In this document: positions 1 through 64,000 of the stretch, piece after piece
How positions within the stretch are numbered: the stretch's first letter is position 1
Layout of the letters: the number at the start of each line of letters is the position of its first letter
Assembly (NCBI GenBank): GCA_023245995.1
Contig: JAHFJH010000003.1
Location: 1,585-65,584 of the forward strand
Reading direction: 5' to 3'
From: Candidatus Doudnabacteria bacterium
Lineage (GTDB): Bacteria; Patescibacteriota; Doudnabacteria; UBA920
DNA length: 64,000 bases
The notes under the pieces: model-generated
Database searches by the model: none
What the model saw: the letters and a program-made list of their open reading frames with translations, nothing else
What the model was told of the DNA's origin: nothing
Made by a program: the position numbers and the translations under genes

Positions 1-287
1 GTAAGCCGCAACGTAAATTCAGAAACTCCAAACAAAGAAAATAAACCAGCAGTAGTATATATATAAAGAGGGTTTTTATACTCCCCAAAAGCTTTAAAGT
101 ATATTGGTAAGAGTACACCATGTTCGTCACGTGCAGTATGCGCAATCAAATAAGCGTTATACCCTATTGAACTTTCATCTACATATAATCCGCGTGGCAA
201 AGTAGACAAACGCCACACGTGAACAAAAACTAAAAGTGTAAGTATAAGTGCAAGAATAAGTCGGAAAAAAAGTGAATTACCATGCAT
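1..287 (-). CDS. GT-C family glycosyltransferase (ArnT/PMT-like), N-terminal part; the 3' end runs off the window
   Basis: Minus-strand translation from the ATG at 287 gives MHGNSLFFRLILALILTLLVFVHVWRLSTLPRGLYVDESSIGYNAYLIAHTARDEHGVLLPIYFKAFGEYKNPLYIYTTAGLF. The DE..GY.AY..A....GDW-like motif and the hydrophobic N-terminus are typical of the ArnT/PMT family. It is not in the ORF track because there is no stop inside the window. Confidence 0.5.
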   Translation of the reverse strand, partial: MHGNSLFFRLILALILTLLVFVHVWRLSTLPRGLYVDESSIGYNAYLIAHTARDEHGVLLPIYFKAFGEYKNPLYIYTTAGLFSLFGVSEFTLRL

Positions 288-418
288 AAAGTTTTGCTAC
301 TTTTTAGTATACTTTTCTCCCAAAAGAGCAAAAGTTGCTTCCCACTATAAATAAGATGCAAAGCGCTATAACTGAAATGACACAGAGATCTTTTTTAAAT
401 AAATATATAGCTTTTGCT

Positions 419-625
419 TTATTTATTTTTGTTCTTAACAAATTTTGGTTTTACAGAGATTATTCGCTGAGGCTTTGGCGCTTCATTCCACAACCTTCTA
501 TCATTTTCACGACTTGCCTTAAGGCAAGGCAAATGCAGATTGTATGTTTCTTTATTTTCGAACCAATCCCCGCAATCAGGACAAACTTCGCCAGCGTGAC
601 GATCTACAAACTCTCCTCTTGGCAT
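419..625 (-). CDS. small hypothetical protein with a CPDCG...C zinc-ribbon-like motif
   Basis: 68-aa ORF MPRGEFVDRHAGEVCPDCGDWFENKETYNLHLPCLKA... with cysteine pairs and a basic tail. No clear SD. It is more plausible than the overlapping plus-strand ORF 335..646. Confidence 0.3.
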   Translation of the reverse strand: MPRGEFVDRHAGEVCPDCGDWFENKETYNLHLPCLKASRENDRRLWNEAPKPQRIISVKPKFVKNKNK

Positions 626-728
626 ACAATATTGTTAGCCAATTAACCTTTATAAGTATACCAAACCTAAAAAAAGACTGTCCCGCTATAGGCGGAGACA
701 GTCTTTTCTATAAGCTAGAACCTAGCAA

Positions 729-1916
729 CTACTTTAGTATTTTTGTAACAACACCAGCACCAACAGTTCTACCACCTTCACGGATAGCGAACTTGCCTTT
801 TTCTTCCAAGGCGACTGGAGTAATAAGTTTAATTGTTACTGTAATGGTATCGCCAGGCATAACCATTTCTGTACCTTCAGGTAAGGTTACTTCACCAGTT
901 ACGTCTGTTGTACGAACGTAAAACTGTGGTTTATAGCCTTTAAAGAATGGAGTGTGGCGTCCACCTTCTTCTTTAGTAAGAATGTAAACTTCAGCAGTAA
1001 ACTCAGTATGAGGAGTAATAGAGCCAGGCTTGGCCAAAACTTGACCGCGCTCAACTTCTTCCTTCTTCACACCGCGAAGTAGTACACCTGCGTTGTCGCC
1101 TGCAAGACCTTTGTCCAGTTGCTTGTTAAACATCTCAATACCAGTAGCAACGGTCTTCGTTGTAGGCTTGAGTCCGACAATTTCAATTTCGTCGTTTATG
1201 TTCAACGTACCGCGTTCAATACGGCCAGTTACCACAGTACCACGTCCTTCAATAGTAAAGATGTCTTCTATTGGCATTAGGAACGGCTGGTCTACTGCGC
1301 GCTCTGGTTGTGGAATGTAAGAGTCCAAAGCTTCTACTAATTTTAGAATAGAAGGTTCGCCAATTTCACTCTGATCGCCTTCCATAGCCTTAAGCGCGCT
1401 ACCACGAATAATTGGAGTGGTGGCACCTGGGAACTCATACTTGGTAAGAAGATCGCGAATCTCTTCTTCTACAAGATCCAACAATTCTGCATCTTGCACC
1501 ATGTCTACTTTGTTCATGTACACAACAATGTATGGCACACCAACTTGGCGAGCAAGCAAAATGTGTTCACGAGTCTGTGGCATAGGACCGTCTGCTGCAC
1601 TAACAACCAAGATTGCACCGTCCATTTGAGCGGCACCGGTAATCATGTTCTTAATGTAGTCGGCGTGTCCTGGACAATCTACGTGCGCATAGTGGCGCTT
1701 GTCAGACTCGTATTCAACGTGAGCTGTGTTAATGGTAATACCACGGGCTTTTTCTTCCGGGGCATTGTCAATTTGGTCATAGGCGCGAGCCTTAGACTTT
1801 CCCGTCTTTGCAAGCACGGTTGTAATGGCCGCAGTTAAAGTGGTTTTACCGTGGTCGACGTGACCAATGGTACCCACGTTTATGTGCGGCTTGGAGCGAT
1901 CAAACGCTTCTGCCAT
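729..1916 (-). CDS. tuf: elongation factor Tu
   Basis: 395 aa: [32 protein letters not shown]...DCPGHADY...NKVD. Full-length EF-Tu with the G1-G4 GTPase motifs. Confidence 0.97.
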
Positions 1917-2179
1917 TGTTCTATTCCTTCATCGCCCGAGAAATCCTCGCCCCTGCATCTGTATAGACAGATTCAGAGCCGAGGGACTCTCTTTTTTACC
2001 GCAGGTCACCCATAGCTTTGCGCGAAGGGTGATAAACCACGATTATCCAGAGCGAAATTAATTAATAATTAACCAATAATAAGCGCGCTTCAGTTTCCTG
2101 TGCGCTATAGAGATTATAGAGAATAACTGGCTTCCATGTCAAACAGTACAACCGCATGGCTAAAAGCTGTAAATACCAA

Positions 2180-2215
2180 AAAAAGATGCGTATAGGAAAA
2201 CCCTCATCTTGTATA
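2180..2215 (-). terminator. intrinsic terminator downstream of the Phd-like gene
   Basis: Minus strand reads AAGAUGAGGGUUUUCCUAUACGCAUCUU followed by UUUUUUUGG, a stem-loop plus U-run. Confidence 0.4.
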
Positions 2216-2247
2216 TAAAAATATAATAAAACTACTATCAAAAAAGA

Positions 2248-2610
2248 TTAAAGGTCGTCGGGAGCATCAAAGTCGAAACTCGGGTCTATAACTTCTTCCC
2301 GCAAATCATGTTTTGGTAGGTTGGTCTTTATTTGTGGTGGGAACGTGGAAGGATACGGATTTCGCGCCGCAGGAGCCGTCCCTACTTTAAGCGCCTGTTC
2401 TGCTAACTGCGCCTTTAATATTTCTTCATTTACCACTGCTGGATCTGGCACGTTTGGAGATTGAAAATTAGAGATTGGAAGTTTCTGCTTCAGTTTACCG
2501 TACTCCTCCACCCCCATAAGCACGAGCTGAACATTTCCCTGCTCATCCATAATAAAAACCTTCCCCGCTTCCTGTTTACAAAGTTTTACAATGTCTTCCA
2601 AAGTTTTCAT
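2248..2610 (-). CDS. Phd/YefM-like antitoxin-domain protein with a Pro/Asp-rich C-terminal tail; no cognate toxin adjacent
   Basis: The N-terminal segment LEDIVKLCKQEAGKVFIMDEQGNVQLVLMGVEEYGKLKQ matches the Phd/YefM pattern (..ilitr.g..v.vlms.eeY..L). The C-terminal 70 aa are low-complexity P/D/E-rich. Confidence 0.45.
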   Translation of the reverse strand: MKTLEDIVKLCKQEAGKVFIMDEQGNVQLVLMGVEEYGKLKQKLPISNFQSPNVPDPAVVNEEILKAQLAEQALKVGTAPAARNPYPSTFPPQIKTNLPKHDLREEVIDPSFDFDAPDDL

Positions 2611-2794
2611 ATAAAAAAATTACTAGCCACCCCATAATACCCTAAATACCGCCCGGAGTCGAGCACGATAATACGCATACGGAACGCTATCCTAGCCATT
2701 TGAAATCTATTTTTCAATACGCTATACTTGCTTATTCTTCTTATGGGCTCAGTACGAAATATGAGAAAATTGACCAGACACATAATCTTCACAT

Positions 2795-3703
2795 ATGCAA
2801 AATAGGTTAGCCATTGGTGTTTGCGCAAAGAATGAAGAAGGGGGCATTGCGACTTGCCTTACGAGTATCCTAAAATCTGCGAACAGATTATCTTGTGACT
2901 GGAACCTATACATATGCGTAAACGGATCTACGGATTCTACTTTGGTACAAATTCACAGATGGATAACAAAAACGGGATTCCAATGCAAAGTGTTAGTGCT
3001 GCCGCATGCAAACCTAGTTGAAGCCCAGAGATGCATTGTGAACCAAGCAGTAGTAGACAAATGTAACTATTACGGATTTATTGACGCTGACACCAAAATT
3101 CACAAATACTGTATCCCCTATCTTATGGATAGAATTGTTAAAAATAAAAACATCAAAGCAGTTTACGGGCTATCCATACCTTCCAAAACGCATAAGCCAA
3201 CCCTCATTGAAAGGATAATGAATAACTATGACCAACCGAAAGCAGAAGTGTACTCTGCGCGCAAACACCTACACGGCAGAGCCTTTATCACCACAGACTG
3301 GAATATTCCCAAAAATATAGAAGAACCGCTGATTTGCGATGATATTTATCTCTCGTGCTATTTACTAAAAAAATATGGAGAACAGAGCATACAAGGCGTT
3401 GAGAATGCACAAGTTCAATTTAAACAAATTAGATCGTTTGAAGACTACTATAAGCTCTACAAAAGACATAAGCTTGAAAAAGACAAGGTATTAAAAAACT
3501 ATAACGAATTTAAGACATTGCCCACAGATCAAGTGTATCGACAATTCTTACCTAAAAACCTTTTACACGACTCATTGAAAAACGGCCTGTTATGGGTGCT
3601 TCTGTTAGGCATAAAACAAGTAGCGAGTTATAGGTTGACCATAGAAAAGCTCTTTTACCCACACGTAAAGCCTCAATGGGAAGAAACACTAACCAGTAAG
3701 TAA
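2795..3703 (+). CDS. family-2 glycosyltransferase (GT-A fold)
   Basis: The N-terminus IGVCAKNEEGGIATCLTSI resembles the GT2 '.v.IPa.NEe..i...l.S' start. A DxD-type GFIDADT motif is also present. Length is 302 aa. Confidence 0.55.
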   Translation: MQNRLAIGVCAKNEEGGIATCLTSILKSANRLSCDWNLYICVNGSTDSTLVQIHRWITKTGFQCKVLVLPHANLVEAQRCIVNQAVVDKCNYYGFIDADTKIHKYCIPYLMDRIVKNKNIKAVYGLSIPSKTHKPTLIERIMNNYDQPKAEVYSARKHLHGRAFITTDWNIPKNIEEPLICDDIYLSCYLLKKYGEQSIQGVENAQVQFKQIRSFEDYYKLYKRHKLEKDKVLKNYNEFKTLPTDQVYRQFLPKNLLHDSLKNGLLWVLLLGIKQVASYRLTIEKLFYPHVKPQWEETLTSK

Positions 3704-3707
3704 GTGT

Positions 3708-4301
3708 ATGAAGATAATCATTTTCGAAGGCATTTGCACAAGCGGAAAATCATCGGTTATACAAAAATTAAAAAGAATTCTCAGCGAACGCAAACTACCA
3801 TGCAATATTGTTACAGAGGATGAAGTTAAAAAAGCGATGTTTGCCAACACGGACATGACAAAGAGTATTCTCCGTATGGAAAAGTTCCTTGCTAAAAACG
3901 TACATAGCAAAAAGAACGTTTTGTTTGATCGTTTATATTTATCTTTGGTAGACAGATGCGAACAACCGGACTCATTGTTTAAAAACCTAGAGGAACGCAT
4001 TATTAAACACAATGCATCAATAGTATTTTTGTATATTCCACCCCGAAGTATAAAAATTCGTTTATCTGGTGCGTCGCTCCATCGCGGAACAAAATGGAAG
4101 AATTATCTAGATGGTTTAGGTGGTATAGAAATGGCTACCACATATTACTCAAACCAACAAAAGAAAATACTGCGATACTTAAAACAATGCTCAGTTCCTC
4201 ATATCATTTACAACACAGAGAGTAGAGACTACGAGCACATATCTGAAAAAATATACAAAACTCTTATTAAACCACCAAAAGACCGTCTCCCTACGCGGTA
4301 A
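3708..4301 (+). CDS. P-loop nucleoside/nucleotide kinase-like protein
   Basis: Walker A motif IFEGICTSGKSS at the extreme N-terminus and a size of 197 aa fit the dNK/thymidylate-kinase/zeta-toxin-like kinase fold class. The 4-nt gap to the upstream GT2 gene suggests an operon. Confidence 0.5.
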   Translation: MKIIIFEGICTSGKSSVIQKLKRILSERKLPCNIVTEDEVKKAMFANTDMTKSILRMEKFLAKNVHSKKNVLFDRLYLSLVDRCEQPDSLFKNLEERIIKHNASIVFLYIPPRSIKIRLSGASLHRGTKWKNYLDGLGGIEMATTYYSNQQKKILRYLKQCSVPHIIYNTESRDYEHISEKIYKTLIKPPKDRLPTR

Positions 4302-4320
4302 GACGGTCTTTTTCTTTCTT
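4279..4320. terminator. bidirectional intrinsic terminator between the kinase gene (+) and fusA (-)
   Basis: Inverted repeat aagaccgtct-(12 nt)-agacggtctt, followed by tttttctttc on the plus strand and UUUUGG on the minus strand. Confidence 0.6.
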
Positions 4321-4362
4321 TAACCTAAAACCTAGTAGCTAGCACCTATAAGCTACTCGGAA

Positions 4363-6486
4363 TTACATACCCTTACGAACATTTATACCGGCACGACTTT
4401 CTATAATCTTTTGAGCAATATTATTTGGTACTTCGCCGTAGTGGTCAAATTCCATACTGTAGCTCGCTTGGCCTTGTGTCATGGAACGCAAACTTGTGGC
4501 ATAGCCAAACATTTCCGACAAGGGAACCATGGCATCTATAATTTTCAAGTGCAAGCGATCTGTCATTTCGTTTATCTGTGCGCGCTTAGAATTTAAGTCG
4601 CCAATGACGTCACCCATGTTTGACTCTGGTGTGGTAACTTCCACTTTCATAATCGGCTCTAAAATTACTGGGTTCGCGCGTTTAACTGCTTCCTGCAAAG
4701 CCTTGCTGGCTGCAATTTTAAACGCCATTTCAGAAGAGTCTACTTCGTGGTAGCTACCGTCGTAAACTGCCGCACTAAAATCTACCAGTGGGTACCCTGC
4801 AATAACACCGTTAGCAGCCGATTCCTGAATACCTTTGTCTATTGGCTTTATGTATTCTTTTGGAATAACACCACCAACAACTTCATCTTTAAATTCATAA
4901 CCCTTACCGCGTTCTAGAGGCTCTACTCGCAAGTAGACATGGCCGTACTGTCCACGACCACCAGTTTGACGAATGTATTTATTTTCCGCAGTGGCAGTAC
5001 CTTTAATAGCCTCTTTGTAAGCAACCTCTGGTTTACCCACATTGGCTTCCACTTTAAACTCGCGCTTCATGCGGTCTACAATAATTTCCAAATGCAACTC
5101 ACCCATACCGGCAATAAGAGTTTGGCCGGTTTCTTCGTTGGAGGTAATTTTAAATGTCGGGTCTTCTTCTGCCAACTTTTGCATAGCAATACCCATTTTT
5201 TCTTGGTCTGCTTTGGTCTTTGGCTCTATGGCCATGGAAATAACAGGGTCAGCAAACTTGATTGACTCTAAAACAACCGGCTTATCTACATCACAAAGTG
5301 TATCTCCTGTAAAAGTGTCTTTGGGGCCAACTAAGGCACAAATATCTCCGGCAAAAACTTCTTTTACTTCGTCGCGTTCGTCTGCTTTCATGCGAACTAT
5401 ACGACCCACGCGCTCTTTGTTGCCGGTACGCGCATTCAACACATACGAGCCTGCTTCAAGCGTTCCGGAATACACACGGAAGAAACACAAGCGTCCTACA
5501 AACGGGTCGGTAGCAATTTTAAACGCTAAAGCAGAAAAAGGTTCAGTGTCACTTGGGTTGCGTAAAACTTCTTCGCCCGTTTTAAGGTCGTGGCCTTTTA
5601 CTGAGCCCTTATCTGTTGGACTTGGTAAAAAGTTCACCACTGCATCTAACATCATTTGTACTATTATGCCTCGGTTGTCTCCACCAATAACTGGGAAAAA
5701 CTGGCCGGACTGAGTAGCCTTACGAATAGTTTGCAAAAGTTCAAGTTCCGTAAGCTCCGCTCCAGATAGATACTTTTCCATGACTACATCGTCGTACTCC
5801 ACAACTTTTTCTATAAGCTTATGGCGCCACTCTTTGGAGAGTTCTACCATATCGGCAGGAATTTCGCCTACTGTAAACTCTTTGTCGTGGAATTCTTTGT
5901 AGGTATAAGCTTTCATTTGCACCAAGTCCACCACACCACAAATATCTTTCTCAAACCCAATTGGAAGCTGCACTGGCATTGCGTTTGGGTTCAAGCGTTT
6001 TTGAATAGACTCTAAGGATTTATAAAAATCGCCACCGGTCTGGTTAATCTTATTTATAGAACAGACACGTGGCACACCATACTTGTCTGCTTGGCGCCAT
6101 ACCGTTTCGCTTTGTGGCTCTACACCCATTTTACCGTCGAACACAGTAACAGCACCATCAAGCACGCGAAGAGACCTTTCTACCTCTACAGTAAAATCTA
6201 CGTGTCCAGGAGTGTCTATGATGTTAATTTTATATTTCTGGTCTGCTGCCAACTTTATGTGCTGAGGGCTCCAATAACAAGTAACAGCCGCGCTTGTGAT
6301 TGTAATACCACGTTCGCGTTCCTGTTCCATCCAGTCAGTTACAGTTTCACCTTCGTGCACCGCACCAATTTTATGAATCATACCGGTGTTAAACAAAACA
6401 CCTTCTGTTGTTGTGGTCTTACCCGCGTCAATGTGGGCAATAATACCAATATTACGGGTCGCTTCTATAGGGTATTCTCTGGGCAT
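4363..6486 (-). CDS. fusA: elongation factor G
   Basis: 707 aa: [28 protein letters not shown]...DTPGHVDF. Canonical EF-G. Confidence 0.97.
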
Positions 6487-6605
6487 AGTAGTAAAATTTC
6501 CAATTTTTAATTTTGCAATTTTTAATAAATGCTTAAATGCATTAGGCTTTAAACATTTATAAATTGAAAATTCATTAAAAATTAAAAATTATAAAAATTA
6601 AAAAT

Positions 6606-7166
6606 TTATTTTCTCTTATTACCGAACCGTGCAAAGTGCGCAAAGGCTTTGTTAGACTCTGCCATACGGTGAGTGTCTTCGCGCTTTTTGTACGCGTTAC
6701 CAAGTTTGTTGTATGCATCTATCATTTCTGCGGCTAGCTTTTCACCCATTGGAGCGCCCTTGCGAGCTCGGGCAGCATTTATAAGCCACTTCATACCAAG
6801 TGTAGTTTTGCGTGGTTCTTGTACTTCCATTGGTACCTGATAGTTGGACCCGCCAATGCGACGACCCTTAACTTCAACCATTGGGCTAACATTTTTTAAA
6901 GCAATTTCAAAAACTTGTTTACCATCTAAAGACTTATCCGCAGTCTCTTTAGAGTCCGTAGAACCGGCACCAGTGGAAGGATTGCTTGCACTTAGCGCGG
7001 CCATTTTCTCGGTTACAGTATCTATGGCAGTGTAGAATATCTTTTGAGCAACAGTTTTCTTGCCCCGTTCCATGAGGTAGTTAATAAACTTTGCGTACTT
7101 TACACTGTTAAATTTTGGATCAGCCGTAGGAATACGGCGTTCGTAACTTCTTGCTCTTCTTGGCAT
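6606..7166 (-). CDS. rpsG: 30S ribosomal protein S7
   Basis: MPRRARSYERRIPTADPKFNSVKYAKFINYLMERGKKTVAQKIFY...; 186 aa with an internal Ser/Thr/Gly-rich insertion. Confidence 0.95.
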   Translation of the reverse strand: MPRRARSYERRIPTADPKFNSVKYAKFINYLMERGKKTVAQKIFYTAIDTVTEKMAALSASNPSTGAGSTDSKETADKSLDGKQVFEIALKNVSPMVEVKGRRIGGSNYQVPMEVQEPRKTTLGMKWLINAARARKGAPMGEKLAAEMIDAYNKLGNAYKKREDTHRMAESNKAFAHFARFGNKRK

Positions 7167-7249
7167 ATATGTAATAGCTTCTAGGTTCTAGCTAATAGGT
7201 GCTAGCTCAAGATTTCTCTAGAAGCTAGTTCCTAGCAGCTAGAAGCTAC

Positions 7250-7666
7250 TTAGGCTTTCTTGTTCTTAGCGCCGTATTTAGAACGACCACGCTTTCTCCC
7301 GTCGACTCCGAGAGTGTCTAACTTACCTCTAACTATGTGGTAACGTACACCAGCCAAATCTTTTACTCTTCCACCACGAAGTAGTACCACGCTATGTTCT
7401 TGCAAATTGTGCCCAACTCCAGGAATGTAGGCCAAAACTTCCATGCCATTGGTAAGTTTTACCTTGGCCACTTTACGTAAAGCAGAGTTAGGTTTACGAG
7501 GAGTAGTAGTGTACACCTTTAAACAAACGCCACGAATAAAAGGAGCTCCTTTTATTTCTATGGGCTTATTTTTTATTAAATTAATGCGACGGCGGAGTGC
7601 CGGAGACGCAGGTTTTACCCGTAAGGGTTTGCGGCCTTTTCTGACCAGCTGATTTATTGTTGGCAT
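7250..7666 (-). CDS. rpsL: 30S ribosomal protein S12
   Basis: [24 protein letters not shown]...[17 protein letters not shown]. Canonical S12. Confidence 0.97.
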
Positions 7667-7760
7667 TCTTAATTAGTGGCTAGTGATTAGTGGCTAGTGA
7701 TTAGTAATTAAATTCATGAAAAGTGCAGTATTGGCCAGACTAATCACTGTCCACTGTCCA
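7667..7760. repeat. short tandem direct repeats upstream of rpsL
   Basis: ttagtggctagtga occurs twice in tandem at 7673-7700. It is followed by three cactgtc units (cactgtccactgtccactgttcactc). Both blocks begin with taatcact. Confidence 0.4.
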
Positions 7761-7781
7761 CTGTTCACTCAAAATAAAAAC

Positions 7782-7812
7782 CCAAGCAAAGGGTTTTTTG
7801 CTTTTCTTCACT
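7782..7812. terminator. A-run/hairpin/T-run element (possible bidirectional terminator)
   Basis: aaaaaccc-aagcaaa-gggttttttg; the stem is extended by A/T pairing on both strands. Confidence 0.3.
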
Positions 7813-7817
7813 ACCAG

Positions 7818-7853
7818 TACCCGCCTCTTCGGCGGGTCGCCGATGAGGCGACT
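7818..7853. ncRNA. conserved double-hairpin motif, copy 1 (unknown function)
   Basis: tacCCGCCtcttcGGCGGG followed by GTCGCCgatgaGGCGAC. The same two-hairpin unit recurs at 23863-23897 with compensatory stem changes, and partially at 24301-24322. Confidence 0.3.
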
Positions 7854-8122
7854 CCCTTGAAACCTGTAAGGGTTAAACTTCCTAGTAAATGAGACCAAAT
7901 AATAGTAATTCCTTAAAGTTTCGACTCTAAGGGGCTTCCTATTCACTTGTTAAAGAAATTATACCTAAATAAGCCCAAAACCGTCAATATTGACTTTATA
8001 GTCAATATATGCTACAATATCGCATATTTGCTTGCTTATATAGAACATAGAACTTCGATCCTCAATTAAGGGGAACGAATACCTGTAAACGCCCATAAAA
8101 AGTAAGCCAGTAAGGAGGAAAC

Positions 8123-8476
8123 GTGACAGACCAAGAAATGCAGACACTACTAGCTCGCATGCGCGATGCTAAAACTGCAGAAGGGCTTTTTATAGCTGAG
8201 ATCGCCAACAGAAGTGGCCAAGCAGCGGAAAGTCACAGAAGTAATGCCACAACGGTTGTAGCCGCCCTAATTATGATGGCCTATACAGCCTACATTCACT
8301 ACGACTGGCCTCACCCTTTCTCGTGGCTAATGGTTGGAGGATTTTTTCTGGCCGGAGTCGCGTGCATTGGTAGCAAGGTAACAGAAAAAGACTATGTGGA
8401 GTTGTGTCATGGGTGCTGGACGATTGCATTCTTTGTATGGCTAATTTTCATAGCCGTACCGAACATCTTCCTGTAA
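8123..8476 (+). CDS. hypothetical small membrane protein (GTG start)
   Basis: Strong SD taAGGAGGaaacGTG. 117 aa with two or three hydrophobic helices. Confidence 0.5.
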   Translation: MTDQEMQTLLARMRDAKTAEGLFIAEIANRSGQAAESHRSNATTVVAALIMMAYTAYIHYDWPHPFSWLMVGGFFLAGVACIGSKVTEKDYVELCHGCWTIAFFVWLIFIAVPNIFL

Positions 8477-8558
8477 GCCATGGCCTGTTACGCATACTAC
8501 AACTTAAGAGCCTGGAGCGGACCGACTAAACGTCGTCCCCGCTACCAGGCTTTTTCCT

Positions 8559-9617
8559 TTATACGTATGGAGGGCGCAAATTAGCGGGCATATGCTCAAA
8601 CATCAGCTCTTGAGCAATTATTTGTGCTTCCAAATGACTAATATTGACTTCCAAGTGATGAACCCGAATTAAATTTTCCAAGTCCGCAACGTAATCATAC
8701 TCTTTCGGTTGATACTGCGGATTGTCCGCATATCTAAAATACTCTCTAGCTTTTGTCGCCACCAGAGCTTCAAGGTTAGGATACACCTGTTTTGTATTAT
8801 CCCACTTTCCATGCATTCTGATGAGCTCACCGACCTCGCGACTAGATAATCCTAAAGCTTTTAACTGCTCTAGCGTTCCCACAGCATAAGCAGTTTGATA
8901 GTGTTTCCCTTTATACATAGGGCTATGTTCAATTGTGTCTGCCACATCTTGGCGAGACTTCAACACTGAACCATCGCCATACCTATAGGCATGCGCCTCC
9001 TGCAACTCAACACTTTGATGCAACGAGCGTGCTATATCCATTGCACTAAACTTTTTATCAACAAGCAAAGCAATCCGTCTGATAACTCCAGGAAATTGGT
9101 ACCCGTGTGTAGCTTCGTGGTTTAAAGTTCTCACACTGTCTGGTAGGTCTCCATAAGCCGCAAGATGAAACAATGACTCGGCGGTAGACGGCACGGGAGC
9201 TGACATTGTGGCTTCTTTAAAAAAAGGCAAGGGGTTAAATTCTCCGGAGGCATGCGTCATACCTTCATTCCAGGACACTTTTACGTTAAATGGTTTATAA
9301 CCTTCATCAAAGTCATGGAGTATATAATCAAATACACCGGCCTCTTCAAACTCTTCAAAGAAATCAGTCTCTCTTTTTATTTTAAGAAAAGTATCCTTAT
9401 ATAAGGCAGTTAGCTCTGCTGAAGGCAAGGCCTGAATGGCCTCGACCATATAAGGCTGACGAAACTGCAAGAAACGCGGCTTAGTTTTTAGCTCTCTTTG
9501 CCTAGAGAGCAGCTCTTCTATTTTCTTTTCAACGCCCCCAGCCACTGTTTCCTTCTGTTCGACCTCTGTGGGTGTGGACTGCTCGTGCGAACGAAAACTC
9601 ATAAAAATATTAAACAA
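8559..9617 (-). CDS. hypothetical protein with an HExxH motif (possible zinc-dependent hydrolase)
   Basis: 352 aa containing NHEATHGYQ (HEATH). No other family recognised from sequence. Confidence 0.45.
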   Translation of the reverse strand: MFNIFMSFRSHEQSTPTEVEQKETVAGGVEKKIEELLSRQRELKTKPRFLQFRQPYMVEAIQALPSAELTALYKDTFLKIKRETDFFEEFEEAGVFDYILHDFDEGYKPFNVKVSWNEGMTHASGEFNPLPFFKEATMSAPVPSTAESLFHLAAYGDLPDSVRTLNHEATHGYQFPGVIRRIALLVDKKFSAMDIARSLHQSVELQEAHAYRYGDGSVLKSRQDVADTIEHSPMYKGKHYQTAYAVGTLEQLKALGLSSREVGELIRMHGKWDNTKQVYPNLEALVATKAREYFRYADNPQYQPKEYDYVADLENLIRVHHLEVNISHLEAQIIAQELMFEHMPANLRPPYV

Positions 9618-9662
9618 TTAAGTTACTACTTAGTGGAAACTCCGCCTATAAATACAGAAGTA

Positions 9663-10271
9663 CTAGAAAAAATTAATGCCAAGCAATCGAGAAAACCAAA
9701 GTATTACGGGAACTAATACACGGTCTAAAATGCCGAGATAGAGGAAAATAAATACAAGTATAAAACCAAAACGTTCATAAGAAAGTATTTTATACATCCA
9801 CTCTTCTGGCGCAAAAGCTGCTAACACTTTACTGCCATCTAGCGGCGGAATGGGAATAAGGTTAAATGTACCCAAAACTAAGTTTATTAGCACCGCTTGA
9901 ATAAGTACAGTGACTGCAAAACCTGAAAAAAATCCGGTTTTTAAAATAATCGCAAAAATAATTGCCAGACCAAAGTTAGAAAGCGGACCAGCCAAAGACA
10001 CTAGCACCATACCCAGTCTTCTTGGTTGCAAGTTGTAAAAATTTACCGGCACAGGTTTTGCAGCACCCAAAATAACAGGACTACCAACTAGCATTAAAAC
10101 TAGCGGTAACATTATAGACCCAAACGGGTCTATATGCGGTATGGGATTTAGGGTAATTCTCCCCTCAAGGCGAGCAGTATCGTCGCCAAACTTCTCCGCC
10201 ACAGCCCCATGCATAACTTCGTGCACTATGGCCGAAAATATTAATATAACTAGTTGGATTATGTAGGACAT
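9663..10271 (-). CDS. site-2 protease family (peptidase M50) membrane metalloprotease
   Basis: HEVMHG (HExxH) in TM1 and the NLIPIPPLDGS motif, which is the M50 'LDG' signature. 202 aa, polytopic. Confidence 0.8.
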   Translation of the reverse strand: MSYIIQLVILIFSAIVHEVMHGAVAEKFGDDTARLEGRITLNPIPHIDPFGSIMLPLVLMLVGSPVILGAAKPVPVNFYNLQPRRLGMVLVSLAGPLSNFGLAIIFAIILKTGFFSGFAVTVLIQAVLINLVLGTFNLIPIPPLDGSKVLAAFAPEEWMYKILSYERFGFILVFIFLYLGILDRVLVPVILWFSRLLGINFF

Positions 10272-10443
10272 AAAATAAATTTCTAGTTTCTCCTAATACT
10301 TGCCAAGTATATCAAAATATGGTAGATTTATCTAGCTACTATTACTAAATTATAACGGCGTGTAAGCATAGAGTTTCTAGAAAAAACCTTGCCAATTCGG
10401 CATTTTCTACACCCTATCCCCTATACGCTATACCCTAACTTCC

Positions 10444-10632
10444 ATGCCAAGAATGTGTACCGTATGCGGCAAAACCTACGCCCGTACCATAAAAAGAAGT
10501 CACTCCATGCGCGCCTCCATTGTACGCCTGCAACCCAATTTGCAATGGACCAGAGACGCAAAAGGCCAGCGCGTAAAAGCCTGCGCCAGATGCATTAAGA
10601 CTAAAACCAAGTCTGCCCGCGTGACTGCTTAA
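10444..10632 (+). CDS. rpmB: 50S ribosomal protein L28
   Basis: MPRMCTVCGKTYARTIKRSHSMRASIVRLQPNLQ... The C-x-x-C-GK...RSHS...PNLQ pattern is characteristic of L28. Confidence 0.85.
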   Translation: MPRMCTVCGKTYARTIKRSHSMRASIVRLQPNLQWTRDAKGQRVKACARCIKTKTKSARVTA

Positions 10633-10644
10633 CTATAAATAAAA

Positions 10645-10677
10645 AATACCGTTGGGTACCCAACGGTATTTTTTTAT
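10645..10677 (+). terminator. intrinsic terminator after rpmB
   Basis: aataccgttgg-gta-cccaacggtatt followed by ttttttt. Confidence 0.6.
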
Positions 10678-10727
10678 TGTATATACCAAACCCTAAAACA
10701 GGAACTCACAGATAAACATAGCAAGAA

Positions 10728-10991
10728 CTAATCTAACTCGTCCTCTTTGGGCTGTTCATGAAGTTGCTCTCTTATAGCTCTTATCTCAGCTTTTTTACTG
10801 TCAATTATTGCAATATCTGCCGCGACAGGATCCCCCATTGCGACCATACCTCTTACTTCCCTACGTAATACATCTATTCTTTTCCGCAATGCCTCATCTT
10901 CCGCGTTAAAGCCTTCTTGCTTCTCTAAGGCTCCGCTCAAAGTCCCATCCTGCGACTTTGTTTCAAGCCCAATCATACTTCTCCAACTCAT
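10728..10991 (-). CDS. hypothetical small charged protein
   Basis: 87-aa ORF with a helical, coiled-coil-like composition. No motif recognised. Confidence 0.35.
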   Translation of the reverse strand: MSWRSMIGLETKSQDGTLSGALEKQEGFNAEDEALRKRIDVLRREVRGMVAMGDPVAADIAIIDSKKAEIRAIREQLHEQPKEDELD

Positions 10992-11049
10992 ATAGGTAAT
11001 TTTAATGCTTAATCTACCACTTAAAGTATATCACTTCTAGCACAGCCCA

Positions 11050-11778
11050 TTACTCCACCATTTTTGAGATCTTTTCTACCATGGCTACAAACTGTTTGCT
11101 GTGCACGTTACGAGGTCGTGGAAACGGATTGTCTATTATTTTCTCTATAGTCCCAGGACGTGCTGTAAACACGGCTATACGGTCTGCCATAAGCAATGCC
11201 TCTTCCACCGAATGTGTAACCATAACCACTGTAACCTTGTGCTCCCGCCAAATTTTTAAAACCTCTTGCCGTAATTTTACTTCTGTAAACGTGTCTAGCG
11301 CAGAAAAAGGTTCATCAAAAAAAATAATTTTCGGACTCATGGCCAAAGCTCGGGCAATTCCCACCCTTTGTTTCATACCCCCTGAAAGTTCTCGCGGATA
11401 AGCTCGCTCAAACCCTTGTAAACCCATTTCCGCTACCAAGTCTGCTACTATTCTATTTTTAAGACCACCGTGCACGTTGTTCATGTCCAAACCAAAACGA
11501 ATATTTTGCTCCACATTTAGCCACGGGAACAAAGCAAAGTCTTGAAATACAAAAGATATATTTGCATTTGTCTTTTTTACGCTCCCACTATCTGGTTCTT
11601 CTAAACCCGTTAATAAGCGCAACAAAGTAGACTTACCACTTCCCGAAGGTCCAAGTAACATTAAAAATTCGTACTCACGAACGTCTAAATTTATATCACG
11701 CAACACTTGTACACGTTTTTCGTCTTCGTCAAAATGCTTCGTGACATTTTTTACCTGAATTAGTATTTTTGGTTTCAT
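11050..11778 (-). CDS. ABC transporter ATP-binding protein (NitT/TauT-like)
   Basis: Walker A GPSGSGKST, signature LSGGMKQRV, Walker B IIFFDEPFSALD. Confidence 0.85.
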   Translation of the reverse strand: MKPKILIQVKNVTKHFDEDEKRVQVLRDINLDVREYEFLMLLGPSGSGKSTLLRLLTGLEEPDSGSVKKTNANISFVFQDFALFPWLNVEQNIRFGLDMNNVHGGLKNRIVADLVAEMGLQGFERAYPRELSGGMKQRVGIARALAMSPKIIFFDEPFSALDTFTEVKLRQEVLKIWREHKVTVVMVTHSVEEALLMADRIAVFTARPGTIEKIIDNPFPRPRNVHSKQFVAMVEKISKMVE

Positions 11779-11790
11779 TTTTATATTACT

Positions 11791-12534
11791 TTATTCGGTC
11801 AACATCTTATGACTCTTTTCTAGAAGTGGCAGCCAAATTATATGATTTAGTGCAAAAATAAATAAAAGCAAAGCCATTACACCAAAAAACACTGCATGCC
11901 CTGCGCTACTGTTACTACTAAAAAAATTGCCCAAACCGTGGTCCTTAAGTCCAACAATAATTTCTGCACCGACTACCGCTTCCCAACCCTCGCCAAGCCC
12001 GACTATGGAACCCGTAACTATTCCAGGAGCCGCAATTGGCAAAGCAAAATAAACTACCCGCTTCCAGCCCACAGCTCCATATACAGTAGCAGCTTCTTCC
12101 CAACCCGCTTTAATAAGTTTTTGAGAGCTAATAATTGCAAAAAGCATGGGCCATATTACTGTAATAATTAAAAAAATAATTACAGTAGTCTCGCTTGGGC
12201 CAAAAGTTGCAACTGCCAAGGGCAACATAGCAAATGTGGGAAAACTTTGTAGAACGTCGAACAGTGGCAACATAAAAGTACCAAGCTTCCCACGCGACAA
12301 AGTAACTCCGAGTACCACAGCTATGACTAGAGAAATAATATACGCGACAATTAGTCTAACCGCAGAGGCCAACAAGTCGCCTATAAAACTAACTTTGGCT
12401 TCGGCTGTAAGTGAGTCGATAAATAAAATAAAAATAAACGGCAATAGGACTATTAAAAATGCCCACAAAATATGTATTCTGCGTTTATATATTTTTAAGT
12501 ACCTATGAATCATACATATATCATAGCACGGCAT
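11791..12534 (-). CDS. ABC transporter permease (binding-protein-dependent type); start uncertain
   Basis: Polytopic protein, 13 nt from the ATPase gene. EAA-like region ...GAVGWKRVVYFALPIAAPGIVTG... Confidence 0.75.
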   Translation of the reverse strand: MPCYDICMIHRYLKIYKRRIHILWAFLIVLLPFIFILFIDSLTAEAKVSFIGDLLASAVRLIVAYIISLVIAVVLGVTLSRGKLGTFMLPLFDVLQSFPTFAMLPLAVATFGPSETTVIIFLIITVIWPMLFAIISSQKLIKAGWEEAATVYGAVGWKRVVYFALPIAAPGIVTGSIVGLGEGWEAVVGAEIIVGLKDHGLGNFFSSNSSAGHAVFFGVMALLLFIFALNHIIWLPLLEKSHKMLTE

Positions 12535-12711
12535 TCATAATAAAGTCGTCATCTCTAAAGATATTTTAGTAAAGCAATAAATTATGTAACTTCAATAAAA
12601 CTTGCACCGCCTTAGATGCACTACATACAAAACTTTATTGATCTAATTTTCTGAAAATATAAATAAAAAAACCTTTAAACAAAGGTTATATGCCATAAAA
12701 ACCCAAATACG

Positions 12712-13884
12712 CTACTTAATCTCTTTAACTATTTGTGAGCCACCAATTTTATAACGCTTACTTTTATAAATCTTTGAAATAATTAAATTAAGGAATGCAG
12801 TCATTAACAAAAGCAATACAAAATAGAGAGTACCAATCATAGTAAACTTTGGCAAAGTGTCTCGTCCCATGTACCCCAAAATTGCGGCAACCACACCTAT
12901 TGTGGTTATAACCTGCAAAGAAGCAATGTTATTTTTAGTTGTCTTAGCTTGTATGTCGGTAAAAGACTCTAAAGCCGATGACAAGTACTGCCTTGTCATA
13001 TCCCATAAATACTTAATATACTCGTGTGTGTCCTGCAGAGTCTCAAATTTAAACTGAAATAACGGGTTAAGATAGTCATCAATATTTTCTACGTCTGTAA
13101 TCTTCTGCCGAGTACGAATATACACACCCATTTGGTTAATGCGCGCACCAATTAAATCTATGGTCTTTTGTATGTCTATCAGCTCCCCGTGATATTTATC
13201 CACTTCGGTGCCGGCTATACTTCCCTTCTCCTTAATGCCTGCAATCTTTTCCCATATTACACGGTGTATAGTCAAGTACCTGTGTAATTGAGTTTTAAAC
13301 TCACGAAAAAATATTTGTGACTCTATAATTTCACGCGCCAAATTCTGATCTTTAAGGTTGTTTATTACTATGAGACCGGTGCCACGATACACCTCAACAC
13401 TTTTTGTTTTCAATGTGGAATATACTTCTTCTTTGAAAGAAGCATACAGTTTTTTTATGTCACCACCACCTGCTTCTTCAACTGTAAGTATGTACGGGAG
13501 TATCGTACGTATATTTGCTAACTCCTTCGGGACTGGCGCGCCCTTGCTAAATATTACTGAAAGCGCCTTAGAAAGCTTGGTGTCGTAATAAGTCTTAATT
13601 AGGTCAATATCACTGGCTAAATCTACAATATTTTTCTCTAAAATAATTAACCCATCTTCATATATTCTGTATTCAATACCTGAAATAGTAAGTACGCGTA
13701 TATACTCCAATTTGCCGTTCTCGCGGCTTATTTCCCTAATACCTACCAACTTCTGAACCCCAATTAGTTGTTGTTTGGAAAAACCAATTTGCGATTTACC
13801 ATACTTAAAAACGTCCCACACCTCCGTCAGATGCAATGTCGTACGCTGAAACCACCCTCCTATATAAACTCTGTTTATTTTCAT
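12712..13884 (-). CDS. hypothetical protein with a large soluble N-terminal domain and two C-terminal TM helices
   Basis: 390 aa. The C-terminal segments LQVITTIGVVAAILGYMG and IGTLYFVLLLLMTAFLNLIISKI are hydrophobic. Confidence 0.45.
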   Translation of the reverse strand: MKINRVYIGGWFQRTTLHLTEVWDVFKYGKSQIGFSKQQLIGVQKLVGIREISRENGKLEYIRVLTISGIEYRIYEDGLIILEKNIVDLASDIDLIKTYYDTKLSKALSVIFSKGAPVPKELANIRTILPYILTVEEAGGGDIKKLYASFKEEVYSTLKTKSVEVYRGTGLIVINNLKDQNLAREIIESQIFFREFKTQLHRYLTIHRVIWEKIAGIKEKGSIAGTEVDKYHGELIDIQKTIDLIGARINQMGVYIRTRQKITDVENIDDYLNPLFQFKFETLQDTHEYIKYLWDMTRQYLSSALESFTDIQAKTTKNNIASLQVITTIGVVAAILGYMGRDTLPKFTMIGTLYFVLLLLMTAFLNLIISKIYKSKRYKIGGSQIVKEIK

Positions 13885-13999
13885 GACAAGTTTATTTTTG
13901 TAACAAATCTTTTAGCAAACTACTAGTATATTACCATAAACAATACATAAACACAGAAACAATGCTTTGCAAGTGATAACTCCCCCAATGCTAAAACGA

Positions 14000-15658
14000 T
14001 TACTGTATACCAGACTCACTCAAGGTGCGTACACCAGCTTCGTAACCGCCAGTTTTAGCGCCTAAACAAAATAGTAATTTATACTTGTCGGTACCAGTCT
14101 GCAAATAGGTATAAGTATTTTTAGCAGGTGTACAAACACCATCCACTGGCAAGGGTGCTATTGGTAATTGTCCTATATATGTCGGAGTTAAATCCGAGAG
14201 TTTGGGCGGATAACTATTGTGATCGTTAAAATACAACTCAAGTGCAGAAGCTAATTGGCGCACATCTGCTAGTCTTTTTGCGTTCCTGGAGGCGCCTTTT
14301 GCACCCTCAATTTCTTTAGCTGTGTCAAAATAGTCTTTCGGTGCAGAAACAGTTTGGGCTTTCCCATAATCAAAAAACTCTAAATCAAAGTTAAAATTAG
14401 CACTAAACTCCAAAGCGCTTAGCAAGCTATTTATTCTATCAGTTATGGTTGCGGAAGTTAGCGGTTTGCAAGGCTTAGAATAGTCACCACACGCTTGTCT
14501 GTAACGCTCCATTTCCTTCTCACTCTCCGCCTCCATTGCTTTTGCAAAACTAGCAACAGAAGGTGCGTTACTCTGAAATACAATTTTATATACTTCTGCA
14601 TCACTCCTACCAACCCATATTTGCATGTCTTGAATTTCAAGCTTGTCTATAAGTCCATTCAAAAATGCGCGAGTGGTATTTTGAGTTTCCTTATCTTCGC
14701 TACCAAGTAACTTATCAATAAGATTATTTAGCGCGGTACGAACTTTTTCTTTTTTTATATTGGTTTTGTAGTGCAAGGTTTCAACGCCATGGACTTTATC
14801 TTTGCCAATATAGGTAGGGGTCTCCAAAAAACTTTCTTTCTTCCATTCCGTTACTAAGTCTTGCCAGTAGCGCTGATCTGACAGTTTGCTTACATCTGCC
14901 GTGCCACCCCCAACCTCCTGTAACTGCGCTAAATCTTTCGGATTTAAACTAACTTTTATCCAATCATATTTATGCGAATCTTGCACTCCCGAGGAGGTGG
15001 ACATGAGTCCAGACAAAAAAGGATTTTCCCCAATATTTACATAAAGAGCCTGCCCTACTATACGGTATTCAAATCCAGTAGAGAAACTGGTGTTTCCACT
15101 GGAAAGACTATATGTAAGCGTGCTCTCAGATTGCAACGCATCTAGACTATTTGCTCCGTTTGCGTACACTTTGCCACCAACAGCAACTTTAATATTTTTC
15201 AATACACCGCCAAAAGGACTTTCAGTTACATCACTACCCTTGTCTGTGTAATTAAAATTAAAATTAGCATGTATGGGTTTAGAAACAGTCTGACCCTGAA
15301 ATTTTGTCCAAACTTTAGAAGAACTTACCGGCAACCAAGATATAGAATACTTACCTGTATATTGAGCATAAGCCAAGCCACCAAAAGCAAAAATAACTAA
15401 TGCAATAACCGCAAACAACAAAACTCGTTTGCGCATACTTTTAACAGGAGCGCCTTCCAATGTTGACACCGGTGCAGGCGTTACAGCTTCTGGACTTGTA
15501 TGTGCTACTGCTTCCGATGTTGCTAAAGCCACAAAAGCCTCTTCTATGGCAGCCTCAGTTACTCCGGGTTGCGTACTTAGGTCGGTACGAATAGCAGAGT
15601 CGGTTTTACCTTGTGCACGAGTCTGCTTTATATAATCAACTATGTGTTGTTCGGCCAT
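14000..15658 (-). CDS. large membrane-anchored hypothetical protein with a C-terminal type IV pilin/pseudopilin-like globular domain
   Basis: Likely start is MAEQHIV at 15658, where the plus strand reads 'cat'. One TM helix (LLFAVIALVIFAFGGLAYA). The C-terminus NAKRLADVRQLASALELYFNDHNSYPPKLSDLTPTYIGQLPIAPLPVDG...YTY...YKLLFCLG resembles the GspG/ComGC-type pilin head but lacks the class-III signal. Confidence 0.5.
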   Translation of the reverse strand: MAEQHIVDYIKQTRAQGKTDSAIRTDLSTQPGVTEAAIEEAFVALATSEAVAHTSPEAVTPAPVSTLEGAPVKSMRKRVLLFAVIALVIFAFGGLAYAQYTGKYSISWLPVSSSKVWTKFQGQTVSKPIHANFNFNYTDKGSDVTESPFGGVLKNIKVAVGGKVYANGANSLDALQSESTLTYSLSSGNTSFSTGFEYRIVGQALYVNIGENPFLSGLMSTSSGVQDSHKYDWIKVSLNPKDLAQLQEVGGGTADVSKLSDQRYWQDLVTEWKKESFLETPTYIGKDKVHGVETLHYKTNIKKEKVRTALNNLIDKLLGSEDKETQNTTRAFLNGLIDKLEIQDMQIWVGRSDAEVYKIVFQSNAPSVASFAKAMEAESEKEMERYRQACGDYSKPCKPLTSATITDRINSLLSALEFSANFNFDLEFFDYGKAQTVSAPKDYFDTAKEIEGAKGASRNAKRLADVRQLASALELYFNDHNSYPPKLSDLTPTYIGQLPIAPLPVDGVCTPAKNTYTYLQTGTDKYKLLFCLGAKTGGYEAGVRTLSESGIQ

Positions 15659-15747
15659 ACGTATAGTATTTATAAATAATACTATAAGTGTAACACGCAA
15701 TATAAAACCCCGACTAATCGGGGTTTTATATTGCTTATAAATTAGCT

Positions 15748-17892
15748 TTAGCTAAAAATTAAGCGGAAAATATTTTTCTTTCTGTGTAAAACGTAACCGG
15801 CAGTCAATAGTCCTGCAAAAGCTATACCACTAAGGGCGTCGGTCATGCCACCAGTTTTTGGTGGAGTGTAAGATGGTGGAGGGTTAATAACTATGGTTAT
15901 AGTATTGCCAAAGGTGTTTACCATTTGGTAACTAATATTTGTAGACAAATAGTACTTTACGCGTACACGAAATGTCTTAGTTACTGTTCCATTTGCTGCA
16001 ATAGTTACTGCTGGGTAAGTAATTGTCTGCCCAGTAAGTGTTCCACCGCCAAGGTCTGTAACATCGGCCAACGGAAGCACGCCTGACAAATTATCGGAGA
16101 TAATATAATTTGGCGCTTCAGCATTACCGGTATTATTTACAGTCAACTTATAGGTAATAAAGTCCTCACGGCTGGCTGGAGTAGTTATGGCGTTTACATT
16201 CTTAGTGTCGTTCCATGCGCTCTTAGAAAGAGTAATGCTTGGGGCTCCGGAAATAGTACCGGTTACACATGAAGTATCGGAGACGCCAGTAGCGTTAGAA
16301 GCAGCAGTAGTTGCAGTGTTACACACATTTGTGTTAACGCTGACAGCGCTTGCAGCAGTGTACAAATACCCAACAACAATTTCTTGATTGGCAGCTAAAG
16401 TACCTGTAAAGTTTACTGCGCCATTATATAACTGGCCAGTGAAAGAACGAGTAGCGGTAAAGCTTCTAAAATCGGTAACTAAGTTTGATGGGTTTATAAG
16501 ATCGTTTAAGGTAACCCCAGTTGCATCTATGTTACCGGTATTACGAATGCGAACTTGGTATTCCAAAACGTCACCAGCTTTCACATTGCTTAAGTTTTCA
16601 GCAAATGGACCATTTTGTGTGACGTTGCGTACTAACTTTATTATAGACAAGCTAGTGTAGTTTTGAGTTACGTTTACGTTACAATTAACGGAATCATTGC
16701 CAGAATTTACTGTTACAGTTTTGTTACCAGCGGTAGCGTAACTTACTTGAGCACTAGCGTTGTTAACAGATGCTGTGGCTGTACCAGGTGTAGACCAAGA
16801 GTAAGTTCCAGTACCACCAGTTGCAGTAATAGTTACCACTTGGGCAATATTTGCAGCTTGGTTTGCAGGTGTACACACTAGCTTAGCTGGTGTTGGGGTT
16901 GGAGTAGGAGTTGGTGTAGGAGTTGGGGTTGGACAGTTTGAAGAAACATTAGTTTTAACTGTATTGCTAAAGACTAAAGTTTTAAAATTATTTAACTCAA
17001 GAGCTGAAATATTTGCAACGTTAACAATGTCTTTATTGGTACAATTAGCCAAGCTCTTTACTTTTACACGAATATTTACTTGTCCAGTTTGTCCTGGTGT
17101 GACTGTATTTGCGTTCCAGTACATGGTTCTTGTTGCAGAATCATACACTGCTTTATCTATATAACCAGCAGTAACATTGGCTGAATGGGTTTCGCTAACG
17201 TAGTCAACAAGTTCATCTAAATGGTCAACCAAACGAACACCACTACCTGTACAGCTGGCAGTTCCAGTATTTTTAAAATTTACAGTGTAGGTTAGTTCAT
17301 CACCTGGTTTTGCATTAGTTTTATCTACAGCCTTGGTTAGTTCCAACTGACACACGCCTACTGGTGTAGGAGTTGGTGTAGGGGTTGGAGTAGGAGTAGG
17401 TGTTACACAAACAACTTTTGTGGACATCATAGCCCAAGTCTGTGCATACGGATTTTGGGAAGAAACCTCAGCCTTAATAGGCATATCTGCTCCGCAGGTA
17501 GGATTACTTACTACTCGGAAAGTAAATTGCGTATTGACTGTTTTACCTGGGTCAATAGTGGCAATAGTACAAACCGAGGTAAGGTTTGACTGATCAAAAG
17601 TACAGGTGCTTCCCGTAGCTTTTACGAAGTTAAGGAAACCTGGGTTGTAGAGGTTGCTAATAGCAACACCGTTTAATACCACTGCACCAGGGTTTGTAAC
17701 AGCAACATTGTACACAACTTCTTGGTTCGGGCTCATTGTAGCCGGACCTGTCATTTGTGCAACAATAATTGAAGCTGTGTCTGCTTTAACAGGTGTATTT
17801 ACTGCAAAGGCAGAACCCAATATAAGACCAAAAGCGGCAACAAGCATTAAGCTTTTTGGACTTATTAAATTCTTCAGAGTTTGTAACATCAT
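15748..17892 (-). CDS. secreted cell-surface protein with DUF11-like repeats, two (TP)n linkers and a C-terminal sortase-type sorting signal
   Basis: N-terminal signal peptide. Repeated ...YxVxVxNxGxxxxxxVxLxDxL motifs (DUF11-like). TPTPTPTPTPTP appears twice. The C-terminus PPKTGGMTDALSGIAFAGLLTAGYVLHRKKN is an LPxTG-like motif followed by a hydrophobic segment and a basic tail. Confidence 0.7.
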   Translation of the reverse strand: MMLQTLKNLISPKSLMLVAAFGLILGSAFAVNTPVKADTASIIVAQMTGPATMSPNQEVVYNVAVTNPGAVVLNGVAISNLYNPGFLNFVKATGSTCTFDQSNLTSVCTIATIDPGKTVNTQFTFRVVSNPTCGADMPIKAEVSSQNPYAQTWAMMSTKVVCVTPTPTPTPTPTPTPVGVCQLELTKAVDKTNAKPGDELTYTVNFKNTGTASCTGSGVRLVDHLDELVDYVSETHSANVTAGYIDKAVYDSATRTMYWNANTVTPGQTGQVNIRVKVKSLANCTNKDIVNVANISALELNNFKTLVFSNTVKTNVSSNCPTPTPTPTPTPTPTPAKLVCTPANQAANIAQVVTITATGGTGTYSWSTPGTATASVNNASAQVSYATAGNKTVTVNSGNDSVNCNVNVTQNYTSLSIIKLVRNVTQNGPFAENLSNVKAGDVLEYQVRIRNTGNIDATGVTLNDLINPSNLVTDFRSFTATRSFTGQLYNGAVNFTGTLAANQEIVVGYLYTAASAVSVNTNVCNTATTAASNATGVSDTSCVTGTISGAPSITLSKSAWNDTKNVNAITTPASREDFITYKLTVNNTGNAEAPNYIISDNLSGVLPLADVTDLGGGTLTGQTITYPAVTIAANGTVTKTFRVRVKYYLSTNISYQMVNTFGNTITIVINPPPSYTPPKTGGMTDALSGIAFAGLLTAGYVLHRKKNIFRLIFS

Positions 17893-18226
17893 ATAATAGT
17901 TCTACTATTAGTAATTAATAACTAATAACTATACACTTTTTAACCAGTTTTGTCAACATCTTTTAATTGGCAAAATAAAGAAATTATGGCTTATATAAGC
18001 TATATATATAAATAATACAAAAATATTCAACATATTTTTGTTAAAAATTCGTTAAACTTTTGTCCACCTTATAACCTAATACGGAGTTAAAAAATTACAA
18101 TTTTTACTATTTAGAAATCACTAATATGAAAAGCGCCCATAGCGCAGACCAAAAACTTTCATAAACACTATTACTTTTGAATATTACGCACAAATATTTT
18201 AAAAATGCGTTACAATATATAAAGTT

Positions 18227-20713
18227 ATGCCAAAAGTTGAAACACATAGCACACATCAACAAAAATCCAATACCCACAAACCCAAGGCCTTACCAAACAA
18301 AAGAAAAAAAGTAAGTCGTAATATAAAAACCGGCAACCTTTTTAGAAGTCTTTTGAAAGGTGTTATATTTGGTTTCGCTTTGGTCGCGTCTTTAATTGGT
18401 TTGGTGTTACTAACTTACCTACTTATTTATAAGCTAGTTTCTCCAGACATTCAAAGCTATTTACAAAGTCCTGGTAAACAGTCTACAAAACTTTACGCAA
18501 GCAATGGCACGCTACTCTACGAAATTTATAAAGACGAAAAACGAACTGACATACCCTTAAAAGATATGTCACCTCACTTTGTACGTGCCATGCTAGCAGC
18601 AGAAGACAGGGACTTCTACACACACCCAGGTTTCTCTGCTACATCTATTATTCGTGCAGCATTCCAAGACTTAGGCTCCCCTGAGCAACTTTCAGGTGGT
18701 AGTACCATAACACAACAGCTGGTAAAAAACTCCATTTTAACTAGACAGAAATCTTTTTACCGCAAAGTAGCAGAGGCAATATGGGCACGAGAGCTTGAGC
18801 GACATTTAAGCAAAGATGAAATTCTAACTCGCTATATTAACAGCACATCCTTTGGACGAAACAGCGCTGGCATTGAAGCAGCCAGTCTTTCGTACTTTGG
18901 CATTCACGCAAAAGACTTGGACGCTAGCCAAAGCGCATACCTTGCCGCCATGCCAAAAGCACCAAGTCTGCTTAGCCCAGGGGGTCCAAACAGAGAAACT
19001 CTAGACGCAAGACAACAATACATACTTTTTACCATGTACCAGCATGGAGACATAAACACTGAAGACTACAATAAAGCAAAAACAGAACAGGTGAATTTTA
19101 TACAACCGAACAATAGCATTATTGCGCCATACTTTACACTCTGGTTAAAAGGGCAAATAATTTCACAGTTCGGAGAAGAAAAAATATACGGTGGAGGCTT
19201 GAAAATATATACTACTCTTGACGCTAACTTGCAAAATTTGGCGGAACAAACTGTAAAAACATATGCCGCAAAAAATAAAAAATCTAATCGTGCTTCCAAT
19301 GCAGCGCTAGTCGCCATAAACCCAAAAACTGGTGGACTTCTGGCCATGGTTGGTGGTAAAGATTACTATGGAAAAAGCGAACCAGCCGGTTGCGTGCCAG
19401 GCAAAAATTGTTTGTTTGAACCTAACACGAACGTCGCCACTGCCCTACGCCAAGTTGGTAGTAGCTTTAAACCATATGTGTACGTAACTGCCTTTGGGCC
19501 AGACTTTAAATACACGCCTGCTACACTCGTCTCAGATATTTCTAAAAATTTTAGCGCACCAGGGGCTCCGGCGTACATACCGCATAACTACACAGGACAA
19601 CAATTTGGTCGTGTACCGGTGCGCAAGGCACTTGCCGGAAGCCTAAACATTGCTGCTGTGAATACGCTTGCACAAATAGGCATAGACCCTGTTATCCAAA
19701 ACTTACGCAACCTTGGCATAACCGCTCCTTTAAAAAATTGCGGTCTCGCGCTTGCTTTGGGTGGCTGTGAAATAAGCCTACTTGAACACACGGCGGGATT
19801 TGCCACCTTCGCAAATTTAGGCAAACGAAACACCGTCACGGGAATAGACCATATAGTAGACTCCAGCGGAAAAATTATTGTCCAAGATAATCCAGAAAAT
19901 AATCAAGTCATAAACGCTCAAGCAGCCTACGAACTGGTTAGCATAATGACAGACAACGACGCTAGAAGCTACATATTTGGTAAAAATAGTCCCCTGACTC
20001 TTGCAGACAGAAAAGTCGCAGCCAAAACTGGAACTACACAAAATTGGAAAGATGGTTTTACTGTAGGCTTTACGCCTTCACTCTCCGTGGGAGTATGGAC
20101 AGGAAATAACGACGGCACGCTTATGCGGGCAGGAGCAGATGGTGTAGTTACAGCCGCACCGCTCTGGCACGAGTTTATGACATCTGCTCTTGCCGGAACA
20201 GAACCAGAAGAATTTCCTGAACCAGATGGCATTACCAGACTTAAAATAAATCCTGCTACAGGTAAAGTTATAAAAACTGGTAATTCTGGTAAGTTGGAAG
20301 TTTTTGCTAGCTATGCCATTCCTTATAACGACTTCCAACTACCCGTAAAAGTTAAAAAGCCCACTGGTGTAGGAACTACTAAACCCAACTACAAAAACTT
20401 ACTAGCCAATGACGAAGAAGAAACTGTTGTTTTAGAACCATGGCAAAATGACATAGTTTTTAAGAGCCCGTTCGACGTGAAAGTATATACTGGCACAAGC
20501 AGTATAGAAACAAGTGTGGACTTGCTTTTAGACGGCAAGGTTATTGCTACAAAAACCGAAGCTCCATTTTTGTTTACTATTACAAACAAACTAACAAACG
20601 GCGCTCATACGCTAACAGCAAAAGCAACCCACTTCGGTTTACTGGAAAGCACAGACAGTGTAAACTTTAAAACATTTTTCAATCCCCCACCCGTGTCTCC
20701 TCGCGGGAAGTAG
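18227..20713 (+). CDS. class A penicillin-binding protein (glycosyltransferase + transpeptidase)
   Basis: N-terminal TM helix; GT51 motifs (AAEDRDFYTHPGFS, STITQQLVKN); transpeptidase S*xxK-like SSFKP and KTGT. 828 aa with a C-terminal extension. Confidence 0.9.
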   Translation: MPKVETHSTHQQKSNTHKPKALPNKRKKVSRNIKTGNLFRSLLKGVIFGFALVASLIGLVLLTYLLIYKLVSPDIQSYLQSPGKQSTKLYASNGTLLYEIYKDEKRTDIPLKDMSPHFVRAMLAAEDRDFYTHPGFSATSIIRAAFQDLGSPEQLSGGSTITQQLVKNSILTRQKSFYRKVAEAIWARELERHLSKDEILTRYINSTSFGRNSAGIEAASLSYFGIHAKDLDASQSAYLAAMPKAPSLLSPGGPNRETLDARQQYILFTMYQHGDINTEDYNKAKTEQVNFIQPNNSIIAPYFTLWLKGQIISQFGEEKIYGGGLKIYTTLDANLQNLAEQTVKTYAAKNKKSNRASNAALVAINPKTGGLLAMVGGKDYYGKSEPAGCVPGKNCLFEPNTNVATALRQVGSSFKPYVYVTAFGPDFKYTPATLVSDISKNFSAPGAPAYIPHNYTGQQFGRVPVRKALAGSLNIAAVNTLAQIGIDPVIQNLRNLGITAPLKNCGLALALGGCEISLLEHTAGFATFANLGKRNTVTGIDHIVDSSGKIIVQDNPENNQVINAQAAYELVSIMTDNDARSYIFGKNSPLTLADRKVAAKTGTTQNWKDGFTVGFTPSLSVGVWTGNNDGTLMRAGADGVVTAAPLWHEFMTSALAGTEPEEFPEPDGITRLKINPATGKVIKTGNSGKLEVFASYAIPYNDFQLPVKVKKPTGVGTTKPNYKNLLANDEEETVVLEPWQNDIVFKSPFDVKVYTGTSSIETSVDLLLDGKVIATKTEAPFLFTITNKLTNGAHTLTAKATHFGLLESTDSVNFKTFFNPPPVSPRGK

Positions 20714-20826
20714 CATAATACTTATAGGTCCTACAAGTCTTATATTCGCCCAGCCAATTTTACCAATGGAAAAGCGCGCAGATCATAAACCTGCGCGCTT
20801 CGTTGGCATCTCATTAATTCAAATCA

Positions 20827-21597
20827 CTACTGATAGTGGGCTTGGAATCCGTATAATTTGGCTACATGATTCCATTCCACGTGGTATTTTCGAAGCACCT
20901 GCTGAACCTGTGGGTCCGGGTGTTCCAACCAGTTGTACCAGATGGCATTGTAACTGCCACTGTCAGCACGATTAGGATTCACAAACACTGCAGTCTCGCC
21001 CAGATGCAAGGTTAAATCCTGATAGTTGCGTTCACGGAGCAGACGCGCCACTTCGGCGTCGAGGCTTACCGCAAGCGCTGCCGTTATTTCTTTGACGGCT
21101 GTGATGGCCTGCGCGTTGTCTGGGTTTACAGTAAGCTCAGTTTGATAACCAGCATTTACCAAAAACCCATTTCGAGACTCATGCACAGTGTCAGCCCGTA
21201 CCATAATGGTGCGGGGCTGCCAATACACACCCACTTTGAGCGGGTTGAGCCATTCACCTCCTTGTTCACTAATTACTCGGCCGCTATCCACAACCCACCA
21301 GCCATTAGCCCAACCAGAAAATCGGCACACACCTGCAAACGCTACGATGTTCAGTAATACCAATGGCAGCAGCCAACGCTGAGGGTCGACAGGATACCCA
21401 AACACCCGAACCGAAGAAACAATGAACAGCACCGCACCCACTACAAGCCCTAAGAGAAACCCGAACGAAGCATTCTCGTTGTTCATGCTACTGCCACGCA
21501 CGAACAGCGCGATCGCGAGTAATGCCAAACAGGTGTTAATAGTCCAGCCAGCAGCCCTAAGGACCGATGGCCAACGAACTGCGATTTGATGAGTCAT
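20827..21597 (-). CDS. hypothetical membrane protein on a GC-rich (~53%) island, possibly horizontally acquired
   Basis: Start reassigned to MTHQIAVRW (ATG at 21597), preceded by cAAGGAGGAGaag. Two N-terminal TM helices. GC is visibly higher than in flanking genes (~40%). Confidence 0.55.
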   Translation of the reverse strand: MTHQIAVRWPSVLRAAGWTINTCLALLAIALFVRGSSMNNENASFGFLLGLVVGAVLFIVSSVRVFGYPVDPQRWLLPLVLLNIVAFAGVCRFSGWANGWWVVDSGRVISEQGGEWLNPLKVGVYWQPRTIMVRADTVHESRNGFLVNAGYQTELTVNPDNAQAITAVKEITAALAVSLDAEVARLLRERNYQDLTLHLGETAVFVNPNRADSGSYNAIWYNWLEHPDPQVQQVLRKYHVEWNHVAKLYGFQAHYQ

Positions 21598-21819
21598 CTT
21601 CTCCTCCTTGATTGAGAGATGAGAACAATTTTTGCCATGCACCCACACGCTTGCGCGGCAGGCACGTTAAACTTATGACTAATTAAACATGTTTTTCACC
21701 CATCTGTCAAGGCATGTTTATCAAAAGCCCTTTATTCTGATCAGGATTTTAATTTCCCATTACTGCACTTAATATGTCTAAACCTCTTCGCATTTGCAAC
21801 TTGATTTACATAAATATTA

Positions 21820-22869
21820 TTAATGCGACAACGGAGAAGTCCAAACAACTGCGTTCGGATTGGTTCTGGAAATAAGCCCTATCCAAATTTGCCCTGGGTT
21901 TAGGACAACAATATTTCCCTGCGCGTCAAAATACTTTGCCAATTCTCCTTGGTTACGTTTCCACGTACCTTGAACAACGCCACCATTTCTAAAAATAAAG
22001 GCCTTTCCGGAACCATTTGTACGTATGCTCATACGACCCTTCTCGTCTCCCGGAATTTCTGCAACATCTGTAAGCTGGACAATTACGGTTGTAGGACTAA
22101 GTTGTTTTTTATTTTCAGCGTCAATATCCATTTCTCCGGCTAAAAACCGCGAATATGTTTTTGCAATAACATCATATTTAAATTCAACTTTATAACTTTC
22201 GGTAGAAAAATTCAGCGTAATTTTATTTGCTACCTGCGAAGATTGTTCAGTCACACTTGAAAATGCAAATGGCGTTGAGTCTAATGTTCTAGGTAAGTCG
22301 TGATCTGATAAATATTTTAGTAGCTTGTCTGTTGAGGTGTATACATTGTGCGGTGCTGCTCGTTGCAATACGCGTTCAAAAGTTGAGTCATTGTAAAACT
22401 GATTTACGTCTACAAGATGTGGAAATGCTTTTGCTTTTAATTTCGCAATAACTTCTGGACTCCCCCCAACATGGGCGTATAACGCACCGTAAGAGTCAGC
22501 AATCTCTGCGTAATACTCGCGAGCAGAACGAACAGGACCTATGTTTGGGCTATCTTTTTGGAACAAAGCTAGATAGCGAGTAATTCCACCCTCAGCTGCC
22601 ATTTCGTAAACTACTTCTGCGTTAGAAAGGCCACTTTGTGGACGCGCATCAGGGTGATTCTCTACCATAACCGCTAAAGGACGTCGGTGGGCAATTTCAG
22701 GCTTTGCCAAAATTCCGTTTAGAGTAGCTAGTTGTGTCTGTGTTGCCTCTTGTTGTGTTGGTTTTCTGACTGGCTCTGCGCTAGGCAAAAAACGCCATAC
22801 TAAAAGTCCAATTGCGATAAATAAAAAAACAACACCTGAAATTACCCATTTTTTAGATGAACTTTGCAT
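21820..22869 (-). CDS. DUF3048 (YerB-like) secreted or lipoprotein-type protein
   Basis: N-terminal TM or signal segment. PLAVMVENHPDARPQSGLSNAEVVYEMAAEGGITRYLALF matches the DUF3048 core. Confidence 0.55.
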   Translation of the reverse strand: MQSSSKKWVISGVVFLFIAIGLLVWRFLPSAEPVRKPTQQEATQTQLATLNGILAKPEIAHRRPLAVMVENHPDARPQSGLSNAEVVYEMAAEGGITRYLALFQKDSPNIGPVRSAREYYAEIADSYGALYAHVGGSPEVIAKLKAKAFPHLVDVNQFYNDSTFERVLQRAAPHNVYTSTDKLLKYLSDHDLPRTLDSTPFAFSSVTEQSSQVANKITLNFSTESYKVEFKYDVIAKTYSRFLAGEMDIDAENKKQLSPTTVIVQLTDVAEIPGDEKGRMSIRTNGSGKAFIFRNGGVVQGTWKRNQGELAKYFDAQGNIVVLNPGQIWIGLISRTNPNAVVWTSPLSH

Positions 22870-22880
22870 AAGCCTAATTG

Positions 22881-23711
22881 CTATTTATTATTCGAGTCGT
22901 CTTTGTGTTGCGCCGGCAAGACTGAGACGCTAAAATTCTCGCTCGCAGTAATTGCAGTGTTTATTTCTTTATACCTAGCTATGGCAGTGCTAGCGGTTAT
23001 GTAGCCGTCTACATAAAAATCTTTTCCTACATAGTTCTGTGCTGTAGTATAAAGCTCGGTTGTCGCGGCAAGTGCGTCGGTTAAGGTTGCATACTGCTCT
23101 GGCCGAAGCATATTCTGTGCGTCGGTTAAAGCCTGTCTTGTAATTTTGTTAGTTTGGTCAAGTAAACTTATCTTTCCGTCTATGCCTTTTACTAAATTTT
23201 GTTGTTGATAGGCGTCTCGGAACTGCTTGTCTATGTCGCTACGAAATTGCTCAAAAGCACTGAGATTGTTTTGCATAAACATAATGTCTAATCCCGATCT
23301 TGTCGTGTCATTGTCTATAAGCGCCTTTAACACTTGCTTGTGTATGCTAGTAATAGAGACGCTATTTGCAGCCAAAGTATCTGCCGACTTATAGTCTCCA
23401 CTGCGTGTGTCGGAAATTATTGTAGCTATAACTCTACCAACGGTTATATCTAGAGCTACTCTAGCAGATTTTTCCTCAGCACTGTTTTTACTAAACCAAG
23501 CACTTTCAATTTCTGCGTACCTCTGGTCTAGTTGGCGCGCCAAAGTTTCTGCTCGTGCGGGACCAGTTATATTTACCCATACCCATACCGGCTCGTTTAT
23601 TTTGGTTTCTAAACCGTACAAAAAACCAGATGGCCTTGCTTGAATAGCAAGCGGGATACTTACCACATAAGCCAAAACAAGCAAAAGAAAAATTATTTTT
23701 ATGTATTTCAT
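22881..23711 (-). CDS. hypothetical secreted protein
   Basis: Signal peptide MKYIKIIFLLLVLAYVVSIPLAIQA. 276 aa, no motif recognised. Confidence 0.45.
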   Translation of the reverse strand: MKYIKIIFLLLVLAYVVSIPLAIQARPSGFLYGLETKINEPVWVWVNITGPARAETLARQLDQRYAEIESAWFSKNSAEEKSARVALDITVGRVIATIISDTRSGDYKSADTLAANSVSITSIHKQVLKALIDNDTTRSGLDIMFMQNNLSAFEQFRSDIDKQFRDAYQQQNLVKGIDGKISLLDQTNKITRQALTDAQNMLRPEQYATLTDALAATTELYTTAQNYVGKDFYVDGYITASTAIARYKEINTAITASENFSVSVLPAQHKDDSNNK

Positions 23712-23781
23712 ACGACGATTTTTATTTTATTGGATGTATTTTATTAAAATAAATTTATATAAAACAGTCAACAAATAAATT

Positions 23782-23862
23782 TGGTCAGGATACTGGGAAT
23801 TGAACCCAGTCTACACCCACCCCACGTGTCCGCCATAGCTTTAGCGAAGGCGGATGGGCGCG
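23782..23862 (-). other. tRNA-like 3' half (T-arm, acceptor 3' strand, ACCA) with no foldable 5' half
   Basis: Minus strand reads ...GACUGGGUUCAAUUCCCAGUAUCCUGACCA, a perfect T-stem/loop plus 7-nt acceptor strand plus discriminator and CCA. The expected CAGGAUA 5' strand is absent upstream. The conserved double-hairpin motif lies where the 5' half should be. Confidence 0.3.
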
Positions 23863-23897
23863 TACCCGCCTCCTCGGCGGGCTGCCGATGAGGCAGC
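23863..23897. ncRNA. conserved double-hairpin motif, copy 2
   Basis: tacCCGCCtcctcGGCGGG followed by GCTGCCgatgaGGCAGC. Relative to copy 1 the second stem changes TC/GA to CT/AG, which is compensatory. Confidence 0.3.
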
Positions 23898-23922
23898 TAC
23901 CACTACTTTAATAAATAAGCTC

Positions 23923-23996
23923 TGGTCGGGGTACCAGGAATCGAACCGGGACTACAAGACCCCCAGCCTTGCGTACTACCACTATACTATACCCCG
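23923..23996 (-). tRNA. tRNA-Pro (anticodon GGG)
   Basis: Hand fold: CGGGGTA/TACCCCG acceptor stem, D-loop AGTGGTAG, anticodon stem CAAGG/TCTTG with loop CTGGGGG (GGG, G37), T-loop TTCGATT, ACCA encoded. There is one C·U mismatch in the T-stem. Confidence 0.75.
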
Positions 23997-24004
23997 TCCC
24001 AAGC

Positions 24005-24279
24005 TCACCTACTAGTTCTATTTTTAAAATAACTTTCTAGTTTCTGCCTTAGCACTTCTCTCCCATATCCTGTTTTGAAAAACTTCTCTGCTTTTAAAGC
24101 ATCACGCTTTTCTATATACGCTTCATAAAATACCAGTTTAAACGGTCCATTCTTGGCTGTATATTTACCACCACGTTACCATTATGTTCTTTAAACCTTC
24201 TCCTTAGATCATCAGTACTGCCATAATATAGTTTATGATTACCAATAGATTCCAAAATGTAGGCATACCACATATACAT
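24005..24279 (-). pseudogene. frameshifted GIY-YIG (YhbQ/UPF0213-like) small nuclease gene
   Basis: Frame A gives MYMWYAYILESIGNHKLYYGSTDDLRRRFKEHNGN, then a stop. The +2 frame continues with GGKYTAKNGPFKLVFYEAYIEKRDALKAEKFFKTGYGREVLRQKLESYFKNRTSR*. The two frames together make a complete GIY-YIG domain broken by about a 1-nt indel near 24175 (AAA/AA run). Confidence 0.6.
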
Positions 24280-24300
24280 TCAACACTGCACCGTCTTTTT

Positions 24301-24322
24301 GGTGAACCGCCGATGAGGTGAC
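24301..24322. ncRNA. partial third copy of the conserved hairpin motif
   Basis: gaaCCGCCgatgaGGTGac shares the CGCCGATGAGG core with copies 1 and 2. Confidence 0.2.
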
Positions 24323-24346
24323 TAATTACTCTTTGCTTGCTAACAA

Positions 24347-25372
24347 CTACACCGTAAAGTAGGGCATGTCGTTTGAGCTGTCCGTTGAAGTATTAAGTGC
24401 TTCTTTGTGCTCAGCCATCTTTTCTATTATATCCTGCAGTTCTTCGTCGCTGAAAAATTCTATTGTTATTTTTCCACCCTTACCCTGACGTTGAACCTTT
24501 ACTTGTGTGCCCAAACGAGTCCTAAGCTCTGACTCTATGGCCATGAGTTTTGGATCTGGAGCTGCAGCGTCCATTTGTCGTTTTAGTGAAAGCTCACGAG
24601 CTTTAGCTTCTACCTGACGCACATTTAAATTTTGGTCAATAATTGCTTTAAATAAAGCTAACTGTTTTTCCGGTTCACTTACCCCAAGTATTGCGCGTGC
24701 ATGCCCTTCGGTAATTCTACCGTCAATAACTGCCCGCTGAACTTCCACTGGCAAATTTAATAAACGAAGGGTATTGGTCACAGCTGGCCGGCTTTTGCCA
24801 ACCTTCTGCGCCACTTGATCTTGAGTTAAATTAAAAGTTTTAATTAAACGGTCGTAAGCCCGCGCTTCTTCTATAGCGTTAAGTTCCCTGCGTTGAATAT
24901 TTTCAATTAATGCTACCTCTAGTTTAGTTTGGTCTTCTAAACTTTGTTTTACAATTGCAGGAACGCGCAAAAGCCCAGCCAAAATAGAAGCACGAAACCT
25001 GCGCTCCCCTACTACTAACTCATAACCCGCAGATGTTTTAGTAACTACAATTGGTTGAATAACTCCATACTCTTTTATGGAGGCAGCAAGCTCTTTTAGA
25101 CCCTCTGGGTCAAAAATTTTTCTTGGTTGAAAAGGATTTGGAACAATCTTTGTAACTTCTATTTCTTCTATTTGCGCATCTTGATAGGAAACTCGTTCAT
25201 TTACAGTATCTGGTATATTTAAAGGTTCGAACACTTCAGTCGGAGCGGCAACAGTAGCAACCTGTGGCACTGGTGCCATGTAACCTAAAATAGATGAAAA
25301 CACATCATCGTCCAATACTGGTTCAGTGTATAAATTGTTGTTTGTAGTTTGTGTTGTTATACCGTCTAACAT
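24347..25372 (-). CDS. parB: ParB/Spo0J-family partition protein (start moved to an internal ATG)
   Basis: GERRFRASILAG box, HTH region LTQDQVAQKVGKSRPAVTNTLRLL, ParB N-terminal domain. The track ORF's N-terminus overlaps tRNA-Leu, so the start is taken at MLDGITT (ATG 25372). Confidence 0.85.
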   Translation of the reverse strand: MLDGITTQTTNNNLYTEPVLDDDVFSSILGYMAPVPQVATVAAPTEVFEPLNIPDTVNERVSYQDAQIEEIEVTKIVPNPFQPRKIFDPEGLKELAASIKEYGVIQPIVVTKTSAGYELVVGERRFRASILAGLLRVPAIVKQSLEDQTKLEVALIENIQRRELNAIEEARAYDRLIKTFNLTQDQVAQKVGKSRPAVTNTLRLLNLPVEVQRAVIDGRITEGHARAILGVSEPEKQLALFKAIIDQNLNVRQVEAKARELSLKRQMDAAAPDPKLMAIESELRTRLGTQVKVQRQGKGGKITIEFFSDEELQDIIEKMAEHKEALNTSTDSSNDMPYFTV

Positions 25373-25417
25373 ATTTGAAAACTGCTGGATACTACTCCAG
25401 CAAATAAAAGATAATTT

Positions 25418-25502
25418 TGGTGCCGGTGGTGGGAGTCGAACCCACACATCTTTCGATACACGATTTTGAGTCGTGCGCGTCTGCCAGTTCCGCCACACCG
25501 GC
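25418..25502 (-). tRNA. tRNA-Leu (anticodon CAA), class II with a long variable arm
   Basis: GCCGGTG/CACCGGC acceptor stem, D-arm TGGCGGAACTGGCAGACGC (close to E. coli tRNA-Leu), anticodon loop CTCAAAA, T-arm GTGGGTTCGACTCCCAC, CCA encoded. Confidence 0.85.
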
Positions 25503-25563
25503 CTTTCTATTTCAAAAAGCCCTCATATTTTAGCAGACTGGCTTCTAGGTGGCAAACAAGAAT

Positions 25564-26103
25564 CTAATGAATAAAACTCGTTATAAAACCAAAAACTCCT
25601 AAAATACTTAGGCCAAATAACACTATGTAGGCTATGGCTATTCCGCCAATCATGTCCGCAACATAGTGGTACCCAAGAGCTACCCTACTTGCACTTGCCA
25701 AAATTAAAATAATAAAACTTATAACCCCAGCCGCTGGCAAATAAGCAAACAACAGCATACTAATAATTGCGAGGGATGTTATGTGGCCAGAAGGAAATGA
25801 GTCGCGCCGCTTTTCTATATCGGAGAAAAGTCCTTCTCCAGCAACTGGAATAAACTTGTATTTTTGATACGGCCTTGGAACGGGAAATAAAAATGAGACC
25901 GTTTGTACTAGTATGCCCCAACCTACAATAAGTGATAGGCCTATGCTTACCATAAGCTGTCGCCCAAGAGGAGTCCATGCAAGCACCAGTGGCAAACAAA
26001 CATAAGCGTAAATTACGCGCATGGCAAAGAAATCCGCGCTCTTGCGCCACCACGTATGTTGGCTAAAAAAAGTTTGTAATTGTATGTATTGGTTTTTATG
26101 CAC
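25564..26103 (-). CDS. PAP2-family membrane phosphatase
   Basis: Motifs KRRDSFPSGH and SRVALGYHYVADMIGG (PAP2 signatures PSGH and SR...H...D). Confidence 0.7.
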   Translation of the reverse strand: MHKNQYIQLQTFFSQHTWWRKSADFFAMRVIYAYVCLPLVLAWTPLGRQLMVSIGLSLIVGWGILVQTVSFLFPVPRPYQKYKFIPVAGEGLFSDIEKRRDSFPSGHITSLAIISMLLFAYLPAAGVISFIILILASASRVALGYHYVADMIGGIAIAYIVLFGLSILGVFGFITSFIH

Positions 26104-26106
26104 AAG

Positions 26107-26910
26107 TTACCTACGCACTAAATATACTACGGCAATTAAAATTGCAAACGCAACTCGGTACCATACAAATAAAGTAAAATCTTTTTTTGCGAGCAAGCGC
26201 AGTAAGAATCTGATAGATAAAAAGCCAAACACCGCAGCGGTAATAAACCCAATCAAAAGCTCCGGCGTAGTTACTCCGTCGTGAAAGTGTTTTATCTTTA
26301 TAAGACCCGCACCAAAAATAATAGGTATGGACATTAGAAAAGAAAACCTTGCTGAGTCTGCCCGCTTAAAACCCAACAAAAGTCCAGTTGTCATAGTGCT
26401 TCCACTTCTAGACATCCCAGGAATAATGGCCAAAGCCTGACTACAACCTATTAAAAATGCGTGTATGGGTTTAATGTGGTCGAGATTATGAAGCTTTTTA
26501 CTAAAATAATCTACCAACCATAAAATAATTCCAAAACTAAACATGGTTATTGCAATAAGTGGTGGACTGCGAAAAGCATCTTCTGCTTTTTGTTCTAAAA
26601 GTTTGCCAATAATTGCCCCAGGGATAGATGCAATAATTAACAACCAAGAAAGCTTTTGATAGATGTTGCTTTGAAAATCACGTGTGGACTTAAATAACGA
26701 ATGCCAAAAACCTTTCGCGAGTAACCATATGTCATTTCTAAAATATGCAAGCACCGCGAGTAATGTGCCCCAGTGAAGCGCCACATCAAACCCAAGACCT
26801 GGATCCGGCCAACCAAACAGCCATGGAGTGATTATTAAATGCGCCGAACTCGATATCGGTAAAAACTCCCCAAGCCCCTGAACTAAACCTAAAACAAACG
26901 CGTGGAACAT
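26107..26910 (-). CDS. uppP: undecaprenyl-diphosphate phosphatase
   Basis: MFHAFVLGLVQGLGEFLPISSSAHLI... matches the BacA/UppP family across its length. Confidence 0.9.
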   Translation of the reverse strand: MFHAFVLGLVQGLGEFLPISSSAHLIITPWLFGWPDPGLGFDVALHWGTLLAVLAYFRNDIWLLAKGFWHSLFKSTRDFQSNIYQKLSWLLIIASIPGAIIGKLLEQKAEDAFRSPPLIAITMFSFGIILWLVDYFSKKLHNLDHIKPIHAFLIGCSQALAIIPGMSRSGSTMTTGLLLGFKRADSARFSFLMSIPIIFGAGLIKIKHFHDGVTTPELLIGFITAAVFGFLSIRFLLRLLAKKDFTLFVWYRVAFAILIAVVYLVRR

Positions 26911-26929
26911 AATAAAATTATATTTAAAA

Positions 26930-27274
26930 TTAACTTAAAAATGCGAGCGCAGGAAACGCTACGATTATTAGTACATTAAGTAAAACCCACAGCCAAGATG
27001 TTAAGTTATTACGAGCTGACCAAAAAGAAAGCAAGAACATAAACAATCCTATTGGCACAGTCAGGTAACTTGCAATAAACCAAGGCAACCCGAAAGCATT
27101 TATAAAAGGCCAATATCCTATCGTAAATATAACCATAATTACAAATACAAAAGAAGTGGCTATACGCACTAACCATTGAACTATTTTATTTTTATCCATT
27201 TTTATTATTCCGTACGCCAGAGACTTCACTGAGCGCCTAGGCGTGTTAATTATAAAATCGGAAACTGCGCGCAC
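26930..27274 (-). CDS. hypothetical small membrane protein
   Basis: 114 aa with three hydrophobic helices. It overlaps the glyA start by 25 nt. Confidence 0.35.
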   Translation of the reverse strand: MRAVSDFIINTPRRSVKSLAYGIIKMDKNKIVQWLVRIATSFVFVIMVIFTIGYWPFINAFGLPWFIASYLTVPIGLFMFLLSFWSARNNLTSWLWVLLNVLIIVAFPALAFLS

Positions 27275-28557
27275 AAATCACGTACTAGGTTACAAATAAC
27301 TTTAATACGTTCATCTGCCTGCATGCGGGCTTTAAAGTCTTGAATATACTTTTGTCGTTCTTCTTTTGCTTCGGGTAATTTATCACTCTTTATAATCTCT
27401 ACTACTTCAGCAATCCACTCCGCGATCTTTACCATTTCATGTTCTTTAATACCACGCGTGGTTATAGCTGGGGTACCAATACGGACGCCGGAAGGATAGA
27501 ATGGACTGGGATCGTTTGGAACAGTATTGCGATTAGTTACAATTCCTGCAAAATTTAATGCAGATGCTACTAAGGTTCCTTTACCAAGTGAGTCGCCAGA
27601 AAAGTCCATTACTAGCAAATGGTTTTCCGTTCCCCCGCCAACTAGCACTATCCCCTTAGCCCTTAGCCCTTCTGCTAACACTTTGGCATTATTCACTACC
27701 CCGTGTCCATATTCTGCAAATTCTAATTGCGATGCTTCAAATAAGGCAACAGCAATACCAGCCGTGGTGTTATTATGTGGGCCGCCTTGCATGCCTGGCA
27801 TAACTGCAGAGTCTATTTTCTTTGGTAAGTCAGGGTCTTTTGCAAGCCCTTCATCTGTAACTAAAATTATTGCCCCCCTTGGGCCCCGTAGCGTTTTGTG
27901 TGTAGTAGACATTACTACATGAGCAAAAGGCACAGGGCTTGGGTGCACACCAGCAATAATTAAACCTACGATGTGCGATATATCTGCAACCAAGTAAGCC
28001 CCCACGCTATCGGCAATACTTCTCGCTTGTTCCCAGTCTAAAATAAACGGGTAGGCCGTAGTACCAAAAAATATCACCTTTGGTTTATGTTCCAAAGCTT
28101 TTGCTCGCATGTCGGCGTAGTCTATTTTTGCTTCTTCTGTAAGTCCAAACTGCACGGAGGTGTAATATTTTCCGGAAAAAGTAACACGTGGGTGCCCATG
28201 AGTTAAATGACCGCCACTAGAAAGTCCTAGACCCATAATCGTGCTACCCGGCTCTGCAAGTGCAAAAAGTATTTCGCTGTTGGCCGGACTACCCGAGTAG
28301 GGTTGAACGTTTGCATGTGGCACACCAAAAAGCTTTTTGGCACGGCCTATAGCCAGTAGCTCAATTTGGTCTACTATTTCATTGCCCTCATAGTACCGCT
28401 TACCCGCATACCCTTCCGAATACTTATTTGCCAAAACCGAGCCTACGGCTTCCCGCACAGCTTTAGACGCGTAGTTCTCGGACGGAATAAGCATAAGAGT
28501 ACTTTGTTGCCTCTCTGCTTCTTGGCCTATTAAATTTTCAATTTCTGTGTCTTGCAT
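27250..28557 (-). CDS. glyA: serine hydroxymethyltransferase
   Basis: SHMT motifs: PLP lysine context THKTLRGPRGA, GGHLTHGH. Confidence 0.92.
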   Translation of the reverse strand: MQDTEIENLIGQEAERQQSTLMLIPSENYASKAVREAVGSVLANKYSEGYAGKRYYEGNEIVDQIELLAIGRAKKLFGVPHANVQPYSGSPANSEILFALAEPGSTIMGLGLSSGGHLTHGHPRVTFSGKYYTSVQFGLTEEAKIDYADMRAKALEHKPKVIFFGTTAYPFILDWEQARSIADSVGAYLVADISHIVGLIIAGVHPSPVPFAHVVMSTTHKTLRGPRGAIILVTDEGLAKDPDLPKKIDSAVMPGMQGGPHNNTTAGIAVALFEASQLEFAEYGHGVVNNAKVLAEGLRAKGIVLVGGGTENHLLVMDFSGDSLGKGTLVASALNFAGIVTNRNTVPNDPSPFYPSGVRIGTPAITTRGIKEHEMVKIAEWIAEVVEIIKSDKLPEAKEERQKYIQDFKARMQADERIKVICNLVRDLCAQFPIL

Positions 28558-28560
28558 ATA

Positions 28561-29709
28561 CTAAAGTAGTAAATAGAGCAAAGCCAACAAGGCCGCCATA
28601 AAAAAGAGTAATACAAAACTGCCAGTCACCGCAAATAGCAAAGCTGCCAAAAGCGCAGTTAAGAGCTTACCTACCGATAGGCTTTGCTCAAAAAAAACTA
28701 TATATGGCATAACTTCTGTGGCTTCGGCGCGTTCGTAAGTTACCGTATTCAGCGGAACATAGTAAATATTTTTACCCACTCTAGCTGCAGTGTCGGAAGT
28801 TAACGCACCCCACGCCCCAGGCAAAAATGGTCGTAAAAGCCAACCAGAGGCTGTAAACAAGGCGCCAAACCGTAAAAGCGCAAGTTTTGCACGACCGTCT
28901 GTACGTTTACCAATATAGAGGGTAATAATTGCGGAAAATATAGAAGCAGTGGTAACTACGAGACCAGTATTTTTATAACCCTGTACGGCCAAAAAAATAA
29001 AAATTGGCCACAGTGTTAAAAAAAGCAGTTCTTCGCCAAAACCCAAATAGCCAAAAAACTTTTTTGTTCGAGTAAAAAATAGCTCCCAAGTACTCCGAAA
29101 ATGGTAGGGCCGTTTATAACCGTTCTCTTTATGCATAGCAAGAGGAACAATGGCCATAGCATACACAATTCCGGCCACCACTAACAACGCTCCACTTCCG
29201 TGTAGTTGGGCAATAAAACCACCAACCAACGGACCTAAAATTTGCACCACCTGTACTATAGCCATAAGCACACTAAACTCCCTACCAACTTGGCCTTGGT
29301 TTGCAAAACGAGCCACTATAGACCCAAACGCCGGCCAGTAAAAGGCTTTGCTAAACGCATACATAATAGGCGCAACAAAAATAAGCAATGGAATATCTCG
29401 AGCAAAAAATAAACACGCCCAGTACAAAAGCTGGAATGGAACACTAACAATAAGCGCGTGCTTAAAACCAAAATGGGTGGCAAATTTTCCGCCAAGAGGA
29501 ATAACTAAAATGTACCAAGCATAAACTGCTGCAAAAAACAGCATAACTTCCGGAATGCTTAAACGCAAACTTTGGTATAAGTAAATAGGCTCAAAAATAA
29601 GCATCGCCGCTGCCGCAGTGTCGGTTATTGCGGTAGCTACGTAAAGCTCTTTTACCTCCCTATGAAGCCGGTGGGTAAAGTAATGTGAGACTCGATTAGC
29701 AAGGGTCAT
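28561..29709 (-). CDS. MFS-type transporter (start uncertain)
   Basis: About 12 hydrophobic segments with typical MFS spacing. 382 aa. Confidence 0.65.
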   Translation of the reverse strand: MTLANRVSHYFTHRLHREVKELYVATAITDTAAAAMLIFEPIYLYQSLRLSIPEVMLFFAAVYAWYILVIPLGGKFATHFGFKHALIVSVPFQLLYWACLFFARDIPLLIFVAPIMYAFSKAFYWPAFGSIVARFANQGQVGREFSVLMAIVQVVQILGPLVGGFIAQLHGSGALLVVAGIVYAMAIVPLAMHKENGYKRPYHFRSTWELFFTRTKKFFGYLGFGEELLFLTLWPIFIFLAVQGYKNTGLVVTTASIFSAIITLYIGKRTDGRAKLALLRFGALFTASGWLLRPFLPGAWGALTSDTAARVGKNIYYVPLNTVTYERAEATEVMPYIVFFEQSLSVGKLLTALLAALLFAVTGSFVLLFFMAALLALLYLLL

Positions 29710-29914
29710 AAAGCGTGGAACAAGTAAACATTAAACATATTTTAGAAATACCAAAGCAAGAAATGGCAGGTGTGCAACTTTTTGGTATGCGTATATATCT
29801 TCAATAATAAGTATATCAGGTTTATATCTTTTGGCTTAAATACAAGTACTTAAAACAGACATTTGACAAAATTGTCAAATTTGTAGATTGTTGAAATAGA
29901 AGGAGGTACTGCTT

Positions 29915-30199
29915 ATGTCTATCATCAACTTGCATGCCTATGACGATGCAGTCTGGCTTGCAGAAAGACTGTTAGTAGATGCGGGAGCCAATGTAGTCGT
30001 ACTGCGCGACTATGGAGGCCCTCCAACCAAAGAGCTGAAACAAAAAATACTGATTGCGCTGTATGATGCGGTTTTACATGACAGGCTCAAAACCATACAA
30101 GCGCTAGCAAGGTTACTGGAGGCTAGGTATGAAACACCGAGGGACACCATTCCACAGTTGCTTGTCGCTCTCCAAGCGGAGGAGCTCGAGGCAGCTTAG
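29915..30199 (+). CDS. hypothetical small protein
   Basis: Strong SD gAAGGAGGtactgcttATG. 94 aa, helical, slightly GC-enriched. Confidence 0.5.
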   Translation: MSIINLHAYDDAVWLAERLLVDAGANVVVLRDYGGPPTKELKQKILIALYDAVLHDRLKTIQALARLLEARYETPRDTIPQLLVALQAEELEAA

Positions 30200-30209
30200 G
30201 CACACACAA

Positions 30210-30252
30210 AGGCACAGGACAATCCTCACAACTGTCCTGTGCCTTTTTTATT
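30210..30252 (+). terminator. intrinsic terminator
   Basis: aggcacaggaca-atcctcacaact-gtcctgtgcct followed by tttttta. Confidence 0.65.
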
Positions 30253-30281
30253 TACTCGCTGTTATATTTTTAGATTTACAG

Positions 30282-32753
30282 TTACACAACTAAATTCAGT
30301 AATTTATCCTGCACAAATATTGCACGCTTTACTTCACTGCCCGCAAGTGCGGTTTTTATTTTTTCATCTTCAAAGGCTGCCGACTTTACAACGTCCTCTG
30401 TCGCTCCTTGGAGCATAGTTAGCTTGCCTCGCATTTTGCCATTTATTTGCACTACCAAAGTTACCGTCTCATCTCGTACAAAACTTTCGTCCCACGCTGG
30501 CCAGTGATCTTTCTGAACAGTGTCGCTATGCCCTAGCTCCTGCCACAGCTCGTCTGCTATGTGTGGTGCAAAAGGTGCGACCAACTGCACTAAACTTTCC
30601 AAAGCGAACTGCCAAGAAGTAGACCCAACAAATCCGTGTTCTGTTTTTTCGGCGCTCAAACTATTTACTAGTTCCATCATACTAGAAATTGCTGTATTGT
30701 ATTTCAAGTTGCCTAAATCGGAAGTCACTTTTTTTATAGTCTTATGCGTTGTGCGCAGAATTATATCATTGCTAAGTGGTGACTCCTCTGCTGCCAAAAA
30801 TTCTTGCACCAGTGTCCATATGCGACCAAGAAAACGAAGTGCAGCGGGCACGCCTTGCGGGTCCCAACGTATCCATATTTCTAATGGTGCTGCGAACATT
30901 AAATAAATACGCAACGCGTCTGCTCCGTGCTGGCTTATAATTTCCAGCGGGTCCACTCCGTTACCCTTGCTCTTACTGAACATTTGTCCGTCAGAGGCCG
31001 TGACTTTACCGTTGAACAAGAATTTTTTAAATGGCTCAGCCGTTTCCAGTAAACCTTTTTTGTGGAAAAATCTAGTCACAAAACGAGCATACAACATATG
31101 GGCAGTTGCGTGGTCTGCACCGTTGTAAAAGTCTATTGGCATCCACTTATTCACTAGGCTGCTATCAAAAATTTTCTCAGAATTAGCCGGGTCAAAATAG
31201 CGCAACATGTACCAGCTACTACAAATATAGGTGTCCAAAGTGTCTGTCTCACGTTCCCCTTCTCCCCCACACTTAGGACACTTTACATGTACCCAGTCTT
31301 GAGCGCGAGCAAGTGCGCTACGTCCGTCCCCACTGGGGCTAAAATCCTTTAGCTCCGGCAACACAACCGGCAAATCTGCGTCTGGCACAAGCTGTGGCCC
31401 ACAAGTTTTACAATAAATAATTGGAATGGGCGCACCCCAATACCTCTGCCTGGAAACACTCCAGTCCCGCATTTTATATTGCACTGAACGAGTGCCCATG
31501 TTGTGCTCTTCAATATATTTTATAATTGGTTCGCGCGCTTCACCCCACTTCATTCCTACTATACCCTCTGGAGCCTGCTCCAATACACCTTCTGGGTCAT
31601 GGTGGTAACAGACTTCTAAATCTCTTACTTTTTTTGCCATGGCTTCATCTGCAGGAAACATGACTGGGCGAAGCGGGATGTTATACATTTTAGCAAAAGC
31701 AAAGTCGCGTTCATCATGAGCGCTACATGTCACAAATCCACCTCCATAGTCTGCTACAACAAAAGAAGCAATCCATATGGGTAAGTCGCCGGTACCAAAC
31801 GGATTTGCCAAATATCGGCCAGTAAAAATGCCTTCAATGTCTTTTTCAACATCAAACTTATCTTTTAGCTTACGCTTACGGATTTTGTCCACCATTTCTA
31901 AAACTGGCTTTTCGTGCTCAGTACCTTCTATAAGCTCTCGGACCATTGGGTGCTCAGGCGCTATAACTGCAAAAGTTTGAGCCATAAAGGTTTGGGGCAC
32001 GGAATCGTATGACTGCAACTCTATGCCTAAATCTTTCACTGTAAACGTAAACAACACACCCTCACTCTTACCAATCCAATTCTTCTGTGCGGTCTTTACT
32101 GTTTCCGTCCAGTCTAGTGCATCTGTTGCTTCTAAAAGTTCGTCTGCGTAGTCTGTAATTTTGAAAAACCATTGCTTCACTTCGCGCTGCACGACCTCGG
32201 GATCAGTTATGGCGTCATGTCGCCAGCATTTACCATCTATAACCTGCTCGTTGGCAAGTACGGTCTGACATTTATCGCACCACCATTGTAAGCGTGTGTC
32301 TTGATATGCTAAACCAGCTCTAAACATTTCCGAGAAAATCCACTGCGTCCATTTATAATATTCGGGCGTATGAGTTGCTATTTCCTTGCTCCAATCATTG
32401 CTCCAACCCATGGCTTGGTACTGCTTGTGGTAGTTTGGAATTATTTTGGCCATGGACTCTTGAGGCGACACTCCGGCTTTTATAGCATAATTTTCCGCGG
32501 GCAAACCAAAACTATCCCAGCCAACTGGGTGGTAACTCTCGTAGCCTGCCTGACGCTTAAAGCGTGCAAGCACATCGCTAATAGTGTAGTTCATGGCATG
32601 CCCTATGTGTATTCCTGCTCCACTTGGGTAGTTAAACATGCTCATGGAAATAAATTTTGGCTTGGAACTGCCTAAGTCAGCCTTATAAACACCTGTTTCC
32701 TGCCATATTTTCCGCCATTTTGACTCAATGTTTTTTGGATTATACTTTTTCAT
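30282..32753 (-). CDS. leuS: leucyl-tRNA synthetase
   Basis: HIGH-type motif (HIGHAMNYTISD), KMSKS (FSKSKGN context), CP1 editing domain. 823 aa. Confidence 0.95.
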   Translation of the reverse strand: MKKYNPKNIESKWRKIWQETGVYKADLGSSKPKFISMSMFNYPSGAGIHIGHAMNYTISDVLARFKRQAGYESYHPVGWDSFGLPAENYAIKAGVSPQESMAKIIPNYHKQYQAMGWSNDWSKEIATHTPEYYKWTQWIFSEMFRAGLAYQDTRLQWWCDKCQTVLANEQVIDGKCWRHDAITDPEVVQREVKQWFFKITDYADELLEATDALDWTETVKTAQKNWIGKSEGVLFTFTVKDLGIELQSYDSVPQTFMAQTFAVIAPEHPMVRELIEGTEHEKPVLEMVDKIRKRKLKDKFDVEKDIEGIFTGRYLANPFGTGDLPIWIASFVVADYGGGFVTCSAHDERDFAFAKMYNIPLRPVMFPADEAMAKKVRDLEVCYHHDPEGVLEQAPEGIVGMKWGEAREPIIKYIEEHNMGTRSVQYKMRDWSVSRQRYWGAPIPIIYCKTCGPQLVPDADLPVVLPELKDFSPSGDGRSALARAQDWVHVKCPKCGGEGERETDTLDTYICSSWYMLRYFDPANSEKIFDSSLVNKWMPIDFYNGADHATAHMLYARFVTRFFHKKGLLETAEPFKKFLFNGKVTASDGQMFSKSKGNGVDPLEIISQHGADALRIYLMFAAPLEIWIRWDPQGVPAALRFLGRIWTLVQEFLAAEESPLSNDIILRTTHKTIKKVTSDLGNLKYNTAISSMMELVNSLSAEKTEHGFVGSTSWQFALESLVQLVAPFAPHIADELWQELGHSDTVQKDHWPAWDESFVRDETVTLVVQINGKMRGKLTMLQGATEDVVKSAAFEDEKIKTALAGSEVKRAIFVQDKLLNLVV

Positions 32754-32764
32754 AACGGTACAAA

Positions 32765-33643
32765 TTATAAAGCAATATTAAACAATTGTACTGCATTTGC
32801 GGTAGTTTGGCGAGCCACCTGTTCAAAAGATATATTTTTAATTTCTGCAATCTTATGGGCCACCGCCTGAACATTTATGGGCTCGTTACGCTTACCGCGC
32901 ATAGGTGCTGGCGCTAAGTATGGAGAATCTGTTTCAAGAACTAAGCGGTCCAGCGGCACGCCCCTTACCACTTCTTCCATATTGCCAGTTTTGTCGAAAG
33001 TAAGAATACCATTAAGACCAATATACCCACCAAGCTCAATAAACTTTTTTGCGACTTCCAAACTTCCCGTAAAGCTATGTATCTCAAATCTCAATACTGA
33101 CAACTGACTACCAGCTACCGAATTCAGTATTTCCAATACATCATTGTAAGCATCACTACTTCCTTTACTTGGCCTGCAATGTATAACCAACGCCTTGTCC
33201 ATATTCTGCGCGAGTTGCAACTGCTTCAAAAAAGCTTCCTTTTGCAACTTCTTAATTACTGCATGATTCATACTTCCTAATTCTTGATCCGGTAATCTGT
33301 AATAATCCAACCCGCACTCACCTATCCCCACCACTTTTGGGTTCTCCGCAAGTTGCTTATAAGCTTCAAAGTTAAACTCTTCTTGGCCTGTAACAAAAGC
33401 ACTTTCGTTTTCATCTAAATACGGATTTTCATACGTATGGCTTGGGTGTAGCCCTACTACCGCAAAAACATTTTGTGTATACCGAGAAAGCATTTCTACT
33501 GCCTGTTTACTAGTATTAAACTCGGTCCCCACGTTTATTACGGCCACACCCGCGTCTAAGCTACGCCTTATAACTTCGTCTGCATCATCGCGAAAAGCGT
33601 GTAGGTTTATATGTGCATGTGTGTCTACGAGCATATATTGCAA
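32765..33643 (-). CDS. tatD: TatD-family metal-dependent hydrolase/DNase
   Basis: MLVDTHAHINLHAF...; the internal HxH and conserved His/Glu pattern are typical of TatD. Confidence 0.85.
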   Translation of the reverse strand: MQYMLVDTHAHINLHAFRDDADEVIRRSLDAGVAVINVGTEFNTSKQAVEMLSRYTQNVFAVVGLHPSHTYENPYLDENESAFVTGQEEFNFEAYKQLAENPKVVGIGECGLDYYRLPDQELGSMNHAVIKKLQKEAFLKQLQLAQNMDKALVIHCRPSKGSSDAYNDVLEILNSVAGSQLSVLRFEIHSFTGSLEVAKKFIELGGYIGLNGILTFDKTGNMEEVVRGVPLDRLVLETDSPYLAPAPMRGKRNEPINVQAVAHKIAEIKNISFEQVARQTTANAVQLFNIAL

Positions 33644-33737
33644 AATAATAAGACTATGAATATAATATGAAAACTAGTAACTGAACGCAACCTTATTTCA
33701 CCGTGCCAATTACGTAACACAAATCGGAGGACTAACA

Positions 33738-33986
33738 ATGAAGCGAGTAAAGCAGACGACTGAATCAACAACGACGATGCTGCCAGAGCGTTTCTATGTT
33801 GAACATGTGAACGAAGCAGATCGTGTCAGAAAGGCCACACCACATCTTAACACCGCCACCCTGATAGAATGCCCGAGTAGGTGTGGTCAACAACACTTCG
33901 CAAACGCAATTCCAGTACAATGTTACCGGACCCATACAAAATCTAAGCGTCCACCACGAAACCCCAATCAATACAACGGCGGTTAA
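33738..33986 (+). CDS. hypothetical small basic protein
   Basis: SD cGGAGGactaacaATG. 82 aa, contains CPSRCG. It competes with two overlapping ORFs in the same gap. Confidence 0.3.
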   Translation: MKRVKQTTESTTTMLPERFYVEHVNEADRVRKATPHLNTATLIECPSRCGQQHFANAIPVQCYRTHTKSKRPPRNPNQYNGG

Positions 33987-34061
33987 GTTGAATAAGTCAC
34001 CGAGCTCCCTTATACCCCACACTTCCAATATGCGCAGTGTGGGGCTTTGTTCTATACAGAA

Positions 34062-35507
34062 TTATTCAACCCTGGGAAAAAGTCGTGGAATCGTACCTGT
34101 AGACATGTCTTGCAATGCAATTAGTATCTTTTTAGCAGTATCGGGTAACAAAGGCTGTAAATGATAAGCAATAAGCTCTAGGTGTGCGAGTAAGTATTCT
34201 ATATCTTTTTTACCTGCTTCTGCGTCTACCTTAATCTTTTTAAATGGCTCTTCCCTAGCTATATACTCATCTACTTCTTTTACTTTGCCCCAGACCCAAT
34301 CTGCCGCCTTCTGAATTTCATAGTGTTCTAAATACGTTTTGTATTCCGCATTAAAATCTGCAATCTGCAATCTAAAATCTGCAATTCCCGCATTCGTTGC
34401 CATCTTTAGCACACGACTAACCAAATTTCCAAGTCCGTTTGCAAGATTTGCGTTATAACTTTCCTTAAACTTCTCTTCAGTAAAATCTCCATCTTCGAAC
34501 ATATTCATTTCACGAGCAAGCCAATACCTAAGTGCGTCTGTGCTATACGTGTCTACCACCTTGAATGGATCCACCACATTACCAAGAGACTTAGACATCT
34601 TCTGTCCGCCAGAATTTATAAATCCATGTATAACTACCTGCTTAGAATTTGGTAGACCTGCAGAAAAAAGCATGGCTTGCCACATTGCCGACTGCTGACG
34701 TAAATTATCTTTACCTGCAATTTGAACCCCGTTTGAATTTTCTGCTGTACCCCAAAACTGCTCAAAATTAGAAACATCTTCGGGCCAACCAAGAGTAGAA
34801 ATATAATTTACCAACGCGTCGAACCATACATACATAACTTGTGTTTCATCTCCTGGTACTGGCACGCCCCATGACATTTTTTCTTTTAGACGCGATATAC
34901 TGAAGTCTTGCAGTCCGGCCTCTACAAACTTCTTTATTTCATTGAATCTAAAATCTGGAACCACAAAAGTTTTATTGTCTGCGTAAAATTCCAACAAGTG
35001 TTGCCCATACTTAGAAAACCTAAAGAAATAATTTTCTTCTTTTCTTATTTCTATTTCTAAATTTGTATGTAGTGGGCATTTGCCGTCTACAAGCTCAGAG
35101 TCGGTTTTTTCCAACTCACAACCAACGCAATATTTTATTTCGTATTCTTTTTTGTAAATATCACCGCTTGCGTTACAGCGCGTCCAAAATTCTTGTGCAG
35201 CCTGCTTGTGATGAGCGTCTGTGGTACGAATAAAATGCACCTCTGGCAATATGCCGAGCTTTGGTAATAGAGCCTTAAAACGCGCAGCATAAGAATCTAC
35301 ATATACTTGCGTGTCCTTGCCTGCTTCAAGAGCTTTGCCATGAATTTTTGCGCCGTGCTCGTCTGTCCCTGTATTAAAAAATACCTCTTCGCCCATAAGT
35401 TTATGGTACCGTGCTAAAATGTCCGCCTCAACCACTTCCAAAGCAAACCCAATATGCGGGTCAGAATTTACATATGGAATAGTTGTTGTTATGTAAAACT
35501 TATTCAT
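34062..35507 (-). CDS. metG: methionyl-tRNA synthetase
   Basis: [24 protein letters not shown]... and [12 protein letters not shown]. Start set to the ATG at 35507; the track begins 4 codons earlier on TTG. Confidence 0.93.
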
Positions 35508-35565
35508 AAAAATAAACAAAAAGAGCTCGTTTAAGCCCTTTTAGTATAGCGGTTTTGAACATTTA

Positions 35566-36597
35566 CTACAATTGAGCCACTTTATAGTCATTTTGCTCAC
35601 CAGTAAACTCCTCTATAAGCACCAAAACTGCTCCCGCAACGGGGACTGCCAGAAGCAGACCAACTATGCCGGCGAGCTTAAAACCTATAAGCAACGAGAG
35701 GAGTACCACTAGCGGAGAAGTGCCAACTGTTTTATGCATAATTTTTGGCACTAAAACATAACCTTCGGTTTTTTGGATAATTATATATAAAATTATTATT
35801 CCAAAAGCCAAAGCTGGGTTTTGAATAAGGGCAAAGAAAAACGCAGGTACGGCAGAAAGTATGGGGCCAATGTATGGTACAACTTCAAACAAGCCTGCAA
35901 GCAAAGCCAGTACCAATGCATACCGAATGCCTAAAATACTTAAGCCCACATATGTGAGAACAAAAATACTGATGCTTAAAAGCAACTGTCCAAGAACCCA
36001 CAAACCCATTTTACGCTGAATTTTGTTAATTACATGCATTACCAAGTCGCGTCTTGCCACTGGTACAAGCGGGCGTATGAGTTCTTTCATACCGTTTTGG
36101 TCCGCAACCACAAGGTAAAAAGAAACAACCATAACAGTTATAAACCCAACGGCTCCGCTAAAAACGCTCACGGTACGACTTACCACGGTACCCCCGCCGT
36201 CCCCTCCTACAATGCTATGGAATATTTGGCTGCCGCTCACATCTCCAACAACGCTGTTGAAGAAAGGGTACTTGGCCTGAAAGTCTGCTAAGTACTCGGG
36301 AAAATGTGCCGCCAAAAGTCTAAATTGCTCTATAACAGGAGGAATAATAGTAGAAACTACCAATGCAATAATACCTAAAACAAGAATATACAAAGCAAGC
36401 ACGCTTACTCCGCGAGGAATTTTACGCTTATGCAAGTAGTCAGCCAACGGATCCATGGCCGAGGCAAAAACCACTGCTAGTAAAAATAATGTAAGTATGT
36501 CTCGTACTGCCCACAAAAAAGCCAGAGACAAAACCACTAAAACTATTTTTAGTATTACCTGCGTGGAATATTCTAGCTCTCTAAATTTCATGTACAC
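35566..36597 (-). CDS. AI-2E family transporter (PerM/YhhT-like, UPF0118)
   Basis: Polytopic 343-aa protein with the characteristic helix arrangement and the ...VPYIGPILSAVPA... segment. Confidence 0.75.
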   Translation of the reverse strand: MYMKFRELEYSTQVILKIVLVVLSLAFLWAVRDILTLFLLAVVFASAMDPLADYLHKRKIPRGVSVLALYILVLGIIALVVSTIIPPVIEQFRLLAAHFPEYLADFQAKYPFFNSVVGDVSGSQIFHSIVGGDGGGTVVSRTVSVFSGAVGFITVMVVSFYLVVADQNGMKELIRPLVPVARRDLVMHVINKIQRKMGLWVLGQLLLSISIFVLTYVGLSILGIRYALVLALLAGLFEVVPYIGPILSAVPAFFFALIQNPALAFGIIILYIIIQKTEGYVLVPKIMHKTVGTSPLVVLLSLLIGFKLAGIVGLLLAVPVAGAVLVLIEEFTGEQNDYKVAQL

Positions 36598-36635
36598 AGT
36601 ATAACCCTAAATAAAAAAACCGGCTACTGCCGGTT

Positions 36636-36854
36636 TTACACTGTTGGAATAGGATTATTTTCTAAAATTTTCTTGGCTTCCTCTGTTTCTACATCCATTT
36701 TTCTCAGTCCTTCTAAACAGTAAACCTTAATTTGCTCACGCAAGAACTCTGTAAGACCATCCGCAAGCAAGTCGCGAATGAGTATGTCCTTAATCGTTTG
36801 ATCGAGCTCAGACATTTGTACTAAATAAACAATCTTTTGTACTTTTTCATCCAT
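36636..36854 (-). CDS. hypothetical small protein
   Basis: 72-aa acidic helical ORF. Confidence 0.35.
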   Translation of the reverse strand: MDEKVQKIVYLVQMSELDQTIKDILIRDLLADGLTEFLREQIKVYCLEGLRKMDVETEEAKKILENNPIPTV

Positions 36855-37156
36855 ATAAACATTATACCATGCACATCAATAACCGTTCTGACTATTATTC
36901 TCCCTCAACAGCCTCAAACAAAGATACATAACCGCGTTCAGCTTTACTTACTTTACTTTCAAACTTGCTAAATCTCTCCTCTACCTGCTGTACAACGTCG
37001 CTAGAAAACTCAATTTGCTGCACATTTTCCGACGCATTTTTTTCACTAAACATATATATTTGTTTCTTACTGCTAGCAAAATTCTTATTATATGGAATGT
37101 AACACTACTAAAAAATTTATGCAAGCACTTATGACAATATTTTAAATTAATTACCT

Positions 37157-37354
37157 TTATTCCTGCTCTTGCAGCTTATTGGATGCCTTATCATGACCAG
37201 CTTTATCAGGACTAGTCTTGGACCTATCGCTCGCTTTCGAATCTGGTGTTTGATCAAAATCTGGACCTACGCCAGTGTAAGTCAGTTTTTTCTTACCTGA
37301 CCTGAACTCTTCGTCAATCATGCGATCTATAGCACTTTCGTCTTCTTTTGACAT
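37157..37354 (-). CDS. hypothetical small disordered protein
   Basis: 65 aa, K/D/S-rich. Confidence 0.3.
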   Translation of the reverse strand: MSKEDESAIDRMIDEEFRSGKKKLTYTGVGPDFDQTPDSKASDRSKTSPDKAGHDKASNKLQEQE

Positions 37355-37359
37355 ATATT

Positions 37360-38238
37360 TTATCGTAAAGACTTTAATAACTTTATATCTTCTTTAACCT
37401 TATCGTGTTCTGTTTCTAAAATCAAGGGAAAATACTCAGAATCTCTAATACCTAATTTCAAATTTCTAATTTCAGATATAAAAGCCTTAAACCCAGCAAG
37501 GCCGATGTGGCCGTCGCCAATGTGCTCATGCCGGTCTTTATGGCTTGCAAACTCAGGTTTGCTGTCGTTTACATGGCTCATTCTTAACCACTCTAGGCCA
37601 ATAATGCTTTCAAACTTTTTAAACGTGTCGCCCGCAGCTTTTTGAGTGCGAATGTCATAACCAGATGCAAACGCATGCTGGGTGTCATAACAAATTCCTC
37701 CAAAGCCTTTGTATTTCTTTAAAACTTTAACTAGTTCTGCTAGCTCCTCAAATGTATCGCCCACTACTTGACCTGCCCCAGCAGATATTTCTATAAGCAA
37801 TTTTGTTGTGCCCTTGTAGCCCTCTAAAACCTCTTTAAGGCCGCTCTTTACCTGCTTCATGCCATCAACTTCACCCAAGTCCTTAAAGCTTCCAGGGTGA
37901 AACATTACGTAGCTTGCTCCCAAAAGACTTCCCCTTTCTAGCTCTGTGCGGATAATATTTATAGAACCATGGAAAGTGCTGGCCTTGGCTGAACCGAAAT
38001 TTATAATGTACGGCGCGTGGATAACAAAGTCCGTAAACCTGTACTGCTCCATTTCAGCTTTAAACTGATGCACAATTTCCTTGGTCAAAGGTGGAACGCT
38101 ACCGCCTTGTGGGCTCCTAGTAAATATTTGAAAAGTCTCACAACCCAAGTCTGCAGCATTCTTTGGCGCTTTAAATATTCCCCCCGCAATGCTGACATGA
38201 CATCCTATTTTTATATTCATAGCAGTTGAGTTACCCAA
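37360..38238 (-). CDS. nfo: endonuclease IV (AP endonuclease family 2)
   Basis: IGCHVSIAGG...; the TIM-barrel xylose-isomerase-like AP endonuclease pattern runs throughout. Confidence 0.85.
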   Translation of the reverse strand: MGNSTAMNIKIGCHVSIAGGIFKAPKNAADLGCETFQIFTRSPQGGSVPPLTKEIVHQFKAEMEQYRFTDFVIHAPYIINFGSAKASTFHGSINIIRTELERGSLLGASYVMFHPGSFKDLGEVDGMKQVKSGLKEVLEGYKGTTKLLIEISAGAGQVVGDTFEELAELVKVLKKYKGFGGICYDTQHAFASGYDIRTQKAAGDTFKKFESIIGLEWLRMSHVNDSKPEFASHKDRHEHIGDGHIGLAGFKAFISEIRNLKLGIRDSEYFPLILETEHDKVKEDIKLLKSLR

Positions 38239-39152
38239 TTTTTATATTTATCTATTTTACCATACTGTAACTGTTCGTATGTATCTAGAAGTTGTTTCGT
38301 AACTTTACCAATGCTATGGCCAATGGCGCGTTTATCTACAGATAAAATTGGTGCAACACGAGCACTAGACCCACAGAAAAACAGCTCATCGGCAATATAC
38401 AACTCACTTCTATCTACTGCGCGAACATCCACAGGTATATTTAAATATTCCGCTATGCGCAAAATCGTATCCCTTGTAATACCTTCTAAGATGTCGGTAG
38501 AAACATCTGGGGTAACCAGCATACCATTTCTTACCATAAAAATATTGGCCACAGTTCCCTCGGTTACGTGCCCCTCACGGTCTAAACATATGGCTTCGTC
38601 GAAACCATTTAACAAAGCTTCATTTTTCATGAGGCTATTACTTACATACAAACCATTTACTTTAGCTCTGGCTGGTATGGCATCGTCCTCCACATGTCGC
38701 CATGTACTTACACATACATTTACTCCTTCTGGTTTATAAAACTGCCCCATTGGGTACACGTAAGCAGAGAAACTGTTCTGCAGACCCGCAATCCTAGTAC
38801 CGGCTATGAGCTCATCTATAAATATACTTGCACGCACCAATACATTTTCTTGAATTTGGTTCTTCTGCAAAAGCTCAATCATTAATTGTTCAAACTGCTT
38901 ATAGGGGTGGCTTTCCGCAAAGTCCGCAAAACCCATTATGCGCGCCGAATTACACAACCGTTTCCAGTGATCTGCTAACCTAAAAATGAGTAAGCTTTTA
39001 TTTTGGTCGTCCCAGACCACATTAAAAACCGTGTACACCGCCAGTCCATACAAAACCGGTGAAGAAGCAATACTCACACTAGCCTCGATAAATGGTACAA
39101 ATTCGTCACGAAATATAGCGGTACTTGTTTTATAGTTGAAATTCATATGCAT
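38217..39152 (-). CDS. class IV (branched-chain / D-amino-acid) aminotransferase
   Basis: Fold-type IV PLP motifs, e.g. ...EGTVANIFMVRNGMLVTPD..., and the catalytic Lys region. 311 aa. Confidence 0.8.
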   Translation of the reverse strand: MHMNFNYKTSTAIFRDEFVPFIEASVSIASSPVLYGLAVYTVFNVVWDDQNKSLLIFRLADHWKRLCNSARIMGFADFAESHPYKQFEQLMIELLQKNQIQENVLVRASIFIDELIAGTRIAGLQNSFSAYVYPMGQFYKPEGVNVCVSTWRHVEDDAIPARAKVNGLYVSNSLMKNEALLNGFDEAICLDREGHVTEGTVANIFMVRNGMLVTPDVSTDILEGITRDTILRIAEYLNIPVDVRAVDRSELYIADELFFCGSSARVAPILSVDKRAIGHSIGKVTKQLLDTYEQLQYGKIDKYKNWVTQLL

Positions 39153-39261
39153 TCCAAATCTACAAATACGACAAATTTACGAATACCCACAAATAAATGC
39201 ACGTGCCGTATTGATTATCCGTAGTCATTAGTAGATTTGCCCATTAGCAAATTTGAATAGG

Positions 39262-40539
39262 TTAAAATTTAATAATTTTCTCCAAACGTTTCTGTAGTCC
39301 CCCGTCTTTATACGGACCAACAACCGCTAAAGATGCAAATTTAGAAACAAAAATTTCCTGAGCAACTTTTTGCACTTCTATGGCAGTTACTTTGTCTATA
39401 CGTTCGAACGCTTCTTTTGGAGTACGCACCTGCTTCTTAAACGCCACTTGCTCTAAGTACCAGTCTAAGCGTACTTGGTTGTCTTCTAGGGCAAGTGTCG
39501 TCTTGCCTTTCATATACTCTTTAGCCTTCTGCAACTCTTTTTCAAGAACCGGAGTTTCAACTGCACGTTTAAGCTCTGCAAAAATTACTTGTACCGCCTC
39601 TTCTACTTTGCCAAGTTGCACGCCAGCAGAAACATAAAACTGACCAGTATCCAGAAAAGCTCCTGGACTGCACCGTACGTAGTAAGCCAGTCCGCGTTTT
39701 TCACGAATTTCTTCCCAAAGTCTTGAACTCATGCCACCGCCAAGTACAATTGAAAGCACAGAAAGAGCAGCGTTTCTCGGGTCGTTGTTATGAAAAGCCT
39801 TAAAACCAAGTACCAAATGAGCCTGTTCTGTTTCTTTTTTTATTACAGAAACTCTGGATTGTTTTTGTTTATCTGTAACTTTTTCAAAACCTCCACCGCG
39901 TCGCTTTGGAACCTTGCTCCATGTTTTTCTAATAATGCGACTTAAATCTTTTTCGTTAAATTTTCCAGACACACCAATAAGCATATTCCCCGGCAAATAA
40001 TGCCGTTGCATATATTGCCTAAAAACTGCGGGAGTAAAGCTGGTAACTGTTTTTTTAGTACCAATTATATCACGACCAAGTGCGTCTTTAGGCCACATAA
40101 GCGCGTCTAAAGCGTTGTCCGCTACCGACTGCGGGCTGTCCTTATACATGTTCATTTCTTCCACAATCACGCCCTTTTCTTTTTCAAGCTCAAGCTGGTC
40201 AAATAGTGGTGCTTGCACCATGTCACTTAAAATATCAAAAATAAGGGGTAAATATTTACTCTGCGCTTTAATATAGTACTGCGTAGACTCTTTGCTAGTA
40301 CACGCGTTCATGTCTCCACCTATTCCGTCTACTATTTCATTTATAGACAGCGCCGTTGGATATTTTTTTGTACCTTTAAACAAAAAATGTTCTAAGAAGT
40401 GCGATATACCTGCTTCTTTAGAAGTTTCAGACCGAGAACCGGTCTTAACAAAAATATCTACTACCACACTCTCAGCGTCACTACTTGGCACCGTGACAAC
40501 GGTTAGTCCATTTGCTAAAACCCTTTTCGTGTATTTCAT
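39262..40539 (-). CDS. M16-family (pitrilysin-like) zinc peptidase
   Basis: Inverted zinc motif HFLEH...E (GISHFLEHFLFKGT). 425 aa. Confidence 0.85.
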   Translation of the reverse strand: MKYTKRVLANGLTVVTVPSSDAESVVVDIFVKTGSRSETSKEAGISHFLEHFLFKGTKKYPTALSINEIVDGIGGDMNACTSKESTQYYIKAQSKYLPLIFDILSDMVQAPLFDQLELEKEKGVIVEEMNMYKDSPQSVADNALDALMWPKDALGRDIIGTKKTVTSFTPAVFRQYMQRHYLPGNMLIGVSGKFNEKDLSRIIRKTWSKVPKRRGGGFEKVTDKQKQSRVSVIKKETEQAHLVLGFKAFHNNDPRNAALSVLSIVLGGGMSSRLWEEIREKRGLAYYVRCSPGAFLDTGQFYVSAGVQLGKVEEAVQVIFAELKRAVETPVLEKELQKAKEYMKGKTTLALEDNQVRLDWYLEQVAFKKQVRTPKEAFERIDKVTAIEVQKVAQEIFVSKFASLAVVGPYKDGGLQKRLEKIIKF

Positions 40540-40547
40540 AAAAATAT

Positions 40548-41195
40548 TTAACCGTTAGTTGCTAAAAACTGGTTTATATAACTCGAAGCCTCATTTAAAG
40601 TATTTATACCTAAATTACTTGCAAGCCAACTCGCACACAGTTCCTTGGCTACATGTCCGTGTTCCCTGTCTGACATTATTTCGGCTTCCACAAAGTGCTT
40701 TTGCTTGCCTCCTATAAGTATACTATCAAGCGAAACTGTTGCAGTAAACTCACCTATTTTTCCAATAAAATCTTGTCTGTGCTTTATTATGACTGGATGG
40801 TTTTTTGGCGCTTGCTCAACCATTTGTTCAAATTCTGCCTTAGTTAAATCTTTCGGCTCTTCTAGGCGAATTTTATTGCCCTGTGAATCCTGCGAGTGAG
40901 TTTTTCGGTTCCACCAATACAAAGTAGGTGTGCCTTCCACACTTACAATGCGTGCACGATCAAAATTAAATCCACCTAAAGTTGATTTTTCATGAGTAAC
41001 GTAGTGGTCCTCATGGGTTACAGGACTTTGCATATCAAACCCAAGCTTTAAAAGCAGCTCTGGCAGCTGCTTGTACTCACTAACCAATATTTCGTATTTT
41101 ACTTCTGCTTCTACAGGCGTGTCCATTGCATTGCTTATTTTGATGGGAATTATAATCCCCTTATATAAATTTATAAGTTTAGAATTAACAACCAA
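40548..41195 (-). CDS. CYTH-like (CyaB/thiamine-triphosphatase-like) domain protein; tentative
   Basis: EAEVKYEIL start-of-domain pattern, acidic residues spaced as in CYTH barrels (E.E.K, ...R..E.E). Weak call; the start is likely MDTPVEAEVK. Confidence 0.35.
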   Translation of the reverse strand: MVVNSKLINLYKGIIIPIKISNAMDTPVEAEVKYEILVSEYKQLPELLLKLGFDMQSPVTHEDHYVTHEKSTLGGFNFDRARIVSVEGTPTLYWWNRKTHSQDSQGNKIRLEEPKDLTKAEFEQMVEQAPKNHPVIIKHRQDFIGKIGEFTATVSLDSILIGGKQKHFVEAEIMSDREHGHVAKELCASWLASNLGINTLNEASSYINQFLATNG

Positions 41196-41485
41196 AAACT
41201 AGTCAAGACTGCCAGAGTTACAACAATTAAAATATACCCTAAAAGAGGTATAGTTTTACGAGTAATTAAAAGCATGCTAGCTATTAAAGCAATAACAGCT
41301 GATGGAAGCCCAAACAGTATGAAAATACCTACACCTCCACCTGGTACCATGGAATTTGTCCCTTGCGCAGCCATAGACATAAATAGAACAAAAAGTTCTA
41401 TTAAAGAAAATATCACCGCCATAACTGCAACTGGTGAAATATTTCTTGCCCAATTATCGTTAGGACTCTGAACTAAATTATCCAT
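41171..41485 (-). CDS. hypothetical small membrane protein
   Basis: 104 aa with three TM helices. It overlaps its neighbours by a few codons. Confidence 0.4.
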   Translation of the reverse strand: MDNLVQSPNDNWARNISPVAVMAVIFSLIELFVLFMSMAAQGTNSMVPGGGVGIFILFGLPSAVIALIASMLLITRKTIPLLGYILIVVTLAVLTSFWLLILNL

Positions 41486-42902
41486 TTATTTTCTCGTTTA
41501 AATAATTGACAAGTTCGTCTAAGTTTACTCGCACTTGCTCTGCGGTATCGCGGTCGCGCACAGTTACAGTATCGTTTTCAAGAGTGTCAAAATCTACAGT
41601 TATGCAGAAAGGTGTACCAATTTCGTCTTGGCTGTAGTAGCGTTTACCCACGTTTCCACGATCGTCCCATGCAACGGGAAGTAGTGAGTCGTGTGAAGCA
41701 AGCTGTGAATATATTTCCTTGGCTTTTGCAACAAGCTCGGGTTTATTTTTTAGAAGCGGAAATACCGCACACTTGTACGGCGCAAGTTTAGGTGGAAGCG
41801 ATAAATATACTCGTTTATTTTCACCATCAATTTGCTCTTTGTAATGTTCGCACAAAACAGCTAAAAATGTCCTGTCTACGCCCCAAGTAGGCTCTATTAC
41901 ATGCGGTACAGTTTTCTCCCCTGTTTCTGGGTCTGTATATTTTAGTTCTTGGCCACTAGCGCGCTCGTGATTCTTCAAATCAAAATCTGTCCTGTATGCA
42001 AGACCATAAAGCTCTTTGACACCAAACGGGAAATGGTACTCAAAGTCCATAGTGCGCTTACTGTAATGTGCTAAGTCCTCACGTGGTACTTCCAACTCGT
42101 GAATGTGCTCCATACTTAACCCTAGGTCACGGGTAATCCAACTTAAAATATCCTGTCTCCACAATTCAAAATACTCATTCCAATCTGCGTCTACAGTTGG
42201 TACTGGAATAAAGTACTCAATTTCCATTTGTTCAAATTCGCGCGTACGGAAAATAAAATTCCCAGGGGTTATTTCGTTTCTAAAAGCCTTGCCTTGTTGT
42301 GCTATGCCAAAGGGAAGTTTTCTACGCGTAGTGTCAAGGACATTCTTAAACTGCACAAACATTGCCTGTGCTGTCTCTGGCCTAAAATAGGCCACACTTG
42401 TTTGGTCTTCCGACGGACCAATAAATGTTTTAAACATTAAGTTAAATTGCTTTGCCGGTCCAAGATCGTGTTGTCTTAAATGGACTGGATCAGAGACTGA
42501 ACAAATCAATAAACCCTTTATATCTTCAGGCAAGTCTTTCTCTTTTGGAAACTCATTTGGTGATATCACCCATTTGTGAATCGCCTCTAGATGGTGGTCA
42601 GCCCTAAATCGTTGATGACATTTTTTGCATTCAACAAGCGGGTCAGAAAAAGTCGCGACGTGGCCACTAGCTTCCCAAACTTTTGGGTTCATTATTAGTG
42701 CCGCGTCTAACCCCACCACATCTTCCCGGCTTTGCACAAACCGCTTCCACCAGAGCTGTTTAATGTTATTCTTTAGCTCCACACCCAAAGGCCCGTAGTC
42801 CCACGAGTTACTCAGCCCGCCATAAATATCACTCCCAGGAAAAACGAATCCTCGGCGTTTACAAAGACTTACAATCTTCTCCATCAATTCTTGTTCTGCC
42901 AT
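41478..42902 (-). CDS. glyS: glycyl-tRNA synthetase, alpha2 (class II, eukaryote/archaeal-like) type
   Basis: MAEQELMEKIVSLCKRRGFVFPGSDIYGGLSNSWDYGPLGVELKNNIK...; class II motifs and anticodon-binding domain. 474 aa. Confidence 0.93.
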   Translation of the reverse strand: MAEQELMEKIVSLCKRRGFVFPGSDIYGGLSNSWDYGPLGVELKNNIKQLWWKRFVQSREDVVGLDAALIMNPKVWEASGHVATFSDPLVECKKCHQRFRADHHLEAIHKWVISPNEFPKEKDLPEDIKGLLICSVSDPVHLRQHDLGPAKQFNLMFKTFIGPSEDQTSVAYFRPETAQAMFVQFKNVLDTTRRKLPFGIAQQGKAFRNEITPGNFIFRTREFEQMEIEYFIPVPTVDADWNEYFELWRQDILSWITRDLGLSMEHIHELEVPREDLAHYSKRTMDFEYHFPFGVKELYGLAYRTDFDLKNHERASGQELKYTDPETGEKTVPHVIEPTWGVDRTFLAVLCEHYKEQIDGENKRVYLSLPPKLAPYKCAVFPLLKNKPELVAKAKEIYSQLASHDSLLPVAWDDRGNVGKRYYSQDEIGTPFCITVDFDTLENDTVTVRDRDTAEQVRVNLDELVNYLNEKING

Positions 42903-42904
42903 AT

Positions 42905-43110
42905 GTATTTATTATACCAATAAAAAAACTCATCTCTAAATATAATCACTTACATTTAGGGACGAGTCTTTAAGCCCGCGGTTCCACCCTGTTTACCCCA
43001 CTTAGCGGGATCATCTTTATTCAGTTTCAGCTCCAGCGTGCCACCGCCTTCATAGCTACTGTTAGTATAGCCTCCGAACTAAAGCGTGTCAAAAATTATT
43101 AAACACCCAA
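42905..43110 (-). promoter_or_regulatory. T-box riboswitch leader (glycine-specific) controlling glyS
   Basis: The minus-strand RNA contains the T-box sequence AAACAGGGUGGAACCGCGGG (consensus AAnnnGGGUGGnACCGCG). The UGGA bulge is complementary to the tRNA-Gly 3' UCCA. An overlapping terminator (ACUCGUCCCUAAAU...AUUUAGAGAUGAGU + UUUUUUU) lies directly before the glyS ATG. GGC triplets are present in the stem I region. Confidence 0.75.
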
Positions 43111-43123
43111 TCGGGTAATGATG

Positions 43124-43651
43124 CTACGCAGTATAAGCTTTGATTTGCTCATATAATAAATCAATATTATCGCTACTCCACAGCCATCGCTTTAATTCAG
43201 CGACTTTAATTCCATCTACTTCCAACACTGTGGGATAATGGGAACCACCTTTTGGTGTAATCAAAGGGCGAGGTGTATCGTACATCCTCACCGACCTCTT
43301 GTTCATCTGGACCGTAATAAAATTTCTATTTTTTCTGGCAAATAAATTACTAATAGACAATACTTTGGGCAAAGCATTTGGCTCACCATCTTCCACAAAA
43401 GCATAGGTGCCACCTAAACGTTCCGCAAGCACTAGCATAAGCTGCGCGCGTTCTCGTACACTTACCATGGCAAAAGTTAGATACATTACCAACGCTATGG
43501 GTATCCAGAAAATGTAGATCTTGTCGAACTCCAAACCATGCGAAAGTTGGTATAGGGTAATGCCAAGAAGAAGCACAACAAACGCTATGTTCACAATAAG
43601 GCTCTTCATAAATACACTGGCCGGCACCCGCTCCGAGTTTGGAATTAGCAA
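43124..43651 (-). CDS. hypothetical membrane protein
   Basis: 175 aa with two N-terminal TM helices. No motif recognised. Confidence 0.45.
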   Translation of the reverse strand: MLIPNSERVPASVFMKSLIVNIAFVVLLLGITLYQLSHGLEFDKIYIFWIPIALVMYLTFAMVSVRERAQLMLVLAERLGGTYAFVEDGEPNALPKVLSISNLFARKNRNFITVQMNKRSVRMYDTPRPLITPKGGSHYPTVLEVDGIKVAELKRWLWSSDNIDLLYEQIKAYTA

Positions 43652-43805
43652 CTAGGGCAACAAGATTAGCGTCCCAGAAGGAACCGTGAAGATTCCTTGG
43701 GAACATTGAAAAATTTTGAACCTTTTACAATAAATAAAACGAAATGCAGTTCTCAGAGGATCCTTGAGGGCTGTTCTAAAAATTTAAAATATAAACACCT
43801 TTGGG

Positions 43806-44777
43806 CTATTTATCTTTCTCAATGAGCATTGGGTCACTGTCAAAAGAACCAATGAAATAGAAGCGATAATTTAGATACCCTGCAATTCTTTCCACGCGAG
43901 AAAGTATTCCATAAATTTCGTTTCCTAATTTATACTCCTCTGTATTTGTCTTTACTGTACCTTCACCAAAAATACTTTTAGCTTCAGTTTTATCTATAAC
44001 AAAACCGTGGTCTTTGTATTCATTAACTAACTTTTTTGCAATATCCGCAGGATTTCCGCTAAGTGTATCCTTATGACTATTTAATAACCGTTCGGCGTAT
44101 TGTGCCACGGATTCTGCCGCCCTCTCATAATATCCAATTTGAATAGGCTCTACTGAGTATTCTAAATACCTCGCAAACATCTGTGCAGATTTGGGCATTT
44201 TACTCACTAGACTAGCTATGTGCTCAATCGAATATTTCAAAGCTAAAGCTGGCATTCCATTAATCTGCAAATCTATTGGACCTAATTCACTTAAGCTACC
44301 CATATGTATCTCATTTGCGGCACTAGCCAACAAAGTTGCTGCTGATTTTGCATACCTAGGGACGACAACTACAAACCTTCCATTACTGGACTCTCGGCAC
44401 AACTGACCAATTAAATAAGCTGCTCCAGGCTCTCCTCCATTGGAAAGCAATATTAGAAGCAAGGACTTCTCTTTGTCTTTTAAAGCAGTTATGGCTTGAT
44501 AAATTCTGTCTGAGTCGCTTTTAACCATGACAATATTATCGTACATTACGAGAATATTATAATTCTTTTCACAGGTATATTTTGCAGCAGACTGTTTTAA
44601 GTGATTGGATAATAATTGGTTGAATTTCTTTTTATCTTCTTCACTTGCTTTTTTGCCATAGCCTCCGACTAATGCTGTCAATACATCGTCGTAAGTAACT
44701 TCTAATGAAGCAGACCCTTCTATGTCTGCTGGTGCACTAGGACTTATTTCTGGTTGTACAGGAATTTGAGCGTCCAT
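43806..44777 (-). CDS. ClpP/crotonase-fold serine protease (S49/SDH-family-like)
   Basis: LLILLSNGGEPGAAYLIGQL...VVVPRYAKSAATLLASAANEIHMG resembles the SppA/NfeD/SDH-proteinase active-site region. Confidence 0.55.
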   Translation of the reverse strand: MDAQIPVQPEISPSAPADIEGSASLEVTYDDVLTALVGGYGKKASEEDKKKFNQLLSNHLKQSAAKYTCEKNYNILVMYDNIVMVKSDSDRIYQAITALKDKEKSLLLILLSNGGEPGAAYLIGQLCRESSNGRFVVVVPRYAKSAATLLASAANEIHMGSLSELGPIDLQINGMPALALKYSIEHIASLVSKMPKSAQMFARYLEYSVEPIQIGYYERAAESVAQYAERLLNSHKDTLSGNPADIAKKLVNEYKDHGFVIDKTEAKSIFGEGTVKTNTEEYKLGNEIYGILSRVERIAGYLNYRFYFIGSFDSDPMLIEKDK

Positions 44778-44785
44778 AATAAAAC

Positions 44786-45106
44786 TTACTTTTTAAAACT
44801 TTTTAAATAATTTTCATACCAACCATCTTCGTTTGATAGAAATTCTTGAAAACTTTTTTTTAACCATTCGACGTATTCGGATTGGTCAAACCAGCCTTCT
44901 TTTTTTTCTTGCTCACTAGGATTTTCACCAGTCCAATCCAACTTTTCCTGTACCAACCCATAGAAAGTGCTTTGTGGTAAGGTTAAGGCATCTTCTGGAA
45001 TCTCTTCAAGGTAGTAATTGTAATATTCCTTTTCAAATTCTGGGACAGTCCATTTATTTGAAATTAAGTTATTTATCTTTTCTGCAAGGATATCTTTATG
45101 ATTCAT
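44786..45106 (-). CDS. small acidic W/Y/E-rich protein; candidate immunity protein for the upstream RHS C-terminal toxin
   Basis: 106 aa, 6 nt downstream of the toxin cassette's stop. Composition is typical of polymorphic-toxin immunity proteins. Confidence 0.45.
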   Translation of the reverse strand: MNHKDILAEKINNLISNKWTVPEFEKEYYNYYLEEIPEDALTLPQSTFYGLVQEKLDWTGENPSEQEKKEGWFDQSEYVEWLKKSFQEFLSNEDGWYENYLKSFKK

Positions 45107-45112
45107 AATTTA

Positions 45113-45931
45113 TTATTTTAATGGTGTAAACCTTCCATTTGCAATACCATTTTTCACATTTTCGACTGTATTAAGTCCAGCTGAAATTACTCTAGTCATT
45201 TCAGGATTGGTTGTAATTCTAATAAATCCTTCACCGCCATCAGGCCTTGCAATCCATGTATTAATATTTCCGCTGTTCCCATTATCTACAAATTTTTGAG
45301 TACTATTAGAAGCTTGATTGAGTATGTCGTTAGTACTTAAACCAAATTTTTGAGATAATGAATCTAATTTTTGTTGTGCAGATGATACAACTTGCAAGTC
45401 TCCAAAATTTGTAAGACGAGGCGCGACCTGAGAAACCTCATTGGTAACTTGAGTTGCCTGGTTACAGAAGGCTACGCAAGTTCCGCCTAAGGTGCTGATA
45501 CCAGCGGCACCTAAACCATACAATACTCCGGCAGCTCCTCCTGCTGCAATTCCCACTCCTCCAACTGCATAAGCTACTCCAACATGGTTAGTTGCGTAAT
45601 TAAATACCGGATCATATTGAGCGTAAGTATTAGCTGCATTTCCTACACTGACAAACCAAGGTGCATTTATGGAATTAAACGGATTCCATAATTGGCCTGT
45701 AGGATCATTATACAATATTGGGTTATTTCTTGCATAACTATAACTATTTAGGTTCTGCGGGTCGGAGAGGAAGACAACTAACTTCTGTTGGGTAATAGCT
45801 TTTAATTGTTGGTTGTCTCCAATAGCGAGGAAGGCCTGGTCCTGAGAAATAAACCTTCCAGTAGTCGGATTTTGATAGCGAGCATTATAATAATTTAAGC
45901 CAGTGCCTGCGTCATACTCCTGCCCCGTGAA
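45113..45931 (-). CDS. orphan RHS/YD-repeat C-terminal fragment carrying a polymorphic toxin domain; no N-terminal RHS body and no ATG
   Basis: The open frame runs from the tgt stop codon and reads FTGQEYDAGTGLNYYNARYQNPTTGRFISQDQ...SYSYARNNPILYNDPTGQ. That is the terminal YD repeat followed by the RHS core-end motif Yx[YF]xxNNPxxxxDPxG. After it comes a roughly 195-aa variable C-terminus containing a glycine-zipper-like segment (VGVAYAVGGVGIAAGGAAGVLYGLGAAGISTLGG). The track ORF 45113..45715 only starts at an in-frame TTG. Confidence 0.75.
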   Translation of the reverse strand, partial: FTGQEYDAGTGLNYYNARYQNPTTGRFISQDQAFLAIGDNQQLKAITQQKLVVFLSDPQNLNSYSYARNNPILYNDPTGQLWNPFNSINAPWFVSVGNAANTYAQYDPVFNYATNHVGVAYAVGGVGIAAGGAAGVLYGLGAAGISTLGGTCVAFCNQATQVTNEVSQVAPRLTNFGDLQVVSSAQQKLDSLSQKFGLSTNDILNQASNSTQKFVDNGNSGNINTWIARPDGGEGFIRITTNPEMTRVISAGLNTVENVKNGIANGRFTPLK

Positions 45932-47176
45932 TTATTTTTGTTCCGTATAATCTTTAAACTCAACAAGCATCTTTTCAAAGTAGTCGTATTGTATAGCGTT
46001 GCGAATCTTTTCCATAAAGTTTAAGTAGAAACGCAAGTTGTGCATGGTTGCAAGACGCTCGCCTAAGGGCTCTCCTGTTTGGAACAGGTGACGCACATAG
46101 GCGCGGGTATGATGCAGACACGCGTAGCAGTTGCAGGTGGCGTCTATAGGCGTAAAGTCTTCTTTGTGCTTTTCAAGCCTGATATCAATTGTTTCGTACC
46201 CTTCTATAAATCTACTGGACAGTTCGTCATTGTCTAACGATACCTGTCCGTTATCAGGCGCAGCCCGACGTAGCCTTGGCGAAGTTGGGTCAATTTCCAC
46301 TTGCTTTGCCACATATAGCCTTCCATGCCTTGCTTCCCTTGTCGGAATAACACAATCAAACGTATCACACCCGCGGGCTACGGCCTGAATAATATCGTAA
46401 GGAGTACCTACCCCAAGTAAATGTTTAGGTGCATTTTCCGGCAAATGAGGAACAGCGGACTCAACTGCAAGCATCATTTCCTCATGTGGCTCCCCTACTG
46501 CAACACCACCAATAGCAAAACCTTCGAAGCCCAAAGCTACCATGTCCTGCGCCGATTGTTTTCGTAAATCCGGAAAGCTTGCACCTTGCACTATACCCCA
46601 AAGTTTTTGTCCGGGGTTTACTGGGTCGCCGTCTACAATAATTTTTTGATGCTCTTTTACTGCGCGCTCCGCCCAGCGTTTGGTTAGGGCTATGGACTCG
46701 AGGCTTCTTTCGTGCTCGAAAGGGAACCCAGGAAAGTCGTCTAAAATTAAGGCCACATCGCTTCCTAAGTTTGCCTGTATGTCTACCGACTTCTCAGGTG
46801 ACAAAATTTCATGTTTACCGTCCATGTCAAACTGGAACATGACACCAACTTCCATGGTCTTTCGCATTTTTGCCAAAGAGTAAACTTGAAACCCGCCAGA
46901 GTCGGTAAAAATTGGTCCATGCCAATTCATAAACTTATGCAAGCCACCGGCTTTGTAAATAAGTCCGTCACCAGGCCTCTGCCACAAGTGGTAGGTATTT
47001 GCTAACACCATAGAAGCACCCCAAAATTTTAGCTCTTCACTAGTAACTGCTTTTACAGTACCGCGAGTACCAATAGGCAAAAACTGTGGCGTATGTACGT
47101 CACCATGCGCTGTATGTATAACGCCCTTCCGTGCGCGTGACGACGGATCCTTTTTTTCAATTTCAAAATAATCCAT
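45932..47176 (-). CDS. tgt: queuine tRNA-ribosyltransferase
   Basis: TGT motifs including the zinc site CxCxxC...H (CNCYACLHHTRAYVRHL), a catalytic Asp region and LANTYHL. Confidence 0.92.
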   Translation of the reverse strand: MDYFEIEKKDPSSRARKGVIHTAHGDVHTPQFLPIGTRGTVKAVTSEELKFWGASMVLANTYHLWQRPGDGLIYKAGGLHKFMNWHGPIFTDSGGFQVYSLAKMRKTMEVGVMFQFDMDGKHEILSPEKSVDIQANLGSDVALILDDFPGFPFEHERSLESIALTKRWAERAVKEHQKIIVDGDPVNPGQKLWGIVQGASFPDLRKQSAQDMVALGFEGFAIGGVAVGEPHEEMMLAVESAVPHLPENAPKHLLGVGTPYDIIQAVARGCDTFDCVIPTREARHGRLYVAKQVEIDPTSPRLRRAAPDNGQVSLDNDELSSRFIEGYETIDIRLEKHKEDFTPIDATCNCYACLHHTRAYVRHLFQTGEPLGERLATMHNLRFYLNFMEKIRNAIQYDYFEKMLVEFKDYTEQK

Positions 47177-47238
47177 AAAGATAAAAAATGGACGCCCGCT
47201 TAGGACGGATGTCCATCTTATAAATAAATTTCTGTTAG

Positions 47239-49503
47239 CTACCTATGTCCATGAGAACTGCCACGTCCACCTCGGTCGTGACTTCCACTGTGACCTCCAC
47301 CACTAAATGGCCTGCGCGGCGGGCGGGAGTCAAAGTTATTGCTCTGCGATGCAGCTAACTGCTCAGGCGTGGCTTCTAGCGCAAATGGTTTATGAGTTAG
47401 GTTTACCCGGCCTTGGTCATCTATTTCACTAACCTGCACTTTAAGCTTGTCGCCAACATTTACTACATCTTCCACGCGGTTAACTCGGTAGTTTGCAAGC
47501 TGAGAAATATGCACCAAACCTTCTTTGCCGGGTAGCACTTCCACAAACGCCCCAAAGTCCATAAGTCTGGTTACAGTACCTTCATAAACTTCACCGGCTT
47601 CTACTTCTTTAACTATATTTTGAATCCACTCAACTGCCTTCTTTGAAGCTTCAGCGTCAGCAGATACAACCATCACCTGACCACTGTCCTCTATGTCTAT
47701 TTTTACACCCGTGGCGGCAATAATTGCATTTATAACTTTTCCACCAGTACCAATAACTTCGCGAATCTTGTCTGGCTTTATAAAGAAGCTGGTAATGCGC
47801 GGCGCGTACTTGGACATTTCCGTACGTGGCGCAGAGAGTGCTTCTTTCATTTTGGAAATTATGTGCATGCGTCCAGGCTTGGCCTGCAAAATAGCCTTAG
47901 CCAAAATTTCCGGTGTTAAACCCTTAACTTTTATGTCCATTTGCATGGCGCTTACGCCTTTTTCGTTTCCGGTAACTTTAAAGTCCATGTGTCCGTTAAA
48001 GTCTTCAATACCGGCAATATCTGTAAGCACTTTAAAGTTACTTGGGTTGCTTTCGTCCATTACAAGACCCATGGCAACCCCACCAATAATTTCGGTTATA
48101 GGTACACCTGCGTCCATAAGTGCAAGACTTGAACCGCAAGTGCTTGCCATGGAAGTAGAGCCGTTGCTTGCAATAGCCTCACTCACCAAACGCATAGTGT
48201 AAGGGAAATCTTCTGAGGCAGGAAGTGCGCCGGAAGCCTCTATAGCTTTTTCTGCAAGTGCACCATGGCCAATTTCACGGCGACCAGGACCCCTAAGTGG
48301 CGAAACTTCACCCACCGAGTACCCAGGCATGTTGTAATGGTGAATATAGCGCTTGGCAGTTCCGTCGACCGGGTCTTCTATGCCGTCTAACATTTGTTCG
48401 TCACTTTTACTTCCGAGTGTAACCACAGTAAGTACCTGCGTTTCACCACGAGTAAAAAGTGCGGAACCATGCGTACGTGGAAGTATGCCCACTTCGCAAA
48501 TTACTTCGCGTGTCTCGTCTAAGCGCCTGCCATCTACCCGACGTTCATTTTCCAAAATTTGCTTTTGCTGATACTTCTTTAAAACCTTATCTATACACTC
48601 GTTTACTTCCCGCTCAATGTTTACTTTTTCCAAACCTTCTGGGAAGCTGGCTGTAACTTTTTCAAAAATAGATTTTATGAGCGCGTTAATGTGTTCTTCA
48701 CGCTCGTCTTTGCTTTTTACATAAACTGCCTGCTCAATTTGCTCTGAAGTTAACAACTCTTTTACTTTTGCCATAACTTGTTCGTTTGGCAAAATATACG
48801 TACCCTCGCGGGACGGTTTTCCTGCTTGCGCTTTAAAGTCATGCTGTACTTGTGCCAAAGTCTTCAAAAATCCTTGCGCAAATTCCACACCGCCAATTAT
48901 TTCTTCTTCGCTTACAAGTTTAGCGCCGGCTTCTATCATCATTATATGTTCGCCCGTTCCAGACACAACTAAATCCAACGTACTCACACTACGTTGTTCG
49001 TGGGTTGGATTTACAACATACTGCCCATCTATTTTTCCAACACGCACCGCAGACACTGGTCCGTCGTAAGGTATGCCCGACAGCATAAGCGCCATGCTTC
49101 CTGCCGTTACAGCTAGCATGTCTGGGTCGTTTTCACCGTCTACAGAAAGCACGGTTACAACAATCTGAACATCGTTGCGCATACCGTCGCGAAATAGAGG
49201 CCGAAGTGTTCGGTCTATAACCCTACCTGTTAAAATAGCGTCGTCTGTTGCTCTGCCTTCGCGCTTTATCCAACGGCTACCTTTAATTTTACCCGCTGCA
49301 TAAAGCCGTTCTTCATAGTCCACCAAAAGTGGAAAATAATTCATACCTTCACGAGCCTTAGCACTCATAACCGCGGTTGCCAGTACTACTGTATCGCCAA
49401 GACGCGCTAAAACCGCCGCATCTGCCTGACGAGCCATGCGCCCAGTTTCAAAACTCATAGTAGCCTCACCCACCACGCACGATATAACCTTTTTTTCTAA
49501 CAT
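47239..49503 (-). CDS. pnp: polynucleotide phosphorylase
   Basis: Two RNase PH domains, KH and S1 domains, plus an RG-rich C-terminal tail (RPPRRPFSGGGHSGSHDRGGRGSSHGHR). 754 aa. Confidence 0.95.
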   Translation of the reverse strand: MLEKKVISCVVGEATMSFETGRMARQADAAVLARLGDTVVLATAVMSAKAREGMNYFPLLVDYEERLYAAGKIKGSRWIKREGRATDDAILTGRVIDRTLRPLFRDGMRNDVQIVVTVLSVDGENDPDMLAVTAGSMALMLSGIPYDGPVSAVRVGKIDGQYVVNPTHEQRSVSTLDLVVSGTGEHIMMIEAGAKLVSEEEIIGGVEFAQGFLKTLAQVQHDFKAQAGKPSREGTYILPNEQVMAKVKELLTSEQIEQAVYVKSKDEREEHINALIKSIFEKVTASFPEGLEKVNIEREVNECIDKVLKKYQQKQILENERRVDGRRLDETREVICEVGILPRTHGSALFTRGETQVLTVVTLGSKSDEQMLDGIEDPVDGTAKRYIHHYNMPGYSVGEVSPLRGPGRREIGHGALAEKAIEASGALPASEDFPYTMRLVSEAIASNGSTSMASTCGSSLALMDAGVPITEIIGGVAMGLVMDESNPSNFKVLTDIAGIEDFNGHMDFKVTGNEKGVSAMQMDIKVKGLTPEILAKAILQAKPGRMHIISKMKEALSAPRTEMSKYAPRITSFFIKPDKIREVIGTGGKVINAIIAATGVKIDIEDSGQVMVVSADAEASKKAVEWIQNIVKEVEAGEVYEGTVTRLMDFGAFVEVLPGKEGLVHISQLANYRVNRVEDVVNVGDKLKVQVSEIDDQGRVNLTHKPFALEATPEQLAASQSNNFDSRPPRRPFSGGGHSGSHDRGGRGSSHGHR

Positions 49504-49678
49504 TGTTTTACCTTTCTTGCCTCGCCAAAGCTTTCTTAAGCGAAGGCGGGCTTACCACGCCCCAGTCCAGACTAGCTGAACAAAGGCGGGTTTTCGTCGG
49601 TGCTACACAAGTAAACGATGACTAAAGAGTAGTCTTCGCGTTATCTGCATACCACCAACGATTAATTATAAATTGTTA

Positions 49679-49718
49679 GTAGTCCGTTGTGGATACCTAG
49701 TACCTACAACGGACTACT
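49679..49718 (-). promoter_or_regulatory. perfect 11-bp-stem hairpin in the rpsO-pnp intergenic region (candidate RNase III site or attenuator)
   Basis: gtagtccgttg-tggatacctagtaccta-caacggactac. It sits between the end of ORF 49729..50103 and the pnp leader. Confidence 0.5.
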
Positions 49719-49728
49719 ACAAACTGAC

Positions 49729-50103
49729 TTATGTTACATTCTTAAAAAACTCTTCAGCGTCAGGAGTACTACTATACACAATATGTTCTGCATTTGTAAG
49801 CTTCCGACCAGCCTGCGCAGTAGATGCTACTCCCTTGTGGTTATACCAATGGCGCCAACGGTCACGAAACTGTATGAAACTGCTAGAACCGTCCTCACCG
49901 TAAGTCTCATGTATAACTTCGTACTTTATTCTATTTGCAATAGCAATAAAGTCGCTACGCTGTTCAAGCGTTAAACTGCCATTAGTTTTGAAAACACGGT
50001 TCAACTCTTGAATTAAGCCATCCTCCGAAATACGCTTCACGATTTGCTCTGCCAAGTCAAACCACTCGCGTTCAAATATTTTTGGATCCGCGTCGTGACT
50101 CAT
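49729..50103 (-). CDS. hypothetical protein between rpsO and pnp
   Basis: 124-aa ORF starting 1 nt after rpsO. No motif recognised. Confidence 0.4.
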   Translation of the reverse strand: MSHDADPKIFEREWFDLAEQIVKRISEDGLIQELNRVFKTNGSLTLEQRSDFIAIANRIKYEVIHETYGEDGSSSFIQFRDRWRHWYNHKGVASTAQAGRKLTNAEHIVYSSTPDAEEFFKNVT

Positions 50104-50104
50104 A

Positions 50105-50431
50105 TTATTCTACTTCTTCTGGTGCGGGTTTCACCGGAGCCATTTTTGCAGGAGCAGCTGTCATGGCTACTTTAATTTTTAAGCGTTCTACCAATTTTTC
50201 AAAGCGCTTGGCGTCTTCTTGGCGTAAATATCGCAGGAGTCGACGGCGGTTGCCTACCATCTTCAAAAGTCCGCGCCTTGAGTGGTTGTCTTTTCTATGT
50301 ACCTTCAAGTGCTCACTTACGTCTTCTATTTCTTTGGTTAAAATAGCGATCTGCACTTCTGGACTGCCAGTGTCGTCTTTATGCGTACGAAATTTCTTTA
50401 TTATGGCGTCCTTATCTTGTTTACTTAGCAT
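50105..50431 (-). CDS. rpsO: 30S ribosomal protein S15 (with a short C-terminal extension)
   Basis: ...[48 protein letters not shown]... Canonical S15 core plus an A/P-rich tail. Confidence 0.9.
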
Positions 50432-50757
50432 GTATATTCCTTCGAGCCCACAATTGCCTCATCTCGGGAGGGCACTGCCCGCCGTAGTCTTGGCGAAGGA
50501 GGGTCTGCACGAAACCAGCTGCTTAAAGTCCGGTCCGTGGATTAATTAAACGTATTATACCAGTTTTACAGCTTTTTTAGCAAATGCAAACATTATGTAA
50601 TGTATACTATATATATGCTCAGTAAAGCTTTTTTGCACAACTTGAAAATTGTCCATAAATTGTAGAAGCCAAACCTGAGTAGTTAAATTATTATATTTAA
50701 ATTGCAGTTATAAAAATAACCGTTTACTAGGACAATTGCAAAGAAGTCTTACTGGGT

Positions 50758-51753
50758 ATGCAAGATAATGTAGAAAAAAATAGGCTACAAAAATACATTC
50801 GCGAGTTTCTGGAGTACTGTGAGATAGAAAAAAATAAGAGCAACCGAACTATTAGCAACTACGAACACTACCTTGGCAGATTTAGTAAATTTGCTAGCTC
50901 AGAAAGCGTAACTAAACCTGAGCAAATCAAATTGGAACTCGTCCGCAAGTACAGGCTCTACTTAAACAGATATGTAGACGATAAGGGCAACAAGTTAAAG
51001 CTCATCACCCAGAACTACCATGTAATAGCCCTCCGGGCTTTCCTTAAATACTTAAGTAAGAACGATATAGAAACTCTTGCACCAGAAAAAATAGAACTTG
51101 CAAAAAACCCTAGCCGCCAAATAGAAGCCCTAGAGCAAGACGAACTTGCAGGAGTAATGCAAGCAGTCGGCCAGGAACAAGAAGAAATTTTACGCCTGCG
51201 CGACCGCGCCATTTTGCTTACTCTATTTTCTACCGGTGTTCGTATAAGCGAACTAACTGCGCTAAAACGAGAAATGGTCAACGTAGACCGCGGCGAATTT
51301 ACCGTGCGGGGAAAAGGTGACAAACTACGTCTAGTATTTCTTTCACCCGATGCAGCAAACGCAATAAAGGCATATTTAAAAAAACGGATAGATAACCATC
51401 CGGGACTATTTATTGCCCACTCCAACATAGGAAAAGGTAAAGCAATGGAAGCAGAAATAACAGCGCAAGGTTTTAAGCGCTCGGAAAAAAACGACGGCAA
51501 GGCAGCTGGTCTATCGGCTAGAAGTATACAAAGACTTATACATAAGTACGCAATGCTTGCTGGCATTACCCACCACGTATCCCCTCACACTTTTCGCCAT
51601 AGCTTCGCAACAGATCTTTTGAGAAACGGCGCGGACATTCGAAGTGTACAAACCATGCTTGGCCACGCTAGCATTACCACAACACAAATTTACACCCATG
51701 TCACAAACGAAGGCCTACGCGAAATTCACAAAAAATTCCACGATAAAAAATAG
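50758..51753 (+). CDS. tyrosine site-specific recombinase (XerC/XerD / phage-integrase family)
   Basis: Catalytic residues in context: ...RDRAILLTLFSTGVRISEL..., HTFRHSFATDLLRNGADIRSVQTMLGHASITTTQIYTHV (R..H-R-H...Y). Confidence 0.85.
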   Translation: MQDNVEKNRLQKYIREFLEYCEIEKNKSNRTISNYEHYLGRFSKFASSESVTKPEQIKLELVRKYRLYLNRYVDDKGNKLKLITQNYHVIALRAFLKYLSKNDIETLAPEKIELAKNPSRQIEALEQDELAGVMQAVGQEQEEILRLRDRAILLTLFSTGVRISELTALKREMVNVDRGEFTVRGKGDKLRLVFLSPDAANAIKAYLKKRIDNHPGLFIAHSNIGKGKAMEAEITAQGFKRSEKNDGKAAGLSARSIQRLIHKYAMLAGITHHVSPHTFRHSFATDLLRNGADIRSVQTMLGHASITTTQIYTHVTNEGLREIHKKFHDKK

Positions 51754-51760
51754 CTTGATA

Positions 51761-52726
51761 TTAAGAATTAACCAGATTGGTAATCAAAGATGAAACCAAG
51801 TAACTCAGGCGTTTAGTATCGTGTCGTGCTATTGAATTATCAGTCCACAAATCAGCAGAAACCACACGCTCGTCGGTGCTATCTTTGGACCCACAAATTA
51901 TAGGATACTTACGCTCTGCCGCGTATTGCTGTAAAACTTCGTCTGAGGGAACTTGTGTATTCACTACGGCTTTGGCTATAGACCTACCGACATAAGATTC
52001 TAGTATATGTATGAGAGACTCTACAGTGCATCCTTGCATACCAGCACCCTCGGTTAACAAATTTGTAATGTATATTATTGGAGCATGTGAACTGACTATC
52101 GCCTCACGGACACCGTCTGGCAGCAAGTTAGGCAAAACGCTTGTGTAGAAACTACCAGGGCCCAAACATATAACTTGTGCGTTACGGATAGCAGCTAGGG
52201 CAGTATCTGATGCAGATACGGATTGTTCTAAATACAACTTTTCAACTACTTTGCCTTCGTATATCCCTACATCTACACTGGTTTCAGTCTTAAATACTTC
52301 GCCATCTGTATACCGAGCACATAAAACACTATGCTCATAGGTAATAGGAATAACCGTGCCTTTTACGGATAATAGTTGAGATAGTGCTACAACAGCCTCA
52401 GAAAAACTTCCGTAAACTTTCTCCAGTCCCAACAATAAAATGTTGCCTCCGGTATGCCCATTGTATTGAGGGTTGCGAATACGCCGCAATAAGATATCTC
52501 TGGCTTCCTGAGTATTTTCCGATAAAGCCAAAACACATTTAAGCACATCTCCCTGAGGGAGTGTACCAAACTTGTCTTTTAATTCGCCAGAACTACCACC
52601 CGTATCAAACATATTAACAAGCGCAGAAAGCTGAAGCCATGGATTATCTTTTAAACTGGTAAGTAGTGATGGCAAACCAGTTCCGCCGCCAATGCAAACC
52701 ACCTGTATGGGAGATATTTGTCGCAT
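51761..52726 (-). CDS. YvcK/CofD-family (UPF0052, gluconeogenesis factor-like) protein
   Basis: VVCIGGGTGLPSLL...NMFDTGGSSGEL are characteristic motifs of the CofD/YvcK family. Confidence 0.8.
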   Translation of the reverse strand: MRQISPIQVVCIGGGTGLPSLLTSLKDNPWLQLSALVNMFDTGGSSGELKDKFGTLPQGDVLKCVLALSENTQEARDILLRRIRNPQYNGHTGGNILLLGLEKVYGSFSEAVVALSQLLSVKGTVIPITYEHSVLCARYTDGEVFKTETSVDVGIYEGKVVEKLYLEQSVSASDTALAAIRNAQVICLGPGSFYTSVLPNLLPDGVREAIVSSHAPIIYITNLLTEGAGMQGCTVESLIHILESYVGRSIAKAVVNTQVPSDEVLQQYAAERKYPIICGSKDSTDERVVSADLWTDNSIARHDTKRLSYLVSSLITNLVNS

Positions 52727-52910
52727 ATATGTATTTAAAGAAATTAAATTGATATATTCTAATACCAGTATATTAAGTTAACTAATTTAAGCGGTCAAAA
52801 TCTAATTTGTAAAATTCATTATTCAGATAGTTGTAGCTTGTAATAGGTAACTTTTCATGCAACTAATAGATTATCCTTTTTAGTGGCGCAAAAACATAAA
52901 ACCGCGCAAA

Positions 52911-52976
52911 TTTACACCAACATACCAACGAAGGCCTACGCGAAATTCACAAAAAATTCCACGATAAAAAATAATA
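52911..52976 (+). repeat. degenerate duplicate of the recombinase gene's last ~65 nt
   Basis: tttacacc..acgaaggcctacgcgaaattcacaaaaaattccacgataaaaaata is almost identical to 51690-51753 (the 3' end of the Xer gene). It has a 1-nt length difference, so it is out of frame. Confidence 0.7.
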
Positions 52977-53103
52977 GAACAACTTTAATATACAAAAGAT
53001 AATCTAAACCATGCGCTTGGTCAGTATTATAGAACTTTACAAAGAAGATTAAATTCTGCAAAATACATGCACCTGATACCTAAGTACGGTCAGGCTATTT
53101 TTT

Positions 53104-53349
53104 ATGGGGGACAAGCGAATAGCGACAGTTAGAGTTATTGTTATCACAGCAGTGCGGTATGCAAAAGGAGTAGAAGCGAACCTCAACGGCGGGGTAAATT
53201 TTTCTTGGGCAGAGGCAGAAAAATTCAACGCTTCATTGGCGCAACAATCCAACGCATCTTTCACTATTGACGGAGATTCCGAATACACAATTGATGAGCT
53301 ATCGGATATGCTAGCCACGCTTTATGCGTCCGCCAGTCGCGGAATGTGA
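53104..53349 (+). CDS. hypothetical small protein
   Basis: 81-aa ORF ending just before a strong convergent terminator hairpin. Confidence 0.3.
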   Translation: MGDKRIATVRVIVITAVRYAKGVEANLNGGVNFSWAEAEKFNASLAQQSNASFTIDGDSEYTIDELSDMLATLYASASRGM

Positions 53350-53360
53350 AACAACCAAAT

Positions 53361-53404
53361 AGAGTCTGACTGGAATACCTCTGTACAAATTCCAGTCAGA
53401 CTCT
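53361..53404. terminator. 16-bp perfect inverted repeat (bidirectional terminator between convergent genes)
   Basis: agagtctgactggaat-acctctgtacaa-attccagtcagactct. Confidence 0.55.
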
Positions 53405-53412
53405 CAAACAAA

Positions 53413-54039
53413 TTATCTTTTAATCTTAAACAATTTGAACAAAGCAATTCTGCTTTGTTTATTTTTTAGGACGTGATAAATTCCAGGAGAAATAGAAAGG
53501 AAAATAATTATAACTATTCCTGGAACAATATATTTTTCTACATTGGGCACTGTTGTGCCTAGCCAAAAACCAAGCAGGGTTAGACCTATAGCCCAAAGTA
53601 GCGTGCCGACTACGCTATAAACCAAAAACAAACCATATCGCATGCGTGAAAGACCCGCTACCACCGGACTAAAAGTTCTAACAACAGGCACGAAGCGAGC
53701 TATAACCACCGCCTTGCCACCGTGTCGCTCAAAAAACTCGTGACTACGACGCAAATGATCTGGATTAAAAAATATAGACTTGGGTCGAGTAAACAATTTA
53801 GGTCCAGCCAGTTTACCAATATGGTAACCTAAGTTGTCTCCAATAAATGCCGCGACAAACAAACCTAAACACAACCACCAAATATTAAGGTAACCCTGCG
53901 AAGCTAAAATACCTGCAGTAAAAAGCAAACTATCCCCTGGCAAGAAAAAACCAACAAGGAGTCCTGTCTCGGCAAAAATTATTCCAAAAACGCCTATGTA
54001 ACCTGCAGTTTTAACTAACGAGGGAACGTCTATAAACAT
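53413..54039 (-). CDS. DedA-family (VTT domain) membrane protein
   Basis: ...GVFGIIFAETGLLVGFFLPGDSLLFTAG... is the DedA signature. 208 aa. Confidence 0.8.
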   Translation of the reverse strand: MFIDVPSLVKTAGYIGVFGIIFAETGLLVGFFLPGDSLLFTAGILASQGYLNIWWLCLGLFVAAFIGDNLGYHIGKLAGPKLFTRPKSIFFNPDHLRRSHEFFERHGGKAVVIARFVPVVRTFSPVVAGLSRMRYGLFLVYSVVGTLLWAIGLTLLGFWLGTTVPNVEKYIVPGIVIIIFLSISPGIYHVLKNKQSRIALFKLFKIKR

Positions 54040-54157
54040 AAGAGCAGTCTAATGATAAAAGATTATAATGAATGCCTCTAAAGTATAACAGAGAAATTAA
54101 AGAAAATTTAAGCCTTGATAAACTCAAAGAAATTCATTATAATAGCGTAGCAGTAAG

Positions 54158-54234
54158 GGCCTCGTAGCTCAGCTGGATAGAGCGTCAGCTTGCGGAGCTG
54201 AAGGTCGCAGGTTCAAATCCCGCCGAGGTCACCA
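54158..54234 (+). tRNA. tRNA-Arg (anticodon GCG as read)
   Basis: GGCCTCG/CGAGGTC acceptor stem, D-arm GTAGCTCAGCTGGATAGAGC (Arg-like), anticodon loop TTGCGGA, T-loop TTCAAAT, CCA encoded. Confidence 0.7.
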
Positions 54235-54237
54235 TAA

Positions 54238-54269
54238 TAAATCCCGCATTGACGGGATTTATTTTTAAA
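54238..54269 (+). terminator. intrinsic terminator after tRNA-Arg
   Basis: aaatcccg-cattga-cgggattt followed by atttttaaa. Confidence 0.5.
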
Positions 54270-54310
54270 CTATTTGCTAGTACCGTTACACTATATATAA
54301 TATAAATATA

Positions 54311-54385
54311 CGCCCTTGTAGCTCAATGGATAGAGCAGTGCTCTTCTAAGGCATTGATGTTGGTTCGATTCCAACCGAGGGCACC
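54311..54385 (+). tRNA. tRNA-Arg (anticodon UCU)
   Basis: GCCCTTG/CGAGGGC acceptor stem, D-arm GCTCAATGGATAGAGC, anticodon stem GTGCT/GGCAT with loop CTTCTAA, T-arm GTTGG-TTCGATT-CCAAC, CCA encoded. Confidence 0.85.
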
Positions 54386-54422
54386 ATTCGACTCGCGTTT
54401 CGTAAAACCTCAACACTCGCTC

Positions 54423-54737
54423 ATGGTCTACGACGAGCAGCAAAGTACTAAGTTTATACATAATAAAGTCGAATGCCCTGTCGTTCGAGACCCTGAGGGG
54501 TCCTCAGACCCTCGAAGGGAGCCTGTCGAAGGACAATACTATTTTTACATTCTGGAATGCAAAGATTCATCATTATATTGTGGCTCTTCAAATAATTTAA
54601 GCACTAGATTGCATACACACAACATAGGCAAGGCCGCTGAATGGACAGCTATCCGCAGACCTCTTCAACTTGTATACTACGAAAGCTACTATACATTAGT
54701 AGGTGCTCGCAAACGAGAACAGCAGGTAAAGGGTTGA
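54423..54737 (+). CDS. GIY-YIG (YhbQ/UPF0213-like) small nuclease
   Basis: YYFYILECKDSSLYCGSSNNLSTRLHTHNIGKAAEWTAIRRPLQLVYYESYYTLVGARKREQQVKG. The GIY-YIG motifs (Y..Y, G.T.[DN]L..R...H) are intact. Start set to MVYDEQQ, because the track ORF's N-terminus overlaps tRNA-Arg. Confidence 0.7.
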   Translation: MVYDEQQSTKFIHNKVECPVVRDPEGSSDPRREPVEGQYYFYILECKDSSLYCGSSNNLSTRLHTHNIGKAAEWTAIRRPLQLVYYESYYTLVGARKREQQVKG

Positions 54738-54787
54738 AGTAAAAAGAAAAAAGAATATTTAATAAACCATAAGTGGGGTAAACTATA

Positions 54788-55405
54788 ATGCTTAAAATAT
54801 ACCTTGCAAGACATGGACAGGACCAAGACAACGCAGCAGGCATTTTAAACGGTCATAGAAACATGCCGCTTACAGAAATTGGATTTGAACAAGCGCGAAC
54901 TGTAGCAACTAAAATAAAAGACGCGAATTTACATTTCGATGCAGTTTACACCTCGCCTCTTCTACGCGCCAAACAAACTGCAAATACAATAGTACAAAGC
55001 ATTGGTGGACCTACCCCAATTCCTTTAGAAAACCTTATAGAAAGAAATTTTGGGTGTATGAGTGGTAAACCTCAAAACATCATAACTGAAGTTTGTTCGC
55101 CCGATATTATTACAACCAATACTATAGTTTATTTTCTTAATCCTGAAGGCGCAGAAACTTTTCCAGATTTACTCGCGCGTGCAGAAAAATTACTCTTAAG
55201 AATAACCTCGCAGCACACAGAAGGTTCTATACTACTAGTTACCCATGGAGACTTTGGTAAAATGATTTACGCGCAATACTATAACCTACCCTGGCAAGAC
55301 ATACTAACACAGTTTCATTTTGGCAACTCTGAATTACTCCTGTTGAGTCCTGACTCTCCGGCTAACCAAGCGCATGTATTTGAAATAGAGCAGCATAACA
55401 CCTAA
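54788..55405 (+). CDS. histidine phosphatase family protein (phosphoglycerate mutase-like)
   Basis: The N-terminal LARHGQ (RHG catalytic motif) and the C-terminal VTHGDF are characteristic. Confidence 0.75.
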   Translation: MLKIYLARHGQDQDNAAGILNGHRNMPLTEIGFEQARTVATKIKDANLHFDAVYTSPLLRAKQTANTIVQSIGGPTPIPLENLIERNFGCMSGKPQNIITEVCSPDIITTNTIVYFLNPEGAETFPDLLARAEKLLLRITSQHTEGSILLVTHGDFGKMIYAQYYNLPWQDILTQFHFGNSELLLLSPDSPANQAHVFEIEQHNT

Positions 55406-55489
55406 ATTTTTACGAAATCAATCCATACGCTAAAATACTTAGGCCGAGACTAGCTTATGCAAATGATAAAAAAATAGTTGTTAATGCTT

Positions 55490-55855
55490 TTACTTCTCAC
55501 TTTCCGTATCTTCTTTTATTGCTTTTTCAATTACTTCTTCAATAGGCCTGCGGGCAGAAGGGTCGGTGTCACTTACAGGAAAATTGGCGAACTTCATAAA
55601 ATGCCTCACCTTACCACTTGGGTACTCTACTGCAACTGTCATGTCGTGGTCATAAAGCCTGAAGTTATATCCTTCTTGCAACATTCGTTCAGCCATGTCC
55701 TTAATAGGCCGGTAAAATTTCCTTTCACTTTCGGGTTCTTTGGGCACATCAACTCCGGACTCAAACTTTCCAGTAGCCGTTTCAGTTAACTCATGGCCAG
55801 TCGCGTCTAATTTTTCACCCCCACTGCCTAAGGAACTTTGTTCAATATTTACCAT
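55490..55855 (-). CDS. hypothetical protein
   Basis: 121-aa ORF. No motif recognised. Confidence 0.35.
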   Translation of the reverse strand: MVNIEQSSLGSGGEKLDATGHELTETATGKFESGVDVPKEPESERKFYRPIKDMAERMLQEGYNFRLYDHDMTVAVEYPSGKVRHFMKFANFPVSDTDPSARRPIEEVIEKAIKEDTESEK

Positions 55856-55953
55856 ATTTGTATACTTAATTCTATATAACTATTATATACCCGAAATTAC
55901 CTGCACTATAACAGACTTTTGGGTTCGTAAACCACTAAAAATACTTCGAACAA

Positions 55954-56640
55954 ATGGAACCAATTCGCGTGCAAAAATTTTTAAGTGAACGAGGTGTCGC
56001 CTCTAGGCGCAAAGCCGAGGAGTTTATTCGTAGCGGACAGGTAAGCATAAACGGGCGCAGAGCAAAACTTGGGGACAAAATAAATCCCGAAACAGACAAA
56101 ATAACCGTATACGGAAAAGTAGTTGAACATCTGGATGAAAAAATTTATATAGCGCTCAACAAACCAAAAGAATACGTCGTAAGCAAAAGCGACCCGCAAC
56201 ACAGACGGACTATTTTTAAACTCCTGCCCAAAGAACTGCAAAACAAAGTTTGGAATGTAGGTCGTTTAGACTACCATACCGAAGGCCTGCTTATTCTAAC
56301 TAACGACGGAGAACTGACTCAACAACTAGCACACCCATCGAACGAACACGAAAAAGAATATGAAGTGTTGGTAAATATGGCCCCAAATGACGCCCAGCTG
56401 CAACGTCTGCGCGAGGGAGTAGAAATTGCCACGGGTACAACGTATCCGGCAAAAGTAAAAAATAAAGGCACCACCATAAATATTACTATTCATGAAGGCA
56501 AAAAACGCCAAGTTAGACGCATGATAGAAACAGTCGGCCTAAAAGTAAAAAACTTAAAACGCACCCGCATAAATAAACTAAAACTGCCAGATATCCCTCC
56601 CGGACAATATAAGGAAGTACAAAAATCGGATATACTATAA
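55954..56640 (+). CDS. pseudouridine synthase, RsuA/RluB family (S4 domain + catalytic domain)
   Basis: S4-like N-terminus (RVQKFLSERGVASRRKAEEFIRSGQVSING) and the catalytic-Asp motif VGRLDYHTEGLLILTNDGEL. Confidence 0.85.
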   Translation: MEPIRVQKFLSERGVASRRKAEEFIRSGQVSINGRRAKLGDKINPETDKITVYGKVVEHLDEKIYIALNKPKEYVVSKSDPQHRRTIFKLLPKELQNKVWNVGRLDYHTEGLLILTNDGELTQQLAHPSNEHEKEYEVLVNMAPNDAQLQRLREGVEIATGTTYPAKVKNKGTTINITIHEGKKRQVRRMIETVGLKVKNLKRTRINKLKLPDIPPGQYKEVQKSDIL

Positions 56641-56744
56641 TTTTCAAATCTACGAATGAAGACAAAACTACAAATGTCTACGAATAATCCAATACACTAA
56701 TTGTAAGATTTGTAGATATCCGTAAATTTGTTACATTTGTAAAT

Positions 56745-57149
56745 TTGGACCATAAATCTATGAATTTAAACAAAGAAATAAAAACTATACCCTTGCTTAT
56801 AGGACTAACAGCTTGCATGGTGTTAGGCATTATACTTGCGTACTTTTTAGTACCGCACCTGCTACCAAAACAAGTTATAGAGGACACTATAACCATAGGC
56901 GGAAATAAAGTACACAACGAAAACCCAAATAACGTTAATAGCCCTCCACCCAATTTGATTTTACCTTCTAGAGGCACAAGCATAAAACCAACTACGGTAA
57001 CACCAACCGGCACAGACAAACCAAACCAAATATTTTGTGCACAAATAATTACCAAAGGTAAAAATCCTGCCACAGGCGAAATACGTGAGTTTCCCACCCC
57101 CTGCGACGTACCCGAAGGCTGGGAAACATTACCAAGCGGGCTACAATAA
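56745..57149 (+). CDS. hypothetical membrane-anchored protein
   Basis: 134 aa with one TM helix (IPLLIGLTACMVLGIILAYFLV). Preferred over the overlapping antisense ORF 56678..57163. Confidence 0.35.
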   Translation: MDHKSMNLNKEIKTIPLLIGLTACMVLGIILAYFLVPHLLPKQVIEDTITIGGNKVHNENPNNVNSPPPNLILPSRGTSIKPTTVTPTGTDKPNQIFCAQIITKGKNPATGEIREFPTPCDVPEGWETLPSGLQ

Positions 57150-57198
57150 AATATTTTACTCACAATACATAATTCTTAATTCATAAATCTGCAACTCT

Positions 57199-58944
57199 AT
57201 GCACTTACTGCTCGAATACTTAAAAAATTATAAAAAAATACTTTTCGGCGCACTGTTACTGGCTGTTGTTAACCAAAGCTTTAGCTTAATAGACCCGCAA
57301 ATTTTTAGACTTATAGTAGACAAGTATGCGTCCAGAGTTAACCAAATCCCACACTCAGAATTTTTGCGTGGCGTGCTCTTGCTACTACTAACATCCATGG
57401 CTACAACTTTTGTTTCTCGTGTAGCTAAAAACTTTCAAGACTACTACGTAAACGTAATTACGCAACGCCTCGGCGCCCGCATGTACAACCACTCGGTAGA
57501 CCATTCTTTCTCGCTCCCCTACGCAATTTTTGAAGACCAACGCAGTGGCGAATTCCTAAACAAACTTCAAAAAGCCAGAGACGACGCTCAGAAGCTAGTA
57601 CAAATAAGCATTAACTCTCTCTTTTTTGCTCTTGTAGGCATAGTGCTGGTGTTAAGCTACGCCTTTTATGTACACTGGCTTGTTGGACTTGTCTATTTCC
57701 TAATTATTCCAAGCCTAGGTACTGCCACCTACTTTATTTCTAAAAAAATTAAAACTTCCCAACAGCGAATAATTTTAGAAACTTCCTCCCTTGCCGGTAG
57801 CACCACGGAAACCTTGCGCAATGTGGAACTAGTGAAGTCTTTAGGTCTTGAGCAACAAGAAATACAAAGACTAAACCATGTCAACCAGCAAATACTAGAC
57901 CTAGAACTTAAAAAAGTACGACTTGTAAGAAAACTTTCTTTCTTGCAAGGTACCATGATAAACGCCCTAAGACTTGCACTCCTGTTCCTTATGCTCTGGC
58001 TCATCTCTACCCGAGCCATTACTCTTGGTGAGTTTTTCTCGCTCTACGTTTACTCTTTCTTCATATTTACCCCACTGGGTGAACTTGGCAACGTAGCTGC
58101 TACTTACCAAGAAACCAAGGCTAGCATGGACCGACTAGACATAATATTAAAAACTCCAAAAGAAGTTAAACCCGAGGGTGCAGTAGAAGTGAGCCATGTA
58201 GAAAACATTAAGTTTGAAAATGTTTCGTTTAAATACAGCTCTAGCACAGACAGTGCTTTAGAAAATGTTTCGTTTAACATAGCCCAAGGCAAAACCGTGG
58301 CTTTTGTTGGACCTTCTGGTTCTGGCAAAACCACAATTATAAAACTTATAGTTGGTTTATATCCGGTTACAAGCGGAAAAATATTTGTAAACGACACAGA
58401 AATGCAGAAACTGGACGCACCATACTACCGCACCCGCTTAGGATTTGTTTCCCAAGATACACAACTTTTTGCTGGTACCATTCGTGAAAACTTGTTATTT
58501 GTAAAACCGGACGCTACAGACAAAGAAGCAACAGATGCTTTAAAGTCTGCCTCGGCGCTACCTATAATAGAGCGCGGAGGGAAAGGACTGGATACCGTAA
58601 TTGGCGAAGGCGGACTAAAACTCTCCGGAGGTGAAAAACAGCGCCTAAGTATTGCTCGTGCCATACTCCGTAACCCAGACCTAATTATTTTTGATGAAGC
58701 TACAAGCGCACTTGACTCACTCACCGAACAAGAAATTACCGACACTATAAAAATTATTAAGGTAGAAAGACCAAACCTTATAACCGTTCTAGTCGCCCAC
58801 CGTCTTTCTACCATAGTACATAGTGACACAGTCTACGTGCTAGAAAAAGGTAAAATTGCCGAATCTGGCTCACATCAAGAGCTTCTAGAAAAACAAGGAT
58901 TGTATGGGGCCTTGTGGCGCCAACAGATTGCAGCAAGAGAGTAA
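57199..58944 (+). CDS. ABC transporter, fused permease/ATPase (exporter, MsbA-like)
   Basis: Six-TM domain followed by an NBD: Walker A GPSGSGKTT, signature LSGGEKQRLSIARA, Walker B IIFDEATSALD. Confidence 0.9.
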   Translation: MHLLLEYLKNYKKILFGALLLAVVNQSFSLIDPQIFRLIVDKYASRVNQIPHSEFLRGVLLLLLTSMATTFVSRVAKNFQDYYVNVITQRLGARMYNHSVDHSFSLPYAIFEDQRSGEFLNKLQKARDDAQKLVQISINSLFFALVGIVLVLSYAFYVHWLVGLVYFLIIPSLGTATYFISKKIKTSQQRIILETSSLAGSTTETLRNVELVKSLGLEQQEIQRLNHVNQQILDLELKKVRLVRKLSFLQGTMINALRLALLFLMLWLISTRAITLGEFFSLYVYSFFIFTPLGELGNVAATYQETKASMDRLDIILKTPKEVKPEGAVEVSHVENIKFENVSFKYSSSTDSALENVSFNIAQGKTVAFVGPSGSGKTTIIKLIVGLYPVTSGKIFVNDTEMQKLDAPYYRTRLGFVSQDTQLFAGTIRENLLFVKPDATDKEATDALKSASALPIIERGGKGLDTVIGEGGLKLSGGEKQRLSIARAILRNPDLIIFDEATSALDSLTEQEITDTIKIIKVERPNLITVLVAHRLSTIVHSDTVYVLEKGKIAESGSHQELLEKQGLYGALWRQQIAARE

Positions 58945-58996
58945 ATAATAAAATAATAAATTCAAGCGACAATGAGACTCCATTGTCGCTTTGGCT

Positions 58997-59191
58997 TTAC
59001 AAGAGCTCTTTTTTGCACCATGGACAGTGTGTAATCTTCTCTATCTTTATCGTAAAGGCAAAAATGGCAGCCCTAAACTGTTCTAACCACCAACTATCTT
59101 TATCCTTTAAAATAAGCATGTCCCACTGATCTTCGGGTCTTTGTCTACAGTCATGCTGCTGCCGAATGTTTAGTTCAAACTTTCTATTCAT
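58997..59191 (-). CDS. small hypothetical protein with a C-terminal HCPWC motif
   Basis: Internal ATG with a strong SD (cAAGGAGGtatctATG) gives a 64-aa MNRKFELNIRQQHDC...ITHCPWCKKELL. The track's longer ORF is rejected. Confidence 0.45.
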   Translation of the reverse strand: MNRKFELNIRQQHDCRQRPEDQWDMLILKDKDSWWLEQFRAAIFAFTIKIEKITHCPWCKKELL

Positions 59192-59322
59192 AGATACCTC
59201 CTTGAAATAACAATATCCTATCACAAAATATAATAACGTATATATAATATGACGCTGATTTATATAATATATGTGTATAAATACTGGTATACTTGACATA
59301 TATAAAGTAGACGTCATAATAT

Positions 59323-60063
59323 ATGACTACTATGAATACAAATGAGCTTTTAGAAAAGGTAGGACTAACAAAAAACCAGGCCATGGTATATACAGCTCTT
59401 TTGAAAATGAAGTCTGCCACCGGCTACGCTTTAGCAAAAAGAACGGGCATGAAACGAGCCACTACATATCTTACGTTAGAAGGTTTGGAGCACGAACGAC
59501 TGGTGCACAAAACCATTCGTAGACAAAAACTTTATTTCACTCCAGAGCCTCCAGATAGTCTTCTCAGAAGTCTGAATAAAAAAACAGAGCTAGTAAAACG
59601 AGCTCTGCCAGAACTTGTACACATATTTAACACAGGTGGACACAAGCCATCACTGGAACTATTTGAGGGAAAAGAAGGAATTAAAGAAGCCCTCGATAGA
59701 ATAATTGACTCTACTACCATAAAATTATTCGGTAGTAGCAAAATAGCCAGTGCTATATACCCAGAGGCATTAGGTGTGTTTATTAAAAGAGTTCAAGAAC
59801 AAAAAATAACAGTTCAAGATATTTTACCTAAAAACTCGGCTGAGAACGAATATATAAAGACTCTTGGTCAATATCAAAACTACCAAATAAGACTATCCGA
59901 GGAAAAGTTACATCCACAAAGTGACTTTGCATTATCTTCAGACAGTTTGTATATTTTTACGTATCAACCAGAAATTTATTGCATCTGTATTAAAAACATT
60001 GATATAGTAAGCATGTTTGAAAAGTTTTTCAATTTAGCCTGGAAATCAGCTACCCAAATCTGA
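59323..60063 (+). CDS. TrmB-family transcriptional regulator
   Basis: N-terminal wHTH: LLEKVGLTKNQAMVYTALLKMKSATGYALAKRTGMKRATTYLTLEGLEHERLVHK matches the TrmB N-terminal domain. Confidence 0.7.
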   Translation: MTTMNTNELLEKVGLTKNQAMVYTALLKMKSATGYALAKRTGMKRATTYLTLEGLEHERLVHKTIRRQKLYFTPEPPDSLLRSLNKKTELVKRALPELVHIFNTGGHKPSLELFEGKEGIKEALDRIIDSTTIKLFGSSKIASAIYPEALGVFIKRVQEQKITVQDILPKNSAENEYIKTLGQYQNYQIRLSEEKLHPQSDFALSSDSLYIFTYQPEIYCICIKNIDIVSMFEKFFNLAWKSATQI

Positions 60064-60117
60064 TACAAAAAATTGCAGATATTAATCCTGTTTCTACGAA
60101 ATATAAATTGCCATTTA

Positions 60118-60636
60118 CTACTTTTGAGTTTTAATCTTTTCTATTTCGTCTATTAACTTCCCAAGGGTAATCTCAATTTTATCAAGTGATTCTCTGGTCT
60201 GACGGTCTTTAAGTTCTTCTGCGGTTTCGCCTTCAGTAATGTCTTCTACGTCTTCTTGAATTTCGTCAACGTCTTTTTGGACTTCGTCTATGTCTTTCTG
60301 CACTTCATCAATATCTGCCTGAATTTCGTCAACGTCTTTTTGGACTTCTTCCACGTCTTCGGCAATTTCCGCAACGTCTTCCTCTACTTCTTCCAAGCTT
60401 TGCGTATTCCTATTCACCGTCATTTGAATAAATATGGCTAGGTAAATAGCTTCCAATGAAACCACTGTTGTTAATACCAGCAACATTTTTTCAAACGGTA
60501 CACCAAACAATACCAAAACAAAACACAAAATAAATAGTATGCTATGAACAACTAAAGACGAAATAGACCCAACCCACGCAGTAAAACTAACTGCTAACTT
60601 TTCCAGCTTAGATTCATATACTTTTTGCTTTGTCAT
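60118..60636 (-). CDS. DUF1003-family membrane protein with a C-terminal acidic heptad-repeat tail
   Basis: Two-TM DUF1003 core (...FTAWVGSISSLVVHSILFILCFVLVLFG...LVLTTVVSLEAIYLAIFIQMTVNRNTQ). This is followed by roughly seven 21-nt (7-aa) tandem repeats E[VI]Q[KAE]D[VI]D. Start taken at MTKQK. Confidence 0.6.
   Translation of the reverse strand: MTKQKVYESKLEKLAVSFTAWVGSISSLVVHSILFILCFVLVLFGVPFEKMLLVLTTVVSLEAIYLAIFIQMTVNRNTQSLEEVEEDVAEIAEDVEEVQKDVDEIQADIDEVQKDIDEVQKDVDEIQEDVEDITEGETAEELKDRQTRESLDKIEITLGKLIDEIEKIKTQK
60228..60400. repeat. 21-nt tandem repeats (about 7-8 copies) encoding the acidic heptads of the DUF1003 protein
   Basis: ttcgtcaacgtctttttggac / ttcgtctatgtctttctgcac / ttcatcaatatctgcctgaat ... 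repeated head-to-tail. Confidence 0.6.
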
Positions 60637-60868
60637 ACGCACCCTTTCACAGGACAAACAAAAATCAGTACACGCCTTTGGAAAAGACGTACTGCTTTAC
60701 TTATCCTGCATCCTAATCGTGTGCAAAAAATCTCCCTACCGCATGAAATATTTTGCTCCGGTCAGCATGTATTAATCTATTTTAATTATATCACAATACA
60801 TTATACTTGTAAAGAACAATTTTTAAATTTACTGGCAATTTAGGGCTATTTTAGATATACTAAGCCCT

Positions 60869-61840
60869 ATGAACCGAGGTTTTTGGGATACTCTACCAAA
60901 ACCATTTTTTATACTGGCACCAATGTACGACGTCACTGACGCCCCTTTTCGGCGTATTGTAAGTATGTGTGGTGCTCCAAATGTCTGGTTTACAGAGTTT
61001 GTATCTGCAGACGGCCTCACGTCTACAGAAGGACGAGCACGGCTTATGCATCACCTTACAATTAACAAAGGTGAAAAACCTATAGTTGCGCAACTTTTTG
61101 GAGCAAAACCGGAAAAATTTATTGAAGCGGCTGAGCTCCTGACAGAACTTGGGTTCAGTGGCATAGACATAAATATGGGCTGCCCAGACAAGAATATAAT
61201 TAAAAGTGGCTCTTGCGCAGCACTTTTCAAAAATCCAAAATTAGCGCAAGAAATTATTTCAGCTACTAAACAAGGAGCAGGTGGTCTACCAGTCTCTGTA
61301 AAAATTCGAATTGGCGACACAAAAGTAGACTGGGAAGACTGGATTTCAGAACTGTTAGTAGCAAAGCCCGCAGCAATTTCCATACACCTACGCACCAGAA
61401 AAGAAATGTCAAAAGTCCCAGCCCACTGGGAAATAATGAACGACATAGTCCAGTTTATAGGAAAAAATACTAGCGAGGACAATAGGCCACTTGTAATTGG
61501 CAACGGTGATGTACTAACACTTGCACATGCAAAACAAAAAGTGCTAGACACCGGCTGCGACGGGGCTATGATAGGCCGAGGTGTGTTCCAAAATCCTTGG
61601 GTCTTTGCAGAAGACCTTCCAAGCGCGCACTCATTAAAAGAAAAGGTTAAATTGCTAGCACTACATGCTGAACTTTTTGAGCAACACTTTACCGGCATAA
61701 AACCATTTGAACTTCTAAAACGGTTTTATAAAATTTATATTAACGGCTTCGAAGGGGCTGCGGAACTTCGCGAACAACTGTATACTGCAAATAACAGCCA
61801 AGAACTTAAGACTATATTAAATAACCATAAACTACTATAA
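60869..61840 (+). CDS. dus: tRNA-dihydrouridine synthase
   Basis: ILAPMYDVTDAPFRRI..., INMGCPDKNIIKSGSCAALFKNP, and the catalytic Cys and FMN-binding motifs of Dus. Confidence 0.9.
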   Translation: MNRGFWDTLPKPFFILAPMYDVTDAPFRRIVSMCGAPNVWFTEFVSADGLTSTEGRARLMHHLTINKGEKPIVAQLFGAKPEKFIEAAELLTELGFSGIDINMGCPDKNIIKSGSCAALFKNPKLAQEIISATKQGAGGLPVSVKIRIGDTKVDWEDWISELLVAKPAAISIHLRTRKEMSKVPAHWEIMNDIVQFIGKNTSEDNRPLVIGNGDVLTLAHAKQKVLDTGCDGAMIGRGVFQNPWVFAEDLPSAHSLKEKVKLLALHAELFEQHFTGIKPFELLKRFYKIYINGFEGAAELREQLYTANNSQELKTILNNHKLL

Positions 61841-61843
61841 GTT

Positions 61844-62584
61844 ATGCGCCAAAAATTTTTATTTACTGTTATATTAATACTAGGCATACTTCTCAGCACT
61901 GCATTGTGGATGAACTACGAGCTTAAAACCGAATCTAGCCTGCCCACGCCAACTCCAGTTACCACACACAATACTATAACCACCAACTACCCAGTACACA
62001 CAAATATAACTGCAACAGTATTTTGGGTCGGCGAACCTGTGGGTAACGGCTCCTCAGAAAACAATGCGGTTAGCGCGTGGGATGACGCTTGGCAAAAACA
62101 CTTCGGCTGTTTTGACAACTTCGCAAAAAGAGATGGTTACCTACCGGCTGGTTGCACGCCCAAAGAAAATCCATTTTATTTAGACTTGCCGTACAACGAC
62201 TTTACAGACGCAGGCACTCGAAAACAGGACGTGGCAACAGTTGTGCCTTGGGGTAAAGAAATGCGCGCAGAAGAGTCCCTCATGAAAAACCGCTGGGTTA
62301 AAATTACAAAAAACAACTCAACATGCTATGGCCAAATAGAAGACGCCGGCCCATACGAATACAACGACACTTCCTATGTGTTCGGAAAACAAGACCAACG
62401 ACCGAAGAGCCAAGAAGCAAATAATGCAGGCCTAGATGTGTCCCCCGCCCTGCGTGACTGTCTAAAATTTAACGGACTAAACAACGACGAAAATAAAGTA
62501 AACTGGCAGTTTGTAAACGAGACAGAAGTGCCAGACGGCCCTTGGAAAACTACAGTTACAACAAGCCAAATATTTTGGAAATAA
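61844..62584 (+). CDS. hypothetical secreted protein
   Basis: Signal or TM anchor plus a TPTP linker, then a 200-aa domain with two Cys pairs. No family recognised. Confidence 0.45.
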   Translation: MRQKFLFTVILILGILLSTALWMNYELKTESSLPTPTPVTTHNTITTNYPVHTNITATVFWVGEPVGNGSSENNAVSAWDDAWQKHFGCFDNFAKRDGYLPAGCTPKENPFYLDLPYNDFTDAGTRKQDVATVVPWGKEMRAEESLMKNRWVKITKNNSTCYGQIEDAGPYEYNDTSYVFGKQDQRPKSQEANNAGLDVSPALRDCLKFNGLNNDENKVNWQFVNETEVPDGPWKTTVTTSQIFWK

Positions 62585-62608
62585 TTTTTAACTTATTACG
62601 CAGAACAC

Positions 62609-63055
62609 ATGCAACATACTCCCCCATCTATAGCAGAACTCAAACTACTGCGCAGACCTGTTCGCAACGTTAACCAAGAACATATAGAGCATCTTACTCG
62701 CCTAGAACACCTTGCACTTTGGATTACACAACATGTCGGCACTATGGGATTTTTTATAATTATTTTTTGCTGGACAGTTTTTTGGCTTACGTTTAATACA
62801 CTAGCACCAGCTTCTTTGCGTTTCGATCCGTTCCCAGGGTTTGTGTTGTGGCTATTTATTTCTAACATGATACAAATTTTTCTTATGCCACTCATAATGA
62901 TAGGCCAAAATTTGCAAAACCGACACGCGGAAACGCGAGCCGAGGCAGACTTCGAGGTTAACATTCGTGCTGAACGAGAAACCGAAGCAATCCTCCAACA
63001 CCTAGAAATGCAAAACACACTAATTTCCAAAATACTAGAAAAACTGGATAAATAA
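62609..63055 (+). CDS. DUF1003-family membrane protein (paralog of 60118..60636)
   Basis: ...FDPFPGFVLWLFISNMIQIFLMPLIMIGQNLQNRHAETRAEADFEVNIRAERE... is the DUF1003 consensus region. Confidence 0.6.
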   Translation: MQHTPPSIAELKLLRRPVRNVNQEHIEHLTRLEHLALWITQHVGTMGFFIIIFCWTVFWLTFNTLAPASLRFDPFPGFVLWLFISNMIQIFLMPLIMIGQNLQNRHAETRAEADFEVNIRAERETEAILQHLEMQNTLISKILEKLDK

Positions 63056-63073
63056 TTTTACACCCACTATTCC

Positions 63074-64000
63074 ATGCCCAAATTCGCAAACCCAGACGAA
63101 AAACCAATCGATTACTCAACTTGGCAACTGTTACAAGACACGTGGCGGCGTTTAAAACCATATCGCGGGCAGTTTTTTGTGGCAAGTTTTTTCCGACTAG
63201 CCTCGGACGCAGTATGGCTTTATCCAAGCTACGGCCTTGCGAGTCTTATAAATATTCTTGCTCATGCGCAAACTAACCTTCCCCTAGCTACACATCAGGC
63301 TTGGAAAGTAGTTTGGTTGTGGAGCATAGCCGTAGTCATACGTTTTGGCTGCATGTTCCTTGCAAGAAAAATTGGTTTGTCAATTGCTTCGCGAGTCAAT
63401 GTAGATACTGAAGTTGCAGCACTTAAACACCTTTTTAAAATAGATATAGACTGGCACGAGCGTGAAAACTCAGGGAACAAGATAAAACGCATACAAAGCG
63501 GTGCGGGTAATTTTGATAGAGTTATACAAATTTGGTTTATGAACGTTATAGAAATTTGTGTCAACTTTATTGGTATGACATTTATTATAGCCAAATTTAA
63601 TTTACTTACTGGAGCTATAATGATATTTTTTGCTATAACATACTTTTTACTTTCACGCCGACTAACTCCTTGGGCTGCCCGCAGTGCATACGCTGTAAAT
63701 GCACAGGAAGAAACCATGACGGGCTTAGAATTTCAAGTGGTAAACAATATACGCACTGTAAAAGTTCTTGCTATGGGTGACTCTCTCATGGAAACCCTGC
63801 GCGAACAAGGAGAAGCCTTGTATAAAAAAATTAAAGAACGTATTTTTCGTTTTCAAACTAGGACAAACATATTGCCCATATGGGCGCACATAGTGCGTAC
63901 AGCAGCGGTGATATATGTAATAAAAGGTATTTTACACGGTCAGTTTGAAGTTGGCTTTCTTTTTCTGTTCAGTAGTTATTTCAGCATTATATGGCAATCC
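63074..64000 (+). CDS. ABC transporter permease/ATPase (exporter-type TMD), 3' end beyond the window
   Basis: ATG at 63074, then an open frame to the window end. MPKFANPDEKPIDYSTWQLLQDTWRRLKPYRGQFF... has ABC-exporter TMD features. It is absent from the ORF track because there is no stop. Confidence 0.7.
   Translation, partial: MPKFANPDEKPIDYSTWQLLQDTWRRLKPYRGQFFVASFFRLASDAVWLYPSYGLASLINILAHAQTNLPLATHQAWKVVWLWSIAVVIRFGCMFLARKIGLSIASRVNVDTEVAALKHLFKIDIDWHERENSGNKIKRIQSGAGNFDRVIQIWFMNVIEICVNFIGMTFIIAKFNLLTGAIMIFFAITYFLLSRRLTPWAARSAYAVNAQEETMTGLEFQVVNNIRTVKVLAMGDSLMETLREQGEALYKKIKERIFRFQTRTNILPIWAHIVRTAAVIYVIKGILHGQFEVGFLFLFSSYFSIIWQS

What the first reader, a model, noticed from the sequence alone, without database searches (positions are those of the whole stretch)
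23782..23862. tRNA-like 3' half without a partner 5' half, adjacent to tRNA-Pro
A perfect T-arm, acceptor 3' strand, discriminator and encoded CCA (GACUGGGUUCAAUUCCCAGUAUCCUGACCA, minus strand) are present. I could not pair a 5' acceptor strand (CAGGAUA) or a D-arm. The 5' region is occupied by the conserved double-hairpin motif. Possibilities: a tRNA-3'-end remnant left by an integrative element (an att site), a non-canonical tRNA (intron or permuted), or a tRNA-like structure of a larger RNA. It does not match the 3' ends of the other tRNAs in the window.
Basis: seen in the sequence. Interest (0 to 1): 0.5.

Follow-up and report, generated by a model that had tools for sequence, protein, structure and literature searches.

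The report
Broken tRNA-Pro gene beside its replacement
The tRNA-like 3' half is the surviving back part of an old proline tRNA gene, split by short hairpin insertions, missing its front end, and most likely a dead relic because a complete tRNA with the same anticodon lies just upstream.

Summary
On the minus strand, 23782-23809 holds a perfect T-arm, the 3' acceptor strand UAUCCUG, A73 and CCA. ARAGORN and Rfam find no complete tRNA or tmRNA there.

Window 23782-23861 matches positions 26-76 of a tRNA-Pro(GGG), here called type A. That tRNA is intact at the same post-parB position in related Doudnabacteria-like CPR genomes (L004, L014, L015, L022). Only a 30-nt hairpin (23824-23853) in the anticodon loop interrupts the match.

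The acceptor 5' strand and D-arm are missing. In their place are the 40-nt double hairpin (23862-23901) and a complete second tRNA-Pro(GGG) (23923-23996), which has its own complementary leader and trailer.

Two relatives carry the same composite. L003 keeps both halves, with the second tRNA nested inside the first ("tRNA within a tRNA"). L022 has a visibly decayed copy. In all three cases close sister genomes lack the composite, so this locus changes alleles quickly.

Best reading: a non-functional relic of tRNA gene replacement. It is not an integrase att duplicate, a tmRNA or a group I intron. One caveat is that the stems and tRNA-like parts are better conserved than the hairpin loop, so a functional interrupted or split tRNA in relatives is not excluded.

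The parts
23782..23813 (-). 3' end of the relic tRNA-Pro (type A). It comprises variable loop UAGA (23810-23813), T-arm CUGGG-UUCAAUU-CCCAG (23793-23809), 3' acceptor strand UAUCCUG (23786-23792), discriminator A73 (23785) and encoded CCA (23782-23784). G72 with A73 is the bacterial tRNA-Pro acceptor signature (own knowledge).
   Evidence: It differs at one base (C71 to U) from the intact tRNA-Pro(GGG) of L004, L014, L015 and L022.
23814..23823 (-). Anticodon GGG with G37 and U38 (23819-23823), and the 3' strand of the anticodon stem, GGGUG (23814-23818).
   Evidence: Alignments. ARAGORN reads anticodon GGG once the insertion is removed and a 5' part is supplied.
23824..23853 (-). 30-nt insertion in the anticodon loop, between U33 and G34 (the site is ambiguous by one U). 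It is a hairpin CCGCC-N14-GGCGG followed by ACACGU.
   Evidence: It is absent from intact orthologues and sits at the same site in L003 and L022. The stem equals that of the second hairpin of the double-hairpin motif: CCGCC-N(3-20)-GGCGG occurs only 3 times in the window against 0.36 expected. ARAGORN's relaxed intron mode reports i(32,30) when a 5' part is supplied.
23854..23861 (-). G26, the 5' strand of the anticodon stem CGCCC (23856-23860), and A32 U33 (23854-23855). This is where tRNA homology starts. The preceding UAC (23862-23864) could be either D-stem 3' strand or part of the hairpin element.
   Evidence: The relic starts at the same junction, UAC(G) plus position 27, in L003 and L022.
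23862..23901 (-). 40-nt double hairpin GGUAG-CUGCC-UCAUC-GGCAG-C-CCGCC-GAGGA-GGCGG-GUAC. It is a repeated palindromic element that resembles REP/BIME elements in form, and it occupies the place of the missing D-arm and 5' acceptor strand.
   Evidence: Repeat family D3. Compensatory stem changes separate it from copy 7817-7856. The same motif, read as ...GSRLIGDPPRRRV..., lies just upstream of GIY-YIG genes in other CPR organisms (P0126, P0132). A degenerate copy follows the tRNA-Pro trailer in L004.
23902..23922 (-). Trailer of the intact tRNA-Pro (GAGCUUAUUUAUUAAAGUAGU). It is complementary to that tRNA's leader.
   Evidence: The leader/trailer duplex is -17.9 kcal/mol here, and -16 to -30 kcal/mol with covarying sequence in 7 other cases (6 loci; L003 has an inner and an outer pair).
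23923..23996 (-). Complete canonical tRNA-Pro(GGG), called type B' or tRNA#2 here. It is the working gene that makes the relic redundant.
   Evidence: ARAGORN; Rfam RF00005 at 55.3 bits.
23997..24018 (-). Leader of tRNA#2 (GAACUAGUAGGUGAGCUUGGGA). It is homologous to the leader of L004's tRNA-Pro and pairs with the trailer.
24008..24279 (-). Frameshifted GIY-YIG nuclease pseudogene between parB and tRNA#2. It contains CAGGATAT (24065-24072), the only candidate 5' acceptor strand, which is probably a coding coincidence.
   Evidence: Pfam PF01541 scores E 2e-17 after the frameshift is repaired. The motif FFK[TS]GYGRE is invariant in 31 homologues. Duplex test.
24287..24326 (-). Weak third copy of the double-hairpin motif (63% identity), directly upstream of the GIY-YIG start codon.
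7817..7856 (-). Second good copy of the double-hairpin motif, in the 5' leader of rpsL. It is not next to any tRNA sequence.

Best explanation
Window 23782-23861 (minus strand) is the 3' two-thirds (positions 26-76) of a former tRNA-Pro(GGG) gene, here called type A. Type A is the gene found intact just downstream of parB in related Doudnabacteria-like CPR bacteria.

In this genome the old gene has been broken in three ways:
- A 30-nt hairpin sits in its anticodon loop.
- A 40-nt palindromic double hairpin abuts its 5' edge.
- Its acceptor 5' strand and D-arm are gone.

A second, complete tRNA-Pro(GGG), with its own complementary leader and trailer, lies immediately upstream and does the decoding.

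The relic therefore most likely has no tRNA function. It is probably transcribed as a structured 3' extension of the tRNA-Pro transcript and is left to decay. It records a gene-replacement event at a locus where tRNA-Pro alleles are exchanged often.

Shown: the homology, the exact insertion boundaries, the absence of a 5' half in the window, the presence or absence of the composite in relatives, and the decayed copy in L022.

Inferred: that the relic is non-functional; that replacement occurred by recombination or insertion of a leader-tRNA-trailer cassette, possibly helped by the adjacent and now frameshifted GIY-YIG nuclease gene; and that the relic looks pristine because it is young or is refreshed by gene conversion.
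For: (1) Orthology.
- L004 5216-5289, L014 2214-2287, L015 924-997 and L022 1139-1212 are intact tRNA-Pro(GGG) genes after parB. Their positions 26-76 equal the window sequence apart from 2 transitions and the 30-nt insert.
- A BLAST match of 45 nt has 95.6% identity, E 4e-15.
- In the genome and metagenome collections, the 22-nt T-arm/acceptor sequence always lies in intact tRNAs: Pro in the CPR and Patescibacteria-type hits, Ile or Phe in tRNA arrays. The exception is the L003 contig.

(2) In-silico repair. Deleting exactly 23824-23853 and supplying positions 1-25 gives a canonical tRNA-Pro(GGG). Without that, no ARAGORN mode finds a tRNA.

(3) No 5' half.
- The 22-mer of the type-A 5' half is absent from the 64-kb window even with 3 mismatches allowed.
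- The minimum-free-energy fold leaves AUCCUGACCA unpaired.

(4) Redundancy. A complete tRNA with the same anticodon lies 21 nt plus the 40-nt hairpin element upstream.

(5) Relatives.
- L003 has the 5' piece (positions 1-26), then a 19-bp inverted repeat enclosing a whole tRNA-Pro(GGG), then the 3' piece with the same anticodon-loop hairpin and an extra variable-loop hairpin.
- L003's sister genome L015 (99% ParB amino-acid identity) has the uninterrupted gene between the same flanks.
- L022 has an intact tRNA followed by a decayed copy of the same 3' piece. The T-stem 5' strand is lost and there are several C-to-U changes.

(6) Turnover. The three genomes that carry the composite lie in three different ParB clades, each with a close sister that lacks it. 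L014 (type A) and L016 (type B) differ in tRNA allele at 95% ParB identity.

(7) Other tRNAs. The other three tRNA genes in the window are intact and uninterrupted, so hairpin-bearing tRNAs are not a general feature of this genome.
Against: The relic is too well preserved for an old pseudogene.
- Window versus L003 differ at 3 of 49 tRNA-like positions and at 0 of 10 hairpin-stem positions, but at 5 of 14 hairpin-loop positions. Loop versus the rest gives Fisher p = 0.007.
- The flanking spacer is unalignable, and parB is only about 72% identical at the DNA level.
- The functional nested tRNA differs more, at 10 of 74 positions.
- All substitutions in the stems keep base pairing (G-U or compensated).

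This pattern suggests either structural constraint or very recent spread. I cannot tell these apart.

The rest of the genome (the contig is 138 kb; the window is 64 kb) could not be searched for a 5' half acting in trans.

CAGGAUAU, an exact complement of the 3' acceptor strand including the A2-U71 pair, does occur 68 nt upstream of tRNA#2.
Confidence: 0.6

Rival explanations
1. The element belongs to a functional interrupted or split tRNA-Pro or tRNA-like RNA. In the complete form (L003), RNase P and 3' processing would release the nested tRNA. The outer 5' and 3' pieces would stay joined by the 19-20-bp leader/trailer helix and the acceptor stem. The short hairpins would then be excised by an unknown protein machinery or tolerated. 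In the window, the 5' strand would be supplied by CAGGAUAU at 24065-24072 or in trans.
For: - The L003 composite folds into a perfectly nested cloverleaf within a cloverleaf: dG -113.9 kcal/mol, z = -7.2, with the outer acceptor stem formed.
- Its exon-like parts differ by 1 nt of 76 from the intact gene of L015, although synonymous divergence between the two genomes is substantial.
- Stems and tRNA-like parts are conserved while the hairpin loop varies.
- Stem changes preserve pairing.
- CAGGAUAUGGGAG can pair with UUCCCAGUAUCCUG at -18 kcal/mol, p about 0.005 against shuffles.
- The decayed copy (L022) occurs where an intact type-A gene is present. The pristine copies occur where the neighbouring tRNA is of another type.
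Against: - The 30-nt insert is far too short for a group I or II ribozyme, and Rfam finds no intron family.
- In the predicted fold the splice junctions lie in a continuous helix, with no bulge-helix-bulge motif.
- No bacterial protein-dependent tRNA splicing is known (own knowledge).
- The window lacks a D-arm and a 5' half.
- CAGGATAT is dictated by the invariant protein motif TGYG of the GIY-YIG family, so it is expected in roughly 1 in 10 such genes.
- No genome was found in which the interrupted gene is the sole tRNA-Pro(GGG).
Confidence: 0.17
2. The element is a classical att-site remnant. An integrase-bearing island would have inserted into a tRNA-Pro gene and duplicated its 3' end, leaving this copy at one island boundary.
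For: It is a partial 3' tRNA copy that ends in CCA and lies next to an intact tRNA with the same anticodon. The locus is clearly prone to insertions, with a GIY-YIG gene and palindromic elements nearby.
Against: - The intact neighbour's 3' half is a different sequence: T-arm CCCGG-UUCGAUU-CCUGG and acceptor UACCCCG.
- No second copy exists in the window.
- No tRNA in any GTDB representative genome has the exact 26-mer.
- Only 61 nt separate the intact tRNA from the remnant. There is no integrase and no island.
- The remnant carries an internal 30-nt insertion, which att duplication does not explain.
Confidence: 0.05
3. The hairpins are site-specific mobile insertions. Small palindromic elements, moved in trans by a transposase or nuclease, would have independently targeted the tRNA-Pro(GGG) anticodon loop and GUAG sites in several lineages, each time inactivating a previously functional gene.
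For: - The same insert sits at the same site in three ParB clades whose sister genomes lack it.
- The double hairpin and L003's variable-loop hairpin both follow a GUAG and share GCC-GARGA-GGC cores.
- The CCGCC/GGCGG stem is shared by the anticodon-loop insert and the repeated motif.
- The motif is linked to GIY-YIG genes in other CPR genomes.
Against: - All three relics also share the same upstream junction (UAC(G) plus position 27) and the same order: intact tRNA, trailer, 3' piece. One ancestral composite that spreads by recombination fits this better.
- Only 2-3 copies of the motif occur in 64 kb.
- No transposase was identified.
- The anticodon-loop hairpin was found nowhere else.
Confidence: 0.13

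Closest known systems
tRNA gene fragments or pseudogenes left by DNA insertion into tRNA genes (for example att remnants of integrative elements)
   Same: A partial 3' tRNA copy ending in CCA lies beside an intact tRNA of the same specificity, at a locus with signs of mobile DNA.
   Different: There is no identical repeated core, no integrase and no island. The inserted DNA is essentially a second tRNA gene with inverted-repeat flanks. The fragment itself also carries a hairpin insertion.
Archaeal disrupted tRNA genes: multiple-intron and split tRNAs, and the Caldiarchaeum tRNA-Thr model of disruption by a mobile element (PMC3293823)
   Same: Population or lineage heterogeneity at one tRNA locus. 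Insertions at non-canonical positions. A tRNA fragment is left next to another copy. In L003 the two halves are brought together by a long complementary helix, as in split tRNAs.
   Different: The organism is a bacterium. No bulge-helix-bulge motif is present at the junctions, and no splicing endonuclease is known in bacteria (own knowledge). The window copy has no 5' half.
Group I introns in Patescibacteria tRNA genes (PMC13011429)
   Same: Same phylum. An insertion in the anticodon loop hides a tRNA gene from standard finders. Comparison with insertion-free homologues reveals the boundaries.
   Different: [quoted passage not shown] Here the insert is a 30-nt simple hairpin at about 33/34 in tRNA-Pro, with no ribozyme core and no Rfam intron hit.
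REP/BIME repetitive extragenic palindromes (own knowledge of the family)
   Same: The double hairpin is a pair of short GC-rich imperfect palindromes in opposite orientation. Each is headed by GTAG or GTAC on its own strand. It is repeated in intergenic regions with compensatory stem changes.
   Different: Only 2-3 copies occur in 64 kb. Its orientation relative to transcription is constant. It is associated with GIY-YIG gene starts in other CPR genomes. No RAYT-type transposase was identified.
Free-standing GIY-YIG homing endonucleases in tRNA gene clusters (phage T4 SegB; own knowledge)
   Same: A small GIY-YIG gene sits next to a tRNA gene at a locus where alleles are replaced between close relatives.
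   Different: The gene here is frameshifted and encodes only the catalytic domain. No cleavage site or homing activity is shown.
tRNA-like domain of tmRNA
   Same: T-arm, acceptor 3' strand and CCA without a D-stem, next to a long helix.
   Different: The acceptor is Pro-like (G72, A73) and lacks the G3-U70 alanine identity pair. There is no tag reading frame or pseudoknots, and only 141 nt are available. ARAGORN tmRNA mode and the Rfam tmRNA models are negative.

Membership tests
Canonical bacterial tRNA (Rfam RF00005) | 7-bp acceptor stem formed by 5' and 3' strands | tested here: not met
   No 5' strand is adjacent. The fold leaves the 3' strand unpaired. ARAGORN and Rfam are negative. The type-A 5' half is absent from the window.
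Canonical bacterial tRNA (Rfam RF00005) | D-arm | tested here: not met
   At most UAC remains (23862-23864), and it is shared with the hairpin element.
Canonical bacterial tRNA (Rfam RF00005) | 5-bp anticodon stem with a 7-nt loop | tested here: not met
   The stem CGCCC/GGGUG is present, but the loop is split by 30 nt. It is canonical only after in-silico deletion.
Canonical bacterial tRNA (Rfam RF00005) | T-arm with a GTTCRANYC-type loop, discriminator base and CCA | tested here: met
   CUGGG-UUCAAUU-CCCAG, A73 and CCA are present.
tmRNA (standard or permuted) | Alanine-type acceptor (G1-C72, G3-U70), tag reading frame and pseudoknots | tested here: not met
   The acceptor 3' strand is UAUCCUG. 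ARAGORN tmRNA mode finds nothing. Rfam gives only a 12-bit partial hit on the T-arm. A protein gene starts 70 nt downstream.
att-site tRNA 3' duplicate of an integrative element | An identical 3' segment in an intact tRNA of the same genome, with an integrase-bearing island between the copies | tested here: not met
   No second copy in the 64-kb window. The neighbouring tRNA differs. There is no integrase or island. The remainder of the genome could not be tested.
Group I intron-containing tRNA | An intron with the conserved P3-P9 ribozyme core, which needs far more than 30 nt (own knowledge) | tested here: not met
   The insert is 30 nt and a simple hairpin. Rfam gives no Intron_gpI hit. For the known Patescibacteria cases see PMC13011429.
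Archaeal-type (BHB) intron-containing or split tRNA | Bulge-helix-bulge motif at the exon-intron junctions | tested here: not met
   In the predicted fold the junctions lie in a continuous helix with a single 1-nt bulge.
Archaeal-type (BHB) intron-containing or split tRNA | Separately encoded or separated 5' and 3' halves joined by complementary flanking sequence | tested here: inconclusive
   This is met in relative L003, where a 19-20-bp helix and the outer acceptor stem form. It is not met in the window, where no 5' half was found. Trans supply from the unseen part of the genome cannot be tested.
REP/BIME palindromic repeats (for the double hairpin) | Short imperfect palindromes headed by GTAG-like tetranucleotides, repeated in intergenic DNA, often as inverted pairs | tested here: met
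   GTAG-CTGCC..GGCAG on the minus strand and GTAC-CCGCC..GGCGG on the plus strand. There are 2 good copies and 1 weak copy, with compensatory changes.
REP/BIME palindromic repeats (for the double hairpin) | High copy number and a cognate RAYT/TnpA-type transposase | not tested
   Only 64 kb is visible, with 2-3 copies. The window's proteins were not screened for Y1 transposases.

The most novel reading that the evidence does not exclude
In some Doudnabacteria-like CPR bacteria, a tRNA-Pro(GGG) gene interrupted at up to three non-canonical positions is a functional gene kept by selection. The interruptions are a whole second tRNA, flanked by a 19-bp inverted repeat, at position 26/27; a 30-nt hairpin in the anticodon loop; and a hairpin in the variable loop. 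This would imply either two-piece tRNA assembly after the inner tRNA is excised or a protein-dependent, non-ribozyme tRNA splicing or editing pathway in Bacteria. The window copy would be a truncated derivative of that gene.
Probability: 0.12. Interest if true: 0.85.

Novelty: new variant of a known kind. Interest (0 to 1): 0.4.

Why it matters
As a relic it is ordinary biology, but the relic is informative in three ways.

First, it shows that a CPR tRNA-Pro locus turns over quickly between close relatives, and it catches the replacement mid-way.

Second, it explains an annotation puzzle and a likely cause of assembly breaks after parB. Several relatives' contigs end there.

Third, it ties a repeated double-hairpin motif to GIY-YIG gene starts and to tRNA flanks.

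If the complete composite seen in L003 were functional, it would be the first bacterial tRNA with short non-ribozyme insertions and a tRNA nested inside another tRNA. That would make the question of protein-mediated tRNA splicing or split-tRNA assembly in Bacteria directly testable.

Tried and rejected
- tmRNA, standard or permuted. The acceptor is Pro-like, only 141 nt are available, a protein gene follows directly, and ARAGORN and Rfam are negative.
- Permuted tRNA. There is no 5' half downstream. The sequence there is AT-rich and then an ORF begins.
- Group I intron. The insert is only 30 nt and there is no Rfam hit.
- att duplicate. No identical copy exists in the window. The exact window 26-mer gives 0 hits in GTDB representative genomes.
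- My first reading of GUAGUGGUAG...GUAC as a D-arm split by the double hairpin. I rejected it because GG(N)AG...GGGUAC is shared with the copy at 7817-7856 and so belongs to the repeat element. L003 and L022 also show the same junction at position 26/27.
- GGGUA or CGGGUA within the hairpin element as a local 5' acceptor strand. It overlaps the hairpin's own stem and is part of the repeat, so I did not rely on it.
- CAGGATAT at 24065-24072 as the lost 5' acceptor strand. It is statistically notable (p about 0.005), but the invariant TGYG motif of the GIY-YIG family explains it.
- A search for the anticodon-loop insert in JGI metagenomes gave 0 hits.
- The T-arm 22-mer in JGI metagenomes gave 26 hits, all inside intact tRNAs.
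- Viral contigs gave only chance matches.
- An nhmmer profile of the three relics against all fetched loci found no further copies.
- The downstream protein has no homologues, so it gives no synteny.
- Several parB look-ups returned contigs that end just after parB and so carry no information.
Full report
**1. What is in the sequence**

Read on the minus strand, the region after parB (24347-25372) has this order:
- a weak copy of a double-hairpin motif (24287-24326);
- a frameshifted GIY-YIG gene (24008-24279);
- a 22-nt leader;
- a canonical tRNA-Pro(GGG) at 23923-23996 (ARAGORN; Rfam 55 bits);
- a 21-nt trailer;
- the 40-nt double hairpin (23862-23901);
- G-CGCCC-AU;
- a 30-nt hairpin, CCGCC-N14-GGCGG-ACACGU (23824-23853);
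- GGGGU-GGGUG-UAGA;
- a perfect T-arm, the strand UAUCCUG, A and CCA (ending at 23782).

The next gene starts 70 nt further on.

No tool calls a tRNA or tmRNA there. The region is identical in two other assemblies of the same organism.

**2. What it is homologous to**

ParB homologues identify the organism as a Doudnabacteria-like member of the CPR/Patescibacteria. Synteny upstream (SHMT, BacA, PAP2, tRNA-Leu(CAA), ParB) is conserved in relatives.

In L004 the gene after parB is an intact tRNA-Pro(GGG): CGGGAUAUCGUAUACCGGUAGUACGCGCCCAUGGGGUGGGCGUAGACUGGGUUCAAUUCCCAGUAUCCCGACCA. I call this type A.

From G26 to CCA the window sequence equals type A except for two C-to-U transitions, both of which leave G-U pairs, and the 30-nt block inserted after A32-U33. 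BLAST gives 95.6% identity over 45 nt, E 4e-15.

In-silico repair gives the same result. Deleting exactly 23824-23853 and supplying positions 1-25 gives a canonical tRNA-Pro(GGG) in ARAGORN. With the 30 nt kept, only the relaxed intron mode finds it, as i(32,30). The native sequence gives nothing.

In GTDB representative genomes, the 22-nt T-arm/acceptor sequence occurs in 9 loci, 8 of them intact tRNA-Pro (GGG or CGG). In JGI metagenomes it occurs in 26 loci, all intact tRNAs. G72 with A73 is the bacterial proline acceptor signature (own knowledge).

So the finding is the back part of a proline tRNA gene. It is not a domain of some larger RNA.

**3. What is missing**

The type-A 5' half (acceptor strand and D-arm) is not in the window, even with three mismatches allowed. 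The minimum-free-energy fold leaves the 3' acceptor strand single-stranded.

I first read GUAGUGGUAG...GUAC as a D-arm split by the double hairpin. However, GG(N)AG...GGGUAC is shared with the second copy of the motif at 7817-7856, which lies in the rpsL leader far from any tRNA. It therefore belongs to the repeat. Secure tRNA homology begins at G26/C27.

The only sequence that could pair with UAUCCUG is CAGGAUAU at 24065-24072. Its extension also pairs with the T-stem 3' strand (-18 kcal/mol, p about 0.005). But it lies in the GIY-YIG reading frame, on the codons for TGYG within the motif FFK[TS]GYGRE. That motif is invariant in 31 homologues. The match is therefore largely forced by coding, and I treat it as coincidence.

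**4. The same composite in relatives**

L003 (GCA_964612745.1) carries the full arrangement, in this order:
- type-A positions 1-26;
- UCCCACAUUAACUUUUGGUUA;
- a complete second tRNA-Pro(GGG);
- AAAGUUAAUGUGGGAUAC;
- type-A positions 27-76, with the same anticodon-loop hairpin and an additional hairpin (CUAGCC-GAAGA-GGCUAG) after GUAG in the variable loop.

The 240-nt stretch folds as a tRNA nested inside a tRNA. The outer acceptor stem forms, and a helix of about 20 bp encloses the inner tRNA (dG -113.9 kcal/mol, z = -7.2).

L015 has the uninterrupted type-A gene between the same flanks. Its ParB is 99% identical in protein, and its flanking DNA is 87-91% identical. This is a clean filled-site versus empty-site comparison.

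L022 has an intact type-A tRNA followed by a decayed copy of the 3' piece. The hairpin 5' arm and anticodon stem carry C-to-U changes, the T-stem 5' strand is replaced by another small hairpin, and the end reads UAUUCCGACCA. A profile of the three copies finds no others in any locus I fetched.

All three relics begin at the same junction and follow an intact tRNA and its trailer. They therefore descend from one ancestral composite.

**5. A fast-changing locus**

On a ParB tree the three genomes that carry the composite fall in three different clades. Each has a close sister with a single plain tRNA-Pro(GGG):
- L003 versus L015, 99% ParB identity;
- L022 versus L019, 95%;
- the window versus L018, L006 and L054, 87-89%.

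L014 and L016 (95% ParB identity) carry different tRNA alleles, type A and type B. The tRNA alleles themselves are mosaics: the window's tRNA#2 shares its D-arm and anticodon arm with type B, and its acceptor and T-arm with L003's inner tRNA.

The tRNA at this locus usually has a complementary leader and trailer (-16 to -30 kcal/mol in 8 of 13 cases, with covarying sequence). In L003 this forms the 19-bp inverted repeat around the inner tRNA, which is flanked by UAC on both sides.

Several relatives' contigs end just after parB. This is consistent with a variable or repeated locus that breaks assemblies.

**6. The hairpin elements**

The double hairpin consists of two GC-rich palindromes in opposite orientation. 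Each is headed by GTAG or GTAC on its own strand, and compensatory stem changes separate the copies. In form it resembles REP/BIME elements (own knowledge).

The stem CCGCC/GGCGG occurs three times in the window against 0.36 expected: twice in the motif and once in the anticodon-loop insert. L003's variable-loop hairpin shares the GCC-GARGA-GGC core.

Two GIY-YIG homologues from other CPR organisms have ORF calls that run through an in-frame translation of the motif (…GSRLIGDPPRRRV…) about 27 nt before their start codon. The window's weak third copy likewise sits just upstream of its GIY-YIG pseudogene. The motif is therefore linked to this nuclease gene family as well as to tRNA-Pro flanks; L004 has a degenerate copy after its trailer.

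**7. Interpretation**

The most economical reading is a relic. An old type-A tRNA-Pro(GGG) was disrupted and functionally replaced by another tRNA-Pro(GGG) cassette. The window retains only positions 26-76 of the old gene, interrupted by a palindromic insert. The evidence for this:
- no 5' strand and no D-arm;
- a split anticodon loop;
- a redundant intact neighbour;
- a decayed sibling in L022;
- sporadic distribution among relatives;
- three other normal tRNAs in the window.

How the replacement happened is inference. Possibilities are insertion or recombination of a leader-tRNA-trailer unit, possibly stimulated by the neighbouring GIY-YIG nuclease, as free-standing GIY-YIG endonucleases do in phage T4 tRNA clusters (own knowledge).

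The closest published analogue is the archaeal model in which a mobile element disrupts a tRNA-Thr gene and scatters a fragment (PMC3293823). [quoted passage not shown]

**8. What does not fit**

The relic is unexpectedly well preserved. Between the window and L003:
- tRNA-like positions differ at 3 of 49;
- hairpin stems differ at 0 of 10;
- the hairpin loop differs at 5 of 14 (loop versus the rest, p = 0.007);
- the functional inner tRNA differs at 10 of 74;
- the spacer is unalignable.

All stem substitutions keep pairing.

Three explanations are possible: recent spread of the composite at a locus with proven turnover; gene conversion from type-A tRNA-Pro(CGG) or tRNA-Pro(UGG) paralogues, which share this T-arm and acceptor in other Patescibacteria; or real structural constraint. 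I cannot separate these with three sequences.

I therefore keep a minority hypothesis: the complete composite, as in L003, is a functional interrupted or split tRNA, and the window copy is a truncated derivative. Against it:
- the insert has no ribozyme and no bulge-helix-bulge motif;
- no genome was found in which the interrupted gene is the only tRNA-Pro(GGG).

**9. Verdict**

The finding is a new variant of a known kind, a tRNA gene relic. It is of moderate interest because of the nested tRNA-in-tRNA arrangement in a relative and the unexplained conservation.

Noticed in passing
window 7773-7990 (minus strand), upstream of rpsL (7250-7666): The second copy of the double hairpin (7817-7856) lies in a roughly 280-nt rpsL leader. 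A near-consensus promoter (TTGACG-18-TATAAT, 7958-7987) precedes it, and a terminator-like hairpin with a U-run (7776-7798) follows it. This could be an attenuator or leader structure. Tandem short repeats (GTGGACAG x2; CACTAGCCACTAAT x2) lie at about 7690-7765.
   Followed up: partly
proteins P0126 and P0132; window 24287-24326 and 7740-7946: In other CPR organisms, ORF calls upstream of GIY-YIG genes of this family read ...YTGSRLIGD[PS]PRRRV.... This is the in-frame translation of the double-hairpin motif, about 27 nt before the GIY-YIG start codon. The motif is therefore conserved across genomes and linked to this nuclease gene family.
   Followed up: partly
window 24008-24279 (minus strand): A GIY-YIG nuclease gene is disrupted by a frameshift near 24170. 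Pfam PF01541 scores E 2e-17 once the frame is repaired. The frameshift is identical in three assemblies, so it is a real pseudogene and not a sequencing error.
   Followed up: yes
window 23997-24018 with 23902-23925; L003, L004, L014, L015, L019, L022: The leader and trailer of the post-parB tRNA-Pro(GGG) are complementary, which extends the acceptor stem through the CCA by 9-19 bp. The sequence covaries among genomes. The complementarity is absent in L006, L016, L018, L053 and L054. It may be a processing helix or the inverted repeat of a mobile tRNA cassette.
   Followed up: partly
L019 2048-2464, L020 2078-2464, L021 1859-2464, L026 1851-2465: LAGLIDADG-type ORFs lie between tRNA-Leu(CAA) and parB in one clade of relatives. 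The window and other clades lack them. This is another sign of homing-endonuclease traffic around these tRNA genes.
   Followed up: no
L005, L020, L021, L023-L026: Contigs of several relatives end within 35-120 nt after the parB stop codon, or inside the tRNA-Pro gene. This is consistent with assembly breaks caused by strain variation or repeats at this locus.
   Followed up: no
window 60221-60409 and 16885-17403: A 21-nt periodic repeat occurs in about 7 or more units (TTCGTCAACGTCTTTTTGGAC-like). A 12-nt periodic GGTGTTGG/GGAGTAGG-type repeat occurs in two blocks 450 nt apart. Both are probably repetitive protein-coding segments.
   Followed up: no
window 24347-25498 versus tRNA-Leu 25418-25502: The longest mechanical ORF for parB (GTG at 25498) runs into the tRNA-Leu(CAA) gene. 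The 341-aa form that starts at 25372 matches the database protein exactly (P0002).
   Followed up: yes

What the first reader, a model, noticed from the sequence alone, without database searches (positions are those of the whole stretch)
24005..24279. Two GIY-YIG mini-nuclease genes, one frameshifted, each abutting tRNA genes
A YhbQ-like GIY-YIG gene with intact motifs lies 37 nt after tRNA-Arg(UCU), at 54423-54737. A second copy lies 8 nt from tRNA-Pro. It has the same domain split by a single-base indel in an A-run (HNGN|GGKYTAK), so it is a pseudogene, a sequencing error, or a programmed frameshift. The repeated association of small GIY-YIG genes with tRNA loci hints at a mobile or selfish behaviour for this family in this genome.
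Basis: seen in the sequence. Interest (0 to 1): 0.5.

Follow-up and report, generated by a model that had tools for sequence, protein, structure and literature searches.

The report
Decaying tRNA-replacing GIY-YIG nuclease cassette
The broken mini-nuclease gene beside tRNA-Pro is the decaying remnant of a selfish cassette, common in ultra-small (CPR) bacteria, that appears to invade tRNA genes, wreck the resident copy and leave its own tRNA in its place.

Summary
On the minus strand, 24273/24279..24005 encodes an 89-aa GIY-YIG nuclease broken by loss of one A (AAA to AA, between 24176 and 24175). It ends 8 nt before an intact tRNA-Pro(GGG). An independent assembly carries the same break, relatives are in frame and there is no slippery site, so it is a pseudogene. 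Copy 2 (54423-54737, 36 nt after tRNA-Arg UCU) is also damaged: its TGA replaces an invariant Trp.

The tRNA link is real. Of 80 related loci, 58 have a same-strand tRNA within 150 nt (about 2.5% expected) and none has an opposite-strand one. About 30 carry an exact copy of tRNA positions 1-21/22 (or 1-13), followed by a conserved, covarying GC-rich double hairpin, upstream of the ORF.

In the window, 23907..23782 is the ancestral resident tRNA-Pro. It has no 5' end, a double hairpin in its D-loop and a 30-nt hairpin in its anticodon loop. Relatives with the same parB synteny show empty sites, an intact resident gene, or intermediate decay.

Best reading: a free-standing homing-endonuclease-like cassette carrying an SLX1/UPF0213-type minimal nuclease and a replacement tRNA. 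Cleavage and mobility are inferred, not shown. I found no prior description.

The parts
24289..24321 (-). Degenerate double-hairpin (HP-pair) module upstream of the ORF: TCACCTCATCGGCGG TTCACCAAAAAGACGGTG
   Evidence: It is 71% identical to the intact HP pair at 23865-23896 (direct repeat D1). It occupies the same position as the conserved HP pair 35-55 nt upstream of the ORF in about 30 relatives. Its stems are broken here. Coordinates.
24005..24279 (-). GIY-YIG mini-nuclease pseudogene. The likely start is ATG 24273 (MWYAY...). One base is missing between 24176 and 24175. The stop is at 24007-24005.
   Evidence: Pfam 9e-18 when repaired. (in-frame homologues read EHNGKRGG). (same sequence in an independent assembly).
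23923..23996 (-). Intact tRNA-Pro(GGG), 'N-type', interpreted as the cassette-associated replacement copy
   Evidence: ARAGORN and Rfam tRNA at 55.3 bits. Its D arm and anticodon arm are identical to the sole tRNA-Pro of relatives L083, L085 and L176.
23897..23907 (-). Orphan tRNA D-loop fragment AGTAGTGGTAG, with no 5' acceptor strand before it
   Evidence: In relatives the HP pair is always preceded by ...GGTAG of a tRNA D-loop.
23865..23896 (-). Intact HP pair CTGCCTCATCGGCAG CCCGCCGAGGAGGCGGG, inserted at D-loop position 21/22 of the resident tRNA-Pro
   Evidence: The two-hairpin structure is 100% paired across 26 sequences, 5 of 11 pairs show compensatory changes, and 0 of 500 shuffles match the covariation score.
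23854..23864 (-). Resident ('R-type') tRNA-Pro(GGG), positions 22-33 (TAC G CGCCC AT)
   Evidence: Matches the intact tRNA-Pro of the parB-syntenic relative L086. Coordinates.
23824..23853 (-). 30-nt hairpin insertion between U33 and G34 of the resident tRNA-Pro anticodon loop
   Evidence: Absent from L086. A homologous insert (24/30 identical) sits at the same position in L082. L067 has an analogous single hairpin at 33/34 of a tRNA-Gln pseudo-copy.
23782..23823 (-). Resident tRNA-Pro(GGG) positions 34-76 including CCA (anticodon GGG, T arm, 3' acceptor strand)
   Evidence: Over positions 22-76, 51 of 53 nt are identical to the intact L086 gene. ARAGORN and Rfam do not call it a tRNA. The whole element folds with z = -4.3.
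54312..54386 (+). tRNA-Arg(UCU), which copy 2 abuts
54387..54422 (+). Conserved left junction of the copy-2 cassette: CCA|TTCGACTCG-(short hairpin)-CTCGCTC, then ATG
   Evidence: The same junction follows the CCA of tmRNA-like 3' ends (L168, L170, L173) and of tRNA-Ala (L171).
54423..54737 (+). GIY-YIG copy 2 (UPF0213/YhbQ-like subfamily), ended prematurely by TGA at an invariant Trp codon
54480..54518 (+). 39-nt palindromic insertion (VVRDPEGSSDPRR) inside the conserved N-terminal leader RVECP|EPVEGQ of copy 2
   Evidence: present only here and in P0097. Other homologues carry different inserts at the same spot.
54738..54788 (+). In-frame remainder of copy 2 after the TGA (SKKKKEYLINHKWGKL, stop)
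   Evidence: Aligns to the conserved family C-terminus xRxKKENLIxGKWxK.

Best explanation
Both GIY-YIG genes are decaying copies of tRNA-linked selfish cassettes that are common in Candidate Phyla Radiation (Patescibacteria) genomes.

The copy-1 cassette has four parts: a tRNA 5' fragment, a conserved GC-rich double hairpin (HP pair) at D-loop position 21/22, an ORF of about 85 aa that is only the catalytic domain of an SLX1/UPF0213-type GIY-YIG nuclease, and a complete tRNA a few bases after the stop codon.

Proposed history (inferred). In an ancestor of this Doudnabacteria-like lineage, such a cassette entered the parB-proximal tRNA-Pro(GGG) locus. The resident gene was disabled: it lost its 5' end and gained an HP pair in the D-loop and a hairpin in the anticodon loop. 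The tRNA-Pro that came with the cassette became the working copy. The cell now needs that tRNA, so the tRNA is kept while the nuclease gene and its hairpin module decay. Here that decay shows as a 1-nt deletion in the ORF and broken stems in the upstream HP pair. Relatives have gone further and retain only the replacement tRNA.

Proposed mechanism (inferred). The nuclease cuts cassette-free tRNA genes. The break is repaired from a cassette-bearing copy, which copies in the ORF together with tRNA sequence. This is how free-standing homing endonucleases and fungal mitochondrial 'mobile ORFs' carry in a replacement piece of their host gene. The protein has no DNA-binding domain and resembles structure-specific nucleases, and every insertion lies in a tRNA loop. 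Recognition is therefore more likely by DNA structure (hairpin or cloverleaf) than by a long sequence.

Shown: the anatomy, the family-wide tRNA linkage, the duplicated tRNA fragments, hairpin covariation, the empty and intermediate sites, and the pseudogene status. Inferred: cleavage, the homing route, and retention through dependence on the replacement tRNA.
For: 1. Pseudogene status. Frame break and in-frame homologues. Same sequence in independent assembly L001. Same gene spacing in a third contig.

2. tRNA linkage. 58 of 80 related loci have a same-strand tRNA within 150 nt (39 downstream, 19 upstream) and 0 have one on the opposite strand. The expected fraction is about 0.025.

3. Cassette architecture. 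Exact duplicates of tRNA positions 1-21/22 (Gln, Pro, Glu) or 1-13 (Ser, Gly), followed by the HP pair, lie 55-75 nt upstream of the ORF in about 30 loci. In L011 the whole unit is tandemly repeated. 30 of 59 ORF-adjacent tRNAs have a self-duplicate of at least 12 nt nearby, against 7 of 33 background tRNAs (p = 0.0075).

4. HP pair. It forms two hairpins that are 100% paired, with 5 of 11 pairs compensatory and 0 of 500 shuffles matching. A single long hairpin is rejected. It is always flanked by ..GGTAG | (G)GAC or TAC of a tRNA D-arm.

5. Replacement history at this locus. L086 has parB followed by an intact R-type tRNA-Pro, and this matches the window's disrupted copy at 51 of 53 nt. L083, L085 and L176 have parB followed by an N-type tRNA-Pro only. 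L082 has the R-type gene split, with an N-type tRNA flanked by inverted repeats inside it and the same anticodon-loop insert as the window. The ParB tree puts the L086 lineage outside the N-type group.

6. A second polymorphic site. L085 has a GIY-YIG ORF, a disrupted resident tRNA-Leu(CAA) and a new tRNA-Leu. The window has only the resident type.

7. Protein tree. It follows tRNA isotype and orientation, not host taxonomy.

8. Fold. The profile hits UPF0213 1zg2 (4e-13) and SLX1 (7e-6). The AlphaFold model has pLDDT 93, and its best matches are UPF0213, HIGLE and Slx1; I-TevI scores only E = 0.24.

9. Precedents. Mobile ORFs that bring a replacement gene end and leave the native end downstream (PMC3630166). 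T4 SegB, a GIY-YIG homing enzyme in a tRNA cluster (PMC2330249). GIY-YIG-encoding non-intron insertions at stem-loops of CPR rRNA genes (PMC11270868).
Against: - No cleavage or transfer has been observed; everything rests on comparative anatomy.
- An 85-aa catalytic domain with no DNA-binding domain is not what known site-specific homing endonucleases look like.
- The cassette's own tRNA has the same 5' sequence as the duplicated fragment, so it is unclear how it would escape cutting.
- The ORF is well conserved (60-76% identity, catalytic residues invariant). In some lineages it keeps the same upstream neighbour (L009, L010, L013). That pattern also fits long vertical inheritance of a useful gene.
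- The N-type tRNA-Pro is also the only copy in cassette-free relatives, so its arrival 'with the cassette' is inferred from one NJ tree without bootstrap support.
- In the window no resident 5' fragment survives upstream of the ORF, and there are two HP pairs. The exact insertion events cannot be reconstructed.
- No relatives were found on viral contigs, so no vector is known.
Confidence: 0.6

Rival explanations
1. Domesticated host gene. The small GIY-YIG protein is a useful housekeeping nuclease, for example in repair or resolution of structured DNA at heavily transcribed tRNA genes. It is simply co-transcribed with a tRNA. The tRNA fragments and hairpins are by-products of local recombination, and the window copy happens to have been lost.
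For: The family is strongly conserved with invariant catalytic residues. The ORF always shares its strand with the tRNA and lies very close to it, which suggests co-transcription. Several Parcubacteria loci share the same upstream gene. The fold matches the SLX1/HIGLE repair nucleases.
Against: The ORF is present or absent at orthologous tRNAs among relatives. Both window copies are inactivated, with no third copy in 64 kb. The protein tree follows tRNA isotype rather than host. Disrupted resident tRNAs lie next to replacement tRNAs. One locus has a tandem double insertion (L011).
Confidence: 0.2
2. Independent hairpin MITEs. The HP pairs and other hairpins are miniature elements, moved by some other enzyme, that target tRNA loops. 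The GIY-YIG ORF is an unrelated passenger or neighbour that only appears linked because both accumulate at tRNA genes.
For: A solo HP pair with no ORF or tRNA lies at window 7821-7851. Different hairpin families occupy the D, anticodon, variable and T loops. In L082 an inserted tRNA is flanked by 12-bp inverted repeats with a TAC(G) duplication, which looks transposon-like.
Against: In about 30 loci the HP pair sits at a fixed distance (35-55 nt) upstream of the ORF start. Each nuclease subfamily has its own hairpin or junction type. No transposase was seen in the windows examined.
Confidence: 0.12
3. RNA-level intervening sequences. As with the insertions in CPR rRNA genes, the hairpins in the tRNA copy are removed after transcription, so the 'pseudo' tRNA-Pro is still used.
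For: CPR rRNA genes carry non-intron insertions at stem-loops, some encoding GIY-YIG proteins (PMC11270868). All insertions lie in tRNA loops. The two substitutions in the remnant relative to L086 would both keep pairing as G-U.
Against: The window copy lacks the whole 5' acceptor strand and half of the D arm. The L067 copy lacks 4 nt of its acceptor strand. An intact isoacceptor always lies next to the disrupted copy. There is no Rfam intron or ribozyme hit.
Confidence: 0.04
4. Sequencing or assembly error, or programmed frameshifting: the gene is really expressed as a full-length protein.
For: The lesion is a single base in a short A stretch, and both halves of the reading frame are otherwise clean.
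Against: The sequence is identical in an independent assembly from another sample, and a third contig has the same spacing. An AA dinucleotide is not an error-prone homopolymer. There is no slippery heptamer. All 95 database homologues and nearly all of the 80 genomic relatives are in frame. The adjacent hairpin module has decayed as well.
Confidence: 0.04

Closest known systems
Free-standing homing-endonuclease 'mobile ORFs' (mORFs) of fungal mitochondria that carry a replacement gene end (Allomyces macrogynus atp6; Glomus atp6, atp9, cox2, nad3; PMC3630166)
   Same: An endonuclease ORF (GIY-YIG in atp9) sits beside an essential gene. The element brings its own copy of part of that gene, and this copy becomes the expressed one. 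The native part remains downstream as a non-functional duplicate that matches close relatives better than the inserted copy does. The window's R-type remnant and L086 show the same relation.
   Different: Here the host genes are bacterial tRNA (and tmRNA) genes, not protein genes. The duplicated part is usually the 5' end or a whole tRNA. The nuclease is a bare 85-aa catalytic domain. A conserved double hairpin is part of the unit. Mobility has not been demonstrated.
Phage T4 SegB, a GIY-YIG homing endonuclease in the tRNA gene cluster (PMC2330249)
   Same: A free-standing GIY-YIG gene embedded among tRNA genes, which promotes inheritance of its own tRNA region.
   Different: SegB is a full-length Seg-type enzyme with a DNA-binding region and acts during phage co-infection. 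The window proteins are closer to SLX1/UPF0213 than to I-TevI-type enzymes (the Seg family's relation to I-TevI is from my own knowledge). SegB has no tRNA fragment duplication or hairpin module.
UPF0213 / YhbQ (COG2827) proteins and the SLX1/HIGLE structure-specific endonuclease domain (PDB 1zg2, 1ywl, 7cq2, 7wme)
   Same: These are the best sequence-profile and fold matches. UPF0213 proteins have the same minimal single-domain size. The GIY, YIG, Arg, His and Glu positions are conserved.
   Different: SLX1 needs a RING domain and the SLX4 partner. No function or tRNA linkage is documented for UPF0213 proteins in the library searched. Copy 1's subfamily has its own C-terminus (AEKFFKTGYGREVL) in place of the KGWxRxKK end seen in copy 2's family.
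GIY-YIG-encoding insertion sequences in rRNA genes of CPR bacteria (PMC11270868)
   Same: Same phylum-level host group. GIY-YIG ORFs lie in insertions that are neither group I nor group II introns, placed at tips or bases of stem-loops of structured-RNA genes.
   Different: Those interrupt rRNA genes and are thought to be removed from the rRNA. Here the functional tRNA is uninterrupted and the interrupted copies are truncated pseudogenes.
Double-hairpin elements and GC clusters of fungal mitochondrial DNA (recalled from memory: Paquin, Laforest and Lang 2000; not read here)
   Same: Short mobile GC-rich units of two adjacent hairpins in AT-rich genomes, found near tRNA genes and endonuclease ORFs.
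   Different: Unrelated sequence, eukaryotic organelle hosts, and no fixed position inside a tRNA D-loop.

Membership tests
GIY-YIG nuclease superfamily (Pfam PF01541) | Significant match to the domain profile across the whole alpha/beta core | tested here: met
   Repaired copy 1 scores 64.8 bits (9e-18) over profile positions 1-74 of 78. Copy 2 scores 48.7 bits (1e-12). Both exceed the gathering cut-off of 22.6.
GIY-YIG nuclease superfamily (Pfam PF01541) | Catalytic positions present: Tyr of GIY, Tyr-x-Gly of YIG, conserved Arg, His, and the metal-binding Glu | tested here: met
   Y5, Y16, G18, R26, H30, E51 and E63 are invariant in alignment A1, and the window DNA encodes all of them. In the window the Glu residues lie after the frameshift.
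GIY-YIG nuclease superfamily (Pfam PF01541) | One uninterrupted ORF able to produce the domain | tested here: not met
   Copy 1 has a 1-nt deletion between 24176 and 24175. Copy 2 has TGA at an invariant Trp and loses 16 conserved C-terminal residues.
UPF0213/YhbQ - SLX1 branch of GIY-YIG | Closer in sequence and fold to UPF0213/SLX1 than to the I-TevI or UvrC branches; single-domain size of about 85-110 aa | tested here: met
   Profile against PDB: 1zg2 at 3.6e-13, 1ywl at 1e-10, SLX1 at 7e-6. Foldseek: 1zg2, HIGLE and Slx1 at E = 6e-4 to 1e-2, I-TevI at 0.24, UvrC at 2.3.
Free-standing homing endonuclease gene / mobile ORF | Presence/absence polymorphism at an otherwise conserved site among related genomes | tested here: met
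   The parB-tRNA-Pro site has the ORF only in the window; L083, L085, L086 and L176 are empty and L082 is intermediate. The tRNA-Leu(CAA) site has the ORF only in L085.
Free-standing homing endonuclease gene / mobile ORF | Co-transfer of flanking host-gene sequence, leaving the displaced native segment as a remnant | tested here: met
   The R-type tRNA-Pro remnant at 23907..23782 matches the intact L086 gene at 51 of 53 nt, beside a different, intact N-type tRNA-Pro. The same pattern occurs in L067, L012, L082 and L085.
Free-standing homing endonuclease gene / mobile ORF | Site-specific cleavage of the ORF-less allele by the encoded enzyme | not testable with these tools
   Needs a biochemical assay with an intact homologue.
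Free-standing homing endonuclease gene / mobile ORF | Separate DNA-binding domain that recognises a long target (as in I-TevI and Seg proteins) | tested here: not met
   Family members are 81-92 aa and the catalytic fold fills the whole model.
Programmed -1 ribosomal frameshift | Slippery X XXY YYZ heptamer at the shift site, with the shift conserved in homologues | tested here: not met
   The site reads AAT GGT AAC GTG GTG, with no slippery motif. Homologues are in frame.
Group I intron with an encoded endonuclease in a tRNA gene (as in Patescibacteria tRNA-Asn/Asp, PMC13011429) | Intron ribozyme core interrupting the tRNA, with the ORF inside the intron | tested here: not met
   No intron family appears in Rfam at the gathering threshold or at E up to 5 over 23600-24500. 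The functional tRNA is uninterrupted. NCBIfam grpIintron_endo scores only 22.9 bits against a cut-off of 56.
tRNA-targeting integrative element (tyrosine/serine recombinase type) | Recombinase gene, plus a direct repeat of the tRNA 3' end at the far boundary of a large island | tested here: not met
   The unit is about 0.5 kb, no recombinase lies between parB and the next gene, and the duplicated piece is the tRNA 5' part.
Known anti-phage defence systems (PADLOC) | Significant match to a defence-system protein model | tested here: not met
   Only a weak hit to PDC-M57B (19.6 bits, 1.4e-4) for copy 1, and none for copy 2.

The most novel reading that the evidence does not exclude
The GIY-YIG mini-nucleases and their hairpin modules form a previously undescribed class of structure-guided mobile elements in CPR bacteria. 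An SLX1-like nuclease with no DNA-binding domain recognises hairpin or cloverleaf DNA extruded at tRNA, tmRNA and possibly rRNA genes. It cuts in the D, anticodon or T loops. Repair then copies in hairpins, the nuclease ORF and a replacement tRNA. The resident tRNA is destroyed, so the host depends on the element's tRNA, an addiction-like way of persisting. Hairpin pairs without an ORF, such as the one at 7821-7851, would be non-autonomous relatives.
Probability: 0.3. Interest if true: 0.85.

Novelty: new variant of a known kind. Interest (0 to 1): 0.65.

Why it matters
If the reading is right, tRNA genes in the smallest bacterial genomes are turned over by a compact selfish cassette of about 0.5 kb that swaps in its own tRNA.

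- It would explain the tRNA pseudo-fragments and the odd GC-rich hairpins in these genomes. It may also explain the many contigs that end within a few hundred bases of these genes, although the cause of those ends was not examined.
- It would give a first biological context to the large, function-unknown UPF0213/YhbQ-like family.
- It would offer a bacterial counterpart to the mitochondrial 'mobile ORFs' that replace gene ends.
- It would supply a minimal, possibly structure-recognising nuclease that can be tested directly.
- It matters for annotation. Cassette-borne tRNAs, disrupted resident tRNAs and ORF extensions that read into hairpins or tRNAs are currently mis-called or missed. Examples are P0003 and P0005, which end in RGVVYR, and P0007, whose N-terminus translates the hairpin.

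Tried and rejected
- I first suspected the 125-nt GC-rich element after tRNA-Pro was a tmRNA piece, tRNA-Sec or a new small RNA. ARAGORN and Rfam gave nothing above noise (tmRNA_permuted 12 bits). Comparison with L086 and L082 showed it is the disrupted resident tRNA-Pro.
- A single 13-bp long hairpin for the HP pair was rejected: 87.6% paired, below the shuffled mean.
- 'GGTGTAG' after parB looked like a decayed tRNA 5' fragment. It is the conserved end of parB plus its stop codon.
- UGA as a sense codon (code 4 or 25), which would rescue copy 2, was rejected.
- A metagenome scan with the 276-aa neighbour found no relatives.
- A viral-contig scan with the GIY-YIG alignment found none.
- The look-up of P0007 returned gene calls but no DNA.
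- Literature searches for GIY-YIG with tRNA or CPR terms, and for YhbQ, UPF0213 or COG2827, found no description of this arrangement. The library holds open-access papers only.
- The broader YhbQ-like metagenome set is only weakly tRNA-linked: 13 of 80, mostly on low-GC contigs. The association is therefore not a property of the whole superfamily.
Full report
**1. The observation**

On the minus strand, the ORF from ATG 24279 (the family start is probably ATG 24273, MWYAY...) encodes the first half of a GIY-YIG domain. It then leaves the frame after ...EHNGN. The frame one base back continues RGGKYTAK...FFKTGYGREVLRQKLESYFKNRTSR and stops at 24007-24005.

Joined, the 89-aa protein matches Pfam GIY-YIG at 9e-18 over nearly the whole profile. 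The 55-aa ORF alone covers only the first half. Ninety-five database homologues of 85-92 aa, up to 76% identical, read EHNxKRGGKYT at this point. The window has therefore lost one A of an AAA Lys codon, between 24176 and 24175.

tRNA-Pro(GGG) at 23996..23923 starts 8 nt after the stop, on the same strand. Copy 2 at 54423-54737 is a GIY-YIG gene whose ATG is the 37th base after tRNA-Arg(UCU). It is 38% identical to copy 1. No other copy is detectable in the 64 kb.

**2. Is the frameshift real, and is copy 2 intact?**

An independently assembled contig from another sample (L001, ERZ27280176) is identical across the region, with one mismatch and no gaps in 6,711 nt. A 138.7-kb contig from a third sample has the same gene spacing.

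The site AAT GGT AAC GTG has no slippery heptamer, and relatives are in frame. Programmed frameshifting is therefore not supported. The hairpin module just upstream has also decayed.

Copy 2 is not intact either. Its TGA replaces a Trp that is invariant in 13 homologues (VKGW). The following 16 codons still align to the conserved C-terminus. The genome uses the standard code: table-11 ORFs cover 88% of the window, there are 227 TGG codons, and TGA ends 4 of 57 long ORFs. Both genes are recent pseudogenes.

**3. The tRNA association is general**

A scan of one genome per species with the copy-1 alignment found 191 relatives, and the best 80 were kept. Most are labelled as Patescibacteria/CPR MAGs; some third-party-annotated records carry other taxon labels that are probably mislabels.

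Fifty-eight of the 80 have a same-strand tRNA within 150 nt: 39 just downstream and 19 just upstream. None has a tRNA on the opposite strand. The background tRNA density in the same loci predicts about 2.5%. The partners are Gln (26), Ser (26), Pro (4) and Gly (2).

A neighbour-joining tree of the proteins groups them by tRNA isotype and orientation rather than by host lineage. For example, Falkowbacteria sits next to Curtissbacteria (short proteins, no bootstrap support).

A broader YhbQ-like set from metagenomes is much less tRNA-linked: 13 of 80, mostly on low-GC contigs.

Copy 2's closest relatives all begin 35-37 nt after the CCA end of a tmRNA-like gene (L168, L170, L173) or a tRNA (L171, and the window). 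They share the junction CCA|TTCGACTCG...CTCGCTC ATG.

**4. Cassette anatomy**

In about 30 loci the ORF is preceded, 55-75 nt upstream, by an exact copy of positions 1-21/22 of the downstream tRNA (1-13 for Ser and Gly). After that copy come four further parts in order:
- a conserved GC-rich module, consensus TCGCCTCNTCGGCGA CCCGCCGANGAGGCGGG;
- 3-10 more tRNA bases;
- a short spacer and the ORF;
- 2-40 nt later, the complete tRNA.

L011 carries the whole unit twice in tandem.

Across 26 sequences the module folds as two adjacent hairpins. Pairing is 100%, 5 of 11 pairs show compensatory changes, and 0 of 500 shuffles reach the observed covariation. A single long hairpin does worse than shuffled controls.

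The module is almost always flanked by ...GGTAG | (G)GAC or TAC, that is, tRNA position 21/22.

Downstream of the intact tRNA, several loci hold a second, disabled tRNA copy with hairpins in its loops. L067 has an HP pair at 21/22 and a hairpin at 33/34. L012, L014, L029 and L003 have hairpins in the T-loop.

ORF-adjacent tRNAs carry nearby self-duplicates more often than background tRNAs: 30 of 59 against 7 of 33 (p = 0.0075).

**5. What the window contains**

Read 5' to 3' on the minus strand, after the parB stop at 24347:
- a degenerate HP pair (24321-24289);
- the frameshifted ORF (24279-24005);
- an intact 'N-type' tRNA-Pro(GGG) (23996-23923);
- a D-loop fragment (23907-23897);
- an intact HP pair (23896-23865);
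- TAC G CGCCC AT (23864-23854);
- a 30-nt hairpin insert (23853-23824);
- GGGGT GGGTG TAGA CTGGG TTCAATT CCCAG TATCCTG A CCA (23823-23782).

The stretch 23907-23782 is GC-rich and strongly folded (z = -4.3), but ARAGORN and Rfam do not call it.

**6. Orthologous loci give the history**

ParB homologues of 71-80% identity, the named ones from Candidatus Doudnabacteria, keep the synteny BacA-PAP2-tRNA-Leu(CAA)-ParB-tRNA-Pro(GGG).

- L086 has one intact tRNA-Pro whose positions 22-76 match the window's disrupted copy at 51 of 53 nt. The window remnant is therefore the ancestral resident ('R-type') gene.
- L083, L085 and L176 have only an N-type tRNA-Pro, with no ORF and no hairpins.
- L082 is intermediate. 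Resident positions 1-26 are followed by an N-type tRNA flanked by 12-bp inverted repeats. Then comes the rest of the resident gene, which carries a 30-nt anticodon-loop insert 80% identical to the window's plus a further hairpin in the variable loop. There is no ORF.

A ParB tree places the L086 lineage outside the group that carries the N-type gene. The simplest order is one invasion, replacement of the resident tRNA, then stepwise loss of the nuclease and the debris. This order is an inference.

The neighbouring tRNA-Leu(CAA) shows the same process independently. L085 has a GIY-YIG ORF, a resident tRNA-Leu split by a hairpin and by a nested new tRNA-Leu, and repeated 52-nt hairpin elements. 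L176 has only the new type plus a LAGLIDADG ORF. The window has only the resident type.

**7. The protein**

The profile of copy 1's subfamily hits UPF0213 structures (1zg2 at 3.6e-13, 1ywl at 1e-10) and SLX1 (7e-6).

An AlphaFold model of the closest intact homologue has pLDDT 93. It superposes best on UPF0213, plant HIGLE and Slx1, and far less well on I-TevI (E = 0.24) or UvrC.

The catalytic fold fills the whole 85-90 aa, so there is no DNA-binding domain. NCBIfam and PADLOC give only sub-threshold hits.

**8. Interpretation**

The anatomy matches the 'mobile ORF' pattern known from fungal mitochondria. There an endonuclease gene arrives with a replacement portion of its host gene, and the native portion is left as a dead duplicate (PMC3630166). 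It also recalls T4 SegB in the phage tRNA cluster (PMC2330249).

CPR rRNA genes also contain GIY-YIG-encoding insertions that are not introns and that sit at stem-loops (PMC11270868).

I therefore read both window genes as decaying homing-type cassettes whose tRNA has been kept. This version differs from the known ones in four ways:
- the host genes are bacterial tRNA and tmRNA genes;
- the nuclease is a minimal SLX1/UPF0213-type domain;
- a covarying double hairpin is part of the unit;
- all insertions fall in tRNA loops, which points to structure-based rather than sequence-based recognition.

Cleavage, the repair route and the idea that dependence on the replacement tRNA keeps the cassette in place are inferred. 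The main rival is a domesticated nuclease gene co-transcribed with tRNAs. I found no prior description in the searchable library.

Noticed in passing
window 7821-7851 (minus strand), within about 7770-7990: A perfect solo HP pair (TCGCCTCATCGGCGACCCGCCGAAGAGGCGGG) with no GIY-YIG ORF or tRNA nearby. It lies between a TTGACG-17-TATAAT promoter-like site and a terminator-like hairpin, upstream of rpsL (ATG near 7666). It may be a small RNA or leader that has taken in the hairpin element. Its flanks (..GGGAG | GTAC..) resemble the tRNA D-arm target.
   Followed up: partly
window 54480-54518: A 39-nt palindromic insertion lies inside the conserved N-terminal leader of copy 2 (between RVECP and EPVEGQ). 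It is shared with P0097. Other homologues carry different inserts at the same codon, so this is a small insertion hot-spot within a coding leader.
   Followed up: partly
L051-L080 (e.g. L074:3916-4000, L080:3916-4000): In Microgenomates relatives the ORF follows tRNA-Ser. It is separated from it by a conserved AT-rich two-hairpin element of about 85 nt (AACGTAAGAAATTGCAAAGCAATTTCAACGTTGCTGGAACGCTTAAATTTGCTTTGCAAATTTATTGCGTTTCCGCC). This element starts at the tRNA's ..CCGC(CA) end and finishes with CCGCC just before the ATG.
   Followed up: partly
L082:3840-4100 and L085:2095-2375: A complete tRNA is nested inside a resident tRNA gene near position 26/27 and is flanked by 10-12-bp inverted repeats (TCCCACATTAAC...GTTAATGTGGGA; GCCCCGTATA...TGTACGGGGC). 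In L082 TAC(G) is duplicated. This resembles a tRNA-carrying miniature transposon.
   Followed up: partly
L176:1548-1964: A LAGLIDADG-type ORF lies between the replaced tRNA-Leu(CAA) and parB in a Doudnabacteria relative. A second homing-endonuclease family therefore uses the same tRNA site.
   Followed up: no
L014:1690-1930: A second, different GIY-YIG ORF (MANFTVYILQSQQ...) lies in tandem with the first. It is preceded by tRNA-Gln positions 1-18 and its own kind of hairpin pair (CCCCGCCGCAGCGGGG TCCCGCTATAGCGGGA). Different nuclease subfamilies appear to pair with different hairpins.
   Followed up: no
L168, L170, L173 (about 35 nt upstream of position 1501 in each): Copy-2-type GIY-YIG genes directly follow a tmRNA-like 3' end (GGAC..GGGTTTAACTCC..CATCTCCACCA). 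In L170 the preceding genes are a CD-NTase and a Cap15-like effector (CBASS).
   Followed up: no
L002, L004, L011, L024, L028, L032, L070, L072 and others: Many contigs end within 70-500 nt after the GIY-YIG gene. This would fit assembly breaks at repeated tRNA or hairpin sequence, but the cause was not checked.
   Followed up: no
window 25418-25502: The table-11 ORF listing extends parB upstream through tRNA-Leu(CAA). The real ParB start is ATG 25372 (341 aa), as called in public assemblies.
   Followed up: yes

What the first reader, a model, noticed from the sequence alone, without database searches (positions are those of the whole stretch)
42905..43110. Glycine T-box riboswitch in front of an alpha2-type glyS
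The minus-strand leader carries a near-consensus T-box (AAACAGGGUGGAACCGCGGG). The variable bulge base is A, exactly matching the U73 discriminator of tRNA-Gly. A mutually exclusive terminator (14-bp stem + U7) ends 20 nt before the glyS ATG, and its 5' arm overlaps the antiterminator. T-box regulation is characteristic of Firmicutes and a few other phyla. Its presence with a eukaryote-like dimeric GlyRS in what looks like a CPR-type genome is unusual. It may be informative for the lineage or for HGT of the glyS locus.
Basis: partly seen in the sequence, partly recalled or inferred. Interest (0 to 1): 0.6.

Follow-up and report, generated by a model that had tools for sequence, protein, structure and literature searches.

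The report
Minimal glycine T-box leader before glyS
The RNA leader in front of this CPR bacterium's glycyl-tRNA synthetase gene is a real tRNA-sensing T-box, but a stripped-down form that lacks both parts thought necessary to grip the tRNA body, and standard annotation misses it.

Summary
A promoter, a T-box sequence (UGGAACC bulge), an antiterminator and an overlapping strong terminator lie upstream of a dimeric-type glyS on the minus strand. Rfam's T-box model scores only 41.1 bits (threshold 93) because Stem I is collapsed to a 29-nt K-turn hairpin. Its 6-nt terminal loop, GUGGCA, carries the glycine codon. There is no Specifier internal loop, no distal platform and no Stem II.

This anatomy recurs in 23 leaders. 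These include 6 of 8 close Doudnabacteria-like relatives, a Magasanikbacteria genome, and metagenomic loci before glyS or glyQ. An Acidaminococcus (Firmicutes) locus carries it too.
- Loop codon: GGC (20) or GGA (3).
- Flanking bases: U 5' of the codon in 21/23, purine 3' in 22/23.
- T-box bulge: UGGA in 23/23.
- Pairing: 97% of cells paired, against 80% in shuffles.

Most members have terminators, so the class acts on transcription. Reviews state that transcriptional T-boxes need the long Stem I, and that a truncated Stem I needs Stem II. This form has neither.

Verdict: a genuine glycine T-box and a new structural variant of a known kind. It is not CPR-specific, and nothing here indicates horizontal transfer of glyS. 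I found no prior description in the searchable literature. Function is inferred, not tested.

The parts
43064..43092 (-). Sigma-70-like promoter: -35 TTGACA (43092..43087), 17-nt spacer, -10 TATACT (43069..43064). Predicted start is about 43057, at the base of Stem I.
   Evidence: 11 of 12 matches. The equivalent promoter ends 10-20 nt before the K-turn AUGA in 13 of 17 ultrashort leaders and in all six close relatives.
43029..43057 (-). Ultrashort Stem I: C-stem AGC/GCU, K-turn (UAUGAA / GGA), 4-bp helix GGCG/CGCU, terminal hexaloop GUGGCA.
   Evidence: Rfam alignment and fold. RNAalifold recovers both helices. The hairpin helix is 100% paired with double-sided changes at 3 of 3 pairs in 23 leaders.
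43040..43042 (-). Proposed Specifier codon GGC, in the terminal loop 43044..43039. It is preceded by U43043 and followed by A43039.
   Evidence: GGC x20 and GGA x3 of 23, U 5' in 21/23, purine 3' in 22/23. Random-loop control gives 2.6 of 23.
43012..43028 (-). Single-stranded A-rich linker (17 nt) ending in the purine string AGAUG (RRRxG). There is no room for Stem II or the IIA/B pseudoknot.
   Evidence: Linker lengths are mostly 15-22 nt across the class. The RRRxG motif is defined in PMC7583486.
42995..43011 (-). Stem III (AUCCCGC-UAA-GUGGGGU), followed by AA (42994..42993).
   Evidence: (z = -2.55), 30 and 74: 22 distinct Stem III helices, and AA follows in 23/23.
42958..42990 (-). Antiterminator: helix A1 (AGGG/CCCU), T-box bulge UGGAACC (42986..42980, with UGGA pairing to the tRNA 3' NCCA), and helix A2 (GCGGG/CUCGU) with a G.U wobble at its base (G42979.U42962).
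   Evidence: A1 is invariant, A2 has double-sided changes at 4 of 6 pairs, and the A2 base pair is G.U in 19/23.
42922..42970 (-). Intrinsic terminator: a hairpin of about 21 bp plus U7 (42928..42922). Its 5' arm overlaps the antiterminator 3' strand by 12 nt.
   Evidence: dG -21.8, z = -8.9. (-20.4 against -7.4 kcal/mol for the antiterminator).
42911..42920 (-). Possible second promoter: an extended -10, TTGGTATAAT, ending 8 nt before the A of the glyS ATG. Membership in the system is uncertain.
   Evidence: An identical decamer lies 6 nt before the ATG in relative L208, which has no T-box.
41478..42902 (-). glyS, the regulated gene: dimeric (alpha2-type) glycine--tRNA ligase, 474 aa.

Best explanation
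The element is a glycine-responsive T-box transcription attenuator with a minimal tRNA-decoding module.

**Proposed mechanism.**
1. Transcription starts at about 43057.
2. The first 29 nt fold into a K-turn hairpin whose terminal loop, G-U-GGC-A, presents the glycine codon. The layout is U, then the triplet, then a purine, as in an anticodon loop.
3. The codon pairs with the GCC anticodon of tRNA-Gly.
4. The K-turn and a 17-nt purine-rich linker direct the canonical discriminator domain (RRRxG, Stem III, AA, antiterminator) to the tRNA acceptor end.
5. UGGA in the 7-nt bulge pairs with the 3' UCCA of uncharged tRNA-Gly. This stabilises the weak antiterminator, and RNA polymerase reads through into glyS.
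6. Glycyl-tRNA is sterically rejected at the G.U base of helix A2. The much more stable terminator then forms, and transcription stops at U7.

Unlike every described T-box, this one has no contact module for the tRNA elbow (no distal Stem I platform) and no Stem II/IIA-B to buttress the codon-anticodon helix.

**Shown:** the anatomy, its recurrence, covariation, the codon/gene/discriminator match, promoter placement and terminator overlap.

**Inferred:** tRNA binding, charge sensing, read-through, and that no other contact or cofactor is needed.
For: **3' half is canonical.** Rfam's T-box model aligns Stem III, the T-box and the antiterminator with E = 7e-8, and deletes 76 + 40 positions of Stem I and the Stem II region.

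**No hidden Stem I.** The promoter -10 ends 10 nt before the K-turn AUGA in the window. It ends 10-20 nt before it in 13/17 leaders, and is similarly placed in all six close relatives.

**Recurrence.**
- The anatomy appears in L028 (Magasanikbacteria), found through the protein.
- It appears in 15 loci from a metagenome scan whose pattern left the loop triplet and the discriminator base free.
- It appears in 6 of 8 close relatives found through the protein.
- It appears in an Acidaminococcus-type glyQ locus that the scan pattern could not have matched.

**Loop content.**
- GGC x20 and GGA x3. A purine follows in 22/23, U precedes in 21/23, and the bulge reads UGGA in 23/23.
- Random loops give 2.6 of 23, with a maximum of 9.
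- The GGA loops come from the three most AT-rich loci.
- A filter blind to loop content passes 21 of 101 pattern hits, and 15 of those are this class.

**Covariation.**
- 97.0% of cells are paired against 79.8% in shuffles (0 of 500 reach it).
- The covariation score is 0.50 against 0.16.
- Slid controls give 42-58% pairing.
- The Stem I hairpin is 100% paired.
- RNAalifold finds the same helices on the unfitted MAFFT alignment.

**Discriminator hallmarks from PMC7583486** are present: AA after Stem III in 23/23, RRRxG in 14/23 by the automatic parse, and G.U at the A2 base in 19/23.

**Transcriptional read-out.** A terminator overlaps the antiterminator in 13/17.

**Downstream genes** are glyS or glyQ wherever readable.

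**Loop triplet changes with the gene.** Two ultrashort hairpins with loop AAC+A and bulge UGGC precede aspS.

[quoted passage not shown] It retains the NCCA-sensing step, and the K-turn is critical (PMC6197855).
Against: - No experiment here shows tRNA binding or read-through.
- Reviews state that a truncated Stem I barely binds tRNA without Stem II, and that the distal platform is essential in transcriptional T-boxes (PMC7583486). A decoding module this small may bind too weakly or too slowly for a co-transcriptional decision unless something compensates.
- No tRNA-Gly gene is in the window or the fetched flanks. The GCC anticodon and U73 rest on general knowledge of bacterial tRNA-Gly.
- Seven of the 23 leaders are from one clade, so counts overstate independence.
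- Four of 17 leaders lack a clean overlapping terminator.
- One relative has U rather than a purine after GGC (L204).
- A possible second promoter just upstream of the ATG could make the T-box only a partial control.
Confidence: 0.78

Rival explanations
1. It works as a T-box, but the missing elbow and Stem II contacts are supplied by something not visible in the sequence. Candidates are an L7Ae/YbxF-type K-turn-binding protein or another protein, the A-rich linker docking on the codon-anticodon helix, or slow or paused transcription that gives the weak decoding hairpin enough time.
For: - The K-turn is strictly conserved across the class.
- A truncated Stem I alone binds tRNA barely detectably in the ileS system.
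- The linker is purine-rich and of conserved length.
Against: - Nothing in the window identifies such a cofactor.
- The class occurs in organisms as different as CPR bacteria and Negativicutes, so a lineage-specific protein is unlikely.
- The GGC:GCC duplex is already invoked to explain why glycine T-boxes can dispense with Stem II.
Confidence: 0.25
2. The hairpin does not decode the anticodon. On this reading the element is a degenerate T-box that senses only the free 3' end of any uncharged tRNA with U73, or it acts as a fixed attenuator, and the GGC in the loop is incidental.
For: - The decoding module is far smaller than any shown to bind tRNA.
- The Rfam score is well below threshold.
- The isolated Stem I hairpin is not more stable than shuffles (z = -0.55).
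Against: - The loop holds a glycine codon in 23/23 against 2.6 expected by chance. It switches to the synonymous GGA in AT-rich genomes, and keeps the flanking U and purine.
- The hairpin helix is maintained by compensatory changes with 19 distinct sequences.
- Ultrashort hairpins before aspS carry AAC with UGGC instead.
Confidence: 0.08
3. It is an ordinary long-Stem-I glycine T-box that was mis-scored, with the rest of Stem I lying upstream.
For: Canonical glycine T-boxes from the same scan also score near or below Rfam's threshold: L155 and L083 fail, while L147 scores 95.7 and L169 scores 101.7.
Against: - The promoter abuts the K-turn.
- The two K-turn strands are only 14 nt apart and enclose a 4-bp helix and a 6-nt loop.
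- No AGAGA/AGUA or distal-loop motifs lie upstream, unlike the canonical leaders.
- None of 16 ultrashort loci reaches the Rfam threshold.
- A dedicated model scores ultrashort leaders 61-88 bits (L146 54.6, L028 46.4) and canonical ones 39-57.
Confidence: 0.02

Closest known systems
glyQS-type transcriptional glycine T-box (Bacillus subtilis, Geobacillus kaustophilus, Oceanobacillus iheyensis; Rfam RF00230)
   Same: - GGC specifier followed by a purine
- UGGA in the T-box bulge
- K-turn at the base of Stem I
- no Stem II or IIA/B
- a short linker
- Stem III with flanking purines
- G.U at the base of A2
- a terminator/antiterminator switch
- regulation of a glycyl-tRNA synthetase gene

Everything proximal to the specifier looks the same.
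   Different: - The whole of Stem I above the specifier is missing: the S-turn Specifier internal loop, the dinucleotide hinge, the AG bulge and the distal loop (the interdigitated T-loop platform that stacks on the tRNA elbow).
- The codon is in a terminal loop and is preceded by U (21/23 against 0/6 canonical leaders).
- The sensing RNA is about 100 nt, against 169-182 nt for the constructs studied.
- The Rfam score is 41 against a threshold of 93.
Ultrashort-Stem-I translational ileS T-box of Actinobacteria (Mycobacterium tuberculosis and M. smegmatis; Sherwood et al. 2015; TBDB class II)
   Same: - Stem I is reduced to a short K-turn hairpin with the specifier mounted in the apical loop.
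- There is no elbow contact.
- The discriminator domain is conserved.
   Different: - Those elements have Stem II with an S-turn and the IIA/B pseudoknot, which are required for tRNA binding. Here a 17-nt linker takes their place.
- They control translation by sequestering the Shine-Dalgarno sequence. This one has an intrinsic terminator.
- The specificity, gene and phylum all differ: Ile and ileS in Actinobacteria, against Gly and glyS or glyQ in CPR and Negativicutes.
Staphylococcus aureus glyS T-box
   Same: It is a transcriptional glycine T-box in front of an alpha2-type (dimeric) glyS, so a T-box paired with this enzyme type has a precedent (abstracts).
   Different: As I understand those papers (I read only their abstracts), the S. 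aureus element has a long Stem I. It also has a lineage-specific stem Sa insertion in the terminator/antiterminator. Neither applies here.

Membership tests
T-box leader (Rfam RF00230) | Covariance-model score at or above the curated gathering score (93 bits) | tested here: not met
   No hit in the default whole-window scan. With permissive filters: 41.1 bits, E = 7e-8. None of 16 ultrashort loci passes, while 2 of 4 canonical controls pass.
T-box leader (Rfam RF00230) | T-box sequence forming a 7-nt bulge (UGGNACC) between antiterminator helices A1 and A2 | tested here: met
   AGGG-UGGAACC-GCGGG...CUCGU-CCCU at 42990..42958. The helices are supported by covariation.
T-box leader (Rfam RF00230) | A mutually exclusive terminator (or sequestrator) that overlaps the antiterminator 3' strand | tested here: met
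   12-nt overlap, -20.4 against -7.4 kcal/mol, then U7. Seen in 13 of 17 class members.
T-box leader (Rfam RF00230) | Discriminator domain: RRRxG, Stem III, AA, plus a G.U wobble at the base of A2 (PMC7583486) | tested here: met
   The window has AGAUG, Stem III, AA and G42979.U42962. Across the class: AA 23/23, G.U 19/23, RRRxG 14/23 by the automatic parse and 19/23 by my manual reading.
T-box leader (Rfam RF00230) | K-turn (GA motif) at the base of Stem I | tested here: met
   AGC-UAU-GAA...GGA-GCU aligns to the model's K-turn. AUGA and GGAGC were fixed in the metagenome scan pattern, but they recur in protein-found relatives, with GUGA in L204 and GGAAC in L210. This is sequence-level evidence only.
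T-box leader (Rfam RF00230) | Specifier codon that matches the amino acid of the regulated gene, followed by a conserved purine | tested here: met
   GGC + A at 43042..43039 before glyS. Across the class: 23/23 glycine codons and 22/23 followed by a purine. Chance control: 2.6 of 23.
T-box leader (Rfam RF00230) | Specifier housed in an internal Specifier Loop with an S-turn (AGAGA/AGUA) | tested here: not met
   The codon is in a 6-nt terminal loop closed by a 4-bp helix, and no S-turn sequence is present.
T-box leader (Rfam RF00230) | Distal Stem I platform (AG bulge plus distal loop, interdigitated T-loops) that stacks on the tRNA elbow | tested here: not met
   76 model positions are deleted. 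The promoter abuts the hairpin, so nothing upstream can supply the platform.
T-box leader (Rfam RF00230) | Uncharged cognate tRNA binds and induces read-through, and charged tRNA does not | not testable with these tools
   Needs in vitro transcription, binding assays or in vivo reporters.
Ultrashort translational ileS T-box (Actinobacteria, TBDB class II) | Short Stem I with the specifier in the apical loop and no elbow-binding platform | tested here: met
   The definition is from PMC7583486.
Ultrashort translational ileS T-box (Actinobacteria, TBDB class II) | Stem II with an S-turn, plus the Stem IIA/B pseudoknot that compensates for the lost elbow contact | tested here: not met
   Only 17 nt of unpaired linker separate Stem I from Stem III. 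The linker is mostly 15-22 nt across the class.
Ultrashort translational ileS T-box (Actinobacteria, TBDB class II) | Translational read-out (Shine-Dalgarno sequestrator rather than terminator) | tested here: not met
   A strong hairpin plus U7 terminator is present, and no Shine-Dalgarno sequence lies before the ATG.
glyQS-type glycine T-box | No Stem II, GGC specifier, UGGA, and a transcription terminator | tested here: met
glyQS-type glycine T-box | Long Stem I acting as a molecular ruler from the anticodon to the elbow | tested here: not met
   Stem I is 29 nt.

The most novel reading that the evidence does not exclude
This would be the smallest natural T-box, about 100 nt. It would recognise tRNA-Gly through only two short base-paired contacts: a 3-bp codon-anticodon helix presented by an anticodon-loop-like hexaloop, and the 4-bp NCCA/T-box helix. 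It would have no elbow contact and no Stem II, yet still make a co-transcriptional termination decision. That would overturn the rule that transcriptional T-boxes need the distal Stem I platform. It would also show that T-box regulation exists in CPR bacteria and in Negativicutes in a form that standard annotation cannot see. Related ultrashort leaders with other codons (AAC before aspS) hint at a wider hidden class.
Probability: 0.5. Interest if true: 0.8.

Novelty: new variant of a known kind. Interest (0 to 1): 0.68.

Why it matters
**Mechanism.** Current T-box accounts hold that tRNA capture needs either the Stem I platform, which is described as essential in transcriptional T-boxes for fast capture, or Stem II, which is essential when Stem I is truncated (PMC7583486; PMC11297988). 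A conserved, covarying, terminator-coupled leader that has neither would define the true minimal requirements for tRNA decoding by an mRNA. It would also pose a clear kinetic question: how does such a small module win the race with RNA polymerase?

**Annotation.** The class scores about 40 bits against Rfam's threshold of 93, so Rfam-based surveys (the TBDB pipeline used the Rfam model) would be expected to miss it. That may explain why I found no paper linking T-boxes to CPR.

**CPR biology.** It documents an RNA-based amino-acid-sensing circuit in reduced genomes.

**Practical use.** A tRNA sensor of about 100 nt is attractive for structural work and engineering. Its presence in Acidaminococcus-type genomes suggests it could be tested in a culturable genus.

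Tried and rejected
1. **Rfam at its curated threshold.** No T-box hit in the window. I did not take this as absence, because the sub-threshold alignment shows a clean domain deletion.
2. **T-box core regex on 80 CPR glyS loci.** Only L028 is positioned correctly, and the other hits are chance matches.
3. **Weak model hit in L004 (14.3 bits).** It is a GC hairpin without UGGNACC, so I rejected it.
4. **Second core-like hit in the window at 14897 (2 mismatches).** It is at chance level.
5. **MFE folding of whole leaders and greedy hairpin parsing.** Both were noisy. They over-extended the Stem I loops and mis-placed Stem III in several sequences, so I used codon-anchored manual parses verified against the sequences.
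6. **MAFFT register for Stem III.** It was unreliable, so Stem III is not in model R1 and was analysed separately.
7. **Looking for tRNA-Gly genes to verify GCC and U73.** None is in the window or the flanks.
8. **Taxonomic placement of the metagenomic loci by GlyRS similarity.** It was uninformative. Names on close homologues resolved only the glyQ subgroup, as Negativicutes.
9. **Succinispira-like glyQ locus.** It has no leader.
10. **HGT of the glyS locus.** I found no support. The nearest GlyRS relatives are all CPR, and synteny is kept with or without the leader.
11. **Sherwood et al. 2015 and Battaglia et al. 2019.** Neither is held in the library, so the definition of 'ultrashort' comes from reviews.
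12. **Non-glycine hits that passed the loop-blind filter (L101, L156, L185, L195).** From, L101 has canonical long-Stem-I motifs upstream, L195 shows upstream sequence that also looks like a longer Stem I, and L156 lies in what looks like coding sequence. L185 was not resolved. None was counted in the class.
Full report
**1. What is in the sequence**

All features are on the minus strand, between a 175-aa ORF of no known family (43124..43651) and a 474-aa ORF (41478..42902).
- The 474-aa ORF is a dimeric-type glycine--tRNA ligase. NF003211 scores 612.9 bits against a cut-off of 312, and TIGR00389 glyS_dimeric also passes.
- A sigma-70-like promoter, TTGACA-17-TATACT, lies at 43092..43064.
- The T-box sequence AAACAGGGUGGAACCGCGGG is at 42994..42975. 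The exact core occurs once in the window.
- A very stable hairpin from about 42970 is followed by U7 at 42928..42922. Its dG is about -21 kcal/mol and its z-score against shuffles is -8.9. The U-tract ends 19 nt before the ATG.
- The hairpin's 5' arm shares 12 nt with the 3' strand of the antiterminator, which is much weaker (-7.4 kcal/mol).

The one correction is that the terminator stem is about 21 bp, not 14.

**2. The proposed Rfam test fails, and the failure is informative**

RF00230 does not appear in the default whole-window scan. On the leader alone with permissive filters it scores 41.1 bits against a gathering score of 93, with E = 7e-8.

The alignment explains the low score. Stem III, the T-box, both antiterminator helices and the K-turn at the base of Stem I align well. 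However, 76 model positions of Stem I are replaced by 6 nt, and the 40 positions of the Stem II region are absent.

What remains of Stem I is AGC-UAUGAA-GGCG-[GUGGCA]-CGCU-GGA-GCU (43057..43029):
- a K-turn
- a 4-bp helix
- a terminal hexaloop containing GGC followed by A

The promoter's -10 box ends 10 nt before the K-turn AUGA, so no upstream sequence can complete a longer Stem I. Only 17 unpaired nucleotides separate Stem I from Stem III, so there is no Stem II either.

**3. Does this odd anatomy recur?**

*Species-representative genomes.* A protein-guided scan returned 80 loci with close GlyRS relatives. Nearly all are labelled as CPR/Patescibacteria, and the best (76% identity) as Candidatus Doudnabacteria.
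- Only one, L028 (Magasanikbacteria GW2011_GWA2_56_11), has a T-box core upstream of glyS. It shows the same design with different helix sequences: GCUGAUGA-GGG-AAGGCA-CCC-UUGGAGC, Stem III, then UGGAACC.
- The closest relative, L001, begins at its contig end inside a matching terminator.

*Metagenomes.* I scanned with a pattern that required the two K-turn strands 12-17 nt apart and the T-box core. It left the loop triplet and the discriminator-pairing base unspecified.
- Of 101 distinct matches, 21 pass a filter that is blind to loop content: a K-turn-adjacent hairpin plus an intact antiterminator.
- Fifteen of those 21 form one class. Each has a glycine codon in the loop and UGGA in the bulge, and shows no canonical Stem I motifs upstream.
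- A sixteenth, L111, belongs to the class by eye. It failed only the strict A2 criterion.
- Canonical long-Stem-I glycine T-boxes that matched the pattern by chance were easy to tell apart.

*The window's own clade.* A protein search followed by contig look-ups gave eight relatives at 74-77% GlyRS identity in conserved TGT-glyS-peptidase M16 synteny. Six carry the leader, and each has a promoter abutting the K-turn.

**4. Statistics on the 23 leaders**

| Feature | Result |
|---|---|
| Loop triplet | GGC in 20, GGA in 3 |
| Base 3' of the codon | purine in 22/23 |
| Base 5' of the codon | U in 21/23 |
| T-box bulge | UGGA in 23/23 |
| Bases after Stem III | AA in 23/23 |
| Distinct Stem I helices | 19 |
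| Distinct Stem III helices | 22 |

Controls and formal tests:
- Random loops of the same lengths and composition would show GG[C/A]+purine in 2.6 of 23 cases, with a maximum of 9 in 20,000 trials.
- The U before the codon is absent from six canonical glycine leaders in the same data (Fisher p = 6e-5).
- The three GGA loops come from the three most AT-rich loci.
- RNAalifold on the plain MAFFT alignment recovers the K-turn C-stem, the hairpin helix, A1, the 7-nt bulge and A2. Compensatory changes occur at 9 of 16 pairs.
- On the model-registered alignment, 97.0% of cells pair against 79.8 +/- 1.3% in shuffles (0 of 500 reach it). The covariation score is 0.50 against 0.16. Sliding the partners drops pairing to 42-58%. 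The Stem I hairpin helix is 100% paired with double-sided changes at all three pairs.
- The base pair of A2 is G.U in 19 of 23. The review identifies this wobble pair as the steric sensor of aminoacylation (PMC7583486).

A dedicated covariance model, R1, scores ultrashort leaders 61-88 bits, with two lower exceptions (L146 at 54.6 and L028 at 46.4). Of the two leaders held out of training, L172 scores 67.4 and L146 scores 54.6. Canonical glycine T-boxes score 39-57. At Rfam's curated threshold none of 16 ultrashort loci is detected, while 2 of 4 canonical controls are.

**5. Read-out**

Thirteen of 17 leaders have a hairpin plus U-tract whose 5' arm overlaps the antiterminator 3' strand. In 11 of those 13 it is more stable than the antiterminator. 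The class therefore acts on transcription. Four members have weaker or more complex arrangements (L028, L107, L164, L174).

**6. Regulated genes and hosts**

Wherever the downstream sequence can be read, the gene is a dimeric glyS or glyQ, the alpha subunit of the tetrameric enzyme.
- The GlyQ behind L104 is 83-90% identical to GlyQ proteins that NCBI labels as Acidaminococcus sp., Acidaminococcaceae, Succinispira mobilis and Negativicutes.
- A locus encoding the protein labelled Acidaminococcus sp. carries the leader at 72.4 bits. Its K-turn strand reads GGAAC, which my scan pattern could not have matched.
- A Succinispira-like locus has no leader.

The class is therefore not CPR-specific and not tied to the alpha2 enzyme. 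The other metagenomic members range from 26% to 58% GC and could not be placed taxonomically.

Within CPR the leader is rare. It occurs in about 1-2 of 80 species-level glyS loci, concentrated in the window's clade, where it shows presence/absence variation inside an unchanged gene order. Nothing here suggests transfer of glyS itself.

The window contains no other T-box. leuS and metG have 11- and 46-nt upstream gaps.

**7. How it most likely works**

The part of a glycine T-box proximal to the specifier is intact: K-turn, linker, RRRxG, Stem III, AA, antiterminator and terminator. Everything distal to the specifier is deleted, and the codon is moved into the closing loop.

I infer the standard T-box cycle, with a kissing-type interaction between the U-GGC-R loop and the tRNA-Gly anticodon loop as the only identity check. 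The acceptor end is then captured by UGGA. Charge is discriminated at the G.U pair.

Three points make this plausible:
- The GGC:GCC duplex is already cited as the reason glycine T-boxes do without Stem II.
- The U-triplet-purine layout resembles an anticodon loop. From my own knowledge, not tested here, tRNAs with complementary anticodons pair unusually stably.

None of this was tested. A cofactor or a kinetic compensation cannot be excluded.

**8. Comparison with what is known**

The reviews and primary papers available here describe two archetypes:
- transcriptional T-boxes with a long, platform-bearing Stem I
- translational ultrashort ileS T-boxes of Actinobacteria, in which Stem II and IIA/B compensate for the lost elbow contact

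They also state three things:
- The platform is essential in transcriptional T-boxes.
- A truncated Stem I barely binds tRNA without Stem II.
- All characterised glycyl T-boxes retain the AG bulge and apical loop.

The present class combines the glycine-type absence of Stem II with an ultrashort Stem I and a terminator. I did not find that combination described.

My searches for T-box together with CPR, Patescibacteria, Negativicutes, Acidaminococcus, metagenomes or 'ultrashort' returned no such report. TBDB searched its truncated-Stem-I model only in Actinobacteria.

The library is limited to open-access papers, and Sherwood et al. 2015 could not be read. An earlier mention cannot be excluded.

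**9. Limits**

- Seven leaders come from one clade.
- The model-fitted alignment leans towards the modelled structure, although the unfitted alignment agrees.
- tRNA-Gly was not available.
- Function is inferred.

**10. Verdict**

This is a real glycine T-box attenuator in a CPR genome. It is a member of the T-box kind by mechanism-defining features, but it fails the Rfam threshold and lacks two modules regarded as necessary. It is best described as a new structural variant of a known kind, shared with at least some Negativicutes.

Noticed in passing
window 42911..42920 (minus strand); L208 just upstream of position 1201: TTGGTATAAT (an extended -10, TGnTATAAT) lies between the T-box terminator and the glyS ATG, ending 8 nt before the A of the ATG, and there is no Shine-Dalgarno sequence. 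Relative L208, which has no T-box, has the identical decamer 6 nt before its ATG. This could be a constitutive promoter that gives a leaderless or near-leaderless glyS mRNA, so the T-box would add only an inducible component.
   Followed up: partly
L157 about 1224..1322 (+) and L184 about 810..905 (+): Two leaders have an ultrashort K-turn hairpin with AAC+A in the terminal loop (again preceded by U) and UGGC in the T-box bulge. They lie upstream of aspS. They seem to lack Stem III and a U-tract terminator. Both have a downstream GGUGCC complementary to the T-box GGCACC. This may be a second, perhaps translational, ultrashort class of Asn/Asp specificity. Host unknown.
   Followed up: partly
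L179 about 1074..1260 (minus strand): A glycine T-box with an intermediate Stem I. It has a K-turn, an internal Specifier Loop with AGUA and U-GGC-A, and only a 6-bp capping hairpin, with no AG bulge or distal loop. It lies before a glyS whose nearest named relatives are CPR (Staskawiczbacteria, Parcubacteria). This suggests a graded series from long to ultrashort.
   Followed up: no
L201, L204, L205 (spacer between terminator and glyS); L202, L206: In the close relatives the terminator is 130-320 nt from the glyS start, against 19 nt in the window. L201, L204 and L205 share an AT-rich spacer with repeated CCAAA-like units. L202 and L206 carry GC-rich inverted repeats there (for example GUCAUUGCGAG...CUCGCAAUGAC). 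Their nature is unknown.
   Followed up: no
L147 7933..8007 (-) and L169 83..157 (+): A tRNA-Asn(GTT) gene sits immediately upstream of two canonical long-Stem-I glycine T-boxes that precede glyS.
   Followed up: yes
window, all ORFs of at least 150 aa: Only 2 of 45 long ORFs have a Shine-Dalgarno-like motif within 16 nt of the listed start. The ORF starts are mechanical (first start codon after a stop), so this is only a hint that the organism makes little use of Shine-Dalgarno sequences.
   Followed up: partly
window 27250..28557 (minus strand): glyA (serine hydroxymethyltransferase, the glycine-forming enzyme) is in the window. The model search found no T-box anywhere else in the window, so this gene has none.
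   Followed up: yes
L204 889..1005: One close relative departs from two otherwise near-invariant features. Its K-turn strand reads GUGA instead of AUGA, and its loop is GUGGCU, with a pyrimidine after the codon.
   Followed up: no
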